Assembly: GCA_021787535.1 (NCBI GenBank)
Contig: JAJYLR010000001.1
Location: 19,648-83,647 of the forward strand
From: a bacterium
GTDB taxonomy: Bacteria > Patescibacteriota > CPR2 > UBA1875 > JAJYID01
Reading direction: 5' to 3'
Length of the DNA stretch: 64,000 nucleotides
The notes under the pieces are model-generated. The model made no database searches, had not been told where the DNA came from, and worked only from the letters and a program-made list of their open reading frames with translations. This document shows positions 1 to 64,000 of this stretch, piece after piece. Position 1 is the first letter of the stretch, and each line of letters begins with the position of its first letter. Position numbers and translations under genes: made by a program.

Positions 1-930
1 TTAGGTATTGATTACCCCATTTTTCAAGGTGGGATGACCTGGGTGAGCGACGCAACGCTTGTTTCGGCGGTTTCAAACGCCGGCGGGCTAGGTATTATCG
101 GATCGGGGGCTATGCCCCCAAAAATTCTGCGGGAAGAGATTCAGAAAACACGCGAACTGACCAACCGGCCGTTCGGTGTCAATCTGATCATGCTTAATCC
201 GGAGTTTGATGATCAGCTCCAGGTAGTGCTTGAGGAGAAACCGGTCGCGGTGACTCTTGGCGCCGTTACGCTTCCGAGACCGGTTCCTGTTCTCAAGGAA
301 AATGGCATTAAGGTTATGCCGGTGGTTGCTGCAGCTTCTATTGCCCGAAAATGGGCCGAGAAAGGTGCGGATGCCATTATCGCGGAAGGTCAGGAAGCGG
401 GCGGACACATCGGGAAAACTGGAACCATGGTTTTGACCAGGAGCGTTGCTAAAGCCGTAAATGTTCCGGTGATCTCAGCCGGAGGCATAGCCGATGGCGC
501 AGGTATGGCAGCGGCCTTTGCTCTCGGAGCGGAAGGTATTCAGATGGGTACGCGTTTTCTCTGCTCCACGGATTGCGCCATTCATCCTGATACGAAAGCG
601 GTTTATCTAAAAACAGGGGAAAGGAAAACCGGAGTTTGCGCCCAAAGCATAGGATTACCTGTCAGAGTTATCAAAAACGATCTCGCGAAAATGTATGAAG
701 ATCTCGAAGGGCAGTACGCCAATGGCGATTGCTCGAAGCAAGATGTTGAAGAAGTGGGGCTCGGCAAGCTGCGTGAGGCAATGAGAGAGGGAAATATAAA
801 AAGCGGATCACTGATGTCCGGCGAGTGTGTTTCCTTGATATATGAGGAGCAATCAGCCAGAGAAATCATCCAGGAGGTAGCCAAAGACTGTATGGAAATT
901 CTTGCAGGGGCAGCTTTTGAACGGCTCTAA
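1..930 (+). CDS. fabK: Enoyl-[acyl-carrier-protein] reductase II (FabK, FMN-dependent NPD fold). 5' partial; the ORF is open from nt 1.
   Basis: In frame from nt 1 (LGIDYPIFQGGMTWV...). FMN/TIM-barrel motifs GGLGIIG, AEGQEAGGHIG, SAGGIADG, GTRF. Close overall resemblance to streptococcal FabK. Confidence 0.8.
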   Translation, partial: LGIDYPIFQGGMTWVSDATLVSAVSNAGGLGIIGSGAMPPKILREEIQKTRELTNRPFGVNLIMLNPEFDDQLQVVLEEKPVAVTLGAVTLPRPVPVLKENGIKVMPVVAAASIARKWAEKGADAIIAEGQEAGGHIGKTGTMVLTRSVAKAVNVPVISAGGIADGAGMAAAFALGAEGIQMGTRFLCSTDCAIHPDTKAVYLKTGERKTGVCAQSIGLPVRVIKNDLAKMYEDLEGQYANGDCSKQDVEEVGLGKLREAMREGNIKSGSLMSGECVSLIYEEQSAREIIQEVAKDCMEILAGAAFERL

Positions 931-956
931 AAGCATACTTTTTCACACAAAATAAA

Positions 957-996
957 GGGCGGGGAACCAGATGATTCCCCGCCCTAAAAGTTTTTT
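957..996. terminator. GC-rich hairpin (gggcggggaa / ttccccgccc) between convergent fabK and rpsT. A T-run follows on the minus strand, so it likely acts as a bidirectional rho-independent terminator.
   Basis: 10-bp perfect stem, 8-nt loop, flanked by A/T runs. Confidence 0.6.
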
Positions 997-1004
997 AAAA
1001 CAAA

Positions 1005-1325
1005 TTATTTTTTCTTTGCAGCAGGTTTTTTCTTAGCGGTTGTTTTCTTATCCGCTTTTACTTTTTTGCCCTCTTTCACCAGTTTTACAAGCCGGGACTT
1101 TTTTCTGGCAGCCGTATTTTTATGAATGACATTTTTCTTTGCCGCTTTATCCAGTGACTTATAAACTGCAGAAATTTTTTCCTGCATTTCTTTCTCGCTT
1201 AAAACACCGATGCCTTTTTTGACTGCTTTAACTTTGGCTTTATAGGCATCTTTAATAGCCCGGTTTCGGACTGTTCTGGTTCTGGTTTGGCGCATTTGTT
1301 TCTGCGCTGATTTAATTACTGGCAT
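1005..1325 (-). CDS. rpsT: 30S ribosomal protein S20 with a lysine-rich C-terminal extension
   Basis: N-terminus MPVIKSAQKQMRQTRTRTVRNRAIKD is characteristic of S20. Long K/A-rich tail. Confidence 0.85.
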   Translation of the reverse strand: MPVIKSAQKQMRQTRTRTVRNRAIKDAYKAKVKAVKKGIGVLSEKEMQEKISAVYKSLDKAAKKNVIHKNTAARKKSRLVKLVKEGKKVKADKKTTAKKKPAAKKK

Positions 1326-1446
1326 ATTATCCTTTTAAATTATTATATTTAGATAACAAAAGCTATTTTAACAAAAAACAAGTGGGTTGTAAAGGAAAAA
1401 TGCCCCGAAAATTTCGGGGCATTTCACGTTGTAAAACGCGGTCAGT

Positions 1447-1701
1447 TTATTCTGTGCAAGTTTTGATCCACAAGTTCCTAACGTAACTGATGGCAAACAA
1501 TATGATGTAGGTTGCAAATAGACTAACACAGAAGGAACCTATGATGCTTAATGGCTCATACTCGCTCATTTTGGTATTATCTGCAAATCGATAGTAATGG
1601 GTGATTACCGCAATTGCGTTTCCCAAACTAATGGCCATGAGGTAGAAACTGATTTTCCAGCCGCTTGGCCATTTTCTCGTTGAAATCGAGAACTGGATCA
1701 A
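1447..1701 (-). CDS. Hypothetical small membrane protein (2 predicted TM helices). Non-ATG (TTG) start.
   Basis: ORF only; hydrophobic segments. No recognisable family. Confidence 0.25.
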   Translation of the reverse strand: MIQFSISTRKWPSGWKISFYLMAISLGNAIAVITHYYRFADNTKMSEYEPLSIIGSFCVSLFATYIILFAISYVRNLWIKTCTE

Positions 1702-1929
1702 CTAGTAACAAACCACTGCGCCGATTGAGTACAAAATAAGCTGCTGCCAGAGAGGCATTTTCATCACTCCTTCACAATAGGTTCATTAACATATGCTAAA
1801 GTTTATAAATTATACCAAACTTTAGCGTTTTTTTCAATTCTTTTCCGATTAAATTATTGACATCTTCTTTTATTTGAGATACACTTTTCTATTACCGTTT
1901 AAAACGGAGGGTAGAGAGATTTGAGTTAG

Positions 1930-3522
1930 ATGGAGCTTTCACCAAAGCAGCAAATAGTTGAGCTAATCAAAAAGTCGCAGGATATATTGCTTCTCGGGCA
2001 CGCGGGTCCGAGTGGAGACAGCATAGGATCTCTTTTGGCATTACATCGAGTTTTGAAAGATATCGGCAAAAATCCAAGCGTGGTTGTAAGTGATAAAATC
2101 CCAAGTGCTCTTGCATTTTTACCCGATATCTCGGAAATCAAGCAGGAACCGGAAGGGGCGAAAGATATTGTCCTCAAAGTCAAAATTAAAGATACTGGTA
2201 TAGAAAAGATCTCAACTCGAAGCGATGAGGAAACTCTGGATATCATTATTACGCCGCAAGACGGCAAGTTTGAGGCGAGCGATGTTGTGGTCGAAGCCGG
2301 CAAACCGAAATATGACTGCATCATGGTGCTTGACACGCCGGATGTAGATAAAATCGATCATGTTTACGATAGACACACCGAGCTTTTCTTTGAAACGCCG
2401 GTTGTAAACATTGATCATCATGCCGGCAATGAATATTTTGGCACGGTCAATCTGGTAGACCTGACTGCCACTTCTACGGCGGAGATCTTGGTGGCTATTT
2501 TTGAAGCGCTTGGAAAGCCGAAACCGGATGAGGATACGGCCACACTTCTTCTGGCCGGCATTACCGCTGACACGGCCAGCTTTAAAAATAATAATACCAC
2601 TCCGAAAACTATGACTGTGGCAGCACAGCTTCTGGCTGCCGGCGCGCATCAGCAGGAAATTATCCAGAATTTCTACAAAATGAAAAGCTTAAAAGCTTTG
2701 AAACTTTGGGGGAAAATACTTTCAAATGTTGAAAAAGATACGGACTTTCGCATTGTTTGGTCAAAACTTAGTTATCGAGATTTTTCCGGCGCGGATTCGA
2801 CACTGGATGAGGCAAAAGAAGTGATGGATAAAATGCTTGCCAATACCCCAAACGCAGATGTGGTCGCTCTTCTCACCGAGATAGACGAAAATATAACCAC
2901 TGTTTTCCTAAAGGGTGTCAAAGGGACGGATGTCTTGGAGATTGCCGAAGTTTTTCACGGACGGGGTACGGCTCGTGATGCGTCTTTTGAAATCAAAAAT
3001 ATGAGTTTAAGTTCGGCTGAAGAGAAAGTGCTGGGTGAGATTCGAAAGGTCAGATCAAAAAAACTAGGAAGGCCTATTAGAGAGACAGAGGAACTGCATA
3101 ATCGAATAACAAAAGAACAAGATACTGAAAAGATTGCAGGTGAAAATGATGGTACTGGAGAAAAAGAATCGGAAAGTGTTGCAAAAATACAAATATCAGG
3201 GCCAGAAACTCCCGAAGATAAACCGGAGGTTAAAGAAAGGGCAGCCGATGAACATCAGGCAGAGCAAGGAGATGCAATCTCGAAAGCAATAGAATCGCTT
3301 GAGGCAGCTGGCGAAAAAATTAGCGATGGAGAAGATAAGAAAAATACAGATGATCCGGCGCCGACCCAAAAGAAGCAGATTCAAAAAGACCCGGGTTCCT
3401 TAACTCACGTGTCTGAGGTTCTCAAAAAATTTAATCCTAACGATAAAAAGAAGCTTGAGGAATTTAAAGCTAAAAACGAACGCGCTAGAGAGAATCTGAA
3501 GAAAGAGAATGGAGAAAGATAA
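1930..3522 (+). CDS. nrnA: DHH/DHHA1 family phosphoesterase (NrnA-like oligoribonuclease/pAp phosphatase) with a ~170-aa low-complexity acidic/basic C-terminal tail
   Basis: DHH motif region NIDHHAGNEYFG, DHHA1-like GGGH-equivalent HGRGTARDASF. The tail is rich in E/K/D. Confidence 0.75.
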   Translation: MELSPKQQIVELIKKSQDILLLGHAGPSGDSIGSLLALHRVLKDIGKNPSVVVSDKIPSALAFLPDISEIKQEPEGAKDIVLKVKIKDTGIEKISTRSDEETLDIIITPQDGKFEASDVVVEAGKPKYDCIMVLDTPDVDKIDHVYDRHTELFFETPVVNIDHHAGNEYFGTVNLVDLTATSTAEILVAIFEALGKPKPDEDTATLLLAGITADTASFKNNNTTPKTMTVAAQLLAAGAHQQEIIQNFYKMKSLKALKLWGKILSNVEKDTDFRIVWSKLSYRDFSGADSTLDEAKEVMDKMLANTPNADVVALLTEIDENITTVFLKGVKGTDVLEIAEVFHGRGTARDASFEIKNMSLSSAEEKVLGEIRKVRSKKLGRPIRETEELHNRITKEQDTEKIAGENDGTGEKESESVAKIQISGPETPEDKPEVKERAADEHQAEQGDAISKAIESLEAAGEKISDGEDKKNTDDPAPTQKKQIQKDPGSLTHVSEVLKKFNPNDKKKLEEFKAKNERARENLKKENGER

Positions 3523-3593
3523 TAGGTGGTCAATCCAAGTTTGCCTACGATGTTACTGATTCTGTTTGTAATTTACATAAATCGTAATTTCTT

Positions 3594-3625
3594 TTTCCAC
3601 TTTTTTGGAAAAAGTGGAGTAAAAA
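3594..3625. repeat. Hairpin repeat tttccacttttttggaaaaagtgga followed by aaaaatcgc. A second copy of the same design lies at 20937-20968.
   Basis: 10-11-bp stem with a TTTTTT loop. Both copies lie just downstream of genes (nrnA, efp). Confidence 0.5.
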
Positions 3626-3847
3626 TCGCGGCTTTTGCGGCTTCTCAAAATGTCGTTTAAAGATTCGCTCAAATTTAGCAAATAACAACAAGCCGATTCC
3701 GGAAGTTATTTTCTAAAAGTTCTCTAATCTTATCACTCTTTTTTCGAACCGATAGCCGCAGGAATAAATTCAGCTCTCTTTGAAAAAATCATGCCGGGGG
3801 AAAGAATTTCGACTCGATAGTCGGATCTAAAGAGGTATAATTAAATC

Positions 3848-4498
3848 ATGCAAAAAGAAGGGATATATTTAATCGACAAACCAGCCGGGTGGACGAGTTT
3901 CGATGTGGTGGCAAAAATACGCTCTATTTCCGGCGTGAAATCTGTCGGCCATGCCGGGACACTCGATCCCTTTGCGACAGGGCTTCTCATTGTATTGATC
4001 GGAAAAGAATTGACCAAAAGGCAAAGCGAATTTATGCAGCTTGATAAAGAGTATGAGGCGGTGCTAAAGTTAGGTTTTGAAAGCACGACTGGTGATCCGG
4101 AAGGCGAAATTGTTGAAAGTAAAAAGGTAAAAATAAAAAGTAAAAAGGAAGTCGAAAATACTTTAGAGCAATTTGTTGGCGAGATCGAGCAGACTCCACC
4201 GGCGCACTCGGCCATTAAAATTGACGGCCAGCGGGCTTACAAAAAGGCGCGGAGGGGTGAGAAATTTGAAATACCTAAGCGCAAAATCACGATTTATTCT
4301 TTGTATTTGATCAGCTACGATTACCCTTATTTGAAGTTTCGCGTCAAATGTTCAAGCGGGACTTATATTCGTACTTTAGGACAAGATATTGCCGAGAGTT
4401 TAGGAACGAGAGGTTATCTTATAGAGCTCAGACGGACAAGGATTGGCAGATATGACATTGTAAATTCCCGTAAAATTGATGAAATAAATAAAGCTTAA
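3848..4498 (+). CDS. truB: tRNA pseudouridine(55) synthase TruB
   Basis: GIYLIDKPAGWTSFDVV...GHAGTLDPFATGLL catalytic Asp motif. Conserved truB-rpsO-pnp order. Confidence 0.9.
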   Translation: MQKEGIYLIDKPAGWTSFDVVAKIRSISGVKSVGHAGTLDPFATGLLIVLIGKELTKRQSEFMQLDKEYEAVLKLGFESTTGDPEGEIVESKKVKIKSKKEVENTLEQFVGEIEQTPPAHSAIKIDGQRAYKKARRGEKFEIPKRKITIYSLYLISYDYPYLKFRVKCSSGTYIRTLGQDIAESLGTRGYLIELRRTRIGRYDIVNSRKIDEINKA

Positions 4499-4570
4499 AC
4501 TAACTTTGCCTTGAAATGAAAACCGCTTTCGTGGTAAAATAAGATAAACTAAGCAGCGAAAGGAACGATT

Positions 4571-4837
4571 GTGTTAAAGAAAGAAGAAAAAGAAGAGATT
4601 ATTAAAGGCAGCGAAACTCATGAAGGCGACACCGGTTCGCCGGAAGTTCAAATTGCTATTTTTACTGAAAAGATTAAAAAATTAACCGAGCACTTAAAAA
4701 CCCACAAGAAAGACAATCATTCAAGGCGCGGGCTCTTAAAAATGGTTTCCAAAAGGCGAAAGCTGCTTGATTATTTAATGAATACGAACAAGAAGCGATA
4801 TACCGAAGTGGTTAAAAAACTGGGATTGAGAAAGTAA
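4571..4837 (+). CDS. rpsO: 30S ribosomal protein S15 (GTG start)
   Basis: [48 protein letters not shown] is a canonical S15 sequence. Confidence 0.9.
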
Positions 4838-4951
4838 TTTAGAACATTAATAAATTAAATATTGAGAAACCGGAAATTTTAGCCGGGTAAGAAGAGTGGA
4901 TTAACATCGGCTCCTTGAACTCGTTTGAAATCTCCATTTCTCAGGAAAGGG

Positions 4952-4971
4952 CCCCGACGTTTCAGTCGGGG
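4952..4971 (+). promoter_or_regulatory. Stem-loop (ccccgac / gtcgggg) in the rpsO-pnp intergenic leader. Candidate pnp autoregulation / RNase III processing hairpin.
   Basis: 7-bp GC stem immediately upstream of the pnp RBS. Its position matches known pnp leader regulation, but the site itself is not conserved enough to recognise. Confidence 0.3.
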
Positions 4972-4985
4972 TAAAAAGGAAAAAA

Positions 4986-7085
4986 ATGGAGAAAAAATCT
5001 CTAGGAAAAGTCTCTCTGGAAGCAAAATCAGGAGACAAGAATTTTAAATTTGAAACAGGCAAATTAAACAAATTTGCTAGCGGATCGTGCGTCGTATCAA
5101 GCGGCGACTCTATTGTAATGGCAACGGTCGTGGTCTCGGAAGGAGTGAAGGAAGGTATCGATTACTTCCCTCTTTCAGTTGACTTCCAGGACAAATGGTA
5201 CGCAACCGGCAAGATCTCCGGTTCCAGGTTTGTCAAACGTGAAGGGCGCGGTTCGGAGCTCGGCATTTTGCGTTCCAGAATGATTGACAGGCCGATACGG
5301 CCAATGTTTCCGAAGGGATACATGAACGAAGTGCAGGTTATAGTTACTCCCCTTTCTATGGATTTGGAAATAGACCCTGTTGTTTTGGGCATGAACGCAG
5401 CTTCAGCTTCTCTGATGCTCAGTGGCGCGCCTTTTGAGGGGCCGATAAGTGCTGCCAGAGTTGGCCGGGTTGACGGTAAGCTCATCTTAAACCCAAGCTA
5501 CGAGGAAATGGAAAAATCAGATCTTGATATTTTGGTTGCCGGTACGAAAGAAGCCATTACGATGATTGAGGGTGGCGGAGATCAAGTCTCTGAAGACATT
5601 GTCGCCGAAGCACTCGAGTTTGCCCACAAAGGCATGCAGCCCTTGATTGAGGCGCAGGAAAAACTCATTAAAGAAATGAAGGTTAAAGCGCGTGAGTATG
5701 AACTGAATAAACCCCATGAAGGCGCATATCTTGCCATTACCAAATACCTGGAGGATAAGCTTGGCGAGGCAGTCAGACATCAGGACAAAATGGCTCGAAA
5801 CTTAATTATCAACGAGCTGGAAGACGTGGTTCATGAGCAATTCAAAGAAGAATTTGAAGAAGAGGAAATCTCCCTTGTGTTTGACAAGGTTATCAAAGAA
5901 GAAGTGAGAAAGGTAATACTTGAGGAAGGCATCCGTCCCGATCACAGGAAAATGGACGAAGTCAGGGCGCTGTCTGCTGAAGTCGGGTTACTACCGAGGA
6001 CTCACGGTTCAGGCCTCTTTACCCGTGGCGAAACACAGATTCTTTCCATCACCACACTCGCCTCTCCTTCGAAAGCCCAAATGATAGACTCAATGGATCA
6101 GGATTTCAACAAGCGCTACATCCACCATTACGTTGATACGGGCGCTTCATACGGTGATATCAAGCGGCTTGGCCCGGGCAGACGCGCCATCGGACACGGA
6201 TTTTTGGCTGAAAAGGCGCTTGAGCCGGTATTGCCTAAAGAAACAGACTTCCCTTACACCATTCGCGTTGTCAGTGAAATCTTATCCGAAAATGGCTCAT
6301 CCTCAATGGGTTCGGTTTGCGGTTCATCGCTGGCTCTTATGGATGCGGGCGTGCCTATCAAAGCGGCTGTTGCTGGTGTAGCCATGGGGCTGATGACCGA
6401 AGGCGGCGATCTTTCGAAGAAATACGTCATTTTGACCGACATTCAAGGAGCGGAGGACTTTGCCGGCGACATGGACTTCAAACTTGCCGGCACTAGAGGC
6501 GGCATGACCGCCATCCAGATGGACATCAAGGTCAAAGGTCTCACCCATGCGTTTTTGGTCGAGGTTATTAAGCGCGCCAAGGACGCCAGACTTCAGATCC
6601 TGGACGCTATGGACAAAGCCATTTCTGAGCCAAGAGGCGACCTTTCCGGTTACGCGCCTCGGCTGACTACTCTACACATTAATCCTGAAAAAATTCGCGA
6701 TGTTATCGGAAAAGGCGGGGAAATGATTAATAAAATTATTGCCGAGTGCAATGTCGAGATTGATATTGACGATGATGGAAATGTGGTTATCGCTGCGGTA
6801 AACGGTGAAAATGCCCAGAAAGCCATCGATTGGATTAAGTCAATCACGGCTGAGCCGGAAATTGGCAAAGTTTATAAAGGCAGAGTGGTCAAAATCATGG
6901 ACTTCGGCGCTTTTGTCGAGTTCATGCCAGGTAAGGAAGGCCTGGTTCACATCTCGCAGATTTCCCAGGAAAGGGTAAACAAAGTGACGGATGTGCTGAA
7001 AGAAGGGCAAGCTGTGGATGTGAAGCTGGTTGAGATCGACTCCCAAGGCCGAAATAATCTCTCCATGAAAGCAGTGAAGAAATAA
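4986..7085 (+). CDS. pnp: Polyribonucleotide nucleotidyltransferase (PNPase)
   Basis: Two RNase PH domains (RPIRPMFPKGY motif), a C-terminal KH domain and an S1 domain (GKVYKGRVVKIMDFGAFVEF). Confidence 0.95.
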   Translation: MEKKSLGKVSLEAKSGDKNFKFETGKLNKFASGSCVVSSGDSIVMATVVVSEGVKEGIDYFPLSVDFQDKWYATGKISGSRFVKREGRGSELGILRSRMIDRPIRPMFPKGYMNEVQVIVTPLSMDLEIDPVVLGMNAASASLMLSGAPFEGPISAARVGRVDGKLILNPSYEEMEKSDLDILVAGTKEAITMIEGGGDQVSEDIVAEALEFAHKGMQPLIEAQEKLIKEMKVKAREYELNKPHEGAYLAITKYLEDKLGEAVRHQDKMARNLIINELEDVVHEQFKEEFEEEEISLVFDKVIKEEVRKVILEEGIRPDHRKMDEVRALSAEVGLLPRTHGSGLFTRGETQILSITTLASPSKAQMIDSMDQDFNKRYIHHYVDTGASYGDIKRLGPGRRAIGHGFLAEKALEPVLPKETDFPYTIRVVSEILSENGSSSMGSVCGSSLALMDAGVPIKAAVAGVAMGLMTEGGDLSKKYVILTDIQGAEDFAGDMDFKLAGTRGGMTAIQMDIKVKGLTHAFLVEVIKRAKDARLQILDAMDKAISEPRGDLSGYAPRLTTLHINPEKIRDVIGKGGEMINKIIAECNVEIDIDDDGNVVIAAVNGENAQKAIDWIKSITAEPEIGKVYKGRVVKIMDFGAFVEFMPGKEGLVHISQISQERVNKVTDVLKEGQAVDVKLVEIDSQGRNNLSMKAVKK

Positions 7086-7100
7086 TTCTCGAGTAAAAAA

Positions 7101-7124
7101 AGACCTCGAAAGGGGTCTTTTTTG
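7101..7124 (+). terminator. Rho-independent terminator after pnp
   Basis: agacctc-gaaa-ggggtct hairpin followed by TTTTTT. Confidence 0.7.
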
Positions 7125-7137
7125 ATATAATCTGTTT

Positions 7138-7764
7138 ATGACACAAAAAGAAATTGTTCCGCATGATAGCAGATACATTGTTCTAACTCAGCAAAGTTTT
7201 TGTTGTCTTCCAACCTGTATCCAAATGGTTATGATTAGGCATAATATTCCGTTGGTTCAATCAGAAGAATTAGCTTATCACTTTGGTCTTTCTGTCACAA
7301 AAGAATTCAAACATTTATTTTGGAATCCAAGGTTGGTAGATAAACTACCGAAACAATACAGTGAACCAACAACCAGAATAAGTAAGCCGGAGTATGAACC
7401 AAACAAAGTTTTTAAGCAAATGGGTATTCCTCTAAGGTTTAGTCAAACTCTTATTAATCAGTTTAAAAAATTTAACGATTTTGAGGAATACCTAAAAGAA
7501 GCCATCAAAGAGGGACGAGATACTTTAATCTGCTTTGATTGGGAAATTGCAAATCCTGACTACTTTGATAATTACATTGGTGGTTATGGTCATGTTGCTC
7601 TTCTTGATAAACTGATTAATGATAAAGAAATCCGTTACATTGATCCTGAACATGGTTATTCGAAATGGCCAATTATAAAGATAGAAACCCTTTATGAAGC
7701 AATGAAAAGTCATGGTTCAGATAGGGGTGCCGGTTTTTGGGAATTAGAATACATTAAGGAGTAA
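7138..7764 (+). CDS. Papain-fold cysteine peptidase/acyltransferase-like protein (peptidase C39_2 / BtrH-like)
   Basis: Putative catalytic triad: Gln/Cys in QQSFCCLPTCIQMVM, His in GGYGHVALLD, Asp in IDPEHG. The order and spacing fit the C39-like fold. Confidence 0.45.
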   Translation: MTQKEIVPHDSRYIVLTQQSFCCLPTCIQMVMIRHNIPLVQSEELAYHFGLSVTKEFKHLFWNPRLVDKLPKQYSEPTTRISKPEYEPNKVFKQMGIPLRFSQTLINQFKKFNDFEEYLKEAIKEGRDTLICFDWEIANPDYFDNYIGGYGHVALLDKLINDKEIRYIDPEHGYSKWPIIKIETLYEAMKSHGSDRGAGFWELEYIKE

Positions 7765-7766
7765 TT

Positions 7767-8225
7767 ATGGAAATACGAAAAGCAAAAATTGAAGATCTGA
7801 AAGAACTGCGGGAACTATACCATCAGTTCCTGATAGAGGACAATGATGGTACGTTTGATGCAGAGTGGGCATTTACAGAAAGAAGTACAGCGCTTTTGCG
7901 AGAACCTATAGAAAAAGAGAATGGGTTTGTTTATCTTTTTGAAGACAAGGGGAACTTAGCTGGATTTATAATTGGCTGGATGCTTGAGGCAAAAGAAAGC
8001 AGAAAAGAGGTGCTGCCGGCTAGGATTGATGAAATTTATATTGCGAAAGACTACCGAGGTCAGGGTGTTGGGAAAAAGTTGGCTAAGGAATTTGAAAAAT
8101 GGGCGAAAATCAAAGGTGCAAATAAGGTTAAGGTCGGTTCCTACTATGACAATAAGGCGGCCAGAAGATTGTATGAGAGTCTTGGATATAAAGAATGGGT
8201 TGTTGAATACGAAAAAGACTTATGA
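7767..8225 (+). CDS. GNAT family N-acetyltransferase
   Basis: Motif A IYIAKDYRGQGVGKKLAKEFEKWAK. Motif B region NKAARRLYESLGY. Confidence 0.85.
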   Translation: MEIRKAKIEDLKELRELYHQFLIEDNDGTFDAEWAFTERSTALLREPIEKENGFVYLFEDKGNLAGFIIGWMLEAKESRKEVLPARIDEIYIAKDYRGQGVGKKLAKEFEKWAKIKGANKVKVGSYYDNKAARRLYESLGYKEWVVEYEKDL

Positions 8226-8707
8226 AAGTTGCGGTTTTTAGCGATGTGCATGACAACCTTGTTCGCTGGCGGGAAGCAGCGGAAATTGTTAAGCGTGAGA
8301 AAATCAAGATCGGCTTTTGCTGCGGGGATATTGGCGATTTAGATACAGTTAGCGAGGTGGCGAAATCTTTTGAAACTCTTTATTTGGCTTTGGGGAACTT
8401 AGATTTCAAGATTAAAAACGCAAGCGGATTATTTCCGGATAATGTGGTCTTCGCGCCGGATTTCGGCGAAGTCGTGCTTGATAAGCGCAAAATTGCCTAT
8501 GTTCACAACAATCGTACGGCCAAACAATTAGCCGAGTCTGGGAGATATGACATTGTGTTCTACGGCCACACCCATACGCCGTGGGAGGAAAAGATTGGTG
8601 CAACTCAATTAATCAATCCCGGTGAAGTCGCCGGCCAGTTCGGAAAAGCCAGCTTTGCCATTTTTGACTTGAAAACCCTAAAAGCCGAGCTCAAAATTTT
8701 GAAATAA
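8222..8707 (+). CDS. Metallophosphoesterase, YfcE/MJ0936-like
   Basis: MKVAVFSDVHDN, GDIGD, GHTHTPWEE calcineurin-like motifs. Confidence 0.8.
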   Translation: MKVAVFSDVHDNLVRWREAAEIVKREKIKIGFCCGDIGDLDTVSEVAKSFETLYLALGNLDFKIKNASGLFPDNVVFAPDFGEVVLDKRKIAYVHNNRTAKQLAESGRYDIVFYGHTHTPWEEKIGATQLINPGEVAGQFGKASFAIFDLKTLKAELKILK

Positions 8708-8710
8708 TTC

Positions 8711-8739
8711 TTGACATATACCTCTGGATTTGCTATACT
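8711..8739 (+). promoter_or_regulatory. Consensus sigma70-type promoter: TTGACA, 17-nt spacer, TATACT
   Basis: Exact -35 TTGACA and -10 TATACT with a 17-nt spacer, upstream of the udg gene leader. Confidence 0.6.
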
Positions 8740-8846
8740 TGACCCAACGTTTTGAAGTTCTCGAGCATATAAATGATGAAATTTTGTTCTGCAAATTATA
8801 TTATTTAGGGTTTGATTTATGATTTTTATATAGATTTTGAATCAGT

Positions 8847-8920
8847 TCAGAATGACAGAAAGGGGAGGATTCTGGACCCGCCTGCGTTTCACTACGGAAC
8901 GGACAGGCAAGCCAGAATGC
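8847..8920. repeat. Degenerate copy of the GATTC...GAATGAC palindromic element family in the udg 5' leader
   Basis: cagaatgaca...gattctgg...gcaagccagaatgc has family signature ends but an expanded loop. Confidence 0.45.
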
Positions 8921-8961
8921 CCCAAACACTTAATACTTAAGTAAGGGGCAGGCATAGGACT

Positions 8962-9606
8962 ATGGAAATAACTGATAAGGATATTTTAGGCGCTGATAGT
9001 ATTTCAGCTTTGAATGAGTTTGTTTCAAAGTGTGAGCGGTGTTCGCTGTTTAAAACAAAAACCAAAGATGTGCCGGGAGTCGGCAGCGAGACGGCCGATG
9101 TCATGTTTATCGGCGAAGCGCCGGGTAAGGATGAAGATCTGCAAGGCGAACCCTTTGTCGGACGGGCCGGGCAGCTCCTAACGGAATTAATTGAGAGCTT
9201 GGGTTGGCAGCGCAGTGATGTTTACATCGCAAATGTCCTAAAACACAGGCCGCCGAACAACCGCGATCCGTTGCCTGCCGAAGCCGAAGCCTGTTGGCCA
9301 TATCTGAAGCGCCAAATTGAAATTATTGATCCGAAGCTAATCGTATTTCTAGGCCGGCATGCTATGAATCGCTTCTTTCCGACGTTACAGATTTCAAAAC
9401 ATCACGGCAAGGCATTTAGAAAAGAATTTAACGGCCGGAAGCAAGTATTTTATGCGCTTTATCACCCGGCGGTAGCGCTTTATAACGGCTCAATGAAAGA
9501 GACATTGCAAACTGATTTTAATAGGATTCCTAAGATTCTAAAAAAGATAGATGAAGAAAATTTAAATAATAATGACAATCAACCTAAACAACAAAAACTA
9601 ATTTAG
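8962..9606 (+). CDS. udg: Uracil-DNA glycosylase, family 4 (UdgA-type)
   Basis: Family-4 motifs [23 protein letters not shown] and [10 protein letters not shown]-terminal Cys cluster CERCSL. Confidence 0.85.
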
Positions 9607-9652
9607 GTTGTTATCCTGAAACATGGCTTTAGACCCCAATCTTATTGATATA

Positions 9653-9677
9653 GATTCCGGATCAAGTCCGGAATGAC
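9653..9677. repeat. Solo core hairpin of the palindromic element family: gattccgga-tcaag-tccggaatgac
   Basis: Stem 8 bp, CAAG-type loop, GAATGAC terminus. Located in the rnj upstream region. Confidence 0.6.
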
Positions 9678-9803
9678 AAATATATGAATTAATAATAAAA
9701 TTAAGAACTCTAAAGGCCATTAAATTGGCAGACCAATCTACGCTAAAGCGGAGTTTATCCGACCCCTGGCGGAGGCAGGCAGAAAGGAAAAATTAATAAC
9801 AAA

Positions 9804-11603
9804 ATGAACAAACAAACTAAAACAAAACCGAGAAGGAAAATGCCGACGGCGCATGATATTGCTATTAAACAAAAAAATATCAAGACAAAAAACGAGAGTG
9901 TCATGCAAAGCTCTCACCAGACAACAACAGGAAAGGGAGTTTTGAAGATCATCCCTCTCGGCGGTGTCGGCGAGATCGGTAAAAACTTGACTGTCTATGA
10001 ATACGACAATGACATTATCATCGTCGATATGGGTTTTATCTTCCCTGACAGCGATATGCTGGGAGTGGATTATCTGATTCCTGACGTTTCCTATTTGCAA
10101 GACAAAAAGGATAAAATCAGAGGTGTTTTAATCACTCACGGACACGAAGATCATATCGGAGGCATTCCCTATATTATGCCTCAGATCAATGCTCCGATTT
10201 ATGCTCCGAAGCTGACCTGCGGGCTGATTGAAGCAAAGCTGGAAGAGCATCCTCAGGCACGAGGGGTAAAGCTTAACGTCATCGATCCGGATAAGGACAA
10301 GATCAAGCTTGGTGCCTTTGAAATAGAATGGTTCAGAGTAGCTCACTCGATTCCGGATGCCGTTGGAATTGTACTAAAAACTCCGACTACCGGCCGAGTT
10401 ATCTATACCGGAGACTTTCGTTTTGACCATTCTCCGGTGGACGGGCGCAAGACTGATATTGCCAAGCTTTCCAAGTTTGGCGACGAAGGTGTGCTTGCCC
10501 TTCTTTCAGACAGTACAAATGCCGAGGTACCCGGCTTTTCTATCAGTGAGAAAACTATAGCCGGCACATTTGACAGTATCTTTGAAAAAGCTGAAGGACG
10601 TATCATTATCGCCTCGTTTGCTTCTCAGATTAATAGAATTCAAATGGTGATAAACGCCACTCAGAAACATAACCGAAAAATTGCCTTTTCCGGCAGGAGT
10701 CTGCTTCGAAACATCGAAGTGGCGGTTCGGCTGGGATATTTAAAAATTCCGCAAGGGCTGGCTGTAAAAATTCAGGATATCGGCAGTATTCCGGCAAATC
10801 GTATCGTAGTCATGAGTACTGGATCGCAAGGAGAAGCAATGTCGGCGCTATCTCGAATGGCTAGGGGCGAGCACAAACAGGTAAAGATCGGGAAAGGCGA
10901 TACTGTTGTCTATTCATCCTCGCCTATTCCCGGGAATGAATCTGCTATCACCGCTGTTGTCGACGACCTTTTCAGGCGGGGCGCCGAGGTGGTTTTTGAT
11001 GAGAAAAACGGATCGCGCACTCATGTATCGGGACATCCGGGACAGGAGGAGCTGAAACTAATGATGGAACTAGTCAGACCAAAATATTTGGTGCCTTGGC
11101 ACGGCGAGGTTCATCATCTAGTTCATCATGCTCAGTTGGCGCAAGAGGTCGGTATTCCTAAAGAAAATACTCCAATTCTTGATATCGGCGATGTTCTGGA
11201 AGTGACGAAAGACAGAGTAGTGAAAACTGACAGAAGGGTTCAGAATGGCGTTGTCTTGGTTGACGGTCTCGGTATTGGCGACGTCGGGGAAATAGTTCTT
11301 CGCGACCGTAAAGTAATGGCGACGGAAGGCATGTTTGTGGTTATCTGTACGGTTGATAAAAAAACCGGCCGGCTTTTGACTTCTCCGGACATTATTTCCC
11401 GTGGCTTCATCTATATGCGGGAAAACGAGCAGCTGGTCAATAACGCTCGCAATGAAGTCAAGAAAATGATGGTAAGAAGAGATGGCGAACCTTTGCCTGA
11501 CTGGCCGAAAATGAAGCTGAAAATCCGCGACCATGTCAGCAGCTATCTCTACAGCCATACCAAAAGAAGCCCGATGGTGATATCGGTGATTATTGAAGTG
11601 TAG
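9804..11603 (+). CDS. rnj: Ribonuclease J (metallo-beta-lactamase/beta-CASP RNase). Start uncertain; alternative Met codons at 9840 and 9903.
   Basis: LITHGHEDHIGGIPYI (HxHxDH). beta-CASP and RNase J C-terminal regions present. Confidence 0.9.
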   Translation: MNKQTKTKPRRKMPTAHDIAIKQKNIKTKNESVMQSSHQTTTGKGVLKIIPLGGVGEIGKNLTVYEYDNDIIIVDMGFIFPDSDMLGVDYLIPDVSYLQDKKDKIRGVLITHGHEDHIGGIPYIMPQINAPIYAPKLTCGLIEAKLEEHPQARGVKLNVIDPDKDKIKLGAFEIEWFRVAHSIPDAVGIVLKTPTTGRVIYTGDFRFDHSPVDGRKTDIAKLSKFGDEGVLALLSDSTNAEVPGFSISEKTIAGTFDSIFEKAEGRIIIASFASQINRIQMVINATQKHNRKIAFSGRSLLRNIEVAVRLGYLKIPQGLAVKIQDIGSIPANRIVVMSTGSQGEAMSALSRMARGEHKQVKIGKGDTVVYSSSPIPGNESAITAVVDDLFRRGAEVVFDEKNGSRTHVSGHPGQEELKLMMELVRPKYLVPWHGEVHHLVHHAQLAQEVGIPKENTPILDIGDVLEVTKDRVVKTDRRVQNGVVLVDGLGIGDVGEIVLRDRKVMATEGMFVVICTVDKKTGRLLTSPDIISRGFIYMRENEQLVNNARNEVKKMMVRRDGEPLPDWPKMKLKIRDHVSSYLYSHTKRSPMVISVIIEV

Positions 11604-11772
11604 GTTGTAATAGCGGCTAAGCGGTGACTCATTGTGGTTTATGGCTGCTTATTGTTTTACGATTAGCACCTATAAGTCACTTAGTCACGACCAGTCACTT
11701 TTCGTTCTGATATATTTACATTCTCAAACACTCTACTTTGGTTTATAATTAAACTGAGTTAATGAGGAAACT

Positions 11773-13863
11773 ATGGCTAGGAAAAGAAAACCGGGCAGGC
11801 CTAAGGGCTCAACTAATAAGAAAAAACAAGCGGAAATATCGGCACTTGATCCCAAACTAGTCGGGGAAATAGTTGCTGTCGGACTTTTTATTTTAGCCGT
11901 GATTCTTCTGGCTGGCGCTTTCAACTTTGGCGGAAGTTGGGCGATTAAAATCTTCTCTGATTTTAAAACCGTTATCGGTTTTGTGACGTATCTTGCGCCA
12001 TTTATTTTAGTCGGGATCGGCTATTGCCTTTTCTTTCCGGAAAGGTTTCCGGTTACAAAAATTTCTCTCTCAGGATTAACAGTGGTCATTTTATCTCTCT
12101 CAGGAATGTCGCAAATTATCTTCAGCTCTTGGAGGCAGCCGGAAGGCGGGGGTATGCTCGGGTCGCTGCTTGCCACTCAGATTTCAAAGTTTTTTAACGC
12201 TCCTATTTCATTTCTTATCTTTACCGCTGCTTTAATTATAGGTTTCATGCTGGCAACAGGCATTACTATCATGGATATTTTTTCCTTATTTAAGCCGAAG
12301 GAAGACGAGGAAGGCGGCAAGAAACCGAAAGAAGATATTAAAATTCATGAAGGTGTGGCTGTAGGCAAAGATACGTTGAGCAAGATCAGAAAACCGGAAC
12401 CGCAGAAGGAGCCAGAAACCGTCATGATGGTCGGTGAAGATTCGAACTGGAAACTTCCCTCAGTTGATTTGCTGGAGGATACTGTTACAAAAGCAGATAG
12501 CGGAAACGTAAAGCAAAATGCAGCGGTTATTCAGGAAACTTTAGGCAAGTTCAACATCGATGTTGCGATGCGCGACGTCAATGTCGGCCCGACAGTAACC
12601 CAATATACCTTAAAGCCGTCCGACGGCGTGAAGCTTTCAAAAATCACAAACCTTGACCGAGATTTGGCTCTGGCTTTGGCTGCCCACCCGATCCGAATCG
12701 AGGCGCCGATTCCCGGAAAATCTCTTGTGGGAGTGGAAATTCCGAACAAAAAAACAGCCACGGTTCGGCTAAAAAATATTTTAACAAGCGAAACATTTAA
12801 AAATCGCAGATCGCAGCTCTCGTCCGTACTCGGGCTCGATGTTTCCGGTCATCCTCAGATTGCCGATATTACCAGGATGCCTCATCTACTCATCGCCGGT
12901 TCCACCGGTTCCGGCAAATCGGTTTGCATTAACTCTCTTCTTTTGAGTCTTCTGTATCAGAATTCGCCGAACCAACTGAAACTTATCTTAGTTGATCCGA
13001 AGAGAGTGGAACTCTCTTTATATAATGATCTGCCCCACCTGCTGGCGCCGGTCATTGTGGAACCGGAAAAGACAGTTTCGGCGCTCAAGTGGGCTATCAT
13101 CGAAATGGAAAGGCGTTATCAGCTTCTCCAAGGCGCAGGTAAAAGGAATATTGCCGATTACAATGCCATTAAAGGCAAAGAAGGTATGCCTTACATCGTG
13201 ATTATGATCGACGAACTCGCAGATATTATGGCAGTGGCTTCGAAAGAAGTGGAGGGTTTGATTTGCCGTTTGGCTCAAATGGCCAGAGCGGTCGGCATCC
13301 ATTTAGTTTTGGCGACGCAGCGGCCGAGCGTAGATGTTATTACCGGTCTTATCAAAGCAAATATTACAACTCGTATTGCCTTTTCTGTGGCATCGCTAGT
13401 CGACTCCAGAACGATCCTTGATCAAGCGGGAGCCGAGAAATTGCTCGGAAACGGCGATATGCTTTTCGTTTCAGCAGAATTTTCAAAGCCAAAAAGAATT
13501 CAAGGAACATTTATTTCAGAAAAAGAGGTGAAAGCGGTTACTGATTTTGTGAAAAGCGAGGCATCGCCTGAATATAATAAAGAAGTGCTTGAGCAAAAGG
13601 TCGGAGGTACAAAAGGCGGCGACTTTGATGTGCCTGATGATGACCTTTTTCTTGATGCCGTTGACTGTGTAATTCGCTCAAACAAAGCGTCATCATCACT
13701 TTTGCAAAGGCGGCTCAGGATCGGTTATGCTCGCGCAGCCAGATTGCTTGATCTTTTAGAAGAAAAAGGCGTGGTTGGCCCTCCGGACGGATCAAGGCCC
13801 AGGGATGTCTTGATCTCCGATATTTCTGAAATTATTGATGAGAAAGAGGAAGTTGAGAGCTAA
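11773..13863 (+). CDS. ftsK: DNA translocase FtsK/SpoIIIE
   Basis: N-terminal TM segments, Walker A GSTGSGKSVCINSLL, LVLATQRPSVDVITG, C-terminal gamma winged-helix region. Confidence 0.9.
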   Translation: MARKRKPGRPKGSTNKKKQAEISALDPKLVGEIVAVGLFILAVILLAGAFNFGGSWAIKIFSDFKTVIGFVTYLAPFILVGIGYCLFFPERFPVTKISLSGLTVVILSLSGMSQIIFSSWRQPEGGGMLGSLLATQISKFFNAPISFLIFTAALIIGFMLATGITIMDIFSLFKPKEDEEGGKKPKEDIKIHEGVAVGKDTLSKIRKPEPQKEPETVMMVGEDSNWKLPSVDLLEDTVTKADSGNVKQNAAVIQETLGKFNIDVAMRDVNVGPTVTQYTLKPSDGVKLSKITNLDRDLALALAAHPIRIEAPIPGKSLVGVEIPNKKTATVRLKNILTSETFKNRRSQLSSVLGLDVSGHPQIADITRMPHLLIAGSTGSGKSVCINSLLLSLLYQNSPNQLKLILVDPKRVELSLYNDLPHLLAPVIVEPEKTVSALKWAIIEMERRYQLLQGAGKRNIADYNAIKGKEGMPYIVIMIDELADIMAVASKEVEGLICRLAQMARAVGIHLVLATQRPSVDVITGLIKANITTRIAFSVASLVDSRTILDQAGAEKLLGNGDMLFVSAEFSKPKRIQGTFISEKEVKAVTDFVKSEASPEYNKEVLEQKVGGTKGGDFDVPDDDLFLDAVDCVIRSNKASSSLLQRRLRIGYARAARLLDLLEEKGVVGPPDGSRPRDVLISDISEIIDEKEEVES

Positions 13864-14825
13864 TGACACCGGCAAAATTTATCAGAACGACAATCTCAGA
13901 GCGGGAAGCTTTGGGGGAAAAACTGGCCAAAAAGAGAAATTCTCTTCATTTGGATATTAAAGACGTGGAAAAGCAAACGAAGATTCCGGCCCGGCATGTT
14001 AAAAATATCGAAGAAGGCAACTTCTCCAAACTGCCGCCCGATGTGTATACCCGTGGTTTTGTAAGAACTTATGCTTCATTTTTAGGGTTAAATACCAAGA
14101 AAATTTTAACTTCTTACGATAAAGAAAGAGGGTTAGAGAAAAAACTCAAAATGAAGGATAAGCCCTCGCCTCAGCCCAAATCAACACTGAAAACCCCAAA
14201 GATGGTCATTACCCCTAAAAAATTAATTGTTTTGGGATCGTCTCTAGCTGTACTTTTAGTTCTTTTCTTTATCGGCTGGCAAATCAAAATTTTGACAGCG
14301 CCGCCGGTTTTGAATGTTACCAGTCCGGCTGACAATTCAAATGTAACAGAAGATTATATTTATGTTGCCGGACAAACCGATCGCGATGCTGATCTCTATA
14401 TTAATGATGTCAAAGTCGGTACCGATGACGCTGGAACATTTAAAGAGAGGGTGAGCTTACAGGATGGTGTCAATATTATTGACATTAAAGCAAAAAATAA
14501 GCTAGATAAAGAAACAGTTGTGGAACGCAAAATCTCAGCAGCTTTGCCTCTCACAACTGCAACAGTTGATAGAACTATTTATCCTTTAGAGGTGAAAGTT
14601 GTGATAGGTCCTCATCCGGCTAATGTTGATATTGTGCGCGACGGTGAAAAACTGAATGTTTCCGGAGTAATGCTGGCCGGCTCAACTCAAGTTTTTTATG
14701 CCAAAAACAATATTGTTTTAAGCACAAACAACGCCGGCAGTACTAAAGTTATTTTAAACGGCAAAGATCTGGGGCCTTTAGGCCAGGAGGGGCAAACAAT
14801 AAAAGATAAAAAGTTTTCACAGTGA
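13863..14825 (+). CDS. rodZ: RodZ-like cytoskeleton protein (N-terminal XRE-type HTH, TM anchor, extracytoplasmic domain)
   Basis: HTH region IKDVEKQTKIPARHVKNIEEGNFSKLPPDVYTRGFVRTYASFLGL is typical of RodZ. Single TM. Confidence 0.7.
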   Translation: MTPAKFIRTTISEREALGEKLAKKRNSLHLDIKDVEKQTKIPARHVKNIEEGNFSKLPPDVYTRGFVRTYASFLGLNTKKILTSYDKERGLEKKLKMKDKPSPQPKSTLKTPKMVITPKKLIVLGSSLAVLLVLFFIGWQIKILTAPPVLNVTSPADNSNVTEDYIYVAGQTDRDADLYINDVKVGTDDAGTFKERVSLQDGVNIIDIKAKNKLDKETVVERKISAALPLTTATVDRTIYPLEVKVVIGPHPANVDIVRDGEKLNVSGVMLAGSTQVFYAKNNIVLSTNNAGSTKVILNGKDLGPLGQEGQTIKDKKFSQ

Positions 14826-14909
14826 ACTTTTGTCCTAAATGACTAATTCCAAAATTCATATTCCCATTCAATGATTCAAAATACTAAATTCTAAATTCAA
14901 GGAGTTTTT

Positions 14910-15413
14910 ATGGCAAAAGATTTTTCATTCGATATTGAAAGCGATTTCGACATGATGGAAATGACGAATGCGCTTGACCAGACTAAGCGGGAGATTGCCC
15001 AGCGTTATGATTTCAAAGGGACAAACTCTTCTATTGAATTCGATGATGATAAAAAGGGATTAGTTTTGCTTGGCGACAGTGATTACAAAGTTGATGCCAT
15101 GATAGACATTATCGAGTCCAAGATGGTGAAGCGAAATCTTTCATTAAAGATATTAGATAAATCCAGCCCGAAAGAATATGCTTCAGGTGACAGGGTTCGC
15201 CAGAAAATCGCGTTTAAAAAGGGTATGGACTCAGAATATGCCAAGAAGATTTCAAAAGCTATACGTGATCAATATCCTAAAGTTAAGACGCAAATTCAGG
15301 GCGATACGATTCGGGTTTCTTCCGGTTCAAAAGATGATCTGCAGGGTGTAATGCAGCTTCTCCGTTCTCAAGAATCTATAGATATCCCGCTTCAATTTAC
15401 AAATTACAGATAA
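14910..15413 (+). CDS. yajQ: YajQ family (UPF0234) nucleotide / cyclic-di-GMP binding protein
   Basis: N-terminus FSFDIESDFDMMEMTNALDQTKREIAQRYDFKG and C-terminus LQFTNYR match the YajQ family. Confidence 0.85.
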   Translation: MAKDFSFDIESDFDMMEMTNALDQTKREIAQRYDFKGTNSSIEFDDDKKGLVLLGDSDYKVDAMIDIIESKMVKRNLSLKILDKSSPKEYASGDRVRQKIAFKKGMDSEYAKKISKAIRDQYPKVKTQIQGDTIRVSSGSKDDLQGVMQLLRSQESIDIPLQFTNYR

Positions 15414-15460
15414 GAAAACCCCCGTACGCGAGGGCTTTCTGCTGTTGGAGAAGCATCTTT

Positions 15461-15871
15461 CTATTCAATTGATAGGTGGAGTTTTATGGGCAGGCCTTTT
15501 AGGTGAGATTCATTTAAGGCATGTTCTGCCTCTTCTTTTGAAATGGCAACATCGATGATGAAAGCTTCTTCCTCGGCCTCTTTTTGCCCTTCGTAACATT
15601 CATCAAGCGGTTTGTTGAGCTTTGGAGTGTAGGACTTATTCGTACGCCTGACACTCATACTGCTTTTCTTCAGATGACCGCTGTTGACCAGTGATGAGAT
15701 GCGAGTACTCACCTTATTTTCTGCTATCAGGTAAGGCTTGCCGGTAAGAATATCATGCAAGTTATCGAGGCCTATTGCACCGCCATTTATCTCTACAGCA
15801 TGGATGACTTTGCCGGCATCTGAAGCCAGACATTCGGGACTTATCTCTGTAATGTTTATTATGTCGGCCAT
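15461..15871 (-). CDS. Hypothetical protein
   Basis: ORF with a plausible RBS. No family recognised. Confidence 0.35.
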   Translation of the reverse strand: MADIINITEISPECLASDAGKVIHAVEINGGAIGLDNLHDILTGKPYLIAENKVSTRISSLVNSGHLKKSSMSVRRTNKSYTPKLNKPLDECYEGQKEAEEEAFIIDVAISKEEAEHALNESHLKGLPIKLHLSIE

Positions 15872-15988
15872 TTTGCCTCCGTTTCTTGGCTACTCCAACA
15901 TATAGGTTCGCCCTTCTTGAGAATAGAATTCTAGCACAACAAGATTAGAGAGTCTTTGGGCAAGCGCACAAATAGTCATCGTTTAATA

Positions 15989-16017
15989 TTGCAAAATATT
16001 CATATTTAGTATATAAT
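15989..16017 (+). promoter_or_regulatory. Sigma70-type promoter TTGCAA-N17-TATAAT upstream of plsX
   Basis: Near-consensus hexamers with a 17-nt spacer. Confidence 0.5.
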
Positions 16018-16067
16018 CAAATATTCCGTTTGGAATATTTTCTAAAAATCCATTCTCGAAGAAAGGG

Positions 16068-17045
16068 ATGAAGATGCACCAGATACAAATAGGGGTCGAT
16101 GCAGACGGGGGCGACAAAGGTTCAGCGATTGTTGCTGAAGGGATTAGTTTAGCCCTAAGTGAACTGCCTAGCGTTAAGATTATAGCTTTCTCAAAGGATG
16201 ATTTATCTGACTTAGTGGATAAACATTCAGGACAGGTCAGCCAAGTATTAGCACGTGATATTGTGGCAATGACAGATCCTCCTGCCGCTGTCAGAAAAAA
16301 GCCCTACTCTTCGATTACCTTGGCTTGTAAGAGCCAGGAAGTCGACGCAGTGTTCTCTATTGGAAACACCGGTGCGGCGATGTTTGCCGCCAGTACCATT
16401 ATCAAGCGGATTAAAGGAGTTGACAGAGCTGCTCTGGCTACGGTGATTCCGGGACTTAGGGCTTCAGTACTTCTTGACGTAGGAGCAAATGTGGAGTGCA
16501 AGCCGTCATATTTCCCGCAGTTTGCCGCGATGGGCGCTGCCTACGCCGAGATAGTGCTCGGGCGAGAAAATCCGACGATTGGCCTTCTAAACATCGGTGA
16601 AGAAGAAGCCAAAGGCAATGAGTTTATCAAGGAAGTGTATAAACTCATGCAGGATGTGCCTTGTTTTACCGGCAATGTTCAAGGCGGAGATGTTCCGAAA
16701 GGGACTACCGATGTTACTATCGCTGACGGTTTTATCGGCAATGTTGAGCTGAAGGCAATGGAAGGGTCCTCTGAGGCAGTTATAGAAATGATCCGCCGTG
16801 ATGCAGCTTCTTCATTTTTTGCCAAACTCTGTTATTTGCCTGTTGCTTGGCGTCTCAAGAGGATTGGAAAAGGCATTAGCCGCCAGCTTTATGGCGGAGC
16901 GCCGCTCCTCGGAGTTAGAAAGCCGTTCTTGATCGGCCATGGTAGCTCTACTGCGCTTGCTGTGGCCAATGGCATCAGGATCGCCGCCGAATGCGTTCGG
17001 CATGATCTGTCCCTGCAAATTGAAAAAAGGCTGCCTTCTTCCTGA
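16068..17045 (+). CDS. plsX: Phosphate acyltransferase PlsX
   Basis: IGVDADGGDKG (PlsX IAVDAMGGD motif), overall PlsX architecture, ~325 aa. Confidence 0.85.
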   Translation: MKMHQIQIGVDADGGDKGSAIVAEGISLALSELPSVKIIAFSKDDLSDLVDKHSGQVSQVLARDIVAMTDPPAAVRKKPYSSITLACKSQEVDAVFSIGNTGAAMFAASTIIKRIKGVDRAALATVIPGLRASVLLDVGANVECKPSYFPQFAAMGAAYAEIVLGRENPTIGLLNIGEEEAKGNEFIKEVYKLMQDVPCFTGNVQGGDVPKGTTDVTIADGFIGNVELKAMEGSSEAVIEMIRRDAASSFFAKLCYLPVAWRLKRIGKGISRQLYGGAPLLGVRKPFLIGHGSSTALAVANGIRIAAECVRHDLSLQIEKRLPSS

Positions 17046-17084
17046 AGGCAGCCCTCTCTTTATAACTATAAATTTCTATCAAAT

Positions 17085-17113
17085 AAAAAATCCCCTTGTC
17101 GGGGAATTTTTTA
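17085..17113. terminator. Bidirectional rho-independent terminator (aaaaatcccc-ttgtc-ggggaatttttt) between convergent plsX and the cation-efflux gene region
   Basis: GC stem flanked by an A-run and a T-run, so either strand gives hairpin plus U-tract. Confidence 0.65.
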
Positions 17114-17119
17114 TTTCAA

Positions 17120-17212
17120 TTATCTTGCGATAACCGCATAGGTAAAGCCGAAGGCAAGTACCCACAAAACTATTGTCAACATCAACATCCTCTCTTTTAT
17201 GACGACAAACAT
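17120..17212 (-). CDS. Candidate 30-aa hydrophobic micro-protein (MFVVIKERMLMLTIVLWVLAFGFTYAVIAR) downstream of the CDF transporter
   Basis: ATG preceded by a GAGGAG RBS with 8-nt spacing. Single TM helix. Not in the ORF track because it is short. Confidence 0.25.
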   Translation of the reverse strand: MFVVIKERMLMLTIVLWVLAFGFTYAVIAR

Positions 17213-17287
17213 AAGGATACTCCTCAAGCTGTCCACTGTCAAGGACTTTTTGTCAGGTTTCACTTCAAGTAAATTCAGCTGGAGTTT

Positions 17288-18286
17288 TTAGTCCCTAGCA
17301 TTAGTGATGAGAGCCGGCGATTGAGCGATTTTTTCCTGTTCAACCTCGAGATAGATTTCCTTTACCTCAGGACAAATATTTCTAATTTCAGATTCAAGCT
17401 GGTCGGTAAGCGCACCTATCTTATGCACCACCTGCTCGGTATACTCTTTTCGATCGCTTGAAGGATCTCTGCCGATGTTTTCATAAATAAACTCTTCCTT
17501 GAATTCAACATCAGACACTACCACGATATGTTTCGGTCCGAAAATGATGGTTCTTAGATCATGATATTTTTCTATGGCAGGATGGTTTTGAAAAATCTCT
17601 TCAATTTTCCGGTTAGTTGCCAAATGGGATTGGTCAGTCAGCAAGTCTTTATTCTTATTTGCCAGGAATATTGCCACAAAACCGAGCAAGATACCGATGG
17701 CGATTGATGCCAAGCCGTCAAAAACAGAGGTGTGAAAAAAGGATGAGAGTAAAATTCCTAAGGCGGCTATAGCAAGTCCGGTAACGGCGGCGGAATCCTC
17801 GAAAAAGACAGTAATCACGGCGGTTTCAGAGGAACTGTCGAGAAATTTTATCAGCTTGGCTTTACCCTTTGTTTTATGCAAGAACCGGTAAGTTACAAGC
17901 AAGGTATATCCCTCGATCAGAATTGACAGTAGAATCACCAAAAGCGGCCATTCAATGTGCGTAACCTTTTCCGGGTGAAGTATCACGCTTAAGCCTTTTT
18001 GTATCGACAACACGCAGCCAACGATTAATATTCCAAAAGCCGCTATCAAACTCCAGAAAAATCTTTCCTTCCCGAATCCAAACTGATGCTCTTTATCAGC
18101 GGGGCGACTGGCTCTTTTGATGCCGAAAAGCAAGAAAAGCTGATTTGCAGTGTCAGCAATAGAATGCAATCCCTCGGAAAACATGACTGCTGAGCCCGAT
18201 ATGGCGGCAACGGCAAACTTTGATATGGCAACAAGTAGGTTGCCGAAGAAAGCAAAGATAATTTGTTTGGCGCTATGGTCTTCCAT
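17288..18286 (-). CDS. Cation diffusion facilitator (CDF) family metal efflux transporter
   Basis: TM1-2 motif MFSEGLHSIADTANQ, six TM helices, C-terminal cytoplasmic domain. Confidence 0.85.
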   Translation of the reverse strand: MEDHSAKQIIFAFFGNLLVAISKFAVAAISGSAVMFSEGLHSIADTANQLFLLFGIKRASRPADKEHQFGFGKERFFWSLIAAFGILIVGCVLSIQKGLSVILHPEKVTHIEWPLLVILLSILIEGYTLLVTYRFLHKTKGKAKLIKFLDSSSETAVITVFFEDSAAVTGLAIAALGILLSSFFHTSVFDGLASIAIGILLGFVAIFLANKNKDLLTDQSHLATNRKIEEIFQNHPAIEKYHDLRTIIFGPKHIVVVSDVEFKEEFIYENIGRDPSSDRKEYTEQVVHKIGALTDQLESEIRNICPEVKEIYLEVEQEKIAQSPALITNARD

Positions 18287-18328
18287 AATTTTTTTTAAAA
18301 TGTGTAATCTTTTCTTACATAGAGAGCA

Positions 18329-18847
18329 TTAATGAATTTGTGCTGATACTTTTTTACCTGATTTTACCCGCCCACTTCTTACTGTAATCTTATCTTTTTC
18401 GATCTTTACAATATCGCTCTCGGGAATCATAAGGTCGCGGGTTAAAATTTTTAAGAATCCGGACGAGGTGAGATATATCCTTTCCAGGCGCATAACTTTC
18501 AGATTGACGCTGTAATCTCTGACAGTTCCTAAGTTTCTGCCATCTTCATCTATAACTTTCGACCCTAAGATAAAGATTTCCTTATCCAGAATTTCCTTGA
18601 TTCTTACAATCTCATCCTGTTCTCCCAGACTGCCGGCGCTATCAATCATAATGAAGCCGGCGCCAATTCCTTGAATAGCAGAAACACTAGCTGCCATTTT
18701 ACCCTTTCTACCCGGCACTCGGGCAAGAATTCCTGCAACTTTACCGGTGTCCGGATTCAAAATAATATCGTCTAAACTGCCTACGATAGCTTTTTCCTGT
18801 TTAGCAGTGATTAAAACCTTATGAAATTCTGAAGCTAATTTTTGCAT
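18329..18847 (-). CDS. PRC-barrel domain protein (tandem PRC barrels)
   Basis: Two repeats of a PRC-barrel-like segment (GxxV...D....G.VxD). Confidence 0.5.
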   Translation of the reverse strand: MQKLASEFHKVLITAKQEKAIVGSLDDIILNPDTGKVAGILARVPGRKGKMAASVSAIQGIGAGFIMIDSAGSLGEQDEIVRIKEILDKEIFILGSKVIDEDGRNLGTVRDYSVNLKVMRLERIYLTSSGFLKILTRDLMIPESDIVKIEKDKITVRSGRVKSGKKVSAQIH

Positions 18848-18855
18848 AATTCAAT

Positions 18856-18884
18856 TTGACTTTTTAAACGCCTTTTGCTATAAT
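18856..18884 (+). promoter_or_regulatory. Sigma70-type promoter TTGACT-N17-TATAAT upstream of rpsF
   Basis: Near-perfect consensus with a 17-nt spacer. Confidence 0.6.
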
Positions 18885-18980
18885 TTGACGTACATTTAAT
18901 ATTGCTAAAAAGATATTCTCTTTTTGCTTCGTTCATATGATGCGAAGCCCCTTAGGGGTCCGAGGAAAGGAATTTTTTTA

Positions 18981-19433
18981 ATGAAAAAATACGAGATTAC
19001 CTACATTATACACCCGGATTTGGAAGGAAGTACAGAAAAGATCACAGAAAAGATCAAAGCGGCTATTGAAAAATCCGGCGGAAAGGTATTAAATGAAGAG
19101 AGCTGGGGCAAAAAGCGGCTTGCTTACCCGATAAGTAAAAATATTTTTGGCATTTACACTTTTTTGGTTGCCGAGATAGATCCTGGCAAAACAAAAGAAC
19201 TCGAACGTACTCTGAGATTGTCTGAAGAAATTATTCGATCTTTGGTTGTTAAAGCGGGAGAAAAAGAAAGCGTTACGCGAAAGGTTCAAGAGAAAAAGAC
19301 TAAAATTGTGAAGGAATCCAAAGAAGCTGAAACAAAACTGGCAGCTAAGAAAGACAAAAAACCAAAGGAAAAGGAAGAAAAAGAAAGACAAAAAGAACTT
19401 GACGAGAAATTAAAGGAAATTATTGGAGAATAA
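18981..19433 (+). CDS. rpsF: 30S ribosomal protein S6 with a K/E-rich C-terminal tail. Start at the internal ATG with an AGGAAAGG RBS.
   Basis: MKKYEITYIIHPDLEG...GKKRLAYPISK is typical S6. Confidence 0.85.
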   Translation: MKKYEITYIIHPDLEGSTEKITEKIKAAIEKSGGKVLNEESWGKKRLAYPISKNIFGIYTFLVAEIDPGKTKELERTLRLSEEIIRSLVVKAGEKESVTRKVQEKKTKIVKESKEAETKLAAKKDKKPKEKEEKERQKELDEKLKEIIGE

Positions 19434-19540
19434 ATTGCAGGAGGTGTAGGAAACGCGGGAAATGTTGGAAATGAGAAAACCGACAATTCCAACAAGCGAG
19501 GCGATTCAACAACTCCAACGCATTAAGAAGGAGATAAGCC

Positions 19541-20020
19541 ATGCAAAATGTAAATTTGGCAATCATAATGGGCAACTTAACGAGAGATCCTGAGCTTAGG
19601 TATACTCCTAACGGCCAGCCCGTAGCGTCCTTTGGCGTAGCTACAAACCGTTCTTGGAAAGATGCGAGCGGCGAGAAGAAAGATGAGGTTGAATTTCACG
19701 AGGTTGTTGTTTGGGGCAAACTAGCTGAGCTTTGCAGCCAGTATCTCACCAAGGGCCGCAAAGTCCACGTTATGGGAAGGTTGCAAACCCGAAGTTGGGA
19801 AGGGCAAGATGGAGCAAAAAGGCAGAAAACTGAAATTGTCGCCCAAGATATTGCCTTTGTAGATTCGAGGCGCGATGCCGATTTCTCCACAGGGGAGCCA
19901 CAAGAAGCAGCCGCGAAAGATGCGCCAAAGAAATCAAAGAAAGATAAAAATGCCGAATCCGTCTCCGCAAAAGCTTCGACGGACGAGGAGGAGATAAATA
20001 TTGATGACATACCATTCTAA
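19541..20020 (+). CDS. ssb: Single-stranded DNA-binding protein
   Basis: OB-fold N-terminus NLAIIMGNLTRDPELRYTPNGQPVASFGVATNR, acidic tail ending DDIPF. Confidence 0.95.
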   Translation: MQNVNLAIIMGNLTRDPELRYTPNGQPVASFGVATNRSWKDASGEKKDEVEFHEVVVWGKLAELCSQYLTKGRKVHVMGRLQTRSWEGQDGAKRQKTEIVAQDIAFVDSRRDADFSTGEPQEAAAKDAPKKSKKDKNAESVSAKASTDEEEINIDDIPF

Positions 20021-20246
20021 AGATAAACCGATGCTAAACATTCCCAGAAAAGGATGCAGATTTTGTATTGATAAGGATTTAAAAATTGATTATAAAGACC
20101 CAAAAGGACTGCAGAAATTCATCTCAAGTTATGGGAGAATAGAGTCTAGGAAAAGAACTGGCAACTGCGTAAAGCATCAGAGAAAAGTGGCTTTGGCGGT
20201 TAAACGCGCTAGAATTTTGGCACTTTTACCTTATGTGAATAAATAA
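20001..20246 (+). CDS. rpsR: 30S ribosomal protein S18. The start overlaps the end of ssb; an alternative ATG lies at 20031.
   Basis: CRFC...DYKDPKGLQKFISSYGRIESRKRTGNCVKHQRKVALAVKRAR is the S18 signature. Confidence 0.9.
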   Translation: MMTYHSKDKPMLNIPRKGCRFCIDKDLKIDYKDPKGLQKFISSYGRIESRKRTGNCVKHQRKVALAVKRARILALLPYVNK

Positions 20247-20263
20247 CCTTTTCCTGTCATTCC

Positions 20264-20331
20264 CGCGGAGGCGGGAATCTATATAATAAAAATTCTGGAT
20301 TCCCGCCTCCGCGGGAATGACAATAATGATA
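20264..20331. repeat. Full-length palindromic element, family 2. Its arms are gtcATTCCCGCggagGCGGGAATc and gATTCCCGCctccGCGGGAATgac, and they are exact reverse complements of each other.
   Basis: 68 bp. Each arm is itself a hairpin, so the element can form a cruciform. It abuts the efp start codon. Confidence 0.8.
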
Positions 20332-20891
20332 TGTACGGAATAACTGATCTCAAAGTAGGCACGGTTTTTGAATTTGACAGCGATCCATATGTAGTGCTCG
20401 AATCTCAGCACTCGAAAATGGGCCGCGGCGGTGCAGTCTTGAAATCAAAAATCAAGAACTTGGCGAACGGCGTTATTGTCTCCAAGACCTTTCGCGGCGG
20501 CGAGAAATTTAATCCTGTTAATATCAGCCGCAAGAAAGCTCAGTTTTTGTACTATGAAGGTAAAAAATATTTCTTTATGGATCAGGAAAACTATGAGCAG
20601 CTTTCTCTCGATAAAGATTTTATAGGCAATACTTCGGCATATTTGTTAGAAGGTGAGGTCTATCAGTTACAGCTTTTTGAAGGTCAAGCCATTGCCATTG
20701 ACCTGCCTATCAAAATGGATTTTCTAGTAACAGAGGCCGAGAAAGGATTAAAAGGCGATACAGCTTCCAAAACCACTAAACCGGTTATTATTGAGACAGG
20801 GCTCAAAGTTAATGTGCCTCTTTTTATCAATCAAGGCGACAGAATTATCGTAGATACCAGAGACGGGTCTTATGTAGAAAGGGCAAAATAA
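20331..20891 (+). CDS. efp: Elongation factor P
   Basis: KVGTVFEFDSDPYVVLESQHSKMGRGGAVLKSKIKNL matches EF-P KOW domain I, including a conserved Lys-containing loop. Confidence 0.95.
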   Translation: MYGITDLKVGTVFEFDSDPYVVLESQHSKMGRGGAVLKSKIKNLANGVIVSKTFRGGEKFNPVNISRKKAQFLYYEGKKYFFMDQENYEQLSLDKDFIGNTSAYLLEGEVYQLQLFEGQAIAIDLPIKMDFLVTEAEKGLKGDTASKTTKPVIIETGLKVNVPLFINQGDRIIVDTRDGSYVERAK

Positions 20892-20936
20892 TCTTTGTTA
20901 TTCTATATCGAAGACAGTCATCCCTTTTTAAGAAAT

Positions 20937-20968
20937 ATTTTCTACTTTTTTAGAAAAAGTAGAACAAA
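20937..20968. repeat. Hairpin repeat ttctacttttttagaaaaagtagaa followed by aaaaatccc. A paralogous copy of the hairpin at 3594-3625.
   Basis: Same stem/loop design and the same aaaaatc tail as the copy after nrnA. Confidence 0.5.
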
Positions 20969-21136
20969 AATCCCCGACTAGCACTACAAAATAGATAAAA
21001 CTAATAAAAATTTATCACTCAAAACAGTAATCGCTTTCGCTAAATCCTGCTTTTGTCCTTCGGAACGTTCTAAATTTTTAAGTTTTATTGGCTATTTCTC
21101 CGTGATGTCGGGCAAAATTTCAAATATAATAAAATC

Positions 21137-21952
21137 ATGAAAAAGCGAATTGATATTTTATTGGTTGACAAAGGATTTGCTGGAACCAGAACTAAAGCCC
21201 AAGCTATGCTCATGTCGGGCTCTGTATTTATCGGTGGGCAAAGAGTTGACAAAGTCGGGACTTTGGTTGAAGAAACTGCCGAGGTTGAAATTAGAGAAAA
21301 GTTTCCTTACGTCTCTCGCGGGGCGCTAAAAATAGAAAAAGCTTACGAAGAATTTGATTTGAATTTTCAAGATAAGGTTATTTGTGATATAGGTTCGTCA
21401 ACCGGGGGATTTACCGACTTTGCCTTGCAGCACGGGGCTAAGAAGGTTTTTGCCGTCGATGTCGGATACGGCCAGCTGGACCGGAAACTTCGTGAAGATT
21501 CCCGGGTGGTTGTAATGGAGAAGACCAATTTCCGTGACATCGAATCCCGGGACGATTTTTCTAAACGCGTCATTCTGACTTGTCCAGGATCAAAAAATCA
21601 TGTGAAAAATGCAGATTCCGGTCAAGCCAGAATGACGATTGAAAAAATCGATTATTTCGTCTGCGATGTCTCATTTATTTCCTTAAAGAAGATTATTCCG
21701 CAGATTAAAAAAATCGCCGATTATTCCACTGAGTGCATTTTACTCATAAAGCCACAGTTCGAAGTTGGCAAGGAAATCGCCGACAAAACAAAAGGAGTTA
21801 TTAGAGACGAAGAAATCCAAAGAGCGGTTGTTGAGGATATCGCGAAATTTGCGGAGAGTTCAGGATTTAGAGTGCAAGGAATTACAGATTCACCGATAAC
21901 CGGCGCGAAGGGCAATAAGGAATTTTTATTGTGGTTGGCATTTAATCGATAA
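21137..21952 (+). CDS. tlyA: TlyA family rRNA 2'-O-methyltransferase (S4 domain plus FtsJ-like MTase), carrying an in-frame palindromic-element insertion
   Basis: S4 domain N-terminus, SAM motif VICDIGSSTGGFTDFA, and CDVSFISL. A 26-aa inserted segment sits between the SAM fold and DVSFISL. Confidence 0.85.
   Translation: MKKRIDILLVDKGFAGTRTKAQAMLMSGSVFIGGQRVDKVGTLVEETAEVEIREKFPYVSRGALKIEKAYEEFDLNFQDKVICDIGSSTGGFTDFALQHGAKKVFAVDVGYGQLDRKLREDSRVVVMEKTNFRDIESRDDFSKRVILTCPGSKNHVKNADSGQARMTIEKIDYFVCDVSFISLKKIIPQIKKIADYSTECILLIKPQFEVGKEIADKTKGVIRDEEIQRAVVEDIAKFAESSGFRVQGITDSPITGAKGNKEFLLWLAFNR
21568..21637. repeat. Intragenic composite palindromic element (family 1) inserted in-frame in tlyA. It encodes ...[23 protein letters not shown]...
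   Basis: cgtcattctgac...gattccgg-tcaag-ccagaatgacg. Outer 10-nt inverted termini. The 23-nt core matches copies at 26612, 38515 and 23600. Confidence 0.8.
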
Positions 21953-22388
21953 AATCAGGTATTGATTCGATGATATTATTATTCCTAATTTCTATGATTA
22001 GTTTCTTTTTGGGAGCTATTTTTATGCCATGGGTGTTTTTAACATCAAATTTAGAAATTATTTCACCGCTCAGCTTAGCCGAGATTTCTTTAAGATCAGA
22101 TGTGCTATATGCGATATGTTCAACAAATGTCTTTTTAATCAACTCATTTGGGTTTGGCTCTGAAATTTCGAGTAAAAAATCTTCTAGCGCGCCGGTCAAG
22201 ATATGCTTATCGTGAAAAAAGACTTCATTATAAATCTTTCCTCTTGTCTCAACCTCTTCTTTTAGCTTTCGGTAATCTGATTTTGTTGCTTTAATTCCAT
22301 AATGGTCAAATTGTATGCTGAAACCAACTTTTTCCATATATTCGTCAGCCAACTTCTTTTTCTCTAGCAGTAAGCTTTCTCTAATCAT
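21942..22388 (-). CDS. Hypothetical protein
   Basis: ORF with an ATG start. No confident family. Confidence 0.4.
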   Translation of the reverse strand: MIRESLLLEKKKLADEYMEKVGFSIQFDHYGIKATKSDYRKLKEEVETRGKIYNEVFFHDKHILTGALEDFLLEISEPNPNELIKKTFVEHIAYSTSDLKEISAKLSGEIISKFDVKNTHGIKIAPKKKLIIEIRNNNIIESIPDFID

Positions 22389-22403
22389 AGGTGTTCCTTA
22401 AAC

Positions 22404-22490
22404 ATTAAACTTCAAGACCATGGCGCCGCCGTCTTTCACAACATAATCTTTTCCTTCGAGGCGGACTTTGCCGGCCGCTTTAATGTCTTT
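22404..22490 (-). pseudogene. Duplicated, slightly degenerate copy of the ychF 3' end (last ~29 codons, [30 protein letters not shown])
   Basis: About 75/85 nt identical to 23205-23289 (the true ychF C-terminus). In frame, with its own stop. Confidence 0.75.
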
Positions 22491-22498
22491 CTTTACAA

Positions 22499-23089
22499 TT
22501 AATCCTGAGACACTCCAGAGATTTCTTGCGCTTTCTTAATAATAAACCGGAGGAAGGCGATAAAGAGTGCAAAAAGACCGCCTTTTTCTTTGCTTTCTAT
22601 TTGTTTTTTGACTGCCTCGGGGCTGCCGTTTGCCATGAACTGAATAAGTTCGGCCATAGCTTCATTTTGAGCTATTTGGGATTCGATTAATGCGAGAATC
22701 TCTTCACGCTGGTTTGCGGCGATGTTATCAAAATTTTCCTGAAGTTGCGCGTCGATTTTCCCTAGCATTTCGCTAAATCCTTCAGATGTTAATTCTGTAC
22801 TTTCAATTGCTTCCGTGGGCTCATCAGTGTCATCAGTTTCTATTCCCAGCTGCTGACGCAGTTTATTTATTTCGGCTAATTCTTCCGGTGGGGATTCTGC
22901 CTCGGCTCGCTGTTCTTGGTCTGTCTGCCCCTCTTTTGTTGTCTCAGTTAATTCTTCCGGCGAAAGTTCTTGTAAATTATCAGGTTTATCTACTGTACCT
23001 TCGGGGCCTTCCGATACTGTTTCACTTAGTTCTGGTTGAGGTTGTGCCATTTCCCCGGAGTCAGGAAACTGTGGTATTTCTTCATTCAT
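22499..23089 (-). CDS. Hypothetical highly acidic protein (D/E/Q/T-rich N-terminal ~150 aa) with a C-terminal hydrophobic helix
   Basis: Compositional features only. Lies between ychF and the duplicated ychF 3' fragment. Confidence 0.5.
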   Translation of the reverse strand: MNEEIPQFPDSGEMAQPQPELSETVSEGPEGTVDKPDNLQELSPEELTETTKEGQTDQEQRAEAESPPEELAEINKLRQQLGIETDDTDEPTEAIESTELTSEGFSEMLGKIDAQLQENFDNIAANQREEILALIESQIAQNEAMAELIQFMANGSPEAVKKQIESKEKGGLFALFIAFLRFIIKKAQEISGVSQD

Positions 23090-23193
23090 GCTGCCATTCC
23101 TTTTTTATTTGAACTTATAATACACCCTATAAATATCTTAACACAAGTCCCAGATTCTCTAGAATTCATTGCCAATAGCGGATTTTTTCTCTA

Positions 23194-24348
23194 TCATACA
23201 TTAAACTTAAAAATCATCACATCGCCGTCTTTCACAACATAATCTTTCCCTTCGAGGCGGACTTTGCCGGCCGCTTTGGCGCCTGACCATCCTTTATTTT
23301 CTACCAAATCTTTCCAATCCACAGTCTCGGCTTTGATGAAGCCCTTTTCAAAATCGGTATGAATGATGCCGGCGGCTTGAGGCGCCTTATCCCCTTTGTG
23401 AATTGTCCATGCTTTAATCTCTTTCTCTCCTGCTGTAAAGTAAGTTTTGAGTCCGAGCAGATCATATCCTTTCTTGATTAACCGATTTAATCCCGTCTCG
23501 GATTGTCCGAGCTCTGCCAAATATTCTTTCTTTTCTTCTTCGGAAAGCTCATTGAGCTCAGACTCGATTTTTGCCGAAATAATAACATAATCTTTCTCCG
23601 TCATTCTGGCTTGACCAGAATCTGTCATTTTTGAATTTTTTTCATTAGGATTTGATTGGAAATTGCCTGCTTGCCTGCGAGGCAGGGAAATTGGAAATTG
23701 AAAATTCTTTGTGAGGTGTTCTTCATCGACATTAAATATGTAAATATGAGGTTTCAAGGTAAGCAAGTTTAGATCCTTAATATGCCCGATTTCTTTTTCT
23801 GTGAGACCCAGTTCGCGAGCAGTTTTTCCTTTCTCGAGTTCGGTCTGAATTTTTTGGACTAAAGCTAAGGTTTCCTTAAGTTTTGGATCACCTTTTATAT
23901 CTTTCGTTAATTTTGCAGTCCTTTTCCCTGCCGTTTCGAGATCGGCCAGGATAAGCTCCATCTTGATGGTCTCCATGTCGGATGTCGGGTTTATTTCTCC
24001 GGTGACGTGGGTAATATTGGCGTCGGTAAATACGCGCACCACCTCGGCGATGGCGTCGCACTGCCGGATATTGGCCAGGAATTTATTGCCGAGCCCTTCC
24101 CCTTCCGCCGCTCCTTTGACTATCCCGGCAATATCTACGAACTCCACGATGGCCGGAACGATTTTTTGGGTCGGAATGACCCCAGCCATTTTCGTGAGCC
24201 GCTCATCCGGCACCTCGACGATTCCAACATTGGGATCAATGGTGCAAAACGGGTAATTCGAAGCTTCAGCTTTATTCTGCGTCAAAGCGTTAAAAAGCGT
24301 GCTTTTGCCAACGTTTGGCAGTCCGACTATTCCGATAGATAAACCCAT
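23194..24348 (-). CDS. ychF: Ribosome-binding ATPase YchF (Obg-family GTPase), carrying an in-frame palindromic-element insertion. The annotated start is the internal [20 protein letters not shown]; the longer ORF to 24534 is probably not translated.
   Basis: G1 [22 protein letters not shown]-terminal TGS domain ...[19 protein letters not shown] ~38-aa insert ([38 protein letters not shown]) precedes the helical domain. Confidence 0.85.
23594..23712. repeat. Intragenic palindromic element (family 1 core plus a second imperfect palindrome) inserted in-frame in ychF
   Basis: gtcattctggcttgaccagaatc is the family-1 core in reverse orientation. It is followed by cctgcttgcctgcgaggcagg, an imperfect palindrome. 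Confidence 0.75.
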
Positions 24349-24409
24349 GAATTCCTTAATTAGTTTACCAATTTTATCATAAATTCTCGTCTTTTTTAAG
24401 CAAAAACCT

Positions 24410-24438
24410 TTGCCAAAGTCATTATGTTGGTATATAAT
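24410..24438 (+). promoter_or_regulatory. Sigma70-type promoter TTGCCA-N17-TATAAT upstream of the 24547 gene. A divergent ychF promoter probably lies in the same intergenic region.
   Basis: Good hexamers with a 17-nt spacer. Confidence 0.5.
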
Positions 24439-24546
24439 GGTTTCGCAAGGATACCTTTTGTAGGCGTTCTTTTTTAACTCAATCTTTCTTTCCATCCTTA
24501 ATTTACGGATGTCAGTTTTGGCAAATGAAACCACTAGGAGTCGAAG

Positions 24547-25281
24547 ATGAAGAAACGGATTTTGACAGGAGTACTGTGTGTGATGTTGGCGACGATTATG
24601 ATTGCTGTTTTAGCAAACAATGCAAGCGCCGGCGGCGGTCCGATGCAGGGATGCTATATCTCTACGTGGCCGCCCGTGCTTCAGGGGAATCCGGGCGACA
24701 CCATAGCATTCGAAGCTTATGTGGGGGCGTGTCCGGCAACACTCACGATCAACTGGAGCGATACTGATCCTGCTAACGACGAAACAATCCAGCTTAACCA
24801 AACAAACGGTGTTTACTGGGAGACACTGGACGTTCCATCCGGGATTACAAATGATACAGTTTACCAGTTAAGCGCCACAGCTTCTCAGTATGGTCTGCCG
24901 TCATATCAGACTACGATTCCAGTAGCGGTTGGCAATCCGCCAGTTTATTCCCTTGAGCTGTCTTTGTCACTTGATAGAGCATACTGGGGCAGTTACGCGG
25001 CATATCAGAATAGAACGCTATCGATAGATTACTCGATTGCTAACGTCGGATCGAACGACGCATATGAAGTCAGTCTAACGACTGATGCGACAAACGGCGT
25101 TGTTCCGTTGACGCCTTCCTGGATGCTTACGGATAAAATAGAAGCCGGCAAAAGCTATGCTTTCACCATGGATTTCACCGTTCCCGAAGGCGTAACTTTC
25201 TTCCGCAGCATGCATGCTGCTACAGCGGAAGATGCGGGAGCTAACTGGCACAGTTTCGGCAGCTTGCCGCCGGGATCATAA
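24547..25281 (+). CDS. Hypothetical secreted/membrane-anchored protein (N-terminal signal/TM, beta-rich)
   Basis: N-terminus MKKRILTGVLCVMLATIMIAVLANNASA. No family recognised. Confidence 0.5.
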   Translation: MKKRILTGVLCVMLATIMIAVLANNASAGGGPMQGCYISTWPPVLQGNPGDTIAFEAYVGACPATLTINWSDTDPANDETIQLNQTNGVYWETLDVPSGITNDTVYQLSATASQYGLPSYQTTIPVAVGNPPVYSLELSLSLDRAYWGSYAAYQNRTLSIDYSIANVGSNDAYEVSLTTDATNGVVPLTPSWMLTDKIEAGKSYAFTMDFTVPEGVTFFRSMHAATAEDAGANWHSFGSLPPGS

Positions 25282-25395
25282 ATAGATTGTGAAAGAAGAG
25301 TAGAATCAGGGCTCCTTACAAGGAGCCCTTAATCTTAATAACAATAATAAAGAACTTCTATACTTTTAATTTAATTTAAAAGTAACCCCTTATAC

Positions 25396-25502
25396 CTCTT
25401 GTCATTCCGAGCGACTCTCCGCACTTAAATTCTTAAGTGCGGGGTAAGCCGAGGAATCTTTTGCCGTGACTGGATTCCCGCCTTCGCGGGAATGACAGCG
25501 TG
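25396..25502. repeat. Composite cluster of palindromic elements: a gtcattccgagcg... arm, an internal ccgcacttaa/ttaagtgcgg hairpin, and a family-2 hairpin gattcccgccttcgcgggaatgac
   Basis: GTCATTC and GAATGAC termini plus an ATTCCCGC-N4-GCGGGAAT hairpin identical in design to 20306-20331. Confidence 0.7.
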
Positions 25503-25669
25503 AGAGATTGAAAACCTTGTAATAAATATGTTTATGTTATATAATATCTGCTATGGAGGGATCCCTAAGCATTAGGGTGTTCCTTTTAAATTTCTTTATT
25601 CTGAGAAGCCGGCTTAATGCTTCTTTGGGGTTATAAATCTTCTTCATTTAAATCAGAGAAAGGAGAATC

Positions 25670-26404
25670 ATGAGGAAGATAAGAAAACATCAGATGTGGG
25701 GAATCGGAATGCTGATCGCGGCGATCATTCTCGCAATCAGCATTGGCAGCGGTTTAGCGGTCGCCGCCAAAGGGGGACCGACAGCCGCAACCGTGGCTTA
25801 CGGTAGTTCGGGAACGACCACGACTGCCACAGGAGGTTCGGGGATATCTACAAGCGGCAGCGGTTCGGGTACCTCAACCGGTGGCAGTAGTACAGGGTCG
25901 TGCGGAGTGGTCACATTTACTACTCCGACGACGATGACGGTTGCGCCGGGAGCAAAAGTAACCATTTCCGGAAGCTATAACGGAAATCCTCCATTGCTCA
26001 ATATGGAATCCTCAAACTGGCCTCCGTACACTTCAGGTTCTTCGGTGAATCCGGTCGATCCATTCAGCGTTACGCTGACGGCGCCAACAACCCCAGGAAG
26101 TTACGAGATACACTTCTGGGGAGGGTCATCGTATGGCAGTACCTGTACTCACTATCAGGTCAATGTGACTGTGCAGAATCAGACGCCTACTACGCTGGTG
26201 ACAAATCCTGGAAACTCTGGCAATAACAGCGGTTCTAACCAGCAACCGGCACCCGTTACTCCATCAAGCCAGCCAGTGCAATCCGCACCTACAGCGGCAA
26301 AAATGCCGGTAACTGGTGTGGACCCCGCGATTCCTCTTGCAGGATTGGGGCTTTCCGGTTTGGGGATGGGAACTTTCGTGTCGCGGTTGCGCAAGCGTAA
26401 ATAA
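25670..26404 (+). CDS. Gly/Ser/Thr-rich surface protein with a sortase-type C-terminal sorting signal (MPVTG, then a hydrophobic stretch, then RLRKRK)
   Basis: Signal peptide. Low-complexity G/S/T region. C-terminus KMPVTGVDPAIPLAGLGLSGLGMGTFVSRLRKRK resembles an LPXTG-class anchor. Confidence 0.6.
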   Translation: MRKIRKHQMWGIGMLIAAIILAISIGSGLAVAAKGGPTAATVAYGSSGTTTTATGGSGISTSGSGSGTSTGGSSTGSCGVVTFTTPTTMTVAPGAKVTISGSYNGNPPLLNMESSNWPPYTSGSSVNPVDPFSVTLTAPTTPGSYEIHFWGGSSYGSTCTHYQVNVTVQNQTPTTLVTNPGNSGNNSGSNQQPAPVTPSSQPVQSAPTAAKMPVTGVDPAIPLAGLGLSGLGMGTFVSRLRKRK

Positions 26405-26560
26405 CATAGTTGCGTTTAGCGTTAAAGCGCCAAAGGGCGTAGAGACTAGTCTCTACGCCCTTTAAACTTTTGAGTTCAGCAACTTTGGTCTAATGAGTGA
26501 TTTGTTGCTAATCATTTTAATAAACAAAGAGACCGTCAAAACTAGTTTAATTTGTCATTC

Positions 26561-26634
26561 TGGCGACGACAGGAGGCCAGAATCTCATGGTTTTAAACAC
26601 AATAATTGATTCTGGGCAAGCCAGAATGACATCC
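26561..26634. repeat. Full-length family-1 palindromic element: reverse-orientation core (gtcattctggcgacgacaggaggccagaatc), a 20-nt spacer, then forward core (gattctgggcaagccagaatgac)
   Basis: The forward core is identical 23/23 to the intragenic pilD copy at 38515-38537. Confidence 0.8.
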
Positions 26635-26668
26635 CAAAAATGATTTTCAACAGTCTCAAAGAAAAAAC

Positions 26669-26699
26669 TTGACATGAGTTATGCTGGTAGTGTTATACT
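26669..26699 (+). promoter_or_regulatory. Sigma70-type promoter (TTGACA, then TATACT with an 18-19-nt spacer)
   Basis: Consensus hexamers. They overlap the first ATG of the ORF-track call, which argues for the downstream start at 26728. Confidence 0.5.
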
Positions 26700-26727
26700 T
26701 ATGTTATCTATTATTTTTCGGGGGGTT

Positions 26728-27840
26728 ATGGCCGAAGTTTACAACGAAAATCAAGAAAAAAAAGCACTGAATAAAAAGACTGTTATTCTAATTGCAGCGG
26801 CTGTTTTAGCAGTCTTGGTTTTGGCAGTTGGAGGATTCTTCGGCTATCGCGCGTATAAAAAGACCAAAGTTGCTTCTGTTACGGATCCGAATGTAGTAGC
26901 TACAATTAACGGTGAAAACATATATCTTAAAGATTTCAAGGCGCGCCTTTTTGCAGCAGAGGGGGGGATAGGCACGCCTGTTCAACCTTTTATCGGCAAA
27001 TCCACAAAAGGTATCGAAGAATCGGTATTAAATGATTTAGTAGATTTGAAAATCATTGATAAACAGCTTGCCAAGGATAATATTGTTATTTCTGACTCTG
27101 AACTGGCAGCAGAAGCCAAAAAGATTTTTAAAGATTATGATCAGCGAGATGCCATTGCCCAGAAAGCTTACAGAGATTACGTAAGCTTGCAGGCAGGCAA
27201 AAATAAGTTAATCACAAATGACACAAGCTGGAAAGAAGGATATGTTCTATTCTGTCTTTTCAATCGTTCTCAAATGAGCGATAAAATTAGCCAGCCGAAT
27301 AATGCGCAAATGTTTGCCCAAGATAAAGATTATGCCAAGGATTATTGTACGAAAGCAGAGGATCGTTTAAAAGCCGGCCAATCGAGTTTTCAGGATGAGC
27401 TTGCTAAAGTGACGGCCGATCCTCGGCTTGGTGAATCTGCTTGGAAGCCGGAGGTTATGTCTTACGGGCTGGAAATCAATCAGGACACTCTTTTACACGA
27501 TCCTGCTCCTGAATATGACTTAAGGAATGTTCTTTTTTCACTGAGTAATGACAGTAATAAATTTTATCTTTTGACTCTCAAAGAACACGTATCAAAGACC
27601 AGCACTTTTAATGACGGCGGCGTTAAGCTGAGTGAGCCGACAGGTAATCAAAATACCACAGGCCGCGTGTCTCAAAAACCAAATTCTTCACAGCAAAGCC
27701 AAGGTGGTCAAGACATTTCTTATGCTGTAGCTTATGTTAAAGATGGACATACTGGCGAGATAAAGGACTTTAACGAATGGCTCAAAAATAAATACCAGGA
27801 ATATCATGTCAAGCTTTACATTGAAAGGGTGAGATTATGA
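26728..27840 (+). CDS. Membrane-anchored SurA/PrsA N-terminal-domain-like chaperone protein. Start moved to the ATG after a GGGGGG RBS.
   Basis: TM anchor, then VATINGENIYLKDFKARL (SurA_N-like). No clear PPIase domain. Confidence 0.45.
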   Translation: MAEVYNENQEKKALNKKTVILIAAAVLAVLVLAVGGFFGYRAYKKTKVASVTDPNVVATINGENIYLKDFKARLFAAEGGIGTPVQPFIGKSTKGIEESVLNDLVDLKIIDKQLAKDNIVISDSELAAEAKKIFKDYDQRDAIAQKAYRDYVSLQAGKNKLITNDTSWKEGYVLFCLFNRSQMSDKISQPNNAQMFAQDKDYAKDYCTKAEDRLKAGQSSFQDELAKVTADPRLGESAWKPEVMSYGLEINQDTLLHDPAPEYDLRNVLFSLSNDSNKFYLLTLKEHVSKTSTFNDGGVKLSEPTGNQNTTGRVSQKPNSSQQSQGGQDISYAVAYVKDGHTGEIKDFNEWLKNKYQEYHVKLYIERVRL

Positions 27841-29309
27841 AGAAGTTGCATATACTATTTCTGTTGCCGACTTTGTTTGTATTTTTCTTTTTGGCCCCTA
27901 AGGCCAAAGCAGATAGTCTAGGCGGTATTGTCGTTCATGCTCAAACCCCATCAGGCCAGCCAATATATGGCGCAAGTGTTGATGTTACTGTTGATGATAG
28001 AGCCAGGGGAACTACCTTTACGTATGGTGATCCCTTTGGAGGGTTTTACACATACAATGGAAGTATATATTTGCCTTGTGGTAATTTTGCTATGACACAA
28101 GAAAACACAGATGGATACAACTGGTGGTTAAATGGTGTTGATGGCAGTCATGGGGGAACAACTGATTTAAATGGGAATTTTCGGGCTACAGCTCCTTATA
28201 CTCCCCACCAAACAGGTATCTGGGGTGAGGTATGTTTTTGTAACTGGACCGGGTGGAATGCTTCAGGTGCGAATGTGGGATATAAAGTAACCGTTTCTTC
28301 CTGGGGTTATACGACAAGCGTTTTTAACTACTCTTTTCCAAATAATGCGGACACTTGGGTGACTGCTACTCTTTACCCTGTTCCGGAAGGTAATCATGAT
28401 GCTGCTAGCTGCACGCAAACAAGCGGATGGGCCCTTGGCGATATAACAAACCAGAACTATCATTCAGCGGTTCATCTCTATCAAACTCCTTCAGCGACTG
28501 AATGGGACCCGAATGGCGGGTATATTGGTGTTGTCACTGCCGATCAGTATCGCCAGGATTTAAAAAATATCGGTTTAACAGGGTATCAGGGCTTCACGGC
28601 CAGTGTCCCTGACTATGATTCTAATGGTCATCTTGTCAAAGACGGCGGTATCCATCAGATATGGGCTTATGCTTTTACTCCTGATGGACGGCCTTACAAA
28701 CTAGGCAGCACGCCAAAGACAATTAGCGGATGTACGCTACCGCCTACTCTAAACTTAAGCGCCAATCCCACAACTATTAATAATTCTTCAACTCCGCCTA
28801 ATTCAACTGCTCTGACTTGGAATGCTACAAATGCCAGTTCATGTTGGGCGTGGTCTTCTCCAAATCGTTCAAAATGGGGCGGTTCAGGCGGCTGGATGAG
28901 TACCAGTGGAACAGTTAATGATAATCCTACCTCTAATACAACCTACAATATGGAATGTTATGGTTCAGGCGGCAATGTTACGAAGTCGGTAACAATAAAT
29001 GTTGTCCAGCCGCCTACCTGCAGCATAAATGTTAACCCAAATCCTGTAACCCAGCTTTTCAATGCTGTTCTCGGATGGGGTACTAACGGCACATCTGCAA
29101 CCATCACGGGTACTGATGGGACTAATATATCTTGGACTCAAGGTCAGCCAACATCCCAAACGATTGATACAAGAGATGCAGGCGATAGAACTTACTCAAT
29201 GACGGCAAAGGGGCCGGGTGCCGGAGGTTCTACCATATCTTCGTCATGCTCTACTGACTTTACCGTCAATCCCAACACAAGCTCTACAGTTGGGCCCTCA
29301 GCACCTTAA
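27837..29309 (+). CDS. Large secreted protein with tandem Ig-like C-terminal domains
   Basis: Signal peptide MKKLHILFLLPTLFVFFFLAPKAKA. Two repeats with conserved W/C/G positions. Confidence 0.5.
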   Translation: MKKLHILFLLPTLFVFFFLAPKAKADSLGGIVVHAQTPSGQPIYGASVDVTVDDRARGTTFTYGDPFGGFYTYNGSIYLPCGNFAMTQENTDGYNWWLNGVDGSHGGTTDLNGNFRATAPYTPHQTGIWGEVCFCNWTGWNASGANVGYKVTVSSWGYTTSVFNYSFPNNADTWVTATLYPVPEGNHDAASCTQTSGWALGDITNQNYHSAVHLYQTPSATEWDPNGGYIGVVTADQYRQDLKNIGLTGYQGFTASVPDYDSNGHLVKDGGIHQIWAYAFTPDGRPYKLGSTPKTISGCTLPPTLNLSANPTTINNSSTPPNSTALTWNATNASSCWAWSSPNRSKWGGSGGWMSTSGTVNDNPTSNTTYNMECYGSGGNVTKSVTINVVQPPTCSINVNPNPVTQLFNAVLGWGTNGTSATITGTDGTNISWTQGQPTSQTIDTRDAGDRTYSMTAKGPGAGGSTISSSCSTDFTVNPNTSSTVGPSAP

Positions 29310-29374
29310 GATTATTACTCTATTGACAGCAACTACCTGTCTGATATCATAGTAGTTAAGGTATTTTTCTTAGA

Positions 29375-29884
29375 TTGAAGGAGGGTATTATAACTGTAAA
29401 AAAGAAGGAAAACAGCACATTACACCAAGAAGCTAAAATTATAGCGTTATTTATGGTACTGGTTTTCATTCTCAGTATGTTATGTTTGTATTTATATTGG
29501 CAAAATTATGAAAATCGAAATGCTGCCAAGGTTAAAGATGATGCAATGACACAAGCTTTGCATACCCTTAGGGAGGTATCAGCTACGGCTAGCTCCAACT
29601 CCCAACTTAATATTAAAGATCCGACTAATGTTACCCTAGACAATGCAGACATTGTTTCGGTTGATCCTCAGGGTAACAAAATAGTTTTCTTAGATAAAAC
29701 GGGCGCTAAGCTGCCTCTGATAGTTGTCAGTGGCTCAAAACTGCAAAAGGTGACTATTTTACCTACAGGAAAGGCGAGTTGGACTAATGTAGGCATTCAG
29801 GGAGTACCTTCTGGTGCAAAAGGAACGGTGTTTTATAACAAGAGTCATGAGGTCATAGATTTAGTTTTTATGGTGGCTCGATGA
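29375..29884 (+). CDS. Hypothetical membrane-anchored protein immediately upstream of pilM
   Basis: Single N-terminal TM. Co-directional with the pilus operon. Confidence 0.4.
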   Translation: MKEGIITVKKKENSTLHQEAKIIALFMVLVFILSMLCLYLYWQNYENRNAAKVKDDAMTQALHTLREVSATASSNSQLNIKDPTNVTLDNADIVSVDPQGNKIVFLDKTGAKLPLIVVSGSKLQKVTILPTGKASWTNVGIQGVPSGAKGTVFYNKSHEVIDLVFMVAR

Positions 29885-29901
29885 AAGGTGTACGAGTATA
29901 A

Positions 29902-30942
29902 ATGGCTTTGGGACTTAATATTCTAAAAGAAAATACTGATTACTTCGGACTTGATATTGGAACAAATTCTATAAAGGCGGTCCAGCTCAAAAAAGCTTTT
30001 GGAAAATATGAGCTTATCTCTTTTGGAAGCGCTCCAGTGCCTGAGGGTGTTTCACAAAGCGATAGTGAGATTGATCAAAGGAAGATTGCCGAAGTTATAA
30101 AAAAGCTTATTCATTCTATGCATCTTGTTACTAAAAACGTTATAGTTTCTTTGCCTGGAAGCACTGTTTTTACTACAGTCATTAATATACCTAAAATGCC
30201 AATGGCCGAGCTGAAGAAAGCTGTTAAATACCAGGCTGAACAGAGCATACCCTTAAAGATTTCCGAGGTAAAAATTGACTGGCAGATCATAGGAGAGGTG
30301 CCTTCCAAAAATGAACTGATGGTTATGATCATAGCCGCACCGATATCTAAAACGAAAAAAATTGTTGATACAGTAGAAGCAGCCGGACTGGAACTTTGCG
30401 CTGTTGAAATTAATGCCATTGCTTCGGCAAGGTCCTTGCAAACCGGTGAAGCTCTTTATTTAATAGTGGATATCGGTACCTTTGTTACTGAAATTACAAT
30501 AGTCAAAGGCGGTGTAACGGCTCTGACTCGCACTATCTCGGTTGGAGGACAGGTGATTACAAGGGCTATAGCTCAAGGTTTAGGGCTTGAAGAAAGCCAA
30601 GCCGAACAGTTTAAAAGGAAGTTTGGCATTGAGAAAGATAAAATGGAAGGCCAGATCTTTAAAGCTGCTAAATCAGTTTTAAATAACCTACATGAAGAAA
30701 TTGACAGGTCTATCAAGTATTATTCTAATCAGGCAGGAGAAAATCTGAATCTCATTAAGCTTACTGGAGGAGGTTCTAGAATGCTCGGTATTCAAAATTT
30801 TCTTGCTGAAAACCTAGGTATGAATGTGATTTACGGCAATCCCTGGGCCCAGGTTGTACATAAGCCAGATATTAATAACCAGCTAGCGAGTAATGCCTTA
30901 GACTTTGCTGTGTCTGTTGGGCTAGCAATGAGGGGCATGTGA
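29902..30942 (+). CDS. pilM: Type IV pilus assembly protein PilM (actin-like ATPase fold)
   Basis: FGLDIGTNSIKAVQLKK N-terminus, overall PilM length, gene order pilM-N-O. Confidence 0.85.
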   Translation: MALGLNILKENTDYFGLDIGTNSIKAVQLKKAFGKYELISFGSAPVPEGVSQSDSEIDQRKIAEVIKKLIHSMHLVTKNVIVSLPGSTVFTTVINIPKMPMAELKKAVKYQAEQSIPLKISEVKIDWQIIGEVPSKNELMVMIIAAPISKTKKIVDTVEAAGLELCAVEINAIASARSLQTGEALYLIVDIGTFVTEITIVKGGVTALTRTISVGGQVITRAIAQGLGLEESQAEQFKRKFGIEKDKMEGQIFKAAKSVLNNLHEEIDRSIKYYSNQAGENLNLIKLTGGGSRMLGIQNFLAENLGMNVIYGNPWAQVVHKPDINNQLASNALDFAVSVGLAMRGM

Positions 30943-30943
30943 A

Positions 30944-31519
30944 ATGGCAAAGATAAATTTAGCGCCGGATATCAGGCTTGAAAAATTAAGGATTAAAAAA
31001 CTTAACTTTTATATTACTCTCGGCGCACTGATTATTTTTGGTGTTTTGGTGTTATTTATTTTAATTTTACAAGGTTATAGGTGGTCCCAAAGTTATAGTT
31101 TGGATCAGACCAAGAAAAAAATTGCAAGTACTGAAGATGAATTAAAAAACTATAAGGATATCGAAGACATGGTAGTTAATATTGAGCAAGGTACGAGTGC
31201 AATCAATAACATAGATAAAACAACGCCTAAATGGTCTCGCTTTATGCCGGTTTTAGAGCAAGTTACGCCTAATGACATTAGTTTTACGGAGCTCAGCCAG
31301 AGCGGCAACCAATTTAAAGCTAAAGCAGAGGGCCGTTATGTCTATTCTATCGCTCGGCTTATGAAATCACTTGCAAATTATGAGTATAAGGACAATCAGG
31401 ATGATCAGACAGGTACAAAGTTATTTCAGAATGTCAGTGTTGACGGTTATTCTATTACTGATAATGGCTTAGTGGATTTTGATATAACATTTGAAATGAA
31501 AGATGGTGTGTTATGGTAG
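30944..31519 (+). CDS. pilN: Type IV pilus assembly protein PilN
   Basis: Short cytoplasmic N-terminus, single TM, coiled-coil periplasmic region. Position after pilM. Confidence 0.75.
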   Translation: MAKINLAPDIRLEKLRIKKLNFYITLGALIIFGVLVLFILILQGYRWSQSYSLDQTKKKIASTEDELKNYKDIEDMVVNIEQGTSAINNIDKTTPKWSRFMPVLEQVTPNDISFTELSQSGNQFKAKAEGRYVYSIARLMKSLANYEYKDNQDDQTGTKLFQNVSVDGYSITDNGLVDFDITFEMKDGVLW

Positions 31520-32172
31520 AGGGAAAGGTAAGCAAAAAATTTGAAAAATATTATTGGATGTCAGGAGTGATTGTTGTAACAATAATAGTGGTGGTTTTGG
31601 CTGTCACCTTTGTGATAATCCCTTCCTTTAACAGTCTTGGTCAAGTGGGCGATGATCTGAAGGATCAAAAATCAAATTTAAGCGTTGACGGACAGAAGCT
31701 TGAAAAATTAAAAAGTTTTAAAGTCAAAGAAGATGACCTGAGAAAACAATCAGAGATAGTTTATCGCGCTATTCCGTCAAAAAAAGAGGTGGGAGATAGT
31801 TTTATTGAGCTTGACGGTTTGATTCATGAGGCAGGAGGAAGCAACAAAAAGGTTGCTAGTTCGGATAGCACAGATAGTGCTCAAAATACCGGTTCTTCAG
31901 GTCCCGCTAATGCCCCGAATACATCTTCAAGCAATAGTCAAGGCCAAACCATGACATTGCCAGCAGGAGTCAGTGCGCTAGACTACACTACGGATGTGGA
32001 CTTCCCAAGTTATCAGAACTTTAAAACTATGCTTGAAAACTCTGAGAAAGCATTAAGATTTGTCCATTTGGATGATTTCAAAATTACTACAAAAGATGGG
32101 GCATTTAAAGTCAAATTATCATATACTGCTTTTTACAGAAGTGAAGGTTCTAGCAGTACAGGAGGACAGTAA
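31513..32172 (+). CDS. pilO: Type IV pilus assembly protein PilO
   Basis: Single TM plus coiled-coil. Position after pilN. Confidence 0.65.
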   Translation: MVEGKVSKKFEKYYWMSGVIVVTIIVVVLAVTFVIIPSFNSLGQVGDDLKDQKSNLSVDGQKLEKLKSFKVKEDDLRKQSEIVYRAIPSKKEVGDSFIELDGLIHEAGGSNKKVASSDSTDSAQNTGSSGPANAPNTSSSNSQGQTMTLPAGVSALDYTTDVDFPSYQNFKTMLENSEKALRFVHLDDFKITTKDGAFKVKLSYTAFYRSEGSSSTGGQ

Positions 32173-32175
32173 ATA

Positions 32176-32415
32176 ATGAAAAAATCAGATATTATAGTAA
32201 TATCATTTTGCGGACTCATAATAGCTGTTTCTATATTCTTTATTACGAAAGGATTAATGCCGAGTAAATCCAATAAACCGTTTAAGGTACAGTCAACTAT
32301 TAATTTTACCGGCAACATTGACCAAGGCACAATCGATAAGATACAAAAGAGAAAGGATTATGGTTCGCCTCCTATGGATAATATAGGCAGAGACAATCCT
32401 TTTGGGGGACTTTAA
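32176..32415 (+). CDS. Small membrane protein in the pilus operon (possibly PilP-like)
   Basis: N-terminal TM, 79 aa. Context only. Confidence 0.35.
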   Translation: MKKSDIIVISFCGLIIAVSIFFITKGLMPSKSNKPFKVQSTINFTGNIDQGTIDKIQKRKDYGSPPMDNIGRDNPFGGL

Positions 32416-32538
32416 AAAACATAATTTTGAATAATAGAATGAAAATAAAGAATGAAGGATCTAAAACTTGAATCTTTATTCCGAATTCTAGATTCCTATT
32501 CTATTATTCAATGATGCGGCTATTCAAAATTTAAAATC

Positions 32539-34323
32539 ATGGCAGTTGGTAATGAGAAAAAGTTAGAAGATTTATTAGTCAAGCTGGGGTTAGTCACACA
32601 AAAACAGCTTGACCTTGTTAGGGTTGAGAGCGCTGAAACAGGGAAACCGGTTCTTGAGATTTTAAAAGAGATGCCGGAGATTTCTAAAGAAAGTTTAACA
32701 AAGGCCATGGCAGTTGCTATGGAACTGCCTTATGTCGATTTGTCTCAGAAAAAATTAGACAAAGGTATTTTAAATGTTATCAGCAGGGACATCGCTCTTA
32801 AGTATAAGATTGTTCCATTTGGCAAAGTAGGGGATTTTTTAAATGTTGCTATGGCAGACCCAAACAATATCGTAGCCATAGAATACATTGAGAAAAAAAC
32901 AGGAATGAAACTCAAGCCATACTTTGCTTCGGACGAAAGTATAAGTAAAGCCATTGGGCAATATGATGATTATTCAGTCGAGGTACAGAATGTTTTAGGT
33001 ACCTTGGAAAAAACTCCTTCTCTAGACTTGAAGGAGGATAAAGAGCATGAGAAGGATAAAGAGGGAAATGCGGCTGTTATTACGCAAGATGCTCCAATTA
33101 CTAGAGCTTTAAACACTATCTTAGAGTATGCCGCTAAATCCAGGGCATCAGATATTCATATTGAGCCAAGAGAAAAGGCAATCAAAGTTAGATATAGGAT
33201 CGATGGCATTCTATACAACACTATGACACTGCCTAAACATATCCATCCCGCCCTAGTTTCTCGAATAAAAATTTTGTCAAATCTGAAAATTGATGAGCAT
33301 CGCGTACCTCAGGACGGCCGTTTTCAGCTCAATCACGACAACCGTGAGATAGATTTGCGTATTTCCGTTACCCCCATCGTTTATGGTGAGAAAGTAGTGA
33401 TTCGTCTGCTTGACAAATCAACTGGTATCATAACGCTCGAGAACCTTGGTATTAAAGGCAGGGCCTATAATATTATTGAAGAAGGGACGAAAAAACCTCA
33501 CGGTATGGTACTTGCTACAGGGCCTACGGGCTCGGGAAAATCGACATCGCTTTATGCAATACTATCAAAAATCAATAAACCGAGTGTCAATATTATTACC
33601 GTTGAAGATCCGGTTGAGTATAATATCGAAGGAATTAATCAGATTCAAGTCAATAATGCTGTGGGACTTACCTTTTCTTCGGGGCTTCGTTCTATTTTAC
33701 GCCAGGATCCGGATGTCATTATGGTTGGAGAAATTCGCGACAAGGAAACAGCTGAACTTGCGGTACAGTCTGCATTAACCGGACATACTGTGTTATCAAC
33801 TCTTCACACAAACTCGGCGGCAGGGGCGCTGCCACGCCTGATAGAAATGGATATCGAGCCATTTTTGATTGCTTCCACCGTTAATACTGTTATTGCCCAA
33901 CGTTTAGTTCGCACGATTTGTGAAAACTGTAAAGAAGAGTATAAAGCTAGTGTGGCTCTAACAAAGGCGATTAAAAAATCACTCGTTAACATCTTGCCCT
34001 CAAAGAAAGATCCGATTTCAAAAACCAAGGATCTTGGATTTGATAAATTGCCGAATATGGAAGATGAAATTTTTACTTTATATAAAGGCAAAGGATGCGA
34101 TCAATGCAAAAATACCGGTTATTGGGGGCGCGTAGGTGTTTACGAGATTTTCAATGTCAATGAAAAAATCGAGGATCTCATTACAAAGGAAGCTACTTCA
34201 AGTGATATTCAAGACCAGGCCATAGAGGATGGGATGATTACCATGCGCCAAGACGGCTTTTTAAAAGCTTTGGCGGGAATTACGACTTTGGAAGAGGTAG
34301 TAAGAACAACAACAGAAGACTAA
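32539..34323 (+). CDS. pilB: Type IV pilus assembly (extension) ATPase PilB/GspE
   Basis: N-terminal GSPII_E_N domain. Walker A LATGPTGSGKSTSLYAIL. Tetracysteine CDQC...C. Asp/His boxes. Confidence 0.9.
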   Translation: MAVGNEKKLEDLLVKLGLVTQKQLDLVRVESAETGKPVLEILKEMPEISKESLTKAMAVAMELPYVDLSQKKLDKGILNVISRDIALKYKIVPFGKVGDFLNVAMADPNNIVAIEYIEKKTGMKLKPYFASDESISKAIGQYDDYSVEVQNVLGTLEKTPSLDLKEDKEHEKDKEGNAAVITQDAPITRALNTILEYAAKSRASDIHIEPREKAIKVRYRIDGILYNTMTLPKHIHPALVSRIKILSNLKIDEHRVPQDGRFQLNHDNREIDLRISVTPIVYGEKVVIRLLDKSTGIITLENLGIKGRAYNIIEEGTKKPHGMVLATGPTGSGKSTSLYAILSKINKPSVNIITVEDPVEYNIEGINQIQVNNAVGLTFSSGLRSILRQDPDVIMVGEIRDKETAELAVQSALTGHTVLSTLHTNSAAGALPRLIEMDIEPFLIASTVNTVIAQRLVRTICENCKEEYKASVALTKAIKKSLVNILPSKKDPISKTKDLGFDKLPNMEDEIFTLYKGKGCDQCKNTGYWGRVGVYEIFNVNEKIEDLITKEATSSDIQDQAIEDGMITMRQDGFLKALAGITTLEEVVRTTTED

Positions 34324-34352
34324 AAATATTAATTTTTAATTATCAAATTCCA

Positions 34353-34742
34353 ATGATCAATCAAATCTCAAGTACCAATAAGGAAGAAACAAAATATGAT
34401 TTAGTTGAGAGGACTGCAGTATTTGGTGAATCTATTCTTGACTTTGTTGGGGGTGTCGAAAGAAATTCTATCAATAACCCATTAATAAGCCAGGTTGTTA
34501 GGTCTGGAACAAGTGTGGGGGCAAATTATTGTGAGGCAAATGAGGCGAATTCCAAAAAGGATTTTGTTCATAAGGTTAGCATCGCAAAAAAAGAAGCAAA
34601 AGAAACTATACACTGGCTCCGCATGATTATAAAAGTAAACTCTGCTCTCAGAGAAAGAGCTGAAATTTTGCAAAAGGAATCTCACGAGCTGGTTTTGATA
34701 TTTTCTGCTATAATGAGAAAAAGTACGGGTAGGGAAGTTTAA
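34353..34742 (+). CDS. Four-helix-bundle protein (23S rRNA intervening-sequence protein family, TIGR02436-like)
   Basis: SGTSVGANYCEANEANSKKDFVHKVSIAKKEAKETIHWL matches the family core motif. Confidence 0.7.
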   Translation: MINQISSTNKEETKYDLVERTAVFGESILDFVGGVERNSINNPLISQVVRSGTSVGANYCEANEANSKKDFVHKVSIAKKEAKETIHWLRMIIKVNSALRERAEILQKESHELVLIFSAIMRKSTGREV

Positions 34743-34860
34743 AATTTATTATTTAGCATTTGATTGAACATTGAGTTTTGAACATTGGAATTTTAATTAT
34801 AAGTCTTTGAATTTTCAACTGATGGTATTAAAATAAGAGTTATAAAGGAGGGCTTTACTA

Positions 34861-35934
34861 ATGCCTGAAGCAGCAAAACTAAAAATTGAAAACTTTCTGG
34901 AAGAGGTCATTAAAACTGATGCAAGCGATCTTCATCTAACGGTTGGGGTGCCGCCTATGCTTAGGATAGATGGCGCTTTGAAACCAATTGACGGCACCAA
35001 AGGGTTAACCGATAAAGATGTAAAAGATTTGACTTACTCTATTTTGGATGATGTTCAGAAAGATATTCTTGAACGTGACAAAGAAGTAGATTTTTCTTTT
35101 ACTTATGGGGATTTGGCAAGATTTAGAGCAAATGCTTACCATCAAAAAGGTAATATTGGTCTGGCACTTCGTTTAATTCCCGTAGCGATTCGCAGTTTGA
35201 CGCAACTTGGCATACCTAAGATAGTAGAAAGGTTCACTGAGTTTCCGCGCGGTTTAGTGCTTGTGACTGGTCCGACTGGTTCAGGTAAATCTACTACCCT
35301 AGCAGCTATGATCGATAAAATAAACACAGAACGGGCTTGCCATATTATTACGGTTGAAGATCCGATAGAGTATACTCACTCCCACAAGAAATCTTTAGTG
35401 GAACAAAGAGAAGTTCACTATGACACCCGTTCCTTTGCCGCTGCTCTCCGCAGCGTCCTACGAGAAGATCCTGATGTAGTTTTGATTGGAGAAATGAGAG
35501 ATCTGGAAACCATTGCTGCGGCAATCACCATTGCTGAAACCGGCCACCTGGTTTTAGCAACATTGCACACAAATAGTGCCGCACAATCTGTAGACAGAAT
35601 TATCGATGTTTTTCCTCCGCATCAGCAGCAACAGATTAGAGTGCAGCTTTCCAATATTTTACAAGGAATTGTTTCCCAACGGCTCATTCCGGCTATTGGA
35701 GGAGGCCGCTTAGCTGCAGCGGAGATTTTGGTTGCTACTCCGGCGGTCCGTAATATTATAAGAGAGCAAAAAACTCATCAGTTAGAAGCAGTGATCCAAA
35801 CAGGAGCATCAGAGGGTATGCAGTCTATGGATAGGACTTTAGCTAACCTTATTAAAGTCGGCCGTATTACCATGGATGAGGCGAAAGGTTATGCTATTGA
35901 TATTAAGGAACTTGAAAGACTTCTGCGTAAATAA
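34861..35934 (+). CDS. pilT: Twitching motility (retraction) ATPase PilT
   Basis: Walker A LVLVTGPTGSGKSTTLAAMI. PilT-specific AIRNLIRE-like motif AVRNIIRE. Confidence 0.9.
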   Translation: MPEAAKLKIENFLEEVIKTDASDLHLTVGVPPMLRIDGALKPIDGTKGLTDKDVKDLTYSILDDVQKDILERDKEVDFSFTYGDLARFRANAYHQKGNIGLALRLIPVAIRSLTQLGIPKIVERFTEFPRGLVLVTGPTGSGKSTTLAAMIDKINTERACHIITVEDPIEYTHSHKKSLVEQREVHYDTRSFAAALRSVLREDPDVVLIGEMRDLETIAAAITIAETGHLVLATLHTNSAAQSVDRIIDVFPPHQQQQIRVQLSNILQGIVSQRLIPAIGGGRLAAAEILVATPAVRNIIREQKTHQLEAVIQTGASEGMQSMDRTLANLIKVGRITMDEAKGYAIDIKELERLLRK

Positions 35935-36014
35935 AAACACGAAATAATAAAATAACAAAAATCGAGTCACGTGTTATTTAATTCATCAAGTTTATCGGTT
36001 ACTAAGTTGAAATC

Positions 36015-37226
36015 ATGAAAGAATTCAGTTACAAAGCAAGGAACAAAGACGGAACGGCCACGCAAGGTATTGTGGAAGCAGAGACAGAGCAAGCCGCATC
36101 GAATCTTTTGATTTCCAAAAACATTTTTCCTGTTGCCATTAAAGAAAGTTCTTCGTCTGCTTTCGGAAGTTTCTCTTTTCTGAAAAAGATCTCAAGAAAG
36201 GACAAGGTTTTCTTTGTGCGGCAACTTGCTACTATGACCGGTGCCGGATTGCCTATAGCGCAAGCACTGGCCACGCTTTTGGAACAGACTTCCAAACAAA
36301 ACGTAAAGAAAATGATAGAACAAATGATGCGCGATATAGAGGCGGGAGGCACTCTGTCCGCTGCTTTCGGGGCTTTTCCGGAAACATTCAATAAAACAGA
36401 TGTGAACATGATTGCTTCCGGAGAAGCGAGCGGAAAAATTGACGAAGTTTTGCTGCATATGGCTGATCAAACAGAAAAAAGCTATAGAACAATCAAAAGA
36501 ATCAGGACTGTTTTTATTTACCCTGCTTTTCTATCAGTTGTTGTGATAGGTATAGTGGCAGGTCTTCTTACCTTTGTTTTGCCTCAAATGGAAGATTTAT
36601 ATAAGGGTTTTGGTGCAAAACTCCCTCTACCTACGCGAATACTCATAGGATTTAGCCACTTTATCACCAAATATTTTATTTTAGTCATCTTAGTGCTCAT
36701 TGCTGTTTTTATCCTTCTCAGAATATACACGCGCACTAATGAAACAGGAAAATATATCTGGCATCGCCTAAAGCTCAATATTCCGCTTATAGGCAGCTTT
36801 ATTAAGCTGTCTTATCTCTCCATCTTTACTCGTACGCTTGCCAGTCTGGTATCTTCTGGTGTTCCGATTCTTGACTCTTTGCAGATAGTGGCGGAAGCTA
36901 TGCCGAACATTATTTATCGAGACAGTTTAGAGACGGTGAAAGATAAGGTGAAGCAGGGTAAAGCATTATCCACGGCCCTTAAGGATGATGAACTTTTTCC
37001 TATCCTTGTTTCGCAGATGATAGCGGTTGGTGAACAAACGGGTGAACTTGATAATATGCTGGCCAATATGGCCGAATATTATGATGATGAGCTTGATACC
37101 ATGACTAAGAACATGCAATCCTTGTTAGAACCGATCATGATTGTGGTGATGGGCGGTATTGTCGGCACTATTATCATCTGTATCCTGCTCCCAGTTTACA
37201 GCATCCAGAATTTTGTAAAACATTAA
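36015..37226 (+). CDS. pilC: Type IV pilus platform protein PilC/GspF
   Basis: Two GspF repeats, three TM segments, ~400 aa. Confidence 0.85.
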   Translation: MKEFSYKARNKDGTATQGIVEAETEQAASNLLISKNIFPVAIKESSSSAFGSFSFLKKISRKDKVFFVRQLATMTGAGLPIAQALATLLEQTSKQNVKKMIEQMMRDIEAGGTLSAAFGAFPETFNKTDVNMIASGEASGKIDEVLLHMADQTEKSYRTIKRIRTVFIYPAFLSVVVIGIVAGLLTFVLPQMEDLYKGFGAKLPLPTRILIGFSHFITKYFILVILVLIAVFILLRIYTRTNETGKYIWHRLKLNIPLIGSFIKLSYLSIFTRTLASLVSSGVPILDSLQIVAEAMPNIIYRDSLETVKDKVKQGKALSTALKDDELFPILVSQMIAVGEQTGELDNMLANMAEYYDDELDTMTKNMQSLLEPIMIVVMGGIVGTIIICILLPVYSIQNFVKH

Positions 37227-37281
37227 GGGATAAATCCGAAACTCTAAGCACGAAATTCAAAACAAAAAAATATAATCATCT

Positions 37282-37358
37282 CGTCATTCTGGCTTGGCCA
37301 GAATCAATGCGGCTTCAATGTAACGGCCCTGACAGATTCTGGATGAACCAGAATGACG
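37282..37358. repeat. Full-length family-1 palindromic element: cgtcattctgg...reverse core...36-nt spacer...forward core gattctgg-atgaa-ccagaatgacg
   Basis: Perfect 11-nt outer inverted termini. Between pilC and the pilin gene. Confidence 0.8.
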
Positions 37359-37477
37359 ACGAAGCTATACAACTTATAAAAATTGGTTCGATACTTGATA
37401 AATTCGTTAAAGTTTAGAATATTGAAATTTATGATTTGTAATTTATTTCGGATTTCGGATTTAATATTTAGGATTTG

Positions 37478-37531
37478 ATGATATTTTGCTCGCAAAATAT
37501 CATTGACACATCATAAGGACAATAGTTAAAT
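37478..37531 (+). promoter_or_regulatory. Major pilin promoter region: a perfect 12-bp inverted repeat ATGATATTTTGC-tc-GCAAAATATCAT (candidate operator) overlapping the -35 of a TTGACA-N17-TTAAAT promoter
   Basis: Exact palindrome at 37478-37503. The -35 is at 37503-37508 and the -10 at 37526-37531. Confidence 0.5.
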
Positions 37532-37584
37532 AGAGTTGTATTTATAAAATACAAATTGCCTTTTAAGGCGGGGAGGAGGTGAAA

Positions 37585-37989
37585 ATGAGAAAGCTAAAAA
37601 GTAAACAAGGTTTTACGCTTATCGAAGTAGTTGTCGTGATGGCTATTATTGCAGTTTTGGCTGTTTTGGTGATTGGAGCCATTACAGTAGCCAGAAATAC
37701 CCAGAAGGAAACAGTTCACAGGTCAAATGCCAGAACAGTACAAACTCAGCTTGAGGCATGGTATGCAAAGAATAGAAGTTACCCAGCAACATCAGGGACA
37801 GTTGACTTGAATGCCGCTATGACTTCTATGGGACAGTCAACATTTTCAAATGCCAGTGAATGTACAGGTACAGGAGGAAAACCTGGCGGAGGCACTGTTG
37901 CCTATTCAACTACGGGTTATACAATCACGCCTTATGATTCAGGATGTACTAATCCGCTCGGTTCATCAGACGTGTTGAGCAACCAATAA
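37585..37989 (+). CDS. pilA: Type IV major pilin (prepilin with class III signal: KQG, then FTLIEVVVVMAIIAVLA)
   Basis: Canonical N-terminal G-F-T-L-I-E methylation/cleavage motif. ATG at 37585 with a GGAGGAGG RBS. C-terminal Cys pair. Confidence 0.85.
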   Translation: MRKLKSKQGFTLIEVVVVMAIIAVLAVLVIGAITVARNTQKETVHRSNARTVQTQLEAWYAKNRSYPATSGTVDLNAAMTSMGQSTFSNASECTGTGGKPGGGTVAYSTTGYTITPYDSGCTNPLGSSDVLSNQ

Positions 37990-38175
37990 GATATATTTAT
38001 CTCACATAACTAGCCATGGCGAGAAAATTCCTCATCATGGCTGTTATGGTAGCTAATTTAGAAATAAATGACCATGATAAGGGATATGTTTCAGCACCGC
38101 CCAGCCCCTCAAAATTAATCAGACGCAGCTCTACATAGTAGAAAATAGCCAAAAAATACTTATACCTTAAAGTTT

Positions 38176-39033
38176 TTGTTATATAATATTTTTATGTATT
38201 TATATGTCATTACTCTCGTTATCTTTATCTTATTAGGCCTTATTACCGGCAGTTTTTTGAATGTTCTCATATACAGATTAGAAAACAAGAAAAGAAAAAC
38301 TCTTTTCGGACGGTCTTTTTGTCCTTCGTGCGGGCAACAAATTGCCTGGTATGACAATATCCCTATTATTTCCTGGCTGGTTTTGGGTGGAAAGTGCAGG
38401 AAATGCGGAAAGCAAATCTCATCTCAGTATCCGCTAGTAGAACTAGCGACAGGTTTTTTGTTTGCAGCGATCGGCCTGAAATTTTTGTTTCTGGGCGCTT
38501 TACACATAGGTATTGATTCTGGGCAAGCCAGAATGACGGCACCGGACATTTTAAATTTATTATTTTGGCTGTTTTTTACGGCGGGGTTGATCGTAATCTT
38601 TGTATATGATTTCAAGCACCAAATCATTCCTAATGAGATAATTTATACTCTTTTGGCAGCCGGGCTAGTATTTGTTGGGGTTGACACGCTATTTTTTGGC
38701 GGCTATCAGTATTTAATTGATCATTTGCTCTCTGGTCTTCTCGCCGGAGGATTTTTCTATGCTCTGGCCGCTGTTTCAAAGGGTAAATGGATGGGAGGAG
38801 GCGACATTAAGCTAGTTGCCTTTATGGGGTTGGTATTAGGTTGGCAGGGTCTGCTTGCAGCTCTTTACTTTTCCTTTGTTTTGGGGGCGGTTTTTGGACT
38901 GAGCGCGCTGGTTGCACACAAAAAAGCTCTCAGTTCGCGCATACCTTTCGGGCCTTTTCTGGTAGCCGGTACGTTCGTCGGCCTTTTTTTCGGCGAGCAA
39001 ATGGTTAGCTTTTATGTTAGAATGTTTTTGTAA
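38176..39033 (+). CDS. pilD: Prepilin peptidase PilD (A24 family) carrying an in-frame 23-nt repeat-core insertion
   Basis: GSFLNVLIYRL, tetracysteine CPSCGQQ...CRKCGK, catalytic Asp regions. The insert encodes [10 protein letters not shown]. Confidence 0.85.
   Translation: MLYNIFMYLYVITLVIFILLGLITGSFLNVLIYRLENKKRKTLFGRSFCPSCGQQIAWYDNIPIISWLVLGGKCRKCGKQISSQYPLVELATGFLFAAIGLKFLFLGALHIGIDSGQARMTAPDILNLLFWLFFTAGLIVIFVYDFKHQIIPNEIIYTLLAAGLVFVGVDTLFFGGYQYLIDHLLSGLLAGGFFYALAAVSKGKWMGGGDIKLVAFMGLVLGWQGLLAALYFSFVLGAVFGLSALVAHKKALSSRIPFGPFLVAGTFVGLFFGEQMVSFYVRMFL
38515..38537. repeat. Solo 23-nt family-1 core hairpin gattctgg-gcaag-ccagaatgac inserted in-frame in pilD
   Basis: Identical 23/23 to intergenic 26612-26634. 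Encodes D-S-G-Q-A-R-M-T. Confidence 0.8.
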
Positions 39034-39060
39034 GAATAAAGATTCAATTTTAGGATTTCT

Positions 39061-39774
39061 ATGATACGGAGGGTTAGAAACAAAAAAGGATTTACACTGG
39101 TTGAACTTTTAGTTGTGATGGGTATCATAGCAGTCCTCCTTACGCTTAGCTTTAGCGGTTACTTTGCGTACAGGAGACAAATGTTTGTTGAAAATCTGGC
39201 AAGCCAGCTTCAGACGGATATTAGAGATACCTTTGTTAAATCAATCTCAGTAAACGATAATGCTCCCTGTCCCGGCAGTCAGGCCGCAAAAGTCAGGAGC
39301 TTGAAAATACCGGTACAGAATCCCTTTACAGATTATTACATCACTGACTATTGCGATTCTAGCGGTAACATTCAGGTAGGACAAGCGGGGCTAACTCCAG
39401 TATCACCTTCTTCTACTATCACACCATCGAACAATCTTAGTTTTAACGAGCCGGCTAAGCTAAGCTTAACCGTGAACGGCATAACTCGATCTAACGGCTT
39501 TTTATGTCTGGTTTATTCCTCGCCATACGGTGAGTTTAGCGGTTATTATTATCCTACTCCAACAAATGGTTCCGGGGATCAATGTGATAGCGACGTACAA
39601 ACTTATTGGAAAAAACAATCTGACGGGGTCTTCATTGCAAGCCCATCACCGCCGCCGCCGGCATTTTCTGTAAGACAGACAGAGGAAGCGGAATTTATGT
39701 CATTGAATGATGCAAATATTAATAGTTTGGTTGATATATATCCTTCAGGGCAAGCCGCAGAGAAAAACCAATAA
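39061..39774 (+). CDS. Minor (pseudo)pilin with prepilin-type N-terminal cleavage/methylation domain
   Basis: KKGFTLVELLVVMGIIAVLL N-terminus. Confidence 0.75.
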   Translation: MIRRVRNKKGFTLVELLVVMGIIAVLLTLSFSGYFAYRRQMFVENLASQLQTDIRDTFVKSISVNDNAPCPGSQAAKVRSLKIPVQNPFTDYYITDYCDSSGNIQVGQAGLTPVSPSSTITPSNNLSFNEPAKLSLTVNGITRSNGFLCLVYSSPYGEFSGYYYPTPTNGSGDQCDSDVQTYWKKQSDGVFIASPSPPPPAFSVRQTEEAEFMSLNDANINSLVDIYPSGQAAEKNQ

Positions 39775-39782
39775 AGAAAGTA

Positions 39783-40337
39783 GTGATGAAAAAATTACTA
39801 TATCAAAAAAAAGGACAAAGTTTGGTAGAAGTAGTGATTGCCATGGCTGTTATAGCTGTTGTGGTAGTTGCTGTAATGATGCCCGTTCTTGCTTCCAGAG
39901 GACTTTTATATAACTCAGAGGATGTAACGAAGGCAACCTCTCTGGCGGAACAAGGTTTGGAGATAATAAAAAACAATAGAGATATCGGCTGCCAGTTTGA
40001 TGCCATAAATCCCGGCAACAGCGGCGGTACCTATGATATTTACGGCGATTTGCATAATCAGCGTTTAGATAATTCTTCTGCCGAACAATTAGTTCAAGAT
40101 ACCGGTCTCTCACAGCAGATTTATAGCTCTAATAGCGAGTACACTGGTTTTACTAGAAAAATTACTTTAACCAGTCTAGACAATGTTTCCTTTAATCCCG
40201 GTACTTTTGGCGGCATACCTTCCGATACATTCGATACAAAGGATCAATATTATTATGTGGAAGTGCAAGTGTCGAAAAATGGTTCTTCTTTATCTACAGT
40301 TTCGACTATTATGCTCAAAAAATGGAAAGACTACTAA
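39783..40337 (+). CDS. Minor pilin with prepilin-type N-terminal domain
   Basis: KKGQSLVEVVIAMAVIAVVV N-terminus. Confidence 0.7.
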   Translation: MMKKLLYQKKGQSLVEVVIAMAVIAVVVVAVMMPVLASRGLLYNSEDVTKATSLAEQGLEIIKNNRDIGCQFDAINPGNSGGTYDIYGDLHNQRLDNSSAEQLVQDTGLSQQIYSSNSEYTGFTRKITLTSLDNVSFNPGTFGGIPSDTFDTKDQYYYVEVQVSKNGSSLSTVSTIMLKKWKDY

Positions 40338-40897
40338 TGAAAAGAAGTTTGGAAAACAAAAAAGGATTTACATTAATTGAACTGATTGTGGCAATGGGGC
40401 TTTTTGCTATTATTTTAACCGCTTTCACTAGCTTTTTCCTGAATGCGTATAAGTTAGAAAGCACATATGTAGGAAAGGCAGATTTAAACCAAGAGGCACG
40501 GCTAGTCAGCGAGGTTTTTGCCAGATATGCCCGTGAGGCCAAAACAGTTACTCTGAGCGGTGATTGCACGAGCGGACTTTCTTGCCAGCCAAGCTTTGTA
40601 CTGCCTAGAGGCGATAGTGATACTGCTGTCATTAATGTTCAATTTGACGGCAGCGCAACAGCCGGCACTCCTTCTCACCGCACCTTAAACTTAGGGGTTA
40701 ATAGTTCACAAGCATACAACTTTCTTTCAAATAACATTGCCTTAGGCAGTTTGCGTATCCATCAACAAACAGATGTTTATCCTAAAATTCTAGAATATAA
40801 CTTTACTTTACAAAAAATAGTGAATGGGGTGCCATCGACTGCAAGCGGAGACCAAATCTACTTTAGCGGCGTTATTAATATGAGGAATGAACAATGA
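40322..40897 (+). CDS. Minor pilin (PilW-like) with prepilin-type N-terminal domain
   Basis: KKGFTLIELIVAMGLFAIIL N-terminus. Confidence 0.7.
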   Translation: MERLLMKRSLENKKGFTLIELIVAMGLFAIILTAFTSFFLNAYKLESTYVGKADLNQEARLVSEVFARYAREAKTVTLSGDCTSGLSCQPSFVLPRGDSDTAVINVQFDGSATAGTPSHRTLNLGVNSSQAYNFLSNNIALGSLRIHQQTDVYPKILEYNFTLQKIVNGVPSTASGDQIYFSGVINMRNEQ

Positions 40898-42348
40898 AGT
40901 ATTTGCGTATGCAAAACAATAGAGGCAATGTTTTAATTTTTACAATCTTAGTTGTAGTTATACTTTTTGTGATTATGAGTTCGCTATCGGTGCTGATGAT
41001 CTCGGAAATTCGCCAATCCGGCCAGATCGAAGACTCTGCGAACGCCTATTTGGCAGCTGAGGCCGGATCCGAGCGGGCCCTAAACTATGCGAATCATAGA
41101 ACTCCAATCTATGAAACTAATCAGCGTTTAGGGGCAGCTGCTAACTCACCGACTTATTCATTTGAAGTAAAAGAAGCTACCGCAGGGGGTTCTTTAAGCG
41201 ATGGTACTCGATGTGACACAAATACTGATCCTAATCTATATTATTGTTTTTATAGTGAAGGATATAGCGGTTCAGGTAAAATAGTTCGCAAACTCAGCGG
41301 TTACACAAGAATTAATAGTATCAACCAAACAACCGCTGTAGACTTTAGTACCTATCCTACACAGCCGCCATGGTCGCTCTTTCCTTCGTCTCCTTCTCAA
41401 ACAGTGAGCTTAATGGATATTACACCACCCGATCCCAGGCATGACACTTTAGTTTTATCCGGCCAAATAGAAGGGCTTAATGTTCCGTCTGCAGATCATT
41501 ATTTCGGGCTTCTAGATAGCGGATCAGGATTGGGAAACAGAAAGGGTATCGGCATGCATGTTTATAATTCAGGCGGCCAAAATATGATAAAGCTGATAGG
41601 TACAACCATTGATACTGATGTCGCGCCACCTGCATATACCCCCTACGATAATGGAGAAATTGCTTCAGGTCCTGGTACGGGCAATCCGATATCGATCCCA
41701 ATCAATCCCGGAGAAAAAATAAGCTTTGTTTTAACGTACAGAAGAGCAGCTTCAGATCCATGGGCGAATACTGCCACGCTGCAGGTGAATGATATTACAG
41801 ATCCTAATCATACTCATAACTATCCTTGTTTGGGTATTACGACATCTGTCTTTTCCGATAGAATTTTTAGCTATGCTCCGTTTTATGCTTACTTTTTAAG
41901 TCCCGGCAGCTATAAGCCGCGAGGGGGAACTGCAGGCGGTGCTCCGTATCTTCAACTGCAAGACAGTGGTCAGACTATTACCTTAGATAACTTTATTTTA
42001 AGTACCAGCGGATCAACGAGCGATACCTTAGCAACCGGTACATGGCTAAAACCCGGACAGTTTATAAAATCGCAAAGTGGCAACTACCTCCTTACTTATA
42101 GAACAAATGGCAACTTAGTGCTTACTAATGCGGGCGGTTCCGTGATTTGGCAAACAGGTACACTCAGTACGGCTGGGTATGCCAGCATGCAGATTTCAGA
42201 TGGCAACTTTGTGCTCTATACTCCCAGCTGGTGGCCCTACTGGGCATCAAATACAACCGGTCATCCAAACGCCTATTTAAAGGTAACTGATGACGGTCAT
42301 CTTAGAATCTATGATGCTAACAATAATCAAATCTGGTCCAGGCCGTAA
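40894..42348 (+). CDS. PilX-like minor pilin fused to a C-terminal bulb-type (B-lectin, mannose-binding) lectin domain. Candidate pilus tip adhesin.
   Basis: PilX_N-like N-terminus (GNVLIFTILVVVILFVIMSSLSV...AYLAAEAG). The C-terminus carries three B-lectin-like subdomain motifs: QSGNYLLTYRTNGNLVL, QISDGNFVLY, VTDDGHLRIYD. Confidence 0.7.
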   Translation: MKYLRMQNNRGNVLIFTILVVVILFVIMSSLSVLMISEIRQSGQIEDSANAYLAAEAGSERALNYANHRTPIYETNQRLGAAANSPTYSFEVKEATAGGSLSDGTRCDTNTDPNLYYCFYSEGYSGSGKIVRKLSGYTRINSINQTTAVDFSTYPTQPPWSLFPSSPSQTVSLMDITPPDPRHDTLVLSGQIEGLNVPSADHYFGLLDSGSGLGNRKGIGMHVYNSGGQNMIKLIGTTIDTDVAPPAYTPYDNGEIASGPGTGNPISIPINPGEKISFVLTYRRAASDPWANTATLQVNDITDPNHTHNYPCLGITTSVFSDRIFSYAPFYAYFLSPGSYKPRGGTAGGAPYLQLQDSGQTITLDNFILSTSGSTSDTLATGTWLKPGQFIKSQSGNYLLTYRTNGNLVLTNAGGSVIWQTGTLSTAGYASMQISDGNFVLYTPSWWPYWASNTTGHPNAYLKVTDDGHLRIYDANNNQIWSRP

Positions 42349-42360
42349 AACTTTTGAAAT

Positions 42361-43323
42361 TTATACTTGACCTTGACTATGAAATTTTTGATGGATTTCT
42401 TTAAGCCGCGTGTTTGTTATGTGAGTATAAATCTGTGTAGTAGTGATGGAAGAGTGGCCGAGCATGGCTTGGACGGAACGGATATCGGCGCCGTTGATTA
42501 AAAGATCGGTGGCGAAAGAGTGGCGTAGCATATGGGGTGTCACTTTTTTGGTTATTCCGGCTAAACGGGTATATTTTGAGACAATGCGCTGAATGCTTCT
42601 AGGTGTAAGCCGCATATATTCACCTTCATCCAAGCCGTCTTGCATACCTGAGAAATGAATAAAAAGCGGCGCGGCATTATCGGTTCTTTTGGTTAGATAT
42701 CTTTTGAGTTTTTTAATAGCGCTATCTGAAAGAAAAACTACCCTATCCTTACCGCCTTTGCCGCGAACATTGAACTCTCCTCTTTCCAGATTGACTTGCT
42801 CGCGATTTAAGCCGGCAAGTTCGCTCACTCTGAGTCCCGTGGAAAAAAGTGTCTCCAGAATTGCTGAATCCCTGAGAATAATCACTTCTTTTTTTGAAGG
42901 AAATTTCTCAGGAGTAGCGAGTAAATCTTCAACTTCCTCGATTTCCAAGAATTCTACCTGTTTTCTTTTCATTTCCCCGAGCTCAATCTTTTCAGCAGCC
43001 AGAGATTTAATATCTCTTTTGGCCAAGTATTTTAAAAATGCACGCAGAGCAATGATGTGATATGTTTGAGTGATTTTAGCCAGATTACCGCCAAGATCTG
43101 TACTTAACCGATTTAAATAGAGCCGGTATTTTCTGATAAGATCGCTTGTAATTTGTTCGGGCTTAAGTTCACGGCTGCGCCCCTCTTCGGCAAAGTCAAG
43201 AAAACGCCCCAGATAATGTTCGTAGTTTCTGATGGTGAGTTCAGAGTGGTTTTTCTCTATCTCGCAGTATTCTAAAAAGTCGCGAACCAGGTCATTTACA
43301 GTCATACTTACATTGTACGACAC
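42361..43323 (-). CDS. xerD: Tyrosine site-specific recombinase XerC/XerD family
   Basis: C-terminal catalytic region HMLRHSFATDLLINGADIRSVQAMLGHSSITTTQIYTH with the catalytic Tyr. N-terminal SAM-like domain. Confidence 0.85.
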   Translation of the reverse strand: MSYNVSMTVNDLVRDFLEYCEIEKNHSELTIRNYEHYLGRFLDFAEEGRSRELKPEQITSDLIRKYRLYLNRLSTDLGGNLAKITQTYHIIALRAFLKYLAKRDIKSLAAEKIELGEMKRKQVEFLEIEEVEDLLATPEKFPSKKEVIILRDSAILETLFSTGLRVSELAGLNREQVNLERGEFNVRGKGGKDRVVFLSDSAIKKLKRYLTKRTDNAAPLFIHFSGMQDGLDEGEYMRLTPRSIQRIVSKYTRLAGITKKVTPHMLRHSFATDLLINGADIRSVQAMLGHSSITTTQIYTHITNTRLKEIHQKFHSQGQV

Positions 43324-43335
43324 TTTTTTCGACTT

Positions 43336-43749
43336 GTCATTCCGACCGCCACTATGCTAATGAAAAGTGGAGGAATCCCTTACTCGTAGTATAATCTACT
43401 TATGGCCAAAAATTATATTTTCCATGTTCATATATTAGCTAGTGAGAGTGGTACTCTATACATTGGTGTCACCAATGACCTAGTTAGAAGAATATATCAA
43501 CACAGGAGCGATTTAATAGAAGGATTTAGCAAAAAGTATCAATGCCATAAATTAGTTTATTATGAAGAAACATCAGATGTTGAAAGCGCAATTAAAAGAG
43601 AAAAACAAATTAAAAATTGGAGCAGAAAGAAAAAAGAAGGTTTGATCAAAACCAAAAACCCAACCTGGAGAGATTTATCAGGTGATTTATAAAATATTAA
43701 TACAAAGGGATTCCTCCGCTCTACTTTTACGGAAGTTGGTCGGAATGAC
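43336..43749. mobile_element. Family-3 palindromic element carrying a GIY-YIG nuclease gene in its central loop. Outer arms are gtcattccgacc / ggtcggaatgac; inner arms are ggaggaatccc / gggattcctcc.
   Basis: Both arm pairs are exact reverse complements. An empty counterpart lies at 50893-50980. Confidence 0.75.
43402..43692 (+). CDS. Small stand-alone GIY-YIG nuclease family protein (UPF0213/YhbQ-like)
   Basis: YIFHVHILASESGTLYIGVTNDLVRRIYQHR (GIY...YIG) with conserved Arg and Glu downstream. Confidence 0.8.
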   Translation: MAKNYIFHVHILASESGTLYIGVTNDLVRRIYQHRSDLIEGFSKKYQCHKLVYYEETSDVESAIKREKQIKNWSRKKKEGLIKTKNPTWRDLSGDL

Positions 43750-43761
43750 AAAGAGAGCTGT

Positions 43762-45195
43762 ATGAAAGCGGTTTTTACAAGCGTTATTTTATTAGCCGTT
43801 ATGGCCGGCATATTTCTCGCTCCTTATTTTGACGTTTCTATACTGAGCGTGGTTGCTCTTTTTGGCATTTTCTTTCTCCTTAGCTTGTCAGTCGTTCCTA
43901 AAAAATGGCTCTGGCTTTTCATGATAGTCATTAGTTTTCTCTTTCTCGGTATTTTTCGTTTTATCCAAGTACAAAACGCCATTTACAACCTCTCTTATCC
44001 AACTGATCAGGAGGTAAAGCTCCAAGGCCAGGTTGTTGAACCGCCGGAAGAAACGGATAAATCGGTGAAAGCCGTTTTGAAAGATGAGGCAAGGGGCGGT
44101 AAAATTATTTTGATTTTAAAACCCTTCACTAAGGTGAAATATGGCGACCGGCTGTCAGTGAGCGGCAAAGTTAGCATTCCGGCTCAAGAGTATCAAAATT
44201 CTCTTTTAGTAAAAGGTATTGTTTATGAGATGGCCTTTCCGCAAATAGAGCGGGCCGGACCGGGCAAAATGGATATTTCAATGAAAATTCAAAATGGCCT
44301 TTACTCTCTTAGAAACCGTTTTGAGGAGAGTATAAACAGCATATTTCCCGAACCGGAGGCATCATTTCTGGCCGGATTGCTTTTAGGGGTAAAAAGAAAT
44401 CTTCCTGCCTGGCTTACTCAAGATCTCAAAGCCAGCGGCACTACCCATTTGATTGCCCTTTCAGGGTTTAATATTACTGTCATCATTGAGGCATTAAGGA
44501 TAATCTTTAGGCGGCGCAGCGCCAAACTAAGTTTTTATATCCCATTGCTTGTTATTTTTGCTTTTGTGGTTATGACCGGTTCTTCGTCTTCGGTCGTCAG
44601 AGCCGGCATTATGGGAGCAATGATGCTTCTTACTTATCGGGTAGGACGGCAATCTTCAGCTGTCATGGCAATAGTTATTACGGCAGCTATCATGGTTTTC
44701 GCCAATCCTTTTATTTTGCGTTTTGATGCCGGCTTTCAGCTCTCTTTCGCCGCCTTTATCGGGATCATTTATTTTGCGCCTATGATTAGTATGTTTTTGC
44801 CTCTTAAACATGAGTTTGCAAAAGAAATGCTGGCAATGACCTTAGGCGCGCAGATCATGGCTTATCCTTTAATTCTCTATTATTTTGGCACCTTTTCTAT
44901 AGTCTCATCCGCTGCCAACTTAGTCGTTCTGCCTTTTATTCCATTTGTGATGCTGCTTGGTTTTGTGACGGCAGCTGTAGGAATGGTCTGGCAAGGACTG
45001 GGTTATGCTATGTCATTCACCGCCCTTTTTGCCTTAAAGGCAGTGATCGAAACAATCCATTTCTTTGCCCTTCTCCCTTTATCTTCCATAAGCGGTATCA
45101 GCTTTTCCGCATTCAACGCCACTCTCTATTATATAATAATTTTGGAATTGGTTTTTATCTGCAAGAGGCGTCTTGTAAGGAGGCGTCTTGCCTAA
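43762..45195 (+). CDS. comEC: ComEC/Rec2 DNA internalisation channel, membrane (competence) domain only
   Basis: Multiple TM helices, N-terminal OB-like region, competence motif region ASGTTHLIALSGFNITVI. Confidence 0.8.
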   Translation: MKAVFTSVILLAVMAGIFLAPYFDVSILSVVALFGIFFLLSLSVVPKKWLWLFMIVISFLFLGIFRFIQVQNAIYNLSYPTDQEVKLQGQVVEPPEETDKSVKAVLKDEARGGKIILILKPFTKVKYGDRLSVSGKVSIPAQEYQNSLLVKGIVYEMAFPQIERAGPGKMDISMKIQNGLYSLRNRFEESINSIFPEPEASFLAGLLLGVKRNLPAWLTQDLKASGTTHLIALSGFNITVIIEALRIIFRRRSAKLSFYIPLLVIFAFVVMTGSSSSVVRAGIMGAMMLLTYRVGRQSSAVMAIVITAAIMVFANPFILRFDAGFQLSFAAFIGIIYFAPMISMFLPLKHEFAKEMLAMTLGAQIMAYPLILYYFGTFSIVSSAANLVVLPFIPFVMLLGFVTAAVGMVWQGLGYAMSFTALFALKAVIETIHFFALLPLSSISGISFSAFNATLYYIIILELVFICKRRLVRRRLA

Positions 45196-46063
45196 AGAAA
45201 AAGGGGTAAAAAAGATTTTTCCCTTGTTCGCCCTTCCGATACTTTTGATTGCCTTTTTAGGGATTTGGTATTTTGTCTTTCTTCCGCCCAGCCGAGATTT
45301 AAAGATTATTTTCTGCGATGTCGGGCAAGGCGATGGAGCAATCCTCGAATTTCCGGGTGGCAGAACCGCCCTTGTTGATAGCGGACCAGATAAGAAAATT
45401 CTAGGATGTTTAGGCAAGAATCTGCCTTTTTACAGCAAGAAAATTGATCTTGTCTTTTTATCTCATGCGGACGCCGATCATGTAGGCGGTTTAAATTATG
45501 TTTTAAAACGTTATCAGGTGGGGCAAATCGTAGGAAGTGGCATTGGCAAAGATACTAAGGCGTATCAGTCTTTTTCCGACATTGTTAAGGAGCAGAAAAT
45601 ACCGGAAATCATAGCTCTCCAAGGAACGGAGTTTGACATTGCGCCTATGGCAAAAGTAAGGGTGTTATTACCCGGTAGCACATTAAATAACACAAGTTTA
45701 AATAACGCGTCTGAAATTCTGCAGGTGAGTTTCGGCAGAGAAAATATTCTCTTGACCGGCGATATGGAAAAGGAAGAAGCTGGCCTTTTTGCCAAGCTCT
45801 ATCCGGATCTTCATGCGGATATTATCAAAGTACCGCATCATGGCTCAAAATATTCTCTTGACGCAAATTTTTACAGCCGTCTTCATCCAAAATATGCGGT
45901 GATTTCAGTCGGCGCAAAAAACAGATACGGCCAGCCGCACAAACAAGTGCTGGATTTTTTAAAATCTAAAGCCATAAAGGTTTTCAGGACTGATAAGCAA
46001 GGGGATGTGCAGTTTGAAACAAACGGCACAGAGCTTGGCCAAGCGAACCCGGCTAGTTTGTAA
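45188..46063 (+). CDS. Metallo-beta-lactamase fold hydrolase corresponding to the ComEC C-terminal domain, encoded as a separate ORF with an 8-nt overlap and its own TM anchor
   Basis: HADADHVGG (HxHxDH), VPHHGS. Confidence 0.75.
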   Translation: MPKEKGVKKIFPLFALPILLIAFLGIWYFVFLPPSRDLKIIFCDVGQGDGAILEFPGGRTALVDSGPDKKILGCLGKNLPFYSKKIDLVFLSHADADHVGGLNYVLKRYQVGQIVGSGIGKDTKAYQSFSDIVKEQKIPEIIALQGTEFDIAPMAKVRVLLPGSTLNNTSLNNASEILQVSFGRENILLTGDMEKEEAGLFAKLYPDLHADIIKVPHHGSKYSLDANFYSRLHPKYAVISVGAKNRYGQPHKQVLDFLKSKAIKVFRTDKQGDVQFETNGTELGQANPASL

Positions 46064-46123
46064 AAAAAATTTTACTTTACTCAACCGCTTCATTATAATT
46101 ATAATGTTTAAAGGAGATAAAAA

Positions 46124-46492
46124 ATGGCAAAGATACTTATAGTTGACGATGACCCGGCAATTCGCGAGCTTTATGAGGCCGGTTTTAAGCAGATTGGATA
46201 TGACGTCTTAACCGCGATTAACGGTGAGGATGCGCTTTCCAAGACTTTATCTTTCAAACCGGATCTTCTGCTGCTTGACATTATGATGCCGGAAATTCAT
46301 GGGCTCCATGTTCTGGATATTATTAAAGCAACTCCGGAAGCCAAGGATTTGAAAGTGGTAGTATTTACTGCCCTTAGCGATGATGAGGCCCAGAAAAAAG
46401 CCCAGGAATTTGGAGCAGACGGCTATATCGTCAAATCTCAGAAAACAATGGCTGAGGTAATTAACTACGTTCAGGAAATTTTGCAGAAGTAG
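46124..46492 (+). CDS. Single-domain response regulator (CheY-like receiver)
   Basis: ILIVDDD, phospho-acceptor LLLLDIMMP, and a T/K at the conserved positions. Confidence 0.85.
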   Translation: MAKILIVDDDPAIRELYEAGFKQIGYDVLTAINGEDALSKTLSFKPDLLLLDIMMPEIHGLHVLDIIKATPEAKDLKVVVFTALSDDEAQKKAQEFGADGYIVKSQKTMAEVINYVQEILQK

Positions 46493-46640
46493 AATTTGCT
46501 TTTTTAAGAAAATTAAGGTAATATAAATTTGTTATGGCAAAAGAAAGAGTTGTTTTATTTGGAGGGCTAGGGTTCCTGCCGGGATCGGTTAGGGAAGGTT
46601 GGCATTTGTCATAAAAGTAAATTCAAGTTTAGCAAGTCAA

Positions 46641-46672
46641 CCTTTCTGAAGTCTCAGAAAGGTTTTTGTTTT
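46641..46672 (+). terminator. Rho-independent terminator (cctttctga-agtc-tcagaaagg, then TTTTT) just upstream of tRNA-Gly
   Basis: 9-bp stem with a T-run. Confidence 0.7.
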
Positions 46673-46674
46673 AA

Positions 46675-46751
46675 CGGCCTATAGCGGAGTCTGGCATCGC
46701 ACTCAGTTTCCGACTGAGAGATCGGAGGTTCAAATCCTCCTAGGCCGACCA
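46675..46751 (+). tRNA. tRNA-Gly (anticodon UCC)
   Basis: Folded by hand. Acceptor cggccta/taggccg, D-arm gcgg/tcgc, anticodon stem ctcag/ctgag with loop tttccga, T-arm ggagg-ttcaaat-cctcc, discriminator A, encoded CCA. Confidence 0.85.
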
Positions 46752-47064
46752 TGGGTATCATGGCGGATCAAATCTGCCTGGTATTATAAAGTCCCAGATT
46801 CTTCTTCTGGCAGGCGTTAAAGCGCTAACTCATCGAGATACTTCTGGCGATCCCAAAGTGTTTCACGCAGTGTTGAGTTCAGAGGGAGAACCTGGGCACG
46901 AACCTTGAAAGCCGGATAACGAAAAGAAACAGAAAGGAGCAATATCGCATGTCCGATTCAAATAAGCAGGTGCAGAAAATGGAGGCATCCGAGGAAGAAA
47001 CGGAAATATTAAGGGATCAACCCTCAAAAAAGAAGCGGTATCCGATCAAAAGGAACCGCAAGAA

Positions 47065-47292
47065 ATGTCCTTCCAGAATCTGTGTCTGTTACTAGGGACG
47101 GAGGTTGGCATGGTAGAATGTCACGTGTATGACATTGACCCGGAAGACGCGCAACCCATTCTTTATGAATTAGCCGACAAGATGGGCATGTCGCCTGATG
47201 AGGTATTGATTAATCGGGCCAAAAATACTCTGTGTCTTCCTGATGCACTTTTGAATCACGCACGGGAACATATGAATATCGTTCCTACATAA
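47065..47292 (+). CDS. Hypothetical small protein in a GC-rich patch downstream of tRNA-Gly
   Basis: ORF only. It overlaps another small ORF (46949-47095) in a different frame. Confidence 0.3.
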   Translation: MSFQNLCLLLGTEVGMVECHVYDIDPEDAQPILYELADKMGMSPDEVLINRAKNTLCLPDALLNHAREHMNIVPT

Positions 47293-47371
47293 CTTCTTTT
47301 CTGTAAACTTGTCGGGGTACGGCCATAATTTTTGGCTGTACCCCATCCAACCTTTTTAGAGGAAGTGATCA

Positions 47372-47605
47372 GTGAAATCAATTAAAAAGGTTAAAAGGAC
47401 TAATGTTGTACTTTTAGGCGTTAGTTTAGCTCTTTTAACGGTGATGGCTCTTGATCAAGATTATTTTAACAAAAGAGGCGTTCCTTCACCGGAAGTTACT
47501 ATTACCGATAAAGGTGAGGATTGCTTTGATTTTGAGTGTATCAATGAGAAATCTCTCAATATTCTTATCGAAAGGGCCAAGAGACATGCGAAGAGGCGCG
47601 CTTAA
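47372..47605 (+). CDS. Hypothetical small membrane-anchored protein (GTG start)
   Basis: N-terminal TM, basic C-terminus. Followed by a GC hairpin and T-run. Confidence 0.35.
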   Translation: MKSIKKVKRTNVVLLGVSLALLTVMALDQDYFNKRGVPSPEVTITDKGEDCFDFECINEKSLNILIERAKRHAKRRA

Positions 47606-47721
47606 CATACTTTGACCGGATAAATTTTGGTGTATGATAAGCGCGCTTTTTTCATTGCTTTAAAAAAGACGATTTTTGTGCTAAAATTGCTATAAATTAA
47701 GGATATTTTAGGAGATTTTAA

Positions 47722-48462
47722 ATGTCAGGACATTCAAAGTGGGCTTCCATAAAACACAAGAAAGCAGCTACGGACGCCAAGCGCGGCAAAGCTTTTACTG
47801 TGGCCGCCAACATGATCACTATTGCAGCCAAAGAGGGCGGAGGCGATCCCTCGATGAATTTCAAACTTCGTCTGGCTATCGATAAAGCAAAAGCCGTAAA
47901 TATGCCGTCTGCTAATATTGATCGAGCTGTAAAAAGAGGCACGGGCGAGGGTGGAGCCGGACAGGTCGAGGAGTTAAAATATGAAGGTTACGGACCTGAA
48001 GGCGTTGCTATTTTAGTTAGCGCTGTAACTGACAATAAAAACAGAACTTCATCGGAGGTTCGCAGTACCTTAACCAAAAACAGCGGGAGAATGGCCGACG
48101 CAGGCAGTGTTTCTTGGGTTTTTGACCAGCAGGGGCAAATCGTTGCTGATACAGATTCCGAGGAAGCCCAACTGGTGGCGATAGACGCCGGGGCGGAAGA
48201 CGTGGAGGCGGAGGATGGCAAACTTTTTATCTATTGCGACACGGGTGCGATTAGCAATATTAAATCTGTTTTGGAAAGCGAAGGGATAAAGGTTGAATCG
48301 GCCGCAATTACCTTTAAGCCGAAAAATTATGTCAAAGTTGAAGATGAAGAAAAAGCTGCAAAAATTTTGAAACTGATTGACGCGCTTGAGAACTTGGATG
48401 ATGTGACGGAAGTGAACGCCAACTTTGATATACCGGAAGAGGTGCTTGAGAATATAGGATAA
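47722..48462 (+). CDS. yebC: YebC/PmpR family DNA-binding transcriptional regulator
   Basis: MSGHSKWASIKHKKAATDAKRGKAFT N-terminus is diagnostic. Confidence 0.95.
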   Translation: MSGHSKWASIKHKKAATDAKRGKAFTVAANMITIAAKEGGGDPSMNFKLRLAIDKAKAVNMPSANIDRAVKRGTGEGGAGQVEELKYEGYGPEGVAILVSAVTDNKNRTSSEVRSTLTKNSGRMADAGSVSWVFDQQGQIVADTDSEEAQLVAIDAGAEDVEAEDGKLFIYCDTGAISNIKSVLESEGIKVESAAITFKPKNYVKVEDEEKAAKILKLIDALENLDDVTEVNANFDIPEEVLENIG

Positions 48463-48679
48463 TCCTGCCATTCGAGCAATTCGCACTAGTGGGCCGAGAC
48501 ATCTTTTTGCTAAAATGCCTAATAACCAATTTCTAATTTCTAATCAAATTTCAATTAAAGAATTAAAAAATTAGAGCATTCAATAGGAATTAGATATTGT
48601 GAATTAGAAATTAAAACCCCAAGAAACCCCTATGATTTCCACTTTGCGGGGCGATCGGGATAACAAACGGAGAGATTGA

Positions 48680-49159
48680 GTGATAATACTAGGTATAGAT
48701 CCGGGGACAGCCACAACTGGCTACGGAGTTATTGAAAATCAAAATGGCAAAATTATGGCTATTGCTCATGGCTGTATTTTAACTAAAGCAGGCCAGGATT
48801 TGGACGAAAGGCTGGATATCATATTCAACGATCTGACGAAGATTATCAAAAAGTTTAAGCCGGAAATGGTGGCCGTTGAAGAGCTTTTTTTTGCTTCTAA
48901 TGCCAAGACCGCTATTTCTGTCGGACATGCCCGCGGTGTTATTTTGCTTGCCTGTAAAAAAACAAAGGTACCGGTTTATGAGTACACCCCCTTGCAAGTA
49001 AAGCAGGCGATATGCGGTTATGGCAGGGGCGACAAGCAGCAGATTCAGAAAATGGTTAAAGCTCTCTTAAATTTAAAAGAAATCCCCAAACCCGACGACG
49101 CGGCCGACGGGCTGGCAATTGCAATTTGCCACGCAAACTCTCACAGAAATTTTGCTTAA
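48680..49159 (+). CDS. ruvC: Holliday junction resolvase RuvC (GTG start)
   Basis: IILGIDPGTATTGYGVIE, and catalytic acidic residues in EELFFASNAKTAISVGHARG. Confidence 0.9.
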   Translation: MIILGIDPGTATTGYGVIENQNGKIMAIAHGCILTKAGQDLDERLDIIFNDLTKIIKKFKPEMVAVEELFFASNAKTAISVGHARGVILLACKKTKVPVYEYTPLQVKQAICGYGRGDKQQIQKMVKALLNLKEIPKPDDAADGLAIAICHANSHRNFA

Positions 49160-49218
49160 AAAGAATTTCATTCATTTTAAAAAAGTTCTAAAATTATATT
49201 AAATAATAAGGAGGGTCT

Positions 49219-50199
49219 TTGAGCGGATATTCTCTAAAATCTGATATTAAGCTCAGTTCTGTCTGTAAAAAGGCAGAGGAGATGCTTTCATCTGCTTATC
49301 GTGGCGGTAAGATTTTTACTTTGCTGCCGAAGCCAGACGGCTCTCTTTCAGAGTTTGAAATCTTGAGCGTACTCGCTCTTTCTGAATTTCACAGAAAAAA
49401 GGTGATAAACAAATATATTGAGGGCGGTAAAAGCTTTAATATTACGACATCCGGTATTTTGGCGTGGGTAATGATTAATATTTTTGACGAGTTAAATGAT
49501 GATGAGAAGGGGGAAATTGAGAAATATTTTACTAATGTGGAAGAATATTTTGATAAACGAACCGGTACTGATGGACTTTTGCCGGCGGGACCGGCTGACA
49601 ATTGGATTAAAAGTACAGAAAGAAAAGGTTTTTTGATAGAAATACAAGCGTATTACGCAAAAATCATTGATCTTTTGACTTTGCTTACCGAGGATGATAT
49701 GTACGAATTTAAGAAAAAGAGGCTGCTTAGAGCAGTTCGAGAAAAACTCAATGGGGCGTTTGTGCTTGATAGAGAAGATTCGCTTGAAATTCGCCCCAAT
49801 ACATTTATCGCCGCCTTTTTCGCCCCGGAACTTTTTAAACGCGGCGTCTGGCAAACAACTTTTGATACGTCATTAAAAAAAGATGAACTATGGCTTGACT
49901 GGGGAGGACTTCGTCTGCTTAGCCAATCGGATATTAACTACAATGAAGCACAAGACAGTAAAAGCTGGTTTTTTATAAACAATATGTCCGCGCTGGTTCT
50001 GGCCAGATCAGACAGAGTGAAATATCAACAATATATTGATATGGTTTTAAAGTCGTCCTCTCGAAATGTTTTGTGGCAGGAACATACGGGACGTCCATGC
50101 GAGATTACGCTTACCCCAAGCGGTCAAATCAAAGTTCAAGGTTTGTATGGTCTATCGCTTGCGACATTTATCTATCTTTATAGGTTGTTAACCACCTGA
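49219..50199 (+). CDS. Hypothetical protein inserted between ruvC and ruvA. A weak resemblance to alpha/alpha-barrel glycosidase (GDE_C-like) segments is unconfirmed.
   Basis: ORF of 326 aa. No confident motif. Confidence 0.4.
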   Translation: MSGYSLKSDIKLSSVCKKAEEMLSSAYRGGKIFTLLPKPDGSLSEFEILSVLALSEFHRKKVINKYIEGGKSFNITTSGILAWVMINIFDELNDDEKGEIEKYFTNVEEYFDKRTGTDGLLPAGPADNWIKSTERKGFLIEIQAYYAKIIDLLTLLTEDDMYEFKKKRLLRAVREKLNGAFVLDREDSLEIRPNTFIAAFFAPELFKRGVWQTTFDTSLKKDELWLDWGGLRLLSQSDINYNEAQDSKSWFFINNMSALVLARSDRVKYQQYIDMVLKSSSRNVLWQEHTGRPCEITLTPSGQIKVQGLYGLSLATFIYLYRLLTT

Positions 50200-50243
50200 C
50201 TTGTATACTGGAATTTATCGTAAATTTCCGCTAGGATTTAGTT

Positions 50244-50813
50244 ATGATAGCATCACTGCGCGGAAAAGTAATACAAAAAAGATTAGATAGCTTAGTTGTT
50301 GAGATGAATGGAGTCGGCTACAAAGCCATTTGTCCGGTTTCGGTCTTGGAATCGGCTAAAGTCGGCGAGGAAATATTTCTAAATACCTACACTCATGTCC
50401 GGGAAGATATTTTGGCTTTATACGGATTCTTGACCGCTGACGACCTGGCCCTTTTTGAACTTTTGATCAGTGTTTCCGGGGTGGGGCCGAAAGCGGCTGT
50501 AAATATATTATCAGCGGCGGACAGCGAAAAAATCCGCAGTTCCATCCGCAAACAGGATCCGGGAATTTTGTATTCAGTATCGGGAATCGGCAAAAAGACA
50601 GCCGAGAAAATCGTGGTGGAACTAAAGAATAAGCTTGGAGCGACAAATGAACTGTTTAGCCCGTCATCGGAAACGGAGGATTTGTATCAAGCGCTCAGCG
50701 ACCTTGGCTTTAAACCGAGTGAAATAAACGCTGCTATTTCCAATATGCCTGACAACCTAGACACGACAGAAGAAAAGCTAAAGTTTGCTTTGAAGGAAAT
50801 GAAAAAAAGTTAA
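50244..50813 (+). CDS. ruvA: Holliday junction branch migration protein RuvA
   Basis: MIASLRGKV...VEMNGVGYKA, HhH motifs ISVSGVGPKAA and GIGKKTAEKIV. Confidence 0.9.
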   Translation: MIASLRGKVIQKRLDSLVVEMNGVGYKAICPVSVLESAKVGEEIFLNTYTHVREDILALYGFLTADDLALFELLISVSGVGPKAAVNILSAADSEKIRSSIRKQDPGILYSVSGIGKKTAEKIVVELKNKLGATNELFSPSSETEDLYQALSDLGFKPSEINAAISNMPDNLDTTEEKLKFALKEMKKS

Positions 50814-50892
50814 TAAGTTATTAGTTGGTAAGTTGCTAAGGATTATAAATTATTATGAAAAGCGACGAAAATCACATTTTAGACTCTTTCCT

Positions 50893-50980
50893 GTCATCCC
50901 GAGCGTTAGTCGAGGGATCTCTTATTTATCTCAGAAAGGGATTTCTCCGCTCGTCGATTCTCGAAGTCGGTCGAAATGAC
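50893..50980. repeat. Empty family-3 palindromic element: gtcatcccgagcg...cgagggatctc, a 16-nt central loop, gggatttctcc...ggtcgaaatgac. Same architecture as the GIY-YIG-bearing element at 43336-43749.
   Basis: Outer and inner arms correspond to those flanking the GIY-YIG gene. Between ruvA and ruvB. Confidence 0.7.
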
Positions 50981-50994
50981 AAGGCGGAGGCATT

Positions 50995-52029
50995 ATGAAA
51001 GTCAATCGCGACCACATTTTAGATTCGGAAGGATTTGAAGGCGAGGAAACTTTTGAGGAGACCTTGCGGCCGAAAAAATTCTCTGAGTATGTCGGCCAAA
51101 ATCAAGTCAAAAACAACCTGAAAATTACCATTGAGGCGGCAAAGAAACGAAAAGAACCAATTGACCATGCCCTTCTCTATGGTCCGCCAGGGCTTGGCAA
51201 GACTACTCTCTCGTCCGTCATTGCAAATGAAATGGGAGTTCAAGTGAAAGCGACGAGCGGACCGGCCATCGAGCGAGCCGGCGACCTGGCCTCAATCCTT
51301 ACCAATCTTCAGGAAAACGACATCTTGTTCATAGACGAGATTCACCGTCTAAATACTGTGGTTGAGGAGATCCTTTACCCGGCGATGGAGGACTTTATGC
51401 TTGATATAATCATTGGCAAAGGGCCGTCTGCGCGATCCGTTCGCCTTGACTTGCCAAAGTTCACTATCATCGGGGCGACGACCAAGATGGGCATGCTCTC
51501 CTCGCCTCTTCGCGACAGATTTGGTTTAGTCCATCGCCTGGAATTTTACGAGCCGGAAGATATCGAAAAAATTTTAAATCGTTCGGCCAAGATCTTGAAA
51601 ATCAAAATCGATAAAAAAGGCGCTCGAGAAATTGCCAAAAGGTCGCGCAAGACTCCCAGAATTGCCAATCGATTACTTAAACGGGTACGGGATTTTGCTG
51701 AAGTAAAGGGCAGCGGCGAGATTACAGAGGATATTGCGCGTCAGGCGCTGGAAATGCTTGAAGTCGATGAGCTGGGGCTCGACAACACCGACCGCAATTT
51801 GCTTGAGACAATCGTCCATAAGTTCGGCGGCGGTCCGGTCGGGCTAAATACTTTGGCGGCGGCGACTAATGAAGAGGTTGATACGATCGAAGAGGTTTAT
51901 GAGCCGTATCTTATCCAACTTGGATTTCTGGAGCGCACCCCGCGCGGCCGAAAAGCCACTGCTCATGCCTATAATCACCTTGGCGTGGCGAAGAAAAATA
52001 AGAAAAAAGAACAGCAGAAACTGCTATGA
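50995..52029 (+). CDS. ruvB: Holliday junction branch migration helicase RuvB
   Basis: Walker [13 protein letters not shown], sensor regions, C-terminal winged helix. Confidence 0.95.
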
Positions 52030-52730
52030 CTAAAAAGTTTTTCATGGAAAATTCAGAACCTCTTATATCGGGCGCTATACTTTTAGCTGTTTTACCGCTA
52101 ATTTCAGCTGCGATAGTTACTGCATACGAGTTGAATTATTTGAATTATTATAATATCCCACTCGATTTTATTACACTCGATTTAAGTTATGTGATCTTTG
52201 TAACACTATGTTTACTTGTGATTACACAGGTTACTTTTGTAACTTATATTTTTCTTAGTTCCTTAGCAAAAAAATTTTTTCGGGTACGGTTAGGATCTCT
52301 TCCATTTATACTCATCGCGATAATAGATATTGTCTTGGTTCATTTAAATCAGTGGTTTCTATATGCTTTACCAGGAATAGTCTTAGGATTTGTAGTGGCA
52401 ATTAGATTACATAAAGAGGGAAAGGAAATTATGCAAAAAACAAAGAATTCTAATTTGCATAAAAGAGATATTGTCTTGGCATATATTTTTTTGTTGAGTA
52501 TAGTTGTATCCTTTTTATTAGGAGAGTTAATACCCAGATTCACATATACATATACAGTCGTTGATACTAATCCCCAAATGATTTTAGTCCAAAAATATGG
52601 GGATAAAATAATATGTATTCCATTTAATAGAAGAAATAAAACCTTTAAGAAAGAATTTATTGTCTTAAATTTAGGCGATAAGAAAATCGACTTTAAATCA
52701 GAGACTCTAGGTAAATTAAAACCAGAATAA
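52026..52730 (+). CDS. Hypothetical polytopic membrane protein
   Basis: About 6 hydrophobic segments. No family. Confidence 0.45.
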
Positions 52731-52773
52731 CCCTTTACAAGAGGTAAAAGATTGCTTAGAATCTAAAGTACTT

Positions 52774-54045
52774 ATGTTTAGGAGGGTTGGGGCAGTTCTA
52801 TTTTTATTTTGGGTGTTTTTGATACCCGTGTTTGTGAATGCTCAAAGCGATCCGGCTATCAAAACGGCGGCTGTGACGGATTGCAGCGGTGTGGTGATTT
52901 CCGAATTCATTCCAAATCCGATAGGGACAGATTCTGATGGTGAATGGATCGAGCTTTATAATCAAACCGGCAGCGAGATAAATCTCAACGGTTATTCCGT
53001 TGCCGACACCGAAGGTACCACGCATAAATATTCGATTTCAAATGCGACAATTACCGCCGGTGGTTTTGCTATCTTTGACCGAGAAACTACTGGTATCACA
53101 TTGAATAATGACAAAGAAAGCCTGATTTTAACTAAACCGGACGGCACCAGCTGCCAGACTGATTTTGCCTCTGATACCGTTAATCCGAAAGAAGGCAATA
53201 GTTTCGCTTATGATTTTAGCGCGAAGGGCTGGAAATGGACCACCACGCCGACGCCGGGAAGTGACAACATATTTACAGTCGACAATACGGCCTCAAATCC
53301 GACGAATAGTGGTGATGGTTCTGCTGCTCCGCCACCGCAAAACAGTTGTGCCGGGATAATGATCACCGAGCTGATGCCGGCGCCTGCGGGATCTGACAGC
53401 GAAAACGAATGGATTGAAATTTACAACTCAAACGGCGACGCGACGGACATTGGGGGATGCGTTCTGACTGACAAGCTGAAGGCCGGCAGTACGACAAAAT
53501 ACACTTTTCCGGCCGGCACAAGCATCAATTCAGGAGAATACAAGGTGCTGACGCGGCCGGTCACCAAGATTTCCTTAAATAATGATAGCGACGGGGTGAT
53601 GCTGCTTGCCTCTGACGGCACAGTCGTGTTTGACACAGGGCTCTACAAGGATGCCAAGGAGAACATTGCTTATGCGTATAGCGACGACCAATGGTTTTGG
53701 ACTTCGACCCCGACCCCGGGCGCGCCAAATGTTATCACGACACCTCCACCAAAAGCCGCAAAGAAGCCCAAAAGCACAAAGGCAGCATCTTCGAAAACCG
53801 CCAAATCCGCTAGAAAATCAGGAAGCGGAGGCGGACAGGTTTTGGGCGATAGTACTAACGCCGGCAACAACAAGAAGAAAATAAGCGACAAAGCTTTGGG
53901 CTATATCTTGGTCATTCTCGCTTGCCTGGCGCCATTTGGCTACCTGGCTTATTTAAAGAAGGATTGGATACTAGAGCAACCGATTTCGCAAAGAATCTTG
54001 AAAAAATTAGAGAAAATGCGAAAAACATTGACTTCATTCATATAA
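52774..54045 (+). CDS. Secreted protein with two lamin-tail domains (LTD) and a C-terminal TM anchor
   Basis: Two copies of VVISEFIPNPIGTDSDGEWIELYN...GYSV and IMITELMPAPAGSDSENEWIEIYN...GGCVL, which are LTD signatures. Signal peptide. Confidence 0.75.
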   Translation: MFRRVGAVLFLFWVFLIPVFVNAQSDPAIKTAAVTDCSGVVISEFIPNPIGTDSDGEWIELYNQTGSEINLNGYSVADTEGTTHKYSISNATITAGGFAIFDRETTGITLNNDKESLILTKPDGTSCQTDFASDTVNPKEGNSFAYDFSAKGWKWTTTPTPGSDNIFTVDNTASNPTNSGDGSAAPPPQNSCAGIMITELMPAPAGSDSENEWIEIYNSNGDATDIGGCVLTDKLKAGSTTKYTFPAGTSINSGEYKVLTRPVTKISLNNDSDGVMLLASDGTVVFDTGLYKDAKENIAYAYSDDQWFWTSTPTPGAPNVITTPPPKAAKKPKSTKAASSKTAKSARKSGSGGGQVLGDSTNAGNNKKKISDKALGYILVILACLAPFGYLAYLKKDWILEQPISQRILKKLEKMRKTLTSFI

Positions 54046-54098
54046 TATGTTATAATCATTTCTAAGCAAAAGCAATATTCTCCAAGGGAGGATGTAAA

Positions 54099-54458
54099 TT
54101 GAAAAATAAAGTGATAATAGTTTTATTGCTCCTCGTTGTTTTAGCCCTTTTTTGGGCAATTACGGGAGGAATGGGAGTGTTTGCCCATACCTATAAAAGC
54201 AGGTATTTGGGCGGGGATATCATTATCGAGAAACAAGACAGGCCTCTTTTCTTTGATCAAACTCGCGTTTTCTTGGCAGGTAATGCTTGCATCAAAAGCG
54301 GAGAGGTTTACGAGATATCTATTGGAGATCAGGAGCCAGATTTTCTTGCTTGTAGTGCTGACAAGCAGTACTTGACTCTCAGCGGAGGTCCTGAAGACGG
54401 TCAGGCAGTTTCAGTGAAGAAACTGGAATCTGCTATCTCCGATAACCACTCTTTATAA
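54099..54458 (+). CDS. Hypothetical small membrane-anchored protein (TTG start, AAGGGAGG RBS)
   Basis: N-terminal TM. Confidence 0.35.
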   Translation: MKNKVIIVLLLLVVLALFWAITGGMGVFAHTYKSRYLGGDIIIEKQDRPLFFDQTRVFLAGNACIKSGEVYEISIGDQEPDFLACSADKQYLTLSGGPEDGQAVSVKKLESAISDNHSL

Positions 54459-54486
54459 ATTCTCTGCTTTTGCTTGTTCTATCACC

Positions 54487-54523
54487 GGGAGCGATCTTTG
54501 ATCGCTCCCTTTGTCTTTGTGTT
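54487..54523 (+). terminator. Rho-independent terminator (gggagcgatc-ttt-gatcgctccc followed by a T-rich run)
   Basis: Perfect 10-bp stem. Confidence 0.75.
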
Positions 54524-54534
54524 AAAATAGATGA

Positions 54535-54990
54535 ATGAAAATAATAACAAGAAGCTCAGAAGAAACAGTTGACCTAGGAGAAAAATTAGGTAAATCCCTG
54601 AAAGGCGGAGAAGTTCTTGCCCTTTACGGTGACCTTGGCGGCGGTAAAACCCAGTTTACAAAAGGTATAGCCAAAGGACTTGGCATTAAAGATAATATTC
54701 TCTCGCCCACTTTCACCATTCGCCGTGAGTATAAAGGCAAGAAGTTAAATCTTCTGCATTATGATTTCTACCGATTTGAATTGCCGGACCGGGAGCTTAT
54801 TGAAAGCATGGAAGAAGGCATTAATCCTGACAATGTGACGGTGATAGAATGGGCGGAAAGGGTTGAGAAACATTTGCCCAATGATGCAGTTAAAATCAAT
54901 TTCAAATACATTTCGGAAAACGAGAGGGAAATAGAAGTTATGCCCGGCAGCCGGAATTTAGAAAATAAGTTTAGTAAGCTGTCATTCTGA
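54535..54990 (+). CDS. tsaE: tRNA threonylcarbamoyladenosine biosynthesis protein TsaE (YjeE)
   Basis: P-loop LALYGDLGGGKTQFTKGIAKGLG, SPTFTI, HYDFYRFE motifs. Confidence 0.85.
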   Translation: MKIITRSSEETVDLGEKLGKSLKGGEVLALYGDLGGGKTQFTKGIAKGLGIKDNILSPTFTIRREYKGKKLNLLHYDFYRFELPDRELIESMEEGINPDNVTVIEWAERVEKHLPNDAVKINFKYISENEREIEVMPGSRNLENKFSKLSF

Positions 54991-55010
54991 GGAACGAAGA
55001 ATCTCATGAG
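54981..55010 (+). repeat. 30-nt repeat gtcattctgaggaacgaagaatctcatgag, left copy. It supplies the ATG of the GIY-YIG gene.
   Basis: Identical to 55347-55376. Hairpin ATTCT-gaggaacga-AGAAT with GTCATTC-family ends. Confidence 0.8.
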
Positions 55011-55329
55011 TTATTATGTCTATATCTTAACAAATAGAATAAACAAAGTTCTTTATACCGGTATGACCAATAATTTAGAAAGAAGGATTTTCGAGCACAA
55101 AAATAAATTGGTTAAAGGGTTTACTGAGAAGTATAATTTGAATAAATTGGTATATTTTGAAGAATTTCCGGCGGCAAAAGAAGCGATCGAAAATGAGAAG
55201 AGAATTAAGGGCTGGGTAAGAAGAAAAAAGATTGCATTGATTGAGGCGAAAAATAAGAATTGGATTGATTTATCGAAAGAAAATAGATCCTTTGTCGTTC
55301 CTCCTCAGGATGACAATAACCAAGGATGA
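55006..55329 (+). CDS. Small stand-alone GIY-YIG nuclease family protein (UPF0213/YhbQ-like) inserted between tsaE and tsaB
   Basis: YYVYILTNRINKVLYTGMTNNLERRIFEHK. Confidence 0.8.
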   Translation: MSYYVYILTNRINKVLYTGMTNNLERRIFEHKNKLVKGFTEKYNLNKLVYFEEFPAAKEAIENEKRIKGWVRRKKIALIEAKNKNWIDLSKENRSFVVPPQDDNNQG

Positions 55330-55346
55330 AATATAACTCGACAACA

Positions 55347-55376
55347 GTCATTCTGAGGAACGAAGAATCTCATGAG
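55347..55376 (+). repeat. 30-nt repeat gtcattctgaggaacgaagaatctcatgag, right copy (direct). It supplies the ATG of tsaB.
   Basis: Exact direct repeat of 54981-55010. Confidence 0.8.
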
Positions 55377-55830
55377 AATAATTATGAAAAACACATTAGT
55401 AATAGACACTTCAGATAAGGTTGCCAGGTTTGGTTTGTTTCAGGACGACAAACTGGTTGATACTTTAGAATGGGAGGCGCATCGGGAGCTTTCCAAAACC
55501 TTTTATGCCAAATTGGATGAGTTACTTGAGCGAAATAAACTGAGCTACCAGGATTTGGATTCAATTATTGTGGTTTGCGGCCCCGGATCATTTACCGGTC
55601 TTCGTATCGGAACTGTAATCGTAAATGCATTTGCCTATGCTTTGGAAATCGAAACGGCTGGTGTGATTCAGCCTCCTTGTCATTCCGGACTAGATCCGGA
55701 ATCTAAACCCCTCAAAAAACTAACATTAGAAGAAATTTATAACGCCGGAAAAAAAGACCTGAAAAAGGGCCGGACTCTCGAGCCATTTTATGGCCGCGAA
55801 CCAAATATAACAGCCAAGAAGAAAAAATGA
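55372..55830 (+). CDS. tsaB: tRNA threonylcarbamoyladenosine biosynthesis protein TsaB (YeaZ), short form (152 aa)
   Basis: LVIDTS...VARFGLF, VVCGPGSFTGLRIGTVIVNAFAYA are typical of the TsaB N-terminal domain. Confidence 0.75.
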   Translation: MRIIMKNTLVIDTSDKVARFGLFQDDKLVDTLEWEAHRELSKTFYAKLDELLERNKLSYQDLDSIIVVCGPGSFTGLRIGTVIVNAFAYALEIETAGVIQPPCHSGLDPESKPLKKLTLEEIYNAGKKDLKKGRTLEPFYGREPNITAKKKK

Positions 55831-55954
55831 TTTTTCTTCTTGGAATTTTCAATTTCTAATTCACAATTTTTAATCAAAAGAATTTACAAATTTCAAAAAT
55901 TTATTTATAATCAAAGGTCTTGGAGAGTTCCTAAAAATATTTAGCCAAAGGAGA

Positions 55955-56320
55955 GTGGTAAAGATGACCGAAATGCAGGATTTGTGCAGCTCCTTAAGAC
56001 AATGCATCCTGCTCTTACCTATACTTAACATAACAGTAATTCTAGTTCTTATATTTGCTTGTCGCCACGCCAGGTCATCGCTTACAGAAGAAGAAAAGGA
56101 AGTTTTTCTAACACTAGCTAAATATGCACCAGTCATATTCATATCTTTGCAGCTTTATTTTCTCGCACTCTCTGTTTTACTTATTTCACTTCCCAATTTA
56201 CCGGGTGACTTACTAGTCAGATGGATTGGAGTGAACACAACCATTGTTTTACTGTGGTTGTTAGTAAAATTTTATTACCTTAGACCTGCAAGCTTAAAGC
56301 TGAAAGTTGCAAGTTATTGA
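55955..56320 (+). CDS. Hypothetical small membrane protein
   Basis: ORF with hydrophobic segments only. Confidence 0.3.
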   Translation: MVKMTEMQDLCSSLRQCILLLPILNITVILVLIFACRHARSSLTEEEKEVFLTLAKYAPVIFISLQLYFLALSVLLISLPNLPGDLLVRWIGVNTTIVLLWLLVKFYYLRPASLKLKVASY

Positions 56321-56654
56321 CTAGTACATAACCGGCTAAATAACGGGGACCTTCGGGTCCCCGTTTAAATATTGGACAATTTCTGTCTTGAAAAATGGGT
56401 AAAATGGGAGTATAGTAAAGTCAGTAAATTAAAAAATTAAATTTACCATTAATAACTAAAATTAATAAGGCATATGGGCGGAAGAGGATTTTAAACTGAA
56501 AACGAACTAGGGTTTTTTAGTTGTTTATTGGTACTCAAAAAAATTGTCATTTCACTTGTCATGCAGGTAGGATAATCCTTAAGTTTTGAATTTAGAACAT
56601 TCGGATTTAGACATTGTTTAGAATTTCGAATTTAGTGCTTCGAACTTAAGCTAA

Positions 56655-56697
56655 GGGATTCCTCCGCTCGCTTTTCATAGAGTTGGTCGGAATGACA
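56655..56697. repeat. Solo right half of a family-3 palindromic element (gggattcctcc...ggtcggaatgac) upstream of rny
   Basis: Matches the right arm of the GIY-YIG element at 43707-43749. Confidence 0.65.
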
Positions 56698-56719
56698 AAA
56701 CGTGAGAGAGGAGAAAAGT

Positions 56720-58246
56720 ATGGAACCTATCACACTGGTTCTGATCTTAGCTGGGCTGGCAGTCGGCGGAGCCGGCGGTTATTATGGCCGGAAAATGAAG
56801 TCTCAAGATGCGCTTGAGAAATCCCAGAAAGAAGCAGACAAAATAAAAAGCGAGGCGGCAAAAGAAGCCAAAGAAGAAGTTTTAAAGGCTAAAGAAGAGG
56901 CTCTGAAAATCAAAGAAGAGGCAAAAAAGGAAGAAAAGGAAAGGCGCGACCAGATCGCCGCAAGCGAAAAGAGAAACATTGATAAAGAAAAGGTTCTCGA
57001 TGAACGGACAAAGAAGCTGGACGAGACCCGCGACAAAGTAGAAAAAGATAAAGAAGAAGTTGAAGATATAAAAAATGGTCTTAGGGATATTCGAAAAAAA
57101 CAGATGGCGGCTCTTGAGAAAATCTCAAAACTTTCAACGGATAAGGCCAGAGAGAAACTCCTCGAGATAGTTGAGAAAGATTACAAAAAAGACGTTTTGA
57201 ACCTGATCAAAAAGGTTGAGATTGAGACAAAAGAAGAAGCAGATAAAAAAGCCCGTGAAATTCTCTCAACAGCTATTCAGCGCTTAGCGGGCGATATGAC
57301 ATCCGAGACGACTGTGACGGCGGTTACTCTCCCAAATGATGAAATGAAAGGCCGTATTATCGGTCGAGAGGGCCGAAACATTCAGGCCATTGAACGAGCG
57401 ACGGGTTGTGACATCATTGTCGATGATACGCCGGAAACGATTGTCATTTCCGGGTTTGACCCCGTGAGGCGTCATGTGGCTAAGAGGGCGCTCGAATCAA
57501 TGATGAAGGATGGTAGAATTCATCCGACAAAGATTGAAGAAGCGGTAGCAAAGGCCCAAAAGGAGATTGACAAGGAAATCAAAGAAGCCGGCGAGCAGGC
57601 GGTTTACAAAACCGGTGTTGCCGGCCTCCCATCCGACTTAGTCAAAGTTCTTGGCCGGCTGAAATTCAGGACTTCATACGGCCAGAATGTTCTCCAGCAT
57701 TCCATGGAGTGTTCGTACCTTGCCGGAGCCTTGGCGAGCGAACTTGGCGCAGACGTGAACTTGGCGAAAAAAGCGGCGTTGCTTCATGATATTGGTAAAG
57801 CTGTGGATCAGGAAATAGAAGGTTCTCACGCTGCCATCGGCCGGGATATTGCCAAAAAATTCGGTCTTGATGAAAAAATAGTCAATGCTATCGAAGCCCA
57901 TCACGAAGAGGCGGAGTTTAAATCAATTGAAGCTATTATAGTTCAGGTTGCTGATACCATATCCGGCGGAAGACCCGGAGCGAGACGCGATACTTTGGAA
58001 GCTTATATTAAGCGTTTAACTGAGCTTGAAAATATCGCTAACTCCTTTAACGGTGTTGAGAAATCCTTTGCAATCCAAGCTGGGCGCGAAGTGCGAGTGC
58101 TAGTTTCACCGGAAGAACTTGATGACCTAAAAAGCGAAAAGCTGGCCAAAGAAATCGCTGCAAAAATAGAGAAAGACCTAAAGTATCCGGGACAGATAAA
58201 GGTTAATGTTATCAGGGAAAAGAGAATAACGGAATACGCGAAATAA
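56720..58246 (+). CDS. rny: Ribonuclease Y (start at [19 protein letters not shown])
   Basis: N-terminal TM, coiled-coil, KH domain ([15 protein letters not shown]), HD domain (LLHDIGKA). Confidence 0.9.
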
Positions 58247-58427
58247 AAACTGGAATCTAGTATTTTGAATTTTGAAGATAGAATGGGAATTATGAATGAT
58301 GAATATTTGGCCAACGAAGAACTTTGTAAATATCTGAATTCTTAATTCTATATTTTCATTCTAAATTCTAAATACCAAATTCAAAATTCTTCCATCTAGA
58401 AAGTAATTGTTTTTTTAAGGAACATTT

Positions 58428-59234
58428 ATGGCATCTAAATCGAAAAAACCAATCAAAATACTCTTCATTGCCGATATTGTCGGGCGTGCCGGGCGAAAAA
58501 CGATTAAAGAAGTGCTGCCTCAGCTTAAGAAGGAGGAAGGTATAGACTTTGTTGTGGCAAACGGTGAGAATATGACGACTGGCAATGGGATGACGAAAAG
58601 CACGATGGATGAGATGTTGGAGGCGGGGGTTGACTTCTTCACTGCTGGCAATCATATCTGGAAAAAGCCCGAGTTTTTAAACGAACTCGAAAAAAAAGAA
58701 ACACCTGTTGTGCGTCCGGCAAACTATCCGCCAACATCACCGGGTGATGGATATAGGATAGTTAAAACCGGTTTTGGCAGACTCTTGATCATAAGTCTCC
58801 TTGGCCGTGAGGGAATCAATGTACAAGTAGAGTCGCCTTTCAAGTCTATTGATGATATTTTAGAGGCCACAGAAGGCAAATATGATATTTCATTAGTCGA
58901 TTTTCATGCCGAAGTTACCAGTGAAAAGGTGGCCATGGGATATTACCTTGATGGCAGAGTGGATATTGTGGTTGGTACTCACACTCATGTTCCAACTGCA
59001 GACGCTCGCGTTCTGCCGAAGGACACAGCTTATATTTCAGATGCCGGAATGACCGGTGTAGAGGAGTCAGTTCTAGGTGTAAAAACCGACATAATTATCC
59101 GGCTTTTTACAACTGGGATACCTCAGAAGTTCGAGCAGGCAACAGAAGGGCAGAGGGTTTTCAATTCAGTTATGGTTGACTTTAGTCCCAAAGGAAAAGT
59201 AAAATCCATTATTAGACTTGATAGGCACATTTGA
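58428..59234 (+). CDS. ymdB: YmdB-family metallophosphoesterase (2',3'-cyclic nucleotide phosphodiesterase), in the conserved position downstream of rny
   Basis: IKILFIADIVGRAGR, GENMTTGNG, GNHIWKK, DFHAEVTSEK, GTHTHVPTAD motifs. Confidence 0.85.
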   Translation: MASKSKKPIKILFIADIVGRAGRKTIKEVLPQLKKEEGIDFVVANGENMTTGNGMTKSTMDEMLEAGVDFFTAGNHIWKKPEFLNELEKKETPVVRPANYPPTSPGDGYRIVKTGFGRLLIISLLGREGINVQVESPFKSIDDILEATEGKYDISLVDFHAEVTSEKVAMGYYLDGRVDIVVGTHTHVPTADARVLPKDTAYISDAGMTGVEESVLGVKTDIIIRLFTTGIPQKFEQATEGQRVFNSVMVDFSPKGKVKSIIRLDRHI

Positions 59235-59344
59235 AAGCTGTTGCAAGTGCGAAGAATCTGTGCTATAAATCGTATTACTTTTTAATTTATTAAAATAATT
59301 TAATTTTCCGCATGCAAAACCCGCGGATAACAAGAGGAGAAAAA

Positions 59345-59617
59345 ATGACAAAACATGATCTAGTGGAATCACTCTCAAAAGAAACAGGATATTCTAAAAA
59401 GGAAGTCGAAGCTTTTCTAAAAGTTTTAACTGCAACCATTACGGGCAAAGTGAGAAACGGCGAAAAAGTGGCAATTACAGGTTTTGGCACCTTTGACTTG
59501 GGTAAGCGCGCTTCAAGAAGAGGGCGAAATCCTCAGACCGGCGATTACATTACTATTCCTGAAATGAAAATGCCGAGATTTAGAGCTGGGAAGAACCTCA
59601 AAGAATCGGTTAGATAA
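59345..59617 (+). CDS. hup: HU family DNA-binding protein (start at MTKHDL after an AGGAG RBS)
   Basis: GFGTFDLGKRASRRGRNPQTGDYITIPEMKMPRFRAGK is the HU arm signature. Confidence 0.9.
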   Translation: MTKHDLVESLSKETGYSKKEVEAFLKVLTATITGKVRNGEKVAITGFGTFDLGKRASRRGRNPQTGDYITIPEMKMPRFRAGKNLKESVR

Positions 59618-59811
59618 ATATTTTCATATATAAAAGATGCTTCTTGCGAGTGTCTTTTATATTGGGGAAAAGGCAGTTTTGGGGTATAATATCTAGGCAA
59701 ATGATCAATAACTAATTTCCAATGCCTAATAAATGATTAAAACATTTAATTTTTAAATTTAGAAATTGGGATTTGACTGGTTATTAGTTATTGTAAATTG
59801 GAAATTTTCCG

Positions 59812-59888
59812 CGGGGTGTGGCGCAGTTGGCTAGCGCGCCTGCTTTGGGAGCAGGAGGCCGGAGGTTCGAGTCCTCTCACCCCGACCA
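59812..59888 (+). tRNA. tRNA-Pro (anticodon UGG)
   Basis: Folded by hand. C1:G72 acceptor cggggtg/caccccg, D-arm gcgc/gcgc, anticodon stem cctgc/gcagg with loop tttggga, T-arm ggagg-ttcgagt-cctct, discriminator A73, encoded CCA. Confidence 0.8.
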
Positions 59889-61409
59889 GATGAGACATTT
59901 TGAAAATTCAGGGGCGTTTTGTTGTACGCTCGCCCAACCTTCAGTAGTATTCGTTTCGCAAAAAGCCCTATATTTCGGAATTAAATCAAAGGGGCGGACA
60001 AATTCAAATTCAGCTTTTTGGGCAAGCAAACGGCGGTTCGTTCCAATTTTTTCCACCAATGACTTTATTTCATAAAAATCATCGGACAAAGCAAGTTTTT
60101 CGGCGCGGTGAGCGGTTTTTATCCATTCCCGCAAAGGTTCGATCCAACTGTTTCCCTTTCGCCCAAAATCAGACTCTCTTTTGCTAAGGTCTGTTTTTAT
60201 TTTTATAAGTTCATCTTTTTTTAAAAGATAAGTTTCTTTTTCAATACTTCCGTCTAAAAAAGCATTGACCAGTTTATCAAGTTTCGTTTCCGTCTCCTTG
60301 ATTTTCTTCTTGAAGCTTTGGGCGAAAGATTGCGCCGACCGGGCGTTGTCTTTTTCCCACACGTCAACTTGAGCGTTCATTTTTTCGGCCCAGCCGCCGC
60401 AAATAGCGATATTTTGAAGCCGTGATTTCAATTGATCAGCGAGTAAGTCCTCGCGTACATATCCTTGGCTGCATTTGCCGCGCTTTTTGGTACAGCGGTA
60501 ATAACGGTAAGTGCCGCCGTGTCCATGGGCAAACTGGGCGGTAATAGCGCCGCCGCACTCGCTGCAAGTTAAAAGCCCGACAAACGGGAAGTTATGCTTC
60601 CTTTTGCTTTTTCGAGGTCTTGCTCGCTGTTTTAGAACTTTTTGGACGGCTTCAAAAACGCTTAAGGAAACAATTGCCGGAAAACCGCCTTCATAGGTTT
60701 CACCATTGTGTACAATCAAACCGAGATAAACTTTGTTGGTGAGCATTCTCTGTAGCTTTGCCTTGCAAAATGGTTTTCCGGTTCTTCCAACCACGCCCCA
60801 AAAACTCAGGCGCCGGCCCAAACTTTCCAAAGTGTGTTGGCCATGGGCAAATTCCTCAAACGTTTTAACTACAAGTCTTGATTTTACAGGATCGGGTTCA
60901 ATATTTCTCGTTTTCGGATTATTCACATAGCCGAAAGGCGCAAGTGTCGGCCATTCGCCGCGCCTGATTTTTTGTCTGATCCCGCGCTTTACGTTCTCCG
61001 ACAAATTGTCGGAATAATACTTTGATTGGCCAAAGGCGACTTGAAGCATAAAGAGCCCTTGCGGAGTCGGCTCAAACCAAAAAGTGGGAAAGTTTAAAGA
61101 AACGATCTTGCCGATGTCAATACAATAAATTATTTGTCCGCCATCAACGGAATTTCTGGCCAAACGATCAGGGTGCCAAGCAATCAAGCCGATCGGTTCT
61201 TTGCTCTCGTGGACTTTGCCCATCATTTCATTAAAAACCTTCCGGCCCGGTTTCTTGGCGCTTTTAGATTCAATAAAGGTTTCCGCAATCTCTATATTTT
61301 CCCGTTTGGCAAATTCCGCCAACTCCGTAAGCTGCGCTTCAATAGACATCACTTGTCTTTCTTCATCTTCGGTGGATTTACGGGCGTAGAGAAAAAATCT
61401 TGTTTTCAT
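59877..61409 (-). CDS. Large serine recombinase (resolvase/invertase catalytic domain, recombinase domain, zinc-ribbon/coiled-coil), integrase-type
   Basis: N-terminus YARKSTEDEERQVMSIEAQ (catalytic Ser region). DRLARN. Recombinase domain. C-terminal Cys cluster CSECGG...C..C. Confidence 0.85.
   Translation of the reverse strand: MKTRFFLYARKSTEDEERQVMSIEAQLTELAEFAKRENIEIAETFIESKSAKKPGRKVFNEMMGKVHESKEPIGLIAWHPDRLARNSVDGGQIIYCIDIGKIVSLNFPTFWFEPTPQGLFMLQVAFGQSKYYSDNLSENVKRGIRQKIRRGEWPTLAPFGYVNNPKTRNIEPDPVKSRLVVKTFEEFAHGQHTLESLGRRLSFWGVVGRTGKPFCKAKLQRMLTNKVYLGLIVHNGETYEGGFPAIVSLSVFEAVQKVLKQRARPRKSKRKHNFPFVGLLTCSECGGAITAQFAHGHGGTYRYYRCTKKRGKCSQGYVREDLLADQLKSRLQNIAICGGWAEKMNAQVDVWEKDNARSAQSFAQSFKKKIKETETKLDKLVNAFLDGSIEKETYLLKKDELIKIKTDLSKRESDFGRKGNSWIEPLREWIKTAHRAEKLALSDDFYEIKSLVEKIGTNRRLLAQKAEFEFVRPFDLIPKYRAFCETNTTEGWASVQQNAPEFSKCLIWSG
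59884..60040. repeat. Left 157-bp inverted repeat (IR-L). It starts at the last 5 nt of tRNA-Pro and covers the 3' end (C-terminal ~50 codons) of the serine recombinase gene.
   Basis: Reverse complement matches 61544-61700 (first ~90 nt identical, ~92% overall). Confidence 0.85.
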
Positions 61410-61543
61410 AATGTTTCCTCCTTAATTTATATGTCTCCTTTGGCCTAAAAGCGTGGGATTAAAACTTGCTTTGTATTTTTGCTTTTGGCAAAAACGGAAA
61501 AAATCGGATACAAATTTCATTTGTGAATTTGCTTCGCAACTTT

Positions 61544-61700
61544 CGAACCGCCGTTTGCTTTCCCGAAAAGCCGAGTTTGAATTTGTCCGCCCCTTTGATT
61601 TAATTCCTAAATACAGGGTTTTTTGCGAAACGAATACTACTGAAGGTTGGGCGAGCGTACAACAAAACGCCCCTGAATTTTCAAAATGTCTCATCTGGTC
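61544..61700. repeat. Right 157-bp inverted repeat (IR-R), an inverted copy of the recombinase 3' end. It ends with gtctcatctggtc, which mirrors the tRNA-Pro junction.
   Basis: Seen directly. ORFs 59818-60075 and 61422-61694 translate to the same peptide on opposite strands. Confidence 0.85.
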
Positions 61701-61756
61701 GCAATTGCTGAACGTTGCTCGAACCCATTTCGAACAGGGAGAGGAATACTAGGGGC

Positions 61757-61782
61757 GATTTTTACAAGGATTTGTAAAAATC
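61757..61782. promoter_or_regulatory. Perfect palindrome gatttttacaa-ggat-ttgtaaaaatc, 57 nt beyond IR-R. Candidate recombinase binding or crossover site.
   Basis: 11-bp perfect arms around a 4-nt centre. Confidence 0.35.
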
Positions 61783-62055
61783 TGTGGCGGAAATTCGGGT
61801 CGGGGCGAATTTCCGCGGGGCTTTCGGACTTTCTTAAATCTCGGACCGCCTCAAGCATGAACTTTCGCCTGTTTCCCCAGCTTAACTGGTTCGGGTTTTT
61901 GCGGCGAAGATCGGGCGGCAAGGAAAGAAAGGGAACTTTTTCGCTTGCCCCGCCCAGCCCGGCGCGCTCCAGGGTTAAAGGGGCTCCCTTGTTTTTCTTC
62001 TAAGATAACTATAGTATGTAGAACTAAAGTTAGCAAGTAGTTTATTATATCCAGT

Positions 62056-62265
62056 ATGAAATCAAATGTTTTAATCAAATTCGGTAACAGGGTTCGGGAG
62101 GAAAGGGCCAAACAAGGATTATCTCAAGAAGCTTTGGCTGATAAGGCAGAAGTGCATAGAACTTACATTGGGATGATTGAAAGAGCTGAAAAGAATGTGA
62201 CTTTGATAACTATTGAGAGGTTAGCTAAAGCGCTTGGTGTTAAACCTGAAGATTTGGTTAGGTGA
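62056..62265 (+). CDS. XRE-family helix-turn-helix transcriptional regulator (Cro/CI-like)
   Basis: LSQEALADKAEVHRTYIGMIERAEKNVTLITIERLAKALGV is a canonical HTH_XRE sequence. Confidence 0.85.
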   Translation: MKSNVLIKFGNRVREERAKQGLSQEALADKAEVHRTYIGMIERAEKNVTLITIERLAKALGVKPEDLVR

Positions 62266-62278
62266 GGTTGAAAAAGAT

Positions 62279-62779
62279 ATGATATTTTCTGATATTAAAA
62301 TTGAAATCTCTGCTAATACTGTAGCTTGGTATGGAGCAATAGTCTCCTCTCTAGCATTTTTTATAGCTTTTCTAACATATAAGAGAGACCGAGCAAAAAT
62401 TGTGGTGGAATGGCAAAAAGATATGTTTTTTTATGATGATAGCATAAATCCTGGTGAACCATATCTTTTAATCAAAGTTATTAATAAAGGACGCCGTTCG
62501 GTTAGAATACAACAAGTGGGATTTTCTAATTTGTACAAAAGGGGAGGAGGAATTCTTAACCCTTATTATATTTCCCTGCCTAGTACAGTTAGTGAAGGTG
62601 AGAGTTTATCTCTTACGTGGAAACAGAAAAATATTTTTAATAAACCAATCTCATCATTTAATGTTTACGACGCAACAGGGAAAGTTTATAAGGCGAGAGT
62701 TGTCTCTCTTCCGGAATATTTGTTCGACAAAATTGTAAAATTTTTCCTAAAGTTAAAAAATCATAAAAAGAAGTCCTGA
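62279..62779 (+). CDS. Hypothetical membrane-anchored protein (start at MIFSDIKIEI after the HTH gene stop)
   Basis: One TM then a beta-rich domain. No family. Confidence 0.4.
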   Translation: MIFSDIKIEISANTVAWYGAIVSSLAFFIAFLTYKRDRAKIVVEWQKDMFFYDDSINPGEPYLLIKVINKGRRSVRIQQVGFSNLYKRGGGILNPYYISLPSTVSEGESLSLTWKQKNIFNKPISSFNVYDATGKVYKARVVSLPEYLFDKIVKFFLKLKNHKKKS

Positions 62780-62794
62780 AAATCACAACTACCA

Positions 62795-63454
62795 TTAATC
62801 CTCATTCTTTATTAAGACCTCTCTGCCAAATCGTTGGTTGTCCGTTGAAAACATATAAATTCGCAAAGGTTTCATATCCTCAAACACCACAGCTTTTTTG
62901 TATCCACAAGTATCTCGAAGACTGGAGGGTGTTATATACCACCAAGCAATTGCAGCACTATTTATTGCGGTAAATTCAACTCTACCTTTCCAGATATTCC
63001 CATCTTTCTCGACAAGTTTAATCGTAAATTCATTGCCGCCACAGTATTTCAAAGTTGCCTCACCGTTACAATCATCGCTAAGGAGGTTGTAGTCCTTATC
63101 ATGTTGATTTGCTAAATTTTCAAATTCATTCTTATCTTCTTCTGAAAATTTCTTGAAATTATAATTCTCCCAAGCATCCATCTCACCGGGTTCAGTTTTT
63201 TCAGACGGTTTGTCCCAATGATATGAATATGCTTTGTAAGTCCCTTCAATTTTTTTAAATCTTGAGAAATTTTTGTATATCTCAATAATTCTCTCCAGGA
63301 TTATAAGCGCAATTGCTACAAATGCGCTTATTTTTATAGTTTTTAGATCATTACTATCTTTTTTGGCAAAAAACCACCATGCGAGATCAGAAACGAAAAA
63401 GATAGTAAATACTTTGATTATCCAACTACCCCATATCAGTTTTATTAGTTTCAT
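62795..63454 (-). CDS. Hypothetical membrane protein (two N-terminal TM helices plus a soluble domain)
   Basis: ORF only. Confidence 0.4.
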   Translation of the reverse strand: MKLIKLIWGSWIIKVFTIFFVSDLAWWFFAKKDSNDLKTIKISAFVAIALIILERIIEIYKNFSRFKKIEGTYKAYSYHWDKPSEKTEPGEMDAWENYNFKKFSEEDKNEFENLANQHDKDYNLLSDDCNGEATLKYCGGNEFTIKLVEKDGNIWKGRVEFTAINSAAIAWWYITPSSLRDTCGYKKAVVFEDMKPLRIYMFSTDNQRFGREVLIKNED

Positions 63455-63548
63455 TCAATTTCCTTTATAATTCTGTCTGTTTCGACAAGCACTTTAGTGA
63501 CTTTTTGATAATGCTCGAAAACTTCAGAAATTTAAATCTATCTTTTCT

Positions 63549-64000
63549 TTAACTTTTCCCAAGGTTTTTGTAGGTTGAGATAAGTTCTTTAAAATTCTGG
63601 ACCTTATATTTTCCCCAGCCTTCTTGTTTTACATAAAGCATTTCATAATTATATTTCTTTTGTCTCTCTGTAGCGTCCTTGCACCATTGTCCAAGTCTCT
63701 CAATTTTTTTCAAATCGTCTAAATCTTCTCGTCCCTTAGTCTCAATGATATAAATTGTTTTATCATCTTTCTTGACTAAGAAATCCGGGTAATAGTAAGA
63801 AATTCCGCCTTCAGCGTTTTTATAATCAATTTTAAACTGAAAATTTCCGCTAACATTCCCATAGTTTTTTGCAAATGAAATGATATCATCACATTTCTCT
63901 AGAAAACTAGCAAATTTTAGTTCAAAATCGCTGTCGCCGACAATTTTATTAAATATGCTCTTGGTAGGCACAAGGAAGCTCTTGTTGTTTACTACGAATG
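63549..64000 (-). CDS. PD-(D/E)XK nuclease-fold domain protein. The ORF is open to the window edge (N-terminus beyond 64000) and may be the C-terminal domain of a larger restriction/helicase-type protein.
   Basis: YYYPDFLVKKDDKTIYIIETKGRE contains the D...E-T-K nuclease motif. No stop upstream in frame before the window end. Confidence 0.45.
   Translation of the reverse strand, partial: FVVNNKSFLVPTKSIFNKIVGDSDFELKFASFLEKCDDIISFAKNYGNVSGNFQFKIDYKNAEGGISYYYPDFLVKKDDKTIYIIETKGREDLDDLKKIERLGQWCKDATERQKKYNYEMLYVKQEGWGKYKVQNFKELISTYKNLGKS

Follow-up and report, generated by a model that had tools for sequence, protein, structure and literature searches.

Within the 64-kb window (the whole stretch of DNA analysed here, from a member of the Patescibacteria), three conserved genes carry the same short palindromic sequence. 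Pfam identifies their products as a TlyA-type protein (S4 and FtsJ domains), YchF and a prepilin peptidase of family A24 (PilD), and, as the initial annotation had proposed, the peptide DSGQARMT is encoded in-frame in all three. The sequence involved is a 23-nt hairpin core, GATTCYGGNCAAGCCAGAATGAC, of which 5 exact and at least 3 degenerate copies occur in the 64 kb, where none would be expected. A pattern search allowing up to 3 mismatches returned 7 matches (0.00 expected; Table 1), bearing out the sharing of the core between intergenic sites and tlyA, ychF and pilD; a further copy with an extended loop, at 26554-26584, brings the total to eight. The copies first listed do exist, but some of their positions needed revision: the tlyA copy was 1 nt off, and two intergenic copies given as 26612-26634 and 37343-37365 (4-8 nt off) in fact lie at 26608-26630 and 37335-37357. 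The exact copy at 37283-37305 had been overlooked. There is indeed a hairpin at 9653-9677 (25 nt), but its stem is of a different class (CCGGA). The pilD copy is identical to the intergenic copy at 26608-26630 over 23/23 positions, as described, and the identity runs on to 26/26. At gathering thresholds, Rfam recovered two tRNAs only and no RNA family at the repeats.

Table 1. Palindromic repeats and hairpin-associated genes in the 64-kb window (HH, tag-outward inverted dimer).
Feature	Position	Strand	Tag strand	Core match	Details
Single intergenic hairpin, CCGGA class	9653-9677	-			GTCATTCCGGACTTGATCCGGAATC
Intergenic HH dimer, NTS-like CCCGC class	20256-20321				GTCATTCCCGCGGAGGCGGGAATC twice, perfect complementarity; -33.8 kcal/mol, z -11.6
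HH dimer in tlyA	21569-21636				-14.8 kcal/mol, z -3.8
Left arm of tlyA dimer	21569-21591	-	+	2 mismatches	CGTCATTCTGACTTGTCCAGGATC, degenerate, read as VILTCPGS
Right arm of tlyA dimer	21614-21636	+	-	exact	coding strand GATTCCGGTCAAGCCAGAATGAC = DSGQARMT, TlyA residues 160-167
Single hairpin in ychF (gene on -)	23600-23622	-	+	exact	coding strand DSGQARMT, YchF residues 242-249 of 383-aa form
Mini-palindrome in ychF insert	23665-23685	-			CTGCCTCGCAGGCAAGCAGGC, 21 nt, read as LPRRQAG
Intergenic hetero-dimer	25401-25497				long hairpin 25401-25458 and inverted copy 25470-25497, TGTCATTCCCGCGAAGGCGGGAATCCAG
Intergenic HH dimer, CTGG class	26554-26630				arms 26554-26584 (long loop) and 26608-26630; -18.7 kcal/mol, z -5.6
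Right arm of the above	26608-26630	+		exact	
Intergenic HH dimer, CTGG class	37283-37357				-19.2 kcal/mol, z -4.8
Left arm of the above	37283-37305	-		exact	
Right arm of the above	37335-37357	+		3 mismatches	
Single hairpin in pilD (gene on +)	38515-38537	+	-	exact	coding strand DSGQARMT, PilD residues 108-115
Hairpin-ssn-hairpin unit	43336-43749	+			hairpin 43336-43377 (+), GIY-YIG gene 43402-43692 (96 aa), inverted hairpin 43709-43749
Second ssn unit, between tsaE and tsaB	54981-55369	+			hairpin 54981-55003, GIY-YIG gene 55006-55329 (107 aa)
CCGGA-class hairpin in tsaB-like ORF 55372-55830	55679-55703	+			read as CHSGLDPES
Solo long hairpin	56657-56696	-			class of the flanks of the first ssn gene

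The window contains a larger set of hairpins, in which the 23-nt core represents a single stem class. Those of the form GTCATTC-stem-loop-stem'-GAATC number 17 in the 64 kb against 0.23 expected; our counts rest on this strict pattern, as a generic finder (GTCAT plus stem) is too permissive for a census (22 matches versus a shuffle mean of 11). The hairpins bear CGTC or TGTC tags and mostly form tag-outward inverted dimers, this orientation being found in 5/5 dimers (Table 1), with spacers of 14-29 nt. In the class to which the core belongs (the CTGG class), the tag is CGTC in six of eight copies and TGTC in the other two, the stem is ATTCTGG(C)/(G)CCAGAAT, 7-8 bp long, and the loop measures 3-5 nt. 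Roughly a quarter of the copies in the window are intragenic. One arm of the hetero-dimer (25470-25497) equals the Neisseria NTS consensus save for base 1. The dimer at 37283-37357 sits downstream of a T2SSF (pilC-like) gene, and the solo long hairpin is immediately upstream of the RNase Y gene. These other stem classes were missing from the initial annotation, as were a fourth host gene (tsaB-like, its hairpin lying just past residue 98, where homology to TsaB structures ends) and two hairpin-flanked GIY-YIG genes of the Ssn type.

For both of these genes, GIY-YIG is the sole Pfam family above the curated cutoff. The second is accompanied by a degenerate inverted hairpin (55286-55314) and by a second, identical 30-nt copy of its left hairpin (55347-55376). 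Compared with an NTS-flanked 94-aa ORF of N. gonorrhoeae (L127, 389-673, from a gonococcal chromosome filed as a plasmid in PLSDB), which its length, fold and NTS flanks suggest to be an orthologue of SsnA, the 96-aa protein is 57% identical (E 3e-34) and the 107-aa protein 43% identical (E 3e-26). Homologues of Ssn have been defined by E < 1e-10 to Neisseria SsnA (PMC11893778), and both proteins fall well below this value while having the single-domain architecture and length of about 94 aa of the family (cd10448-type). NCBIfam gave no family-level name for the two ORFs, and a PDB sequence search with them recovered only the distant UPF0213 structures 1ZG2 and 1YWL. The window also holds a type IV pilus cluster and comEC, the latter adjoining an ssn unit. 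The presence of two hairpin-flanked GIY-YIG genes points to the cognate protein of the hairpins. Both window genes are flanked by other stem classes, and no ssn gene flanked by CTGG hairpins was found in the 64 kb, which counts against the explanation that we favour below; outside the window, in a related genome (L072, 1642-1984), a GIY-YIG gene has the exact CTGG hairpin to its left and to its right (GTCATTCTGGCTTGGCCAGAATC, ssn, inverted copy), and in L080 and L106 this hairpin accompanies an ssn gene on one side.

The composite described in tlyA, two inverted cores around a spacer, is present at 21569-21636; its right arm has no stable fold by itself (-1.6 kcal/mol, z about 0), whereas the dimer as a whole folds. 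The palindrome reported to adjoin the ychF core was likewise recovered, within an AT-rich stretch of YchF (NFQFPIS..NFQSNPN) and missing from relatives. Orthologue alignments give both empty and filled sites for all three genes, so that the inserts are lineage-specific, as had been predicted: empty sites are seen in orthologues P0010-P0019 for TlyA, P0129/130/132/134/137 for YchF and P0244/246/248/251-253 for PilD. Relative to these, TlyA has about 29 additional codons and YchF 22 to 25, in keeping with the 18-30 first estimated, and PilD about 4 to 11. The same YchF and PilD sites hold other classes of CGTC-tagged hairpin in relatives, one YchF gene (L123) having a perfect NTS dimer at the insert site. 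The inserts are stop-free and in-frame in more than 10 diverged orthologues, and 9/9 independent intragenic copies use one of the 5 open frames. On sequence comparison, the inserts are thus DNA repeat elements read in-frame, and insertions with respect to orthologues; they are presumably translated in cells. Structure models support the placement of the inserts in loops that had been made by eye: TlyA residues 151-165 (between strands 124-127 and 173-176) and PilD residues 104-112 (between helices 78-104 and 116-142) both have pLDDT <50, the DSGQARMT of PilD falling in the loop that joins two membrane helices, and alignments to 3HP7 and 1JAL are interrupted precisely where the inserts lie.

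It is hardly credible that the inserts are assembly artefacts, or that they are removed before or after translation in the manner of introns or inteins. In favour of this it can only be said that hairpins may lead to misassembly, but the inserts recur in independent assemblies and samples: the TlyA protein is identical on three contigs (ENA, Logan and a 0.2-1 Mb block) and orthologous inserts are seen in unrelated samples. Intron or intein features and Rfam matches are lacking, and in diverged orthologues the length of the insert is in every case divisible by 3, with no stops. The same peptide in unrelated proteins, along with the strict frame bias, could instead be taken to mean that DSGQARMT is a selected motif or module with a function at the protein level, the palindromy of its DNA being incidental. 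We regard this as very improbable, as identical DNA is intergenic (26608-26630 = 38515-38537), the same DNA borders ssn genes, models show the inserts as disordered, orthologues without insert are common and the hosts are unrelated (by inspection, a methyltransferase, an ATPase, a membrane peptidase, a glycosyltransferase, ArgRS-like and TruB-like proteins, and others).

The initial annotation placed the repeats in a different sequence family from the Rickettsia palindromic elements (RPEs). This is not supported: the CGTC/TGTC tag, the stem starting with A-T, the short loop and the tag-outward dimers are those of the CGTC-tagged REPs, a superfamily that includes Neisseria dRS3 and R. conorii RPE-4 and RPE-6 (PMC3733652). 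In that superfamily, a terminal unpaired CGTC tag (with TGTC and CCTC variants) is followed by a stem of 8-9 bp, A-T first, and a loop of 4-5 nt, the 3-nt tail is mostly CCA, and HH dimers (tags outside) with spacers of 20-100 bp predominate; no associated transposase or enzyme was found (PMC3733652). The tag is as described in 8/8 CTGG-class copies and the dimers are of the HH type in 5/5 cases; stem and loop also agree, the CTGG stem being one bp short of the description when N is unpaired. The tails following GAATC, in contrast, are AAT, TGT, TCA or AAA. As the source says 'most' for CCA, this mismatch counts against families CGTC-1 to CGTC-4 rather than against the superfamily. A degenerate string, HGTCWYN(0-2)YYVSBRHN(0-5)WNVSBRGN(0-2)RNCYNB, a heuristic drawn from 29 genomes, has been used to search for Ssn-related motifs, or SRMs (PMC11893778); in the window it matches 25470-25497 only and none of the CTGG-class copies. 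The flanking of ssn genes by hairpins is as in SRMs at L072 (both sides) and at L080 and L106 (one side). Judged by sequence, then, the repeats belong to a described class, the CGTC-tagged REPs (Di Nocera 2013), or Ssn-related motifs (Chenal 2025). The exact core stem was found at at least 119 loci in Nitrospirota, Acidobacteriaceae, Rhodanobacteraceae, Bacteroidetes and many CPR groups, and is therefore not lineage-restricted. The core thus occurs in Nitrospirota, Acidobacteriota, Gammaproteobacteria and many CPR lineages.

Other classes of small repeat were considered. Palindromic units, inverted dimers that fold into one long hairpin and the absence of target-site duplication are also what classical REP/REPIN elements mobilized by RAYTs (IS200/IS605-type Y1 transposases) would show, but such an origin is highly unlikely here: the tag is CGTC/TGTC and not GTAG, the genes flanked by hairpins are of the GIY-YIG type, Pfam annotation of the genes at window positions 11-64 kb shows no Y1_Tnp, and CGTC REPs were found without a transposase (PMC3733652). 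MITEs have terminal inverted repeats and a target-site duplication and derive from an IS with a DDE-type transposase; here, neither the five dimers nor the first ssn unit is bordered by direct repeats, and no related IS was seen. CRISPR-like, integron attC-like and DNA-uptake-sequence readings were rejected as well, the units being inverted rather than direct, attC R/L boxes being absent and the conserved part being the hairpin base rather than a linear word.

We consider it very probable that the core is a stem class of the CGTC-REP/SRM superfamily, of which several classes reside together in this genome as singles, dimers and hairpin-ssn-hairpin units, and that it has spread as non-autonomous derivatives. 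The ssn units would encode a single-domain GIY-YIG nuclease of roughly 100 aa, of the Ssn family, whose characterised members come from Neisseria, N. elongata, N. wadsworthii and Wolbachia (PMC11893778). By analogy with these enzymes, we infer that each Ssn would bind its cognate hairpin as single-stranded DNA only, on the CGTC-tagged strand only, and cut a few nucleotides 5' of the tag, so that a tag-outward dimer would be cut once at either extremity, the two cuts falling on opposite strands. Short dimers and singles would then be non-autonomous derivatives of ssn-carrying units, as REPs and REPINs are to RAYT genes. Some copies would have landed in the coding sequence of a compact genome, the survivors being those that kept the frame, had no stops, encoded a tolerable peptide and fell in a permissive loop; these would be translated into 8 aa (single) or roughly 25-30 aa (dimer). 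Besides the SRM string, which the CTGG class misses, and its AAT/TGT tail in place of CCA, this explanation has to accommodate tags that face inward at the gonococcal locus. Strand-transfer activity is, to our knowledge, not known for GIY-YIG nucleases, and we know of no demonstrated transposition of an SRM.

A further point against this explanation is that, at synonymous sites, conservation is higher in the hairpins than in the genes that carry them, which would not be predicted if the intragenic copies were purely neutral passengers. A reading compatible with the same family assignment is that intragenic hairpins are retained as working DNA or RNA signals, either as Ssn sites shaping the recombination of incoming homologous single-stranded DNA, as NTS and SsnA act on transformation in Neisseria (PMC11893778), or as mRNA structures. 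At third codon positions, identity reaches 42/56 within the hairpin, compared with 0.39-0.46 elsewhere in the genes; base pairing in the L122 tlyA gene survives through compensatory or wobble substitutions; genomes that share 68% PilD identity have the same PilD hairpin at 23/23 positions; and the cleavable CGTC strand is the template strand in 9/9 intragenic single copies; the pilus genes and the proximity of comEC to an ssn unit also fit. This conservation, however, is equally explicable by re-insertion at hotspots or gene conversion between copies, the same sites hold other hairpin classes in relatives and many close relatives have no insert at all, the tlyA right arm no longer folds alone, and other classes are oppositely oriented (e.g. 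CHSGLDPES in tsaB). We therefore hold retention as signals to be unlikely. More doubtful still is the specific proposal that, in Patescibacteria, hairpins in conserved genes are kept by selection, in one orientation and frame, as sites through which the resident Ssn nucleases would act on the incoming or exposed single-stranded DNA of core genes; if true, organisms dependent on DNA uptake would carry within their genes a means of controlling recombination by natural transformation.

The feature is real, but it lies within an already described class and is no new category of biology. What appears to be new is the host phylum, a stem class missed by the published motif, the frame bias (9/9) and the conservation of the hairpins at synonymous sites; nothing relevant emerged from full-text searches for REPs in Patescibacteria or for the peptides that derive from the repeats. 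The recently defined Ssn nuclease/hairpin system is thus extended to the Candidate Phyla Radiation, and, because the published search motif misses a stem class, censuses based on it undercount. Where genomes are very compact, an appreciable fraction of the hairpins would be translated inside housekeeping proteins. Peptides like DSRLRGND should be annotated as repeat-derived, not as protein motifs, and in CPR phylogenetics and structure prediction the inserts show up as lineage-specific segments. The frame bias and synonymous-site conservation offer a handle on whether the hairpins are selected.

Several known systems invite comparison. As in REP/REPIN-RAYT systems, short hairpins and inverted doublets, without target-site duplication, seem to be the non-autonomous partners of a small, hairpin-flanked gene of single-copy type; unlike them, the gene is of the GIY-YIG type, whereas RAYT systems, of which none was seen here, have a GTAG tag and an HUH/Y1 fold. 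The likeness to RPEs noted initially was well founded: in both cases palindromic repeats interrupt conserved genes without disturbing the frame, fall at permissive sites on the protein surface and are apparently translated. RPE-1 and similar elements are longer (about 100-150 bp) and unrelated in sequence. The host lineage differs from Rickettsia, as had been supposed, being Patescibacteria, and the link to RPE-4 and RPE-6 is that stated in PMC3733652. The CGTC REPs share in-frame intragenic singles and dimers encoding 8 to about 30 aa (PMC3733652), but the stem here is 7-8 rather than 8-9 bp, the tail AAT or TGT rather than CCA, and the repeats could not be placed in any of the named families CGTC-1 to CGTC-4. 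From the Ssn/SRM system (PMC11893778) the present repeats differ in their patescibacterial host, absent from the text of that paper, in a CTGG/CTTGN stem class that escapes the degenerate string, in an intragenic share of about a quarter against 2% in N. meningitidis, and in tags that face outward around ssn rather than inward as at the gonococcal ssnA-like locus. With Neisseria dRS3/NTS and SsnA (PMC11893778) they have in common the CGTCAT tag, the ATTC..GAAT stem base, hairpin-flanked single-domain GIY-YIG genes, many copies per genome and possibly several enzyme/hairpin pairs.

A pattern search of the 64-kb window for the core, GATTCYGGNCAAGCCAGAATGAC, allowing up to three mismatches, returned seven matches, against 0.00 expected from shuffled sequences; five are exact and two degenerate, and an eighth hairpin of the same CTGG class has a longer loop (see table). 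As the initial annotation had proposed, the same core lies both between genes and in frame within three genes, the ORFs of which are assigned by Pfam to a TlyA-type methyltransferase (S4 and FtsJ domains), YchF and a prepilin peptidase (PilD). The peptide DSGQARMT is found in all three, with the GATTC...GAATGAC strand always being the coding strand. The composite of two inverted cores described in tlyA is likewise present as a 68-nt inverted pair (21569-21636) of which the tlyA copy forms the right arm, and the pilD copy does match an intergenic copy (26608-26630) over 23 nt of 23, an identity that extends to 26 nt. The positions first assigned are shifted by 1 nt for the tlyA copy and by 4-8 nt for two intergenic copies, the exact copy at 37283-37305 had been omitted, and the hairpin at 9653-9677, originally counted as a core copy, belongs to a different stem class.

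Hairpins, genes and other features of the window
Feature	Position	Strand	Remarks
Exact core	21614-21636	+	Right arm of tlyA inverted pair
Exact core	23600-23622	-	In ychF
Exact core	26608-26630	+	Intergenic
Exact core	37283-37305	-	Intergenic
Exact core	38515-38537	+	In pilD
Degenerate core	21569-21591		Left arm of tlyA pair
Degenerate core	37335-37357
Eighth CTGG copy	26554-26584		Longer loop
First ssn ORF	43402-43692		96 aa; inverted hairpins 43336-43377 and 43709-43749 on either side
Second ssn ORF	55006-55329		107 aa; inverted hairpins 54981-55003 and 55286-55314
Copies of ychF 3' end	22402-22481, 23198-23277		80 nt, 90% identical, direct
Acidic ORF	22499-23089	-	196 aa
XerC/D-type tyrosine recombinase gene	42361-43323	-
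comEC	43762-45195	+
Large serine recombinase gene	59877-61409	-	510 aa; Resolvase, Recombinase, Zn_ribbon
Inverted repeats	59883-60040, 61544-61701		158 nt, 96% complementary
tRNA gene	59812-59885
23S_rRNA_IVP gene	34353-34742		129 aa; four-helix bundle
Inverted repeats	34331-34366, 34758-34793		36 nt, imperfect

Searching the window for GTCATTC-N(4-30)-GAATC yielded 17 hairpins against 0.23 expected, with stems of at least five kinds, each internally complementary (CTGG/CCAG, CCCGC/GCGGG, CCGGA/TCCGG, a long CCGACC...GGAGG type and CTGAGGAACGAAG); additional degenerate hairpins lie at 21569, 25401 and 55286. Every CTGG copy in the window opens with a CGTC or TGTC tag. Five inverted dimers have their tags outside and unrelated spacers of 14-29 nt. 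Folded as single-stranded DNA, single units reach about -5.6 to -6.8 kcal/mol and dimers form one long hairpin (-14.8 to -33.8 kcal/mol, z -3.8 to -11.6); the tlyA right arm by itself no longer folds.

TlyA, YchF and PilD all have close homologues in Patescibacteria, and alignment of these orthologues bears out the proposal that the inserts are lineage-specific, as empty and filled forms occur for each protein. The TlyA insert (S[RW][DE]DFSKR-VIL.CPGS...) is common to the closest relatives (62-75% identity), homologues P0010-P0019 and P0105 having the short form; compared as DNA, the empty site (TNFRDI-AELPETIDY) is 29 codons shorter than the filled one. The YchF segment from the NVDE motif to ISAKIE is 47 aa long here versus 22-25 aa in orthologues with an empty site. 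In relatives, different REP-derived peptides occupy this position, including a perfect dimer of the Neisseria repeat (NTS) type in the related genome L123 (VIPAQAGIQ...DSRLRGND). The 8-aa PilD insert is common to homologues P0242, P0243 and P0249, dimer-expanded in six others and absent in nine. Presence varies gene by gene among related genomes: the 172-kb contig of L122 has the TlyA insert and empty YchF and PilD sites. The insertion sites behave either as hotspots or as the sole permissive positions.

The inserts had been placed in surface loops by eye, and structure predictions and alignments support a loop location. In the TlyA AlphaFold2 model (mean pLDDT 86), residues 151-165, between core strands 124-127 and 173-176, fall below 50, as do residues 104-112 of the PilD model (mean pLDDT 86), where helices 78-104 and 116-142 are joined by the loop predicted to hold the insert. 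The alignment of TlyA with 3HP7 is interrupted at query 139-175 against 146-156, and that of YchF with 1JAL at query 214-254 against 216-234, right after the NVDE motif. A CCGGA-class hairpin encoding CHSGLDPES in a tsaB-like ORF, just past the end of the homology to TsaB structures, is a candidate insertion in a fourth host gene.

In two different genes of relatives, YchF of L125 (DSG[PSFTESYGTGR]QARMT) and PilD homologue P0261 (DSG[PSFAQGFGTGW]QARMT), the CTGG hairpin loop is itself interrupted, exactly within the loop, by a further segment of about 30 nt, which suggests another small element nested there. Beside the YchF hairpin, in the window (23640-23700) and several relatives (alignment A2), lies an AT-rich low-complexity stretch encoding NFQFPISNFQSNPN; the window stretch is similar to AT-rich sequence between other genes of the window. 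The ychF 3' end is itself duplicated, the spare copy lying downstream at a distance of about 0.8 kb, with coding potential for a relic YchF C-terminus. Between the copies is an acidic ORF without Pfam match; in the relatives L122 and L126, ychF directly follows the neighbouring gene and there is no such ORF. The arrangement (22402-23277) looks like an insertion into the ychF end with regeneration of the gene end.

The CTTGN hairpin is open in five of its six frames. The nine independent single copies found within genes among the matches listed (three in the window, six elsewhere) nonetheless all use the DSGQARMT frame, the outside copies lying in unrelated proteins of L007, L009, L010, L018, L044 and L052 (by inspection, a glycosyltransferase, a restriction/modification enzyme and ArgRS-, MiaB-, ligase- and TruB-like proteins). 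Were open frames equally likely, the chance of eight copies agreeing with the first would be about 3e-6. In the DSGQARMT orientation, the cleavable CGTC strand serves as template; hairpins of other stem classes are found in either orientation. The frame is also maintained across diverged orthologues. In seven orthologue pairs, which all include the window sequence and are hence not independent, third-codon-position identity is 42/56 in the eight hairpin codons versus 0.39-0.46 in the rest of the gene, and in L122 pairing is retained by a double change (ATCCTGG/CCAGGAT). Frame bias and synonymous-site conservation go beyond 'tolerated junk', though re-insertion or gene conversion could be an alternative source of the synonymous-site pattern.

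In the two hairpin-flanked ssn ORFs of the window, no Pfam family other than GIY-YIG exceeds its curated cutoff. A tblastn search of PLSDB matched two chromosomes of gonococci that are filed there as plasmids; at the matching locus lies an ORF of 94 aa with canonical CGTCATTCCCGC..GCGGGAATC repeats on its flanks, to which the first and second window ORFs are 57% (E 3e-34) and 43% (E 3e-26) identical. SsnA is a 94-aa single-domain GIY-YIG protein, encoded between NTS repeats (CGTCATTCCCGCGMAVGCGGGAATCYRG), that binds and cuts the tagged strand only, as ssDNA only, upstream of the repeat; the Ssn family is widespread in bacteria and its cognate 'Ssn-related motifs' (SRMs) are diverse (Chenal et al. 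2025, PMC11893778). The gonococcal ORF and its hairpin flanks fit this account. The degenerate SRM string of PMC11893778 has a sole match in the window, 25470-25497, which is the NTS consensus save the first base; the CTGG class escapes the string.

Scanning one genome per GTDB species for the core stem, GTCATTCTGG-N5-CCAGAATC, located it at 119 loci at least, those listed belonging to Nitrospirota, Nitrospinota, Thermodesulfovibrionia, Acidobacteriaceae/Granulicella, Rhodanobacteraceae, Bacteroidetes and many CPR groups (Levyi-, Davies-, Gottesman-, Curtiss-, Howlett-, Berkel- and Peribacteria). Two loop types dominate among the matches listed: CTTGN, that of this window, and CGMAG, the Acidobacteria and Rhodanobacteraceae type, to which a conserved tail is attached. 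In L072, a relative having an 84%-identical segment in common with the window, GTCATTCTGGCTTGGCCAGAATC is followed by a GIY-YIG gene (44% identity to the window's) and then GATTCTGGCCAAGCCAGAATGAC, and in L080 and L106 the core hairpin adjoins an ssn gene; the core hairpin is therefore a flank of Ssn-type genes in related bacteria.

Two direct copies of the left hairpin of the second ssn unit (GTCATTCTGAGGAACGAAGAATCTCATGAG, 30 nt, 100% identical, at 54981 and 55347) lie on either side of that unit, the ATG inside the two repeats (54981-55376) being the start codon of ssn and tsaB, respectively. The arrangement would be consistent with insertion, perhaps recent, at a hairpin already present between tsaE and tsaB, or with recombination through it. 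The first unit neighbours a tyrosine recombinase gene and comEC, and a full type IV pilus cluster is also present in the window, a setting that is perhaps relevant because Neisseria SsnA modulates transformation. L123 carries two further GIY-YIG genes within 6 kb (702-965 and 5704-5991), one between recA and recX and the other directly upstream of tlyA, so ssn-type genes appear numerous and variably placed in the lineage.

Each Ssn would recognise its own hairpin as ssDNA and cut 5' of the tag. For dimers with outward tags and for hairpin-ssn-hairpin units, the cuts would fall at both outer ends, on opposite strands. Short units would be non-autonomous derivatives, and the genic copies that survive would be only those that passed selection for reading frame, peptide and position. 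GIY-YIG enzymes have no known DNA-joining activity, and no Y1 transposase is annotated in the window from 11 to 64 kb.

The window also holds a segment (59812-61701) with a large serine recombinase gene, bounded by inverted repeats; the 3' end of the gene overlaps the left arm, which starts within a tRNA gene, and the segment could represent an integrated or invertible element. A '23S_rRNA_IVP' gene, bracketed by inverted repeats, separates the pilus cluster's two T2SSE ATPase genes.

Neither PMC11893778 nor PMC3733652 describes such repeats in Patescibacteria, a class of stem that the published search motif does not cover, a high proportion of copies within genes (about 5 of about 21 copies in the window, versus 2% reported for N. 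meningitidis in PMC11893778) or the frame and synonymous-site signals, and full-text searches of the literature collection used did not find them either. CGTC-tagged REPs have a CGTC/TGTC tag, A-T pairs first in the stem and a 4-5-nt loop, mostly form 'HH' dimers (tags outside), and have been equated with Neisseria dRS3 and R. conorii RPE-4 and RPE-6; singles and dimers lying in frame within genes and encoding 20-30 aa were catalogued, and no associated transposase was found (Di Nocera et al. 2013, PMC3733652). The likeness to Rickettsia palindromic elements (RPEs) noted initially was apt, but a separate sequence family is not supported, the core being widespread in its exact form and part of a superfamily equated in PMC3733652 with RPE-4 and RPE-6. 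The window repeats agree with CGTC REPs in tag, stem, loop and dimer features, whereas their 3-nt tail is AAT/TGT rather than CCA, which places them within the superfamily but outside its four named families. Both the superfamily to which these elements belong and its cognate enzyme family are already known.

Follow-up and report, generated by a model that had tools for sequence, protein, structure and literature searches.

An acidic-protein gene bracketed by a direct repeat of the ychF 3' end in a genome of uncultured Patescibacteria

Described systems with displaced gene ends

At rhs loci new DNA lies behind an intact gene, and the former 3' end, detached but still including part of the conserved gene body, comes after this DNA; for the rhs tips a mechanism consisting of a small circle and a homologous crossover was proposed (PMC2935791; Jackson et al. 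2009). A related arrangement was described for the effector-immunity arrays of the T6SS, in which an incoming module pushes the incumbent downstream and homology-facilitated illegitimate recombination was proposed (PMC5361080; Kirchberger et al. 2017). This type of recombination was reported for transformable bacteria (de Vries & Wackernagel 2002, Prudhomme et al. 2002 and Meier & Wackernagel 2003, as cited in PMC5361080) as well as for conjugation in E. coli (PMC3240628). Besides, e14 (and phage 21) integrates at the 3' end of the housekeeping gene icd of E. coli, where the tail pseudogene icdC is found (PMC13626634, citing Hill et al. 1989).

Here we describe a ychF locus from a 64-kb window, i.e. 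the whole stretch of DNA that was analysed, in which a second ychF tail (the pseudo-tail) lies downstream of the intact gene and an ORF for an acidic protein lies between the two. Similar to rhs and T6SS loci, the old downstream gene was kept and no dedicated recombinase is present at the site, and as in rhs a part of the conserved YchF C-terminal domain (27 codons) is retained in the pseudo-tail behind an intact gene. However, the ends displaced at rhs and T6SS loci encode variable toxin domains accompanied by immunity genes, and recurrent events lead to arrays, whereas in our case the gene encodes a housekeeping GTPase/ATPase and has two homologous tails, only one gene makes up the cargo and one event was seen. 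We found no traits of polymorphic toxins (Rhs/YD, CdiA, VgrG/PAAR-linked effector), the gene being ychF instead and neither the acidic gene nor the 148-aa gene further downstream matching a family above the cut-off.

As in the case of e14 at icd, the 3' end of the target gene is directly repeated on both sides of the insert and ychF was left intact. In contrast, e14 has a size of ~15 kb, encodes its own integrase and excises, while the insert at ychF comprises 716 nt with one ORF and no recombinase. The likeness to homology-facilitated illegitimate recombination would consist in unrelated DNA beside a homology anchor, gained without mobile-element machinery: the 716-nt insert, which shows no similarity to the other parts of the window or to the loci of relatives, abuts a ychF-homologous stretch. 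Experimental cases usually delete recipient DNA between anchor and join, whereas at ychF the join would fall inside the gene, upstream of the end of the donor homology, so that the recipient tail would be kept. The insert also resembles an integron cassette in consisting of one gene (~0.7 kb), upstream of which no consensus promoter was found, and in its position at a defined point with the older content shifted downstream. However, an attC-like imperfect palindrome is missing, IntI-type integrases are absent from the vicinity, and the flanking repeat is an 80-nt gene end and not a recombination core site.

The ychF locus and its repeat

The minus strand holds ychF, the acidic ORF, the pseudo-tail and the 148-aa gene, followed by the convergent tlyA (Table 1). 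The ychF gene is intact and of full length; its C-terminal end corresponds to the clade consensus, its tail agrees with 120 homologues and the encoded protein is 76-81% identical to YchF of uncultured Patescibacteria. The stop codon TGA (23194-23196) is immediately followed by a TAG. No Pfam family was found above the cut-off for the 148-aa gene, the 3' end of which overlaps the 3' end of tlyA.

Table 1. Features of the ychF-tlyA region, in positions of the 64-kb window
Feature	Position	Strand	Basis or remark
ychF	23194..24351	-	385 aa from ATG at 24351; Pfam MMR_HSR1 and YchF-GTPase_C, E = 1e-38
Repeat copy 1, working ychF 3' end	23198..23277	-	Repeat search
Spacer between ychF stop and acidic ORF, 104 nt	23090..23193	-	Sequence, promoter scan, folding
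Acidic ORF (putative insert), 196 aa	22499..23089	-	ORF list
Spacer between acidic-ORF stop and pseudo-tail, 17 nt	22482..22498	-	Left junction ...GACATT/AAAGCGG
Pseudo-tail (putatively displaced ychF tail), 84 nt, 27 codons and TAA	22398..22481	-	Frame intact
7-nt GGAACAC	22391..22397	-	Not present in relatives; comparison with L083 and L089
148-aa gene	21942..22388	-	57-59% identical to the post-ychF genes of L083 and L089
tlyA-like rRNA methyltransferase (S4 and FtsJ)	21137..21952	+	Pfam; conserved far border of a variable slot

An earlier note on this DNA had described a duplication of the ychF 3' end with a similarity of about 75/85 nt, and this duplication is real. We detected a gapless direct repeat of 80 nt (22402-22481 and 23198-23277) with 72 identical nucleotides, or 74 of 84 when the comparison is extended to the stop codons, which comes near the earlier figure. 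The match reached E = 1.5e-24 in blastn against a 12.6-kb locus and 4.5e-24 in the self-comparison of the window, and the longest exact run common to both copies has 29 nt. The copies start 796 nt apart and bracket 716 nt of unique DNA. The positions given earlier were slightly off, since the copy ends at 22481 and not at 22490, its ychF partner including the stop spans 23194-23277 instead of 23205-23289, and the copy comprises 27 codons plus stop rather than 29. Nevertheless, the copy is in frame as had been claimed (stop TAA at 22398-22400), and the 196-aa gene is indeed located between the two copies, with spacers of 17 nt and 104 nt. The longer spacer contains a Shine-Dalgarno-like AAGGAA with 8 nt from the AGGA core to the ATG of the acidic ORF, while the promoter scan revealed no consensus minus-strand promoter in it and folding gave no structure signal. 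The whole 64-kb window contains no other direct gene-end repeat of this kind, which is also the outcome, for the window, of the proposed search for further loci with a duplicated gene terminus around an ORF.

The frame of the pseudo-tail differs from that of the acidic ORF, and no listed ORF of at least 40 aa includes it. It carries the changes D to G, V to A and F to L at invariant or near-invariant YchF positions, which among the homologues are occupied by D in 119 of 120, by V or T in 119 of 120 and by F in all 120. Judged by the sequences, the downstream copy is the decayed one and the working ychF tail represents the consensus. The mismatches between the copies are mostly A/T to G/C and are clustered, with 1 in 55 nt followed by 7 within 14 nt (positions 55-68 of the repeat; P about 7e-4). 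This clustering would be odd for a simple decay after the event and needs an extra assumption, such as two alleles that were homogenised later, a single complex mutation or selection. A role of the changed stretch as RNA hairpin or terminator was rejected, since equal or better folding was obtained with 25% of the random 7-substitution sets and with 58% of the sets to G/C. Moreover, both junction regions folded no better than shuffles (z = 0.5-0.8), no terminator-like site was found on the minus strand of the scanned region and the site gave no Rfam match. A templated origin of the changed stretch was rejected as well, since the window holds no similar sequence even at 3 mismatches.

Relatives and the origin of the arrangement

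In the relatives L083 and L089, with YchF proteins 76-78% identical to that of the window, the ychF stop is followed after 2 nt by an orthologue of the 148-aa gene (150 aa), and neither an acidic gene nor a second tail is present. The last 27 nt of the working repeat copy, which extend to the first stop-codon base, agree completely with the ychF end of L083. The junction in the window reads TAA-GGAACAC-CT-ATGATT, compared with TAA-CT-ATGATT in L083 and TAG-AT-ATGATT in L089. Thus, the window keeps the CT-ATGATT junction behind the pseudo-tail, and GGAACAC together with the TAA of the pseudo-tail creates a Shine-Dalgarno-like AAGGAA just upstream of the start of the 148-aa gene. By sequence comparison the ancestral order was most likely ychF directly followed by the 148-aa gene, with about 796 bp added later. 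The arrangement in L083 and L089 also indicates that the acidic gene is most likely the added part and that the ychF end was duplicated in the process. The core of the earlier proposal, an insertion by recombination at the ychF end with duplication, is therefore upheld by the comparison of the regions downstream of ychF.

In five other relatives the slot between ychF and tlyA holds different genes or nothing (a transglutaminase-core gene, a cupin, a ~690-aa gene on the other strand, or no gene), while tlyA is the same neighbour in all relatives examined. The two closest relatives by YchF, L084 (81%) and L088 (80%), are without the 148-aa gene. A tblastn search of 95 other ychF loci (80 species genomes and contigs of 15 relatives) revealed no second YchF tail, so that relatives with the same duplicated structure, which would have spoken against an insertion, were not seen and no recurrent use of ychF as attachment site is evident in this sample. 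A genome of the same species that lacks the insert was not found, and all contigs with the acidic or the 148-aa protein share one structure; hence we infer the insertion event from relatives with a YchF identity of 76-81%. In a scan of the genome collection with YchF the nearest match was no closer than 57% identity, and a 23-nt probe against JGI metagenomes matched nothing but an ABC-transporter gene, unrelated and located on a contig of high GC content.

We consider it moderately likely that the locus is the scar of a single, one-off homology-anchored recombination which brought in the acidic gene together with a replacement ychF end. In the ancestor ychF would have been followed after 2 nt by the 148-aa gene. 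The donor DNA, in which the acidic gene would have been placed immediately behind a copy of the ychF 3' end, would have come from a closely related cell or another part of the same genome and would have recombined with the chromosome via the short ychF homology, either as a small circle by a single Campbell-type crossover or as a linear fragment with a homology anchor in ychF and the other end joined illegitimately. The models published for rhs tips and T6SS arrays, which show this anatomy, invoke the same two routes and thereby favour this reading. By taking the incoming tail ychF would have been kept whole, with the acidic gene ending up behind it, and the old 84-nt tail would have been displaced downstream, still attached to the 148-aa gene and freed from coding constraint. 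The 148-aa gene, no longer behind a translated gene, may then have gained its own ribosome-binding site through the 7-nt insertion. The nature of the donor, the choice between circle and linear fragment, the involvement of host homologous recombination and which tail came in are what we infer here. Since the slot contents vary among relatives, recombination-competent cells with different contents plausibly exist, and the host-like codons and GC content of the insert are expected with a closely related donor. Points against this event are that the search for homologues of the acidic gene yielded no donor and that for a RecA-dependent crossover 80 nt is a short substrate.

The resemblance to icd/icdC, where one tail keeps the gene intact and a homologous tail remains as pseudogene at the far end (PMC13626634), suggests that the locus might instead be what is left of an integrative element with site-specific insertion, of the e14 or phage 21 type, whose attachment site included a substitute ychF tail and from which the integrase and everything but the acidic gene were later lost. 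A near-identical block followed by a diverged part would be consistent with a crossover core and an old captured tail, and a large serine recombinase is encoded in the window. We nevertheless regard such a remnant as unlikely, as the tails enclose only 716 nt and one ORF without a recombinase domain, no integrase is located within ~6 kb on either side, the codon usage is host-like, viral relatives were not found and none of the 95 other ychF loci has a second tail. Moreover, an internal deletion down to one gene that spared both ends is an extra assumption, and to our knowledge serine recombinases neither need nor create 80-nt repeats. The direction of transfer might also have been the reverse: a lineage with ychF and the acidic gene would have received a fragment with ychF tail, 148-aa gene and tlyA from a relative, with the anchor on the tlyA side and an illegitimate join behind the acidic gene. 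The absence of the 148-aa gene from L084 and L088 fits this direction, as does the variable stretch of the pseudo-tail, which is nearer to another allele type (GAC GTC ATG GTC TTT, L096) than to the window's own ychF tail, as expected for a foreign tail. However, the first 55 nt of the pseudo-tail match the window ychF at 54 of 55 positions and are clearly unlike L083, L084, L089 and L096. Besides, the 57-59% identity of the 148-aa protein to its orthologues fits vertical descent alongside a YchF identity of 76-78%, the convergent overlap with tlyA is shared with L083 and L089, and it is the acidic gene that has no relatives, which makes the reverse direction quite improbable.

An origin on the spot, by tandem duplication of the ychF end and the DNA downstream with one copy diverging into a new acidic gene, would account for a protein that has no homologues and is predicted to be disordered in about half of its length, both common in young genes, and for its host-like codon usage. 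We consider such a gene birth highly improbable: the 716-nt insert shows no detectable similarity to the 148-aa gene, tlyA, the remainder of the window or the relatives' loci (blastn, tblastx, BLASTP), and a flanking repeat that is still 90% identical would require very different divergence rates. A tandem unit of 796 nt would also include part of tlyA, which is not duplicated. As the insert has no similarity to the downstream DNA, an origin by tandem duplication was rejected. Metagenomic data and a slot that varies among relatives could finally point to an assembly artefact in which two strain variants were joined through the shared ychF end. The probability of this is almost negligible, since different assemblers arrived at three contigs (the window, a 107-kb ENA k141 contig and a 4-kb Logan contig) that agree at 100% across 3.2-3.5 kb including both copies, and the collection contains no alternative contig with the 148-aa gene. 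The k-mers of these assemblers are longer than 29 nt; with a longest shared exact run of 29 nt a mis-join through the repeat is thus unlikely.

Taken as a recombination event at the ychF end, the locus is a clear case of a known type of scar and not a new mobile element. Most bacterial gene gains leave no trace of their mechanism, whereas the gain of the acidic gene retains a recombination scar, with the state before the event visible in relatives and with a gained gene that has no known relatives, in an uncultured Patescibacteria lineage. The case documents the turnover of the ychF-tlyA slot among related genomes and at least one gain via recombination at the end of a housekeeping gene, with no element-encoded machinery at the site and an apparent later repair of the translation start of the downstream gene. 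It is a useful worked example and leaves the field's view of gene gain unchanged. In a far-reaching version, a 796-bp circle of the 80-nt ychF end, a spacer and the acidic gene would act as an address-tagged cassette that enters harmlessly behind ychF by host homologous recombination only and can loop out again via the repeat; such cassettes would regularly serve in reduced Patescibacteria genomes for gaining and swapping lineage-only genes at slots like ychF-tlyA. We regard this generalisation as very unlikely.

The acidic gene and its surroundings

The distinct integration mechanism suggested in the earlier note found no support as a reusable one, as neither a recombinase nor element ends were detected at the site, the repeat is the sole one of its kind in 64 kb and 0 of 95 other ychF loci have a second tail. 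The single ORF enclosed by the repeats contains no Pfam domain, and recombinase families are absent from the precomputed Pfam hits of the genes within ~6 kb on either side. The insert shows no transposase domain and no terminal inverted repeats, and the duplication of 80-84 nt compares with target-site duplications of about 2-15 bp for transposons and insertion sequences. Moreover, the repeat search reported no inverted repeat with both arms in 22482-23197, and no tRNA or hairpin was found at the insertion site. The gene for the large serine recombinase is located elsewhere in the window, at 59877-61409.

The 716-nt insert shows no compositional anomaly, its GC content and codon usage being host-like. 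Accordingly, the codon score of the acidic ORF is 0.305 per codon in frame and negative in the other five frames. A search of 5.8 billion clusters and a full phmmer run against 1.84 billion representatives retrieved only the acidic protein itself, so that the proposed check for homologues in mobile contexts revealed none anywhere, mobile or not. The gene is unannotated and lineage-only, its protein has no Pfam match, the comparison with viral contigs gave no viral relatives, and the sole match in PHROGs was a weak one to a tail protein (E = 0.013). In agreement with the initial description, the 196-aa protein is very acidic, with a pI of 4.05 and 23% D+E, and has a hydrophobic C-terminal segment (residues 168-188). 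A single-sequence AlphaFold2 model, which is a poor one (mean pLDDT 63.5, pTM 0.26), predicts a disordered N-terminal region of ~100 residues, a long helix at residues 102-154 and a hydrophobic C-terminal helix at residues 167-191.

Duplicated ychF end around the acidic gene

The gene for a 196-aa acidic protein is flanked by a direct repeat of the ychF end, as the earlier note had claimed. In a repeat search and in MAFFT, 22402-22481 aligned without gaps to 23198-23277, 796 nt away, with 72 of 80 nucleotides identical; blastn of the repeat gave E = 1.5e-24 to 4.5e-24. Counted through the stop codons, the two ychF tails agree at 74/84 positions. While the duplication itself was found, its extent had to be corrected: coordinates were up to 12 nt off, and the copy comprises 27 codons plus stop instead of 29 codons. 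The reading frame of the copy is indeed intact; it differs from the frame of the acidic ORF and lies outside every listed ORF of at least 40 aa. In addition, the ychF stop codon TGA is directly followed by an in-frame TAG (23194-23199). The stop is TAA or TAG in all relatives with an aligned ychF end (L083, L084, L088, L089), and the TGA-TAG end is consistent with a replacement of the post-stop sequence during the insertion.

Features of the ychF-tlyA region (window coordinates)
Feature	Coordinates	Strand	Remarks
ychF	24351..23194	minus	
Spacer, ychF to acidic ORF		minus	104 nt; AAGGAA ribosome-binding motif; no consensus promoter on minus strand
Acidic ORF, 196 aa	23089..22499	minus	
Spacer, acidic ORF to pseudo-tail		minus	17 nt
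Pseudo-tail (copy of ychF end)	22481..22398	minus	frame intact, 27 residues
GGAACAC-CT		minus	between pseudo-tail and 148-aa gene
148-aa gene	22388..21942	minus	3' end overlaps end of convergent tlyA
tlyA	21137..21952	plus	convergent with 148-aa gene

An assembly artefact was rejected. Across 3.2-3.5 kb that include both copies, the window shows 100% identity to an ENA contig (107 kb) and to a Logan contig (4 kb), and no alternative contig with the 148-aa gene was found. The longest exact run common to both copies is 29 nt, shorter than the k-mer sizes of the assemblers behind these contigs.

The interval between ychF and tlyA in relatives

YchF has relatives at 72-81% identity in uncultured Patescibacteria, with 'Patescibacteria group bacterium' and 'candidate division WS5' among the source names, and the ychF loci of seven of these relatives were fetched for comparison (L083, L084, L088, L089, L092, L094, L096). 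In L083 and L089 (YchF 76% and 78% identical, respectively) a 150-aa gene starts 2 nt after ychF. This gene is 57-59% identical to the 148-aa gene of the window and shows the same overlap with the convergent tlyA. The junction reads TAA-CT-ATGATT in L083, TAG-AT-ATGATT in L089 and TAA-GGAACAC-CT-ATGATT at the pseudo-tail, which therefore occupies the position of the ychF end in the relatives. As expected from the insertion described in the earlier note, both loci lack the acidic gene and a second tail. Moreover, no second ychF tail was detected in the loci of the seven relatives by blastn-short and tblastn, nor in 80 ychF loci of other species. Between ychF and tlyA the other relatives differ: L084 has a transglutaminase-core gene, L088 and L094 have a gene of ~690 aa on the opposite strand, with or without a glycosyltransferase, L096 has a 72-aa cupin, and L092 has nothing. 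As far as the fetched contigs reach, the flanking order S6-SSB-S18-EF-P-TlyA is conserved. Judged from these loci, the interval is variable among relatives, ychF followed by the 148-aa gene is most likely the ancestral state for this lineage, and 796 bp have been added in the window. Relatives likewise vary on the other side of ychF, where L094, for instance, has a nucleotidyltransferase/HEPN pair.

Probable origin of the two tails and proposed route of insertion

The C-terminal consensus of YchF is DGDVM[IVL]FKF, with D in 119/120, V or T in 119/120 and F in 120/120 homologues. The tail attached to ychF matches this consensus and shares with L083 its last 27 nt, up to the first base of the stop codon. 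The downstream copy reads DGGAMVLKF and is therefore no working allele. These residues and its position before the 148-aa gene mark it as the putative displaced old end of ychF, now decaying. The eight mismatches between the tails are unevenly distributed (P about 7e-4): the first 55 nt contain one, the following 14 nt seven. Of these seven, six change A/T to G/C, in a genome with a GC content of ~40%. At the changed stretch L096 reads GAC GTC ATG GTC TTT. If the copy once read likewise, four of the seven mismatches would be normal differences between alleles, either synonymous or conservative, and three would be decay mutations. This hints that the tails may stem from two alleles whose first 55 nt were later homogenised. 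A structural role of the changed stretch found no support, and no template for it was found in the window.

The acidic protein (pI 4.05, 23% D+E, hydrophobic stretch 168-188) has no Pfam family, and no homologues were found among 5.8 billion clusters, among 1.84 billion representatives searched with full phmmer, or in viral contigs. A weak single-sequence AlphaFold2 model (pLDDT 63.5) shows the first ~100 residues without regular structure except one short helix, followed by a long helix (102-154) and a terminal helix (167-191). Scored with codon frequencies from a training set of 22 long window genes, the ORF reached 0.305 per codon in its own frame, compared with 0.27-0.35 for ychF, tlyA and efp, and was negative in the five other frames. 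Its GC content does not stand out. Because the score is host-like in its own frame only, the ORF very probably is a true coding sequence that belongs to this lineage or to a close one.

We are fairly confident that an insertion with duplication of the ychF tail took place. The earlier note had proposed a distinct integration mechanism, which found no support: neither the insert nor about 6 kb on either side encodes a recombinase or transposase domain, and the insertion site shows no terminal inverted repeats, hairpin, tRNA or Rfam match. The duplication (80-84 nt) is also far longer than transposon target duplications. In the absence of element machinery, recombination through ychF homology remains, and we slightly favour such a recombinase-free, homology-anchored route. 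In the model of Jackson et al. for rhs genes, a small circle with a piece of the conserved gene body, a new end and any intervening genes is integrated through a single homologous crossover, which moves the old end downstream (PMC2935791). The model of Kirchberger et al. for T6SS arrays is homology-facilitated illegitimate recombination (PMC5361080). Both were put forward for the anatomy seen at the ychF locus, and either would give the present structure. DNA would have been donated by a close relative with the acidic gene in its ychF-tlyA interval, in line with the variable interval and the host-like codon usage. The incoming tail would have been joined to ychF with the acidic gene behind it, the old tail staying in front of the 148-aa gene. 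The 7-nt GGAACAC, which is absent from L083 and L089 and creates a putative ribosome-binding site for the 148-aa gene, may have been inserted later as a repair, because this gene no longer lies 2 nt behind a translated gene.

An eroded element similar to e14 is an unlikely source, even though e14 in icd leaves exactly such a tail pseudogene, icdC (PMC13626634), the counterpart of the ychF pseudo-tail; it requires the loss of all but one host-like gene, and the 80 loci of other species gave no sign of ychF as a recurrent attachment site. That the tail plus the 148-aa gene came in instead is improbable, and appears less likely than a homology-anchored insertion of the acidic gene, as the pseudo-tail agrees with ychF of the window at 54/55 of its first positions and over this stretch is unlike L083 and L089, which carry the 150-aa gene. 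Gene birth after a tandem duplication was rejected, the insert being without any similarity to downstream DNA. The kind of event is already known, as 3'-end displacement or Campbell-type duplication at a gene end; this new instance concerns a housekeeping gene in Patescibacteria, and its cargo has no known relatives. The insertion appears to be a single event seen in one sampled population only. That recombinase-free 'address-tagged' cassettes are a regular route of gene gain in these genomes is very improbable, and this one case is its sole support.

Other repeats in the window

Self-comparison of all 64 kb revealed no other repeat of the ychF-end kind; the remaining ones comprise starts of pilin genes, ATPase paralogues, small palindromic elements and an inverted repeat that flanks a recombinase gene. 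The latter is a second gene-end duplication (59812-61701), but inverted and recombinase-linked. Its gene encodes a large serine recombinase (510 aa, 59877-61409, minus strand; Pfam Resolvase, Recombinase, Zn_ribbon_recom), and its last 52 codons are repeated in inverted orientation directly upstream of its own start (59883-60040 / 61544-61701, 151/158 nt identical, copy frame still open). At its 3' end the gene runs antisense into the 3' end of tRNA-Pro (59812-59888), of which the repeat includes only about 6 nt. The region may represent an invertible segment, or else an element that inserted at the tRNA.

Small palindromic elements lie in frame inside the genes of YchF (23599-23642) and TlyA (21568-21637, reading DSGQARMT). 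At the same point of YchF, L083 carries a different palindromic insert (about 7490-7600) reading CHPERSGAESKDP, and YchF length ranges from 359 to 419 aa across relatives. A 40-nt direct repeat (54981-55018 / 55347-55386, 92.5%, 366 nt apart) covers the end of tsaE (54535-54990) and the beginning of a TsaD-like ORF of 152 aa (55372-55830). Finally, a sequence of ~48 nt recurs at 79-85% identity (43705-43752, 50935-50982, 56653-56699), ending a few to about 13 nt before the plus-strand ORF starts 43762, 50995 and 56702, and may be a shared promoter or leader element.

Follow-up and report, generated by a model that had tools for sequence, protein, structure and literature searches.

Tagged palindromic repeats in a small candidate-phyla-type genome as probable cis sites of single-domain GIY-YIG nucleases

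What is the palindromic element at positions 26554-26630, and why do so many related palindromes recur around it in the window (the whole stretch of DNA analysed, 64,000 nucleotides of a gene-dense genome of ~0.64 Mb)? The element consists of GTCATTCTGGC..GCCAGAATC, a 23-nt spacer and GATTCTGG..CCAGAATGAC, and its DNA fold is -16.8 kcal/mol (z = -5.0); the left unit (26554-26584, plus strand) has an 8-bp stem and an 11-nt loop, and the right unit (26608-26630, minus strand) a 7-bp stem and the loop CTTGC. The initial annotation had placed it at 26561-26634, within a dispersed REP-like palindromic superfamily with several subfamilies; the element is real, although its position was wrong, and the superfamily is borne out by the results given below. 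Repeats of this type have been published as CGTC REPs, as dRS3/NTS in Neisseria, as RPE-4 and RPE-6 in Rickettsia, and as Ssn-related motifs. The elements are very probably (C/T)GTC-tagged REP-type hairpins and the predicted cis sites of a ~95-aa single-domain GIY-YIG endonuclease, Ssn.

A structural scan (GTCAT, a stem of at least 5 bp starting from the base right after GTC, and a closing C) found 22 units in the window, as compared with 1.23 ± 0.97 (maximum 4) in 100 dinucleotide shuffles, an 18-fold excess, and the motif GAATGAC/GTCATTC, expected 7.0 ± 3.1 times from shuffles, has 25 occurrences. Four of these 25 matches (1124, 45012, 53911 and 59047) look like chance, which is also probable for two of the 22 scan units with weak hairpins (14943 and 29162); imperfect but clear members beyond the 22 lie at 8833, 21569 and 21614. 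In total, ~23 well-formed units of the form YGTC-AT(T/C)C..stem-loop-stem..G(A/G)AT-C are spread over 14 loci (~1 unit per 3 kb). The exact class-A unit GTCATTCTGG-N5-CCAGAATC is present in at least 119 stretches from many phyla.

Each unit is built from an unpaired YGTC tag, a stem whose first pairs are always A·T and T·A, a short loop and, at its end, a C. Within the tag, GTC is invariant and the preceding base (n = 22) reads C six times, T 15 times and A once, so that a pyrimidine precedes GTC in 21 of 22 units, and the unpaired terminal tag by which CGTC REPs are recognized (CGTC, or TGTC/CCTC) is present. All correctly framed units start their stem with A·T followed by T·A. In class A the stem measures 7-8 bp and the loop 3-5 nt, except for one loop of 11, whereas class-B units, with the consensus YGTC-AT(T/C)C(T/C)-GA-G/C ... 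G/C-GA/AG-(A/G)G(A/G)AT-C, have only five Watson-Crick pairs, then tandem G·A/A·G, with a loop or insert that measures 3-38 nt, and show a weak fold or none under nearest-neighbour DNA parameters (z = 0 for the unit at 54981). The stems vary by compensating changes: position 5 alternates between T·A and C·G (11 vs 10) and position 6 between G·C and C·G, and class B has five different compensated 5-bp stems (stem pairs were tabulated by script, as the gap placement of MAFFT shifted pairs between subfamilies). All seven inverted pairs have their GTC tags outward (HH), with spacers of 14-29 nt, or 331 nt in the ssn1 cassette, and inverted termini of 10-25 nt, among which the perfect 10-11-nt termini described initially were confirmed. 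Most copies are intergenic and near gene ends, and about one quarter of the loci lie inside genes. The loci and the two nuclease genes are as follows.

8833..8921, minus strand: two units in tandem, flanked by a metallophosphoesterase gene and udg; one mismatch interrupts the stem of unit 8833-8856, and unit 8867-8921 is degenerate (tag GGC, long loop)
9653..9677, minus strand: one class-A unit, GTCATTCCGGACTTGATCCGGAATC, in the gap separating udg from RNase J
20256..20321, no strand assigned: HH homodimer of NTS-type units (GTCATTCCCGCGGAGGCGGGAATC, twice) between rpsR and efp
21569..21636, no strand assigned: HH dimer in tlyA (21137-21952), in-frame at residues 145-167; changes in the left unit abolish the TGA of the consensus loop
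23600..23622, plus strand: single class-A unit in ychF (23194-24495, minus strand), read as DSGQARMT
25401..25496, no strand assigned: HH heterodimer; left unit 25401-25458 class B with a 38-nt inner hairpin, right unit 25473-25496 canonical NTS (TGTCATTCCCGCGAAGGCGGGAATCCAG)
26554..26630, no strand assigned: the focal element, an intergenic HH dimer of class-A units, with a 244-aa ORF on one side and a SurA-like gene on the other
37283..37357, no strand assigned: HH dimer, both units class A and 29 nt apart, flanked by pilC and a prepilin gene
38515..38537, minus strand: single class-A unit in the prepilin peptidase gene pilD (38194-39033), DSGQARMT at residues 108-115
43336..43749, plus strand: SRM-ssn1-SRM cassette between a XerC/D-like recombinase gene and comEC, ending in long class-B units with tags outward
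43402..43692, plus strand: ssn1, 96-aa single-domain GIY-YIG protein
50893..50980, no strand assigned: HH heterodimer of class-B units (50893-50919, plus; 50940-50980, minus) between ruvA and ruvB
54981..55369, plus strand: ssn2 locus between tsaE and tsaB, with class-B unit 54981-55003 (plus) and a second direct unit 55347-55369 (plus)
55006..55329, plus strand: ssn2, 107-aa GIY-YIG protein
55679..55703, plus strand: single class-A unit in tsaB (55372-55830), CHSGLDPES at residues 103-111
56657..56696, minus strand: solo long class-B unit, 5 nt upstream of rny (RNase Y), nearly identical to the right end of the ssn1 cassette

The positions first given for 37282-37358, 21568-21637, 43336-43749, 50893-50980, 56655-56697, 54981 and 55347 deviate by 1-2 nt at most, whereas 20264-20331 is to be corrected to 20256-20321 and 25476-25499 to 25473-25496. 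The dimer at 20256-20321, in which an 18-nt spacer separates 25-nt perfectly complementary arms (DNA fold -32 kcal/mol, z -11), does not supply the start codon of efp as had been proposed; that codon (20331) is 10 nt beyond the end of the element (20321). The first ATG of tsaB (55372) is 2 nt past the hairpin and inside the 30-mer GTCATTCTGAGGAACGAAGAATCTCATGAG, which is perfectly repeated at 54981 and 55347 as a direct repeat bracketing ssn2, and the ssn2 ATG (55006) likewise lies 2 nt past a hairpin and inside this repeat. The tsaE stop codon is the TGA within GTCATTCTGA. In unit 50940-50980, ATTTC/GAAAT is a compensated variant of ATTCC/GGAAT.

The region 43336-43749, initially listed among the long elements, and the pair at 54981/55347 are more than plain repeats: they enclose GIY-YIG genes. 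Both small ORFs match this family in Pfam (E 1e-15 for 43402-43692 and 2e-17 for 55006-55329), with PF01541 spanning residues 10-78 of Ssn1 and 3-75 of Ssn2 and no second domain, and their lengths of 96 and 107 aa agree with the size of the family (a single GIY-YIG domain, ~94 aa, at most 150 aa). By the published definition, a protein belongs to the Ssn family (cd10448) when BLASTP aligns it with Neisseria SsnA at E < 1e-10 over at least 75% of the query (PMC11893778). Against the 94-aa N. gonorrhoeae SsnA ortholog from NZ_CP119140.1 (a gonococcal chromosome, mislabelled as a plasmid in PLSDB), used as the reference in place of N. meningitidis CAX49033.1 and lying among nine canonical NTS copies, Ssn1 shows 57% identity (E 3e-34, residues 5-93) and Ssn2 43% identity (E 3e-26, residues 1-89), both matches covering ~95% of the reference and falling within that definition. 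NCBIfam gave no informative family for the two window nucleases, and their only sequence relative in the PDB is the UPF0213 protein BH0048 (1ZG2, E 1.5e-6). Ssn2 has Y6, Y17 and E64 at positions identical to the residues mutated in N. meningitidis SsnA. In Ssn1, Y20 and E67 are conserved and H10 replaces the catalytic GIY Tyr (the Y6 equivalent), a position occupied by Tyr in 255 of 258 homologs and by His in none. Since the mutation Y6A abolishes cleavage by N. meningitidis SsnA (PMC11893778), Ssn1 may, by analogy, be a binding-only protein.

Both genes are bracketed by units, ssn1 by 43336-43377 (plus strand) and 43709-43749 (minus strand), and ssn2 by 54981-55003 (plus) on one side and, on the other, by 55347-55369 (plus) together with an inverted variant unit, 55286-55314 (minus), within the 3' end of ssn2. 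These flanks are of the class-B variant (5-bp stem plus tandem G·A), and no class-A-flanked ssn gene was found in the window, although class A is the most abundant subtype. Judged from sequence, the two ssn partner genes, missed in the initial annotation, tie the repeats to the published CGTC-REP/NTS/SRM class, because both are Ssn-type nuclease genes flanked by units. The arrangement recurs elsewhere: class-A units lie on both sides of an ssn gene in the relative L073, class-B units are found by ssn in L123, L125 and L127 (on both sides in L123 and L125), and in a generic scan of 80 metagenome loci with ssn2-like genes, units occurred on both sides in 37 of 75 and on at least one side in 59 of 75. 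The published SRM pattern, HGTCWYN(0-2)YYVSBRHN(0-5)WNVSBRGN(0-2)RNCYNB (PMC11893778), matched within 500 nt of the ssn2-like gene in none of these 80 loci; in the gonococcal locus, used as a control, it gave nine matches in 3.3 kb. Hints of a motif correspondence were also seen among the Ssn proteins, IKDMNRxDKL going with class A and IKGWVRRKK with class B. The end of ssn1 is 13 nt from comEC and the ssn gene of L127 is 1.6 kb from comEC, a proximity that is suggestive because SsnA has a role in transformation; as a general rule, an ssn-comEC link was dropped, since a ComEC homolog was present in none of 80 further ssn loci (553 kb).

Referring to the Neisseria and Wolbachia homologs, we propose that, whenever DNA becomes single-stranded (in replication, in repair or as incoming transforming DNA), the tagged strand would fold into a hairpin (PMC11893778). 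Ssn would then bind the stem and the C after the stem and cut a few nucleotides 5' of the tag; by the same analogy, the cut would be confined to the tagged strand, duplex DNA and RNA being spared (PMC11893778). For units paired with tags outward, and likewise for SRM-ssn-SRM cassettes, this would put a nick in each strand immediately beyond the respective end. Less supported is the further step, in which such nicks, with host repair or copying, would lead to the spread of the units and of the cassette; Ssn acts as a hydrolase, and strand transfer is not known for it. Pairs standing alone would be derivatives that have no gene of their own and rely on an ssn copy elsewhere in the genome. Counting against the proposal, only one of the ~23 units fits the published SRM pattern, the class-B units flanking ssn fold weakly or not at all, the window has no ssn gene with class-A flanks, and Ssn1 has His for the catalytic Tyr.

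Past movement is recorded in genes. In-frame units occur in the four conserved genes tlyA, ychF, pilD and tsaB, as the initial annotation had recognized in a general way by placing elements inside genes. The ychF unit is part of a ~22-aa insertion relative to the solved structure of H. influenzae YchF, the tlyA segment is an insertion relative to a solved homolog in a structure alignment, and TlyA homologs differ in presence or absence of the insertion, different lineages having different insertions in the same gene. Comparison with these solved structures and homologs demonstrates that the tlyA and ychF segments are true insertions and hence that the units did move in the past. The tlyA dimer is common to a clade at only 65-73% protein identity and is therefore old. 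Active or recently active mobilization, as first suggested, is not shown: the copies have diverged from one another, the tlyA dimer is old, and the sole recent change seen is a 58-nt one-unit indel adjoining ssn2 in the relative L001, in a strain comparison comprising one short L001 contig (83-91% nucleotide identity) and one 84% relative (L073), with two informative sites. In L073, the spacer orthologous to 8833-8921 is ~60 nt long and has neither unit; two other assemblies carrying the region are 100% identical to the window.

Could the units instead act at the RNA level, as terminators, attenuators or mRNA stabilizers that are repeated because they are useful and not because they are mobile? 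Such a function, a terminator role having been raised from the beginning, would suit the position of most copies, between genes and near gene ends; a loose terminator pattern is matched by three units, and transcription of many REPs has been suggested by Di Nocera et al. (PMC3733652). We nevertheless regard it as very unlikely. Terminator-like sites are not enriched (22 vs 17.6 ± 4.5, in a scan of 19.5-39.4 kb), the three pattern-matching units are antisense to local genes or inside ORFs, and the units are without T-tracts, present in both orientations and translated inside four genes. An Rfam gathering scan of the whole window returned two tRNAs only and no RNA family at any unit, and N. meningitidis SsnA is inactive on RNA (PMC11893778).

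Also very unlikely are REPINs, in which the pairs would be REP doublets moved by a RAYT (a domesticated IS200/IS605-type Y1 tyrosine transposase) encoded elsewhere in the genome. Their geometry of two inverted hairpins with a short spacer and tags outward is matched, and the examined stretch is 64 kb of a 636-kb genome; however, the tag is YGTC and not GTAG, Pfam detected no Y1 transposase domain in the window ORFs or in the L002 gene calls, CGTC repeats did not flank a tyrosine transposase gene in any species of the 2013 survey (PMC3733652), and the genes actually bracketed by units are GIY-YIG genes. Equally improbable are classical MITEs, the internally deleted insertion sequences with terminal inverted repeats and target-site duplications that are mobilized by a transposase in trans. 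Against the 10-25-nt inverted termini of the pairs and the 30-nt perfect direct repeat around ssn2 stand the flanks, where no target-site duplications were seen at unit or pair ends and no direct repeats are visible directly outside the termini of the seven pairs; the many copies that are single units of 23-25 nt and thus below MITE size; and the composition of the 30-nt repeat, which is a unit plus 7 nt and not a duplicated target. The window encodes just two recombinases, a serine recombinase, whose 158-nt inverted repeats are unrelated, and the Xer-like integrase; neither has matching ends, nor was any transposase with such ends found there. Apart from the four random-looking GAATGAC matches and the two weak hairpins, an origin as chance palindromes, or as an artefact of codon or oligonucleotide bias, has practically no probability and is refuted by the 18-fold excess over shuffles and by the same units in many other genomes, where they flank ssn genes.

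Within the reading of the elements as Ssn sites, we raise tentatively, as something rather doubtful, that class-B units are the cognate sites of a very large Ssn branch escaping both published search schemes, that classes A and B are perhaps still spreading in candidate-phyla genomes, even in-frame in essential genes, and that Ssn1 perhaps only binds. Both schemes would be blind to class B because the SRM pattern matched none of the 80 loci and the 2013 filter drops hairpins with more than one mismatch. The published Ssn/SRM nuclease-repeat system is now placed in a ~0.64-Mb, gene-dense genome of candidate-phyla type, and such genomes tolerate hairpins within essential genes (tlyA, ychF, pilD and tsaB). 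The candidate-phyla (Patescibacteria-type) assignment of the host follows the names carried by the best hits, namely Patescibacteria, Berkelbacteria, WS5 and CPR2. Of the repeats that stand beside Ssn genes, the published motif definition catches only a small part, which is relevant to annotation and to Ssn/SRM pairs as programmable single-strand DNA cutters. The units also yield spurious peptides, altered gene ends, and assembly or indel variation.

The system itself is already published and is not a new kind of system, and its window version is worth comparing with four known ones. As in REPIN-RAYT systems, a small nuclease would read a tagged single-stranded DNA hairpin, hairpins stand on both sides of the gene that encodes it, and inverted doublets with no gene between them are found here and there in intergenic DNA; the window differs in its tag (YGTC vs GTAG), in having a hydrolytic GIY-YIG nuclease rather than an HUH/Y1 transposase with a covalent intermediate, and in that no RAYT was found in it. 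With the Rickettsia palindromic elements (Ogata et al. 2000, as cited in PMC3733652), the window repeats appear to share an in-frame occurrence in conserved genes of a small genome, adding short loop peptides, whereas, going by that citation, RPE-1 and similar elements are longer (~100-150 bp), only RPE-4 and RPE-6 are CGTC units, and the host lineage is another. The CGTC-tagged REPs, a superfamily to which Neisseria dRS3 and Rickettsia conorii RPE-4/RPE-6 belong, were described by Di Nocera, De Gregorio and Rocco (BMC Genomics 2013; PMC3733652). They have in common with the window units the unpaired CGTC/TGTC tag, the A·T and T·A first pairs, for part of the units loops of 4-5 nt, a C-initial unpaired tail, the predominance of HH dimers (homo- and heterodimers), several families per genome and in-frame intragenic copies. 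However, class-A stems are of 7-8 bp in the window vs 8-9 there, class B, with its unusual loops and more than one mismatch, would have been dropped by the 2013 filter, no enzyme was linked to the repeats in that study, and candidate phyla are not among its five host phyla (PMC3733652). The closest counterparts are the NTS/SRM hairpins, identified by Chenal et al. (Nat Commun 2025) as targets of Ssn single-strand DNA endonucleases (PMC11893778). In this case, 22 of the ~23 window units are outside the published degenerate pattern, agreeing with it in the tag, in the opening A·T/T·A pairs and in the final C and not in the inner part; the ssn flanks have a 5-bp stem, tandem G·A/A·G and a 3-38-nt insert; about one quarter of the loci are intragenic vs 2% in N. 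meningitidis; Ssn1 is without the catalytic Tyr; and the host appears to be a ~0.64-Mb candidate-phyla genome, from a group unmentioned in that work (PMC11893778). The likeness nevertheless extends from the unit plan (H-GTC-AT.. stem-loop ..AT-C) to the SRM-ssn-SRM gene architecture and the single-domain GIY-YIG proteins, 57% and 43% identical to the gonococcal SsnA ortholog, and includes one window copy (25470-25497, minus strand), the sole match to the SRM pattern where 0.12 was expected, that is canonical NTS in 27 of 28 positions.

Copies of the heptamer GAATGAC/GTCATTC number 25 in the window, whereas dinucleotide-preserving shuffles contain 7.0 ± 3.1; the majority of the 25, seen in context, are parts of one kind of unit, composed of an unpaired YGTC tag, a stem that follows directly and opens with A·T and T·A (mostly ATTC), a short loop, the complementary arm ending in GAAT, and an unpaired C. 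A script requiring GTCAT, at least five Watson–Crick pairs directly after GTC, and a closing C detected 22 units, compared with 1.23 ± 0.97 (maximum 4) over 100 shuffles; two of the 22 (14943 and 29162) look like chance matches, and three slightly imperfect but clear members (8833, 21569, and 21614) lie beyond them. Thus, the dispersed palindromic repeats described in the initial annotation do exist, with small corrections of position: the focal element, placed there at 26561–26634, spans 26554–26630, the element at 20264–20331 spans 20256–20321, and that at 25476–25499 spans 25473–25496, the remaining coordinates being correct within a few bases. The focal element is composed of two inverted units with a 23-nt spacer, and its folding energy as single-stranded DNA is −16.8 kcal/mol (z = −5.0). 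The efp start codon, assigned earlier to an element, lies 10 nt past the element end.

Tabulation of the stem pairs from the outside inward reveals two structural classes. Class A has 7–8 perfect pairs, a loop of 3–5 nt (11 nt in a single exception), and three stem types (ATTCTGG, ATTCCGGA, and ATTCCCGC), whereas class B has just five Watson–Crick pairs, in five compensated stems (ATTCT/AGAAT, ATTCC/GGAAT, ATCCC/GGGAT, ATCCT/AGGAT, and ATTTC/GAAAT), followed inward by a G·A/A·G tandem, a G·C or C·G pair, and a loop or insert of 3–38 nt. Counted over all units, T·A and C·G alternate at stem position 5 (11 and 10 units, respectively), as do G·C and C·G at position 6 (11 and 3), indicating that the stem is kept by compensating changes. 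DNA folding is good for class-A units (z about −3.7), and nearest-neighbour parameters give no fold for short class-B units (z = 0 for 54981–55003). A pyrimidine precedes GTC in 21 of 22 units. Pairs are present at seven loci, all with the tags outward and with spacers of 14–29 nt, apart from a single case of 331 nt.

Two nuclease genes are bracketed by units, as follows.

43336–43749: 414-nt 'long element' containing ssn1
43402–43692: ssn1, ORF of 96 aa
42361–46063: region in which the ssn1 cassette sits between a XerC/D-like tyrosine recombinase gene and comEC
54981 and 55347: two 30-nt perfect direct repeats bracketing ssn2
55006–55329: ssn2, ORF of 107 aa
55286–55314: third unit, inverted, inside the ssn2 3′ end

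Ssn1 and Ssn2 are single-domain GIY-YIG proteins (PF01541; E 1.4e-15 and 2e-17, respectively), and the tags-outward bracketing of each gene matches the geometry of the gene-less pairs. The former view of the 'long elements' as repeats overlooked the enclosed GIY-YIG partner genes. The comEC ATG is 13 nt from the ssn1 cassette, a type IV pilus cluster is encoded in the window in addition to comEC, and an ssn homolog is located 1.6 kb upstream of comEC in a Patescibacteria contig (L127, GCA_004297215.1; 3001–6297); the comEC link is not general, being found at 0 of 80 other ssn loci.

In Neisseria, a 94-aa GIY-YIG protein, SsnA, targets the repeat NTS (CGTCATTCCCGCGMAVGCGGGAATCYRG), which contains dRS3. 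SsnA binds the NTS hairpin only when the DNA is single-stranded, and its cut falls a few nucleotides upstream, on one strand alone; neither duplex DNA nor RNA is a substrate (Chenal et al. 2025, PMC11893778). A tblastn search of PLSDB with Ssn2 gave a match in one gonococcal chromosome (NZ_CP119140.1), where a 94-aa ORF with Y6, Y17, and E64 is the SsnA ortholog, the 3.3-kb locus around it containing nine NTS copies that match the published pattern; this chromosome and NZ_CP119142.1, both of 2.17 Mb, are filed in PLSDB as 'plasmids', a labelling error. In BLASTP against gonococcal SsnA, Ssn1 (57% identity, E 3e-34) and Ssn2 (43%, E 3e-26) each cover about 95% of SsnA, which places both within the family as operationally defined (E < 1e-10 and ≥75% coverage; PMC11893778). 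At the level of sequence, the window nucleases are thereby shown to be true SsnA homologs, in a very large family (13,631 cluster representatives at E ≤ 1e-3). Y6, Y17, and E64 of SsnA are at identical positions in Ssn2, and the position of Tyr6, the catalytic GIY tyrosine, is His10 in Ssn1, which reads F-H-V-H-I-L where the family has Y-Y-V-Y-I-L; in 270 homologs, Tyr accounts for 255 of the 258 residues aligned there, and His for none. Because the Y6A mutation of N. meningitidis SsnA abolishes cleavage while binding is kept (PMC11893778), Ssn1 may be, by analogy, a cleavage-defective, binding-only or decaying copy, despite its identity to SsnA.

Units also lie in-frame within four conserved genes.

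tlyA: whole pair, translated as a 23-residue peptide
ychF: single unit, peptide DSGQARMT
pilD: single unit, peptide DSGQARMT
tsaB: single unit, peptide CHSGLDPES

The alignments with H. influenzae YchF (1JAL; break at query 214–254 / 216–234) and a solved TlyA homolog (3HP7; 139–175 / 146–156) are interrupted, which identifies the ychF and tlyA segments as inserts within proteins that are otherwise conserved. The pair occupies the same site in the closest clade of TlyA homologs (65–73% identity) and is absent in the next (64–70%); in other lineages, units have given rise to different insertions, located at a second site (..CHSRPP..VIPAEAGI.. and ..SFPRRRES..) or forming C-terminal tails (CHSELDSES and CHSGLDPES), indicating that insertion was repeated and that the tlyA event in the window lineage is old. 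Two recent changes are seen: an extra inverted unit between the left unit and ssn2, in a 58-nt indel, in a related contig (L001, 83–91% nucleotide identity), and the window spacer 8708–8961 (254 nt, two units), which is about 60 nt without units in a relative of the window's organism (L073, 84% nucleotide identity over udg). The units were thus inserted at new sites, with no target-site duplications visible; the active or recently active mobilisation suggested previously is not borne out, there being no sign of recent bursts beside the old tlyA insertion and these two changes.

The ychF insertion is longer than its unit, with 22 more residues upstream of DSGQARMT (23640–23700, − strand); their DNA holds both a degenerate GTCATTTTTGAAT motif and a further small palindrome (CCTGCCTCGCAGGCAAGCAGG). 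A second unit or a different repeat family may have left this extra segment behind. The ychF 3′ end (23198–23277) is also copied 796 nt downstream (22402–22481; 80 nt, 90% identical), with a 196-aa ORF (22499–23089, − strand; no family match) between the copies, and may mark an insertion or duplication footprint beside ychF.

In the species-representative genome collection, the exact class-A unit GTCATTCTGG-N5-CCAGAATC recurs in at least 119 stretches, the hosts among the matches listed being Acidobacteriaceae, Nitrospirota, Rhodanobacteraceae, other Gammaproteobacteria, Nitrospinota, Bacteroidetes, Ignavibacteriaceae, and many candidate phyla. Three of the 119 stretches, among the matches listed, contain an Ssn-like ORF, which the unit abuts in all three, so that the window's commonest subtype has its own ssn genes in other genomes. 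A class-A unit is present on both sides of an Ssn-like ORF in L073, and class-B units at the ends of ssn2-like genes in three related contigs (L123, L125, and L127). A generic tagged hairpin was also counted at 80 metagenome loci with ssn2-like genes.

Units flanking ssn2-like genes at metagenome loci (denominators, assessable loci)
Upstream, forward: 53/77
Downstream, inverted: 45/78
Both sides: 37/75
At least one side: 59/75

These flanking units are nearly all class B, for example GTCATYCTGAGCGNAGCGAAGRATC and GTCATTGCGAGG..CGAAGCAATC. The published degenerate pattern of the 'Ssn-related motif' (SRM) has no match at the 80 loci and matches one unit in the window (25470–25497, a canonical NTS); the unit class is right, but this genome calls for a broader search string than the published one.

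As a rival explanation, REPINs driven by RAYT would require another tag and a Y1 transposase, which is absent from the window, and the 2013 survey (PMC3733652) includes no Y1 transposase flanked by CGTC units. A function as RNA terminators or attenuators is opposed by the missing T-tracts, the mixed orientations, and the intragenic location of some copies, with neither terminator enrichment nor an Rfam match. The reading as classical, IS-derived MITEs is not supported, as target duplications are not visible and the window has no matching transposase. Chance palindromes are excluded by the excess of heptamers and units over shuffles and by the stretches elsewhere.

Altogether, the units are hairpin-forming, tagged, and compensated, and pairs and nuclease cassettes share one geometry. 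Referring to the experiments in Neisseria and Wolbachia, the tagged strand would fold when single-stranded, and Ssn would bind the stem together with the C after it, its nick falling a few nucleotides to the 5′ side of the tag. This predicts, for a tags-outward pair, one nick per strand, each slightly beyond an end of the pair. We speculate that units and cassettes may spread through nick-initiated repair or copying; GIY-YIG enzymes are hydrolases, for which no strand-transfer step is known. It is also possible that the units and Ssn curb recombination of incoming single-stranded DNA, by analogy with N. meningitidis, in which SsnA reduces transformation by NTS-bearing DNA (PMC11893778).

The window contains the following other features.

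59812–59888: tRNA-Pro, directly before the serine recombinase gene
59877–61409, − strand: large serine recombinase gene, 510 aa (Resolvase, Recombinase, and Zn_ribbon_recom domains)
59883–60040 / 61544–61701: 158-nt inverted repeats, 96% complementary, bracketing this gene
62–64 kb: GC drop to 0.33, with unannotated ORFs
63549–63971, − strand: TnsA-like endonuclease ORF
34353–34742: '23S rRNA intervening sequence protein' family ORF (PF05635), 129 aa, between pilB and pilT
34331–34366 / 34758–34793: 36-nt imperfect inverted repeats flanking the PF05635 ORF
56560–56650, 58253–58388, 32423–32456, 48589–48616, and 55847–55874: A-T-rich short repeats GAATTTAGAA / TTCTAAATTC, in several intergenic regions, including inverted-repeat pairs

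The segment 59812–64000 resembles a mobile element integrated at a tRNA gene, or else an invertible segment there, and has no relation to the hairpin repeats. The PF05635 ORF is another small inverted-repeat-bracketed gene within an operon, and the A-T-rich repeats are a dispersed motif separate from the hairpin units.

The units are worth comparing with the 'CGTC-tagged' REP superfamily defined by Di Nocera et al. 2013 (PMC3733652), to which dRS3 and Rickettsia RPE-4 and RPE-6 belong, and in which the tag is often TGTC, the stem opens with A·T and T·A, loops are 4–5 nt, the tail starts with C, dimers are mostly 'HH' (tags outside), several families per genome are possible, and in-frame intragenic copies are known; the survey reports 'No dedicated transposase' for it. 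The class-A units of the window largely agree with this description, with loops of 3–5 nt and one of 11 nt. SRM flank ssnA homologs across many phyla, and the NTS-ssnA-NTS architecture has been likened to insertion sequences and REP/RAYT (PMC11893778). The repeats are therefore REP-like and once mobile, as initially proposed, but not of an unknown class, since they match the published Ssn/SRM and CGTC-REP system. Less ordinary here are the host, of candidate-phyla type as judged from the names of best hits, the large proportion of copies lying in-frame within genes, the class-B units, which escape both published detection schemes, and the Tyr-to-His replacement in Ssn1.
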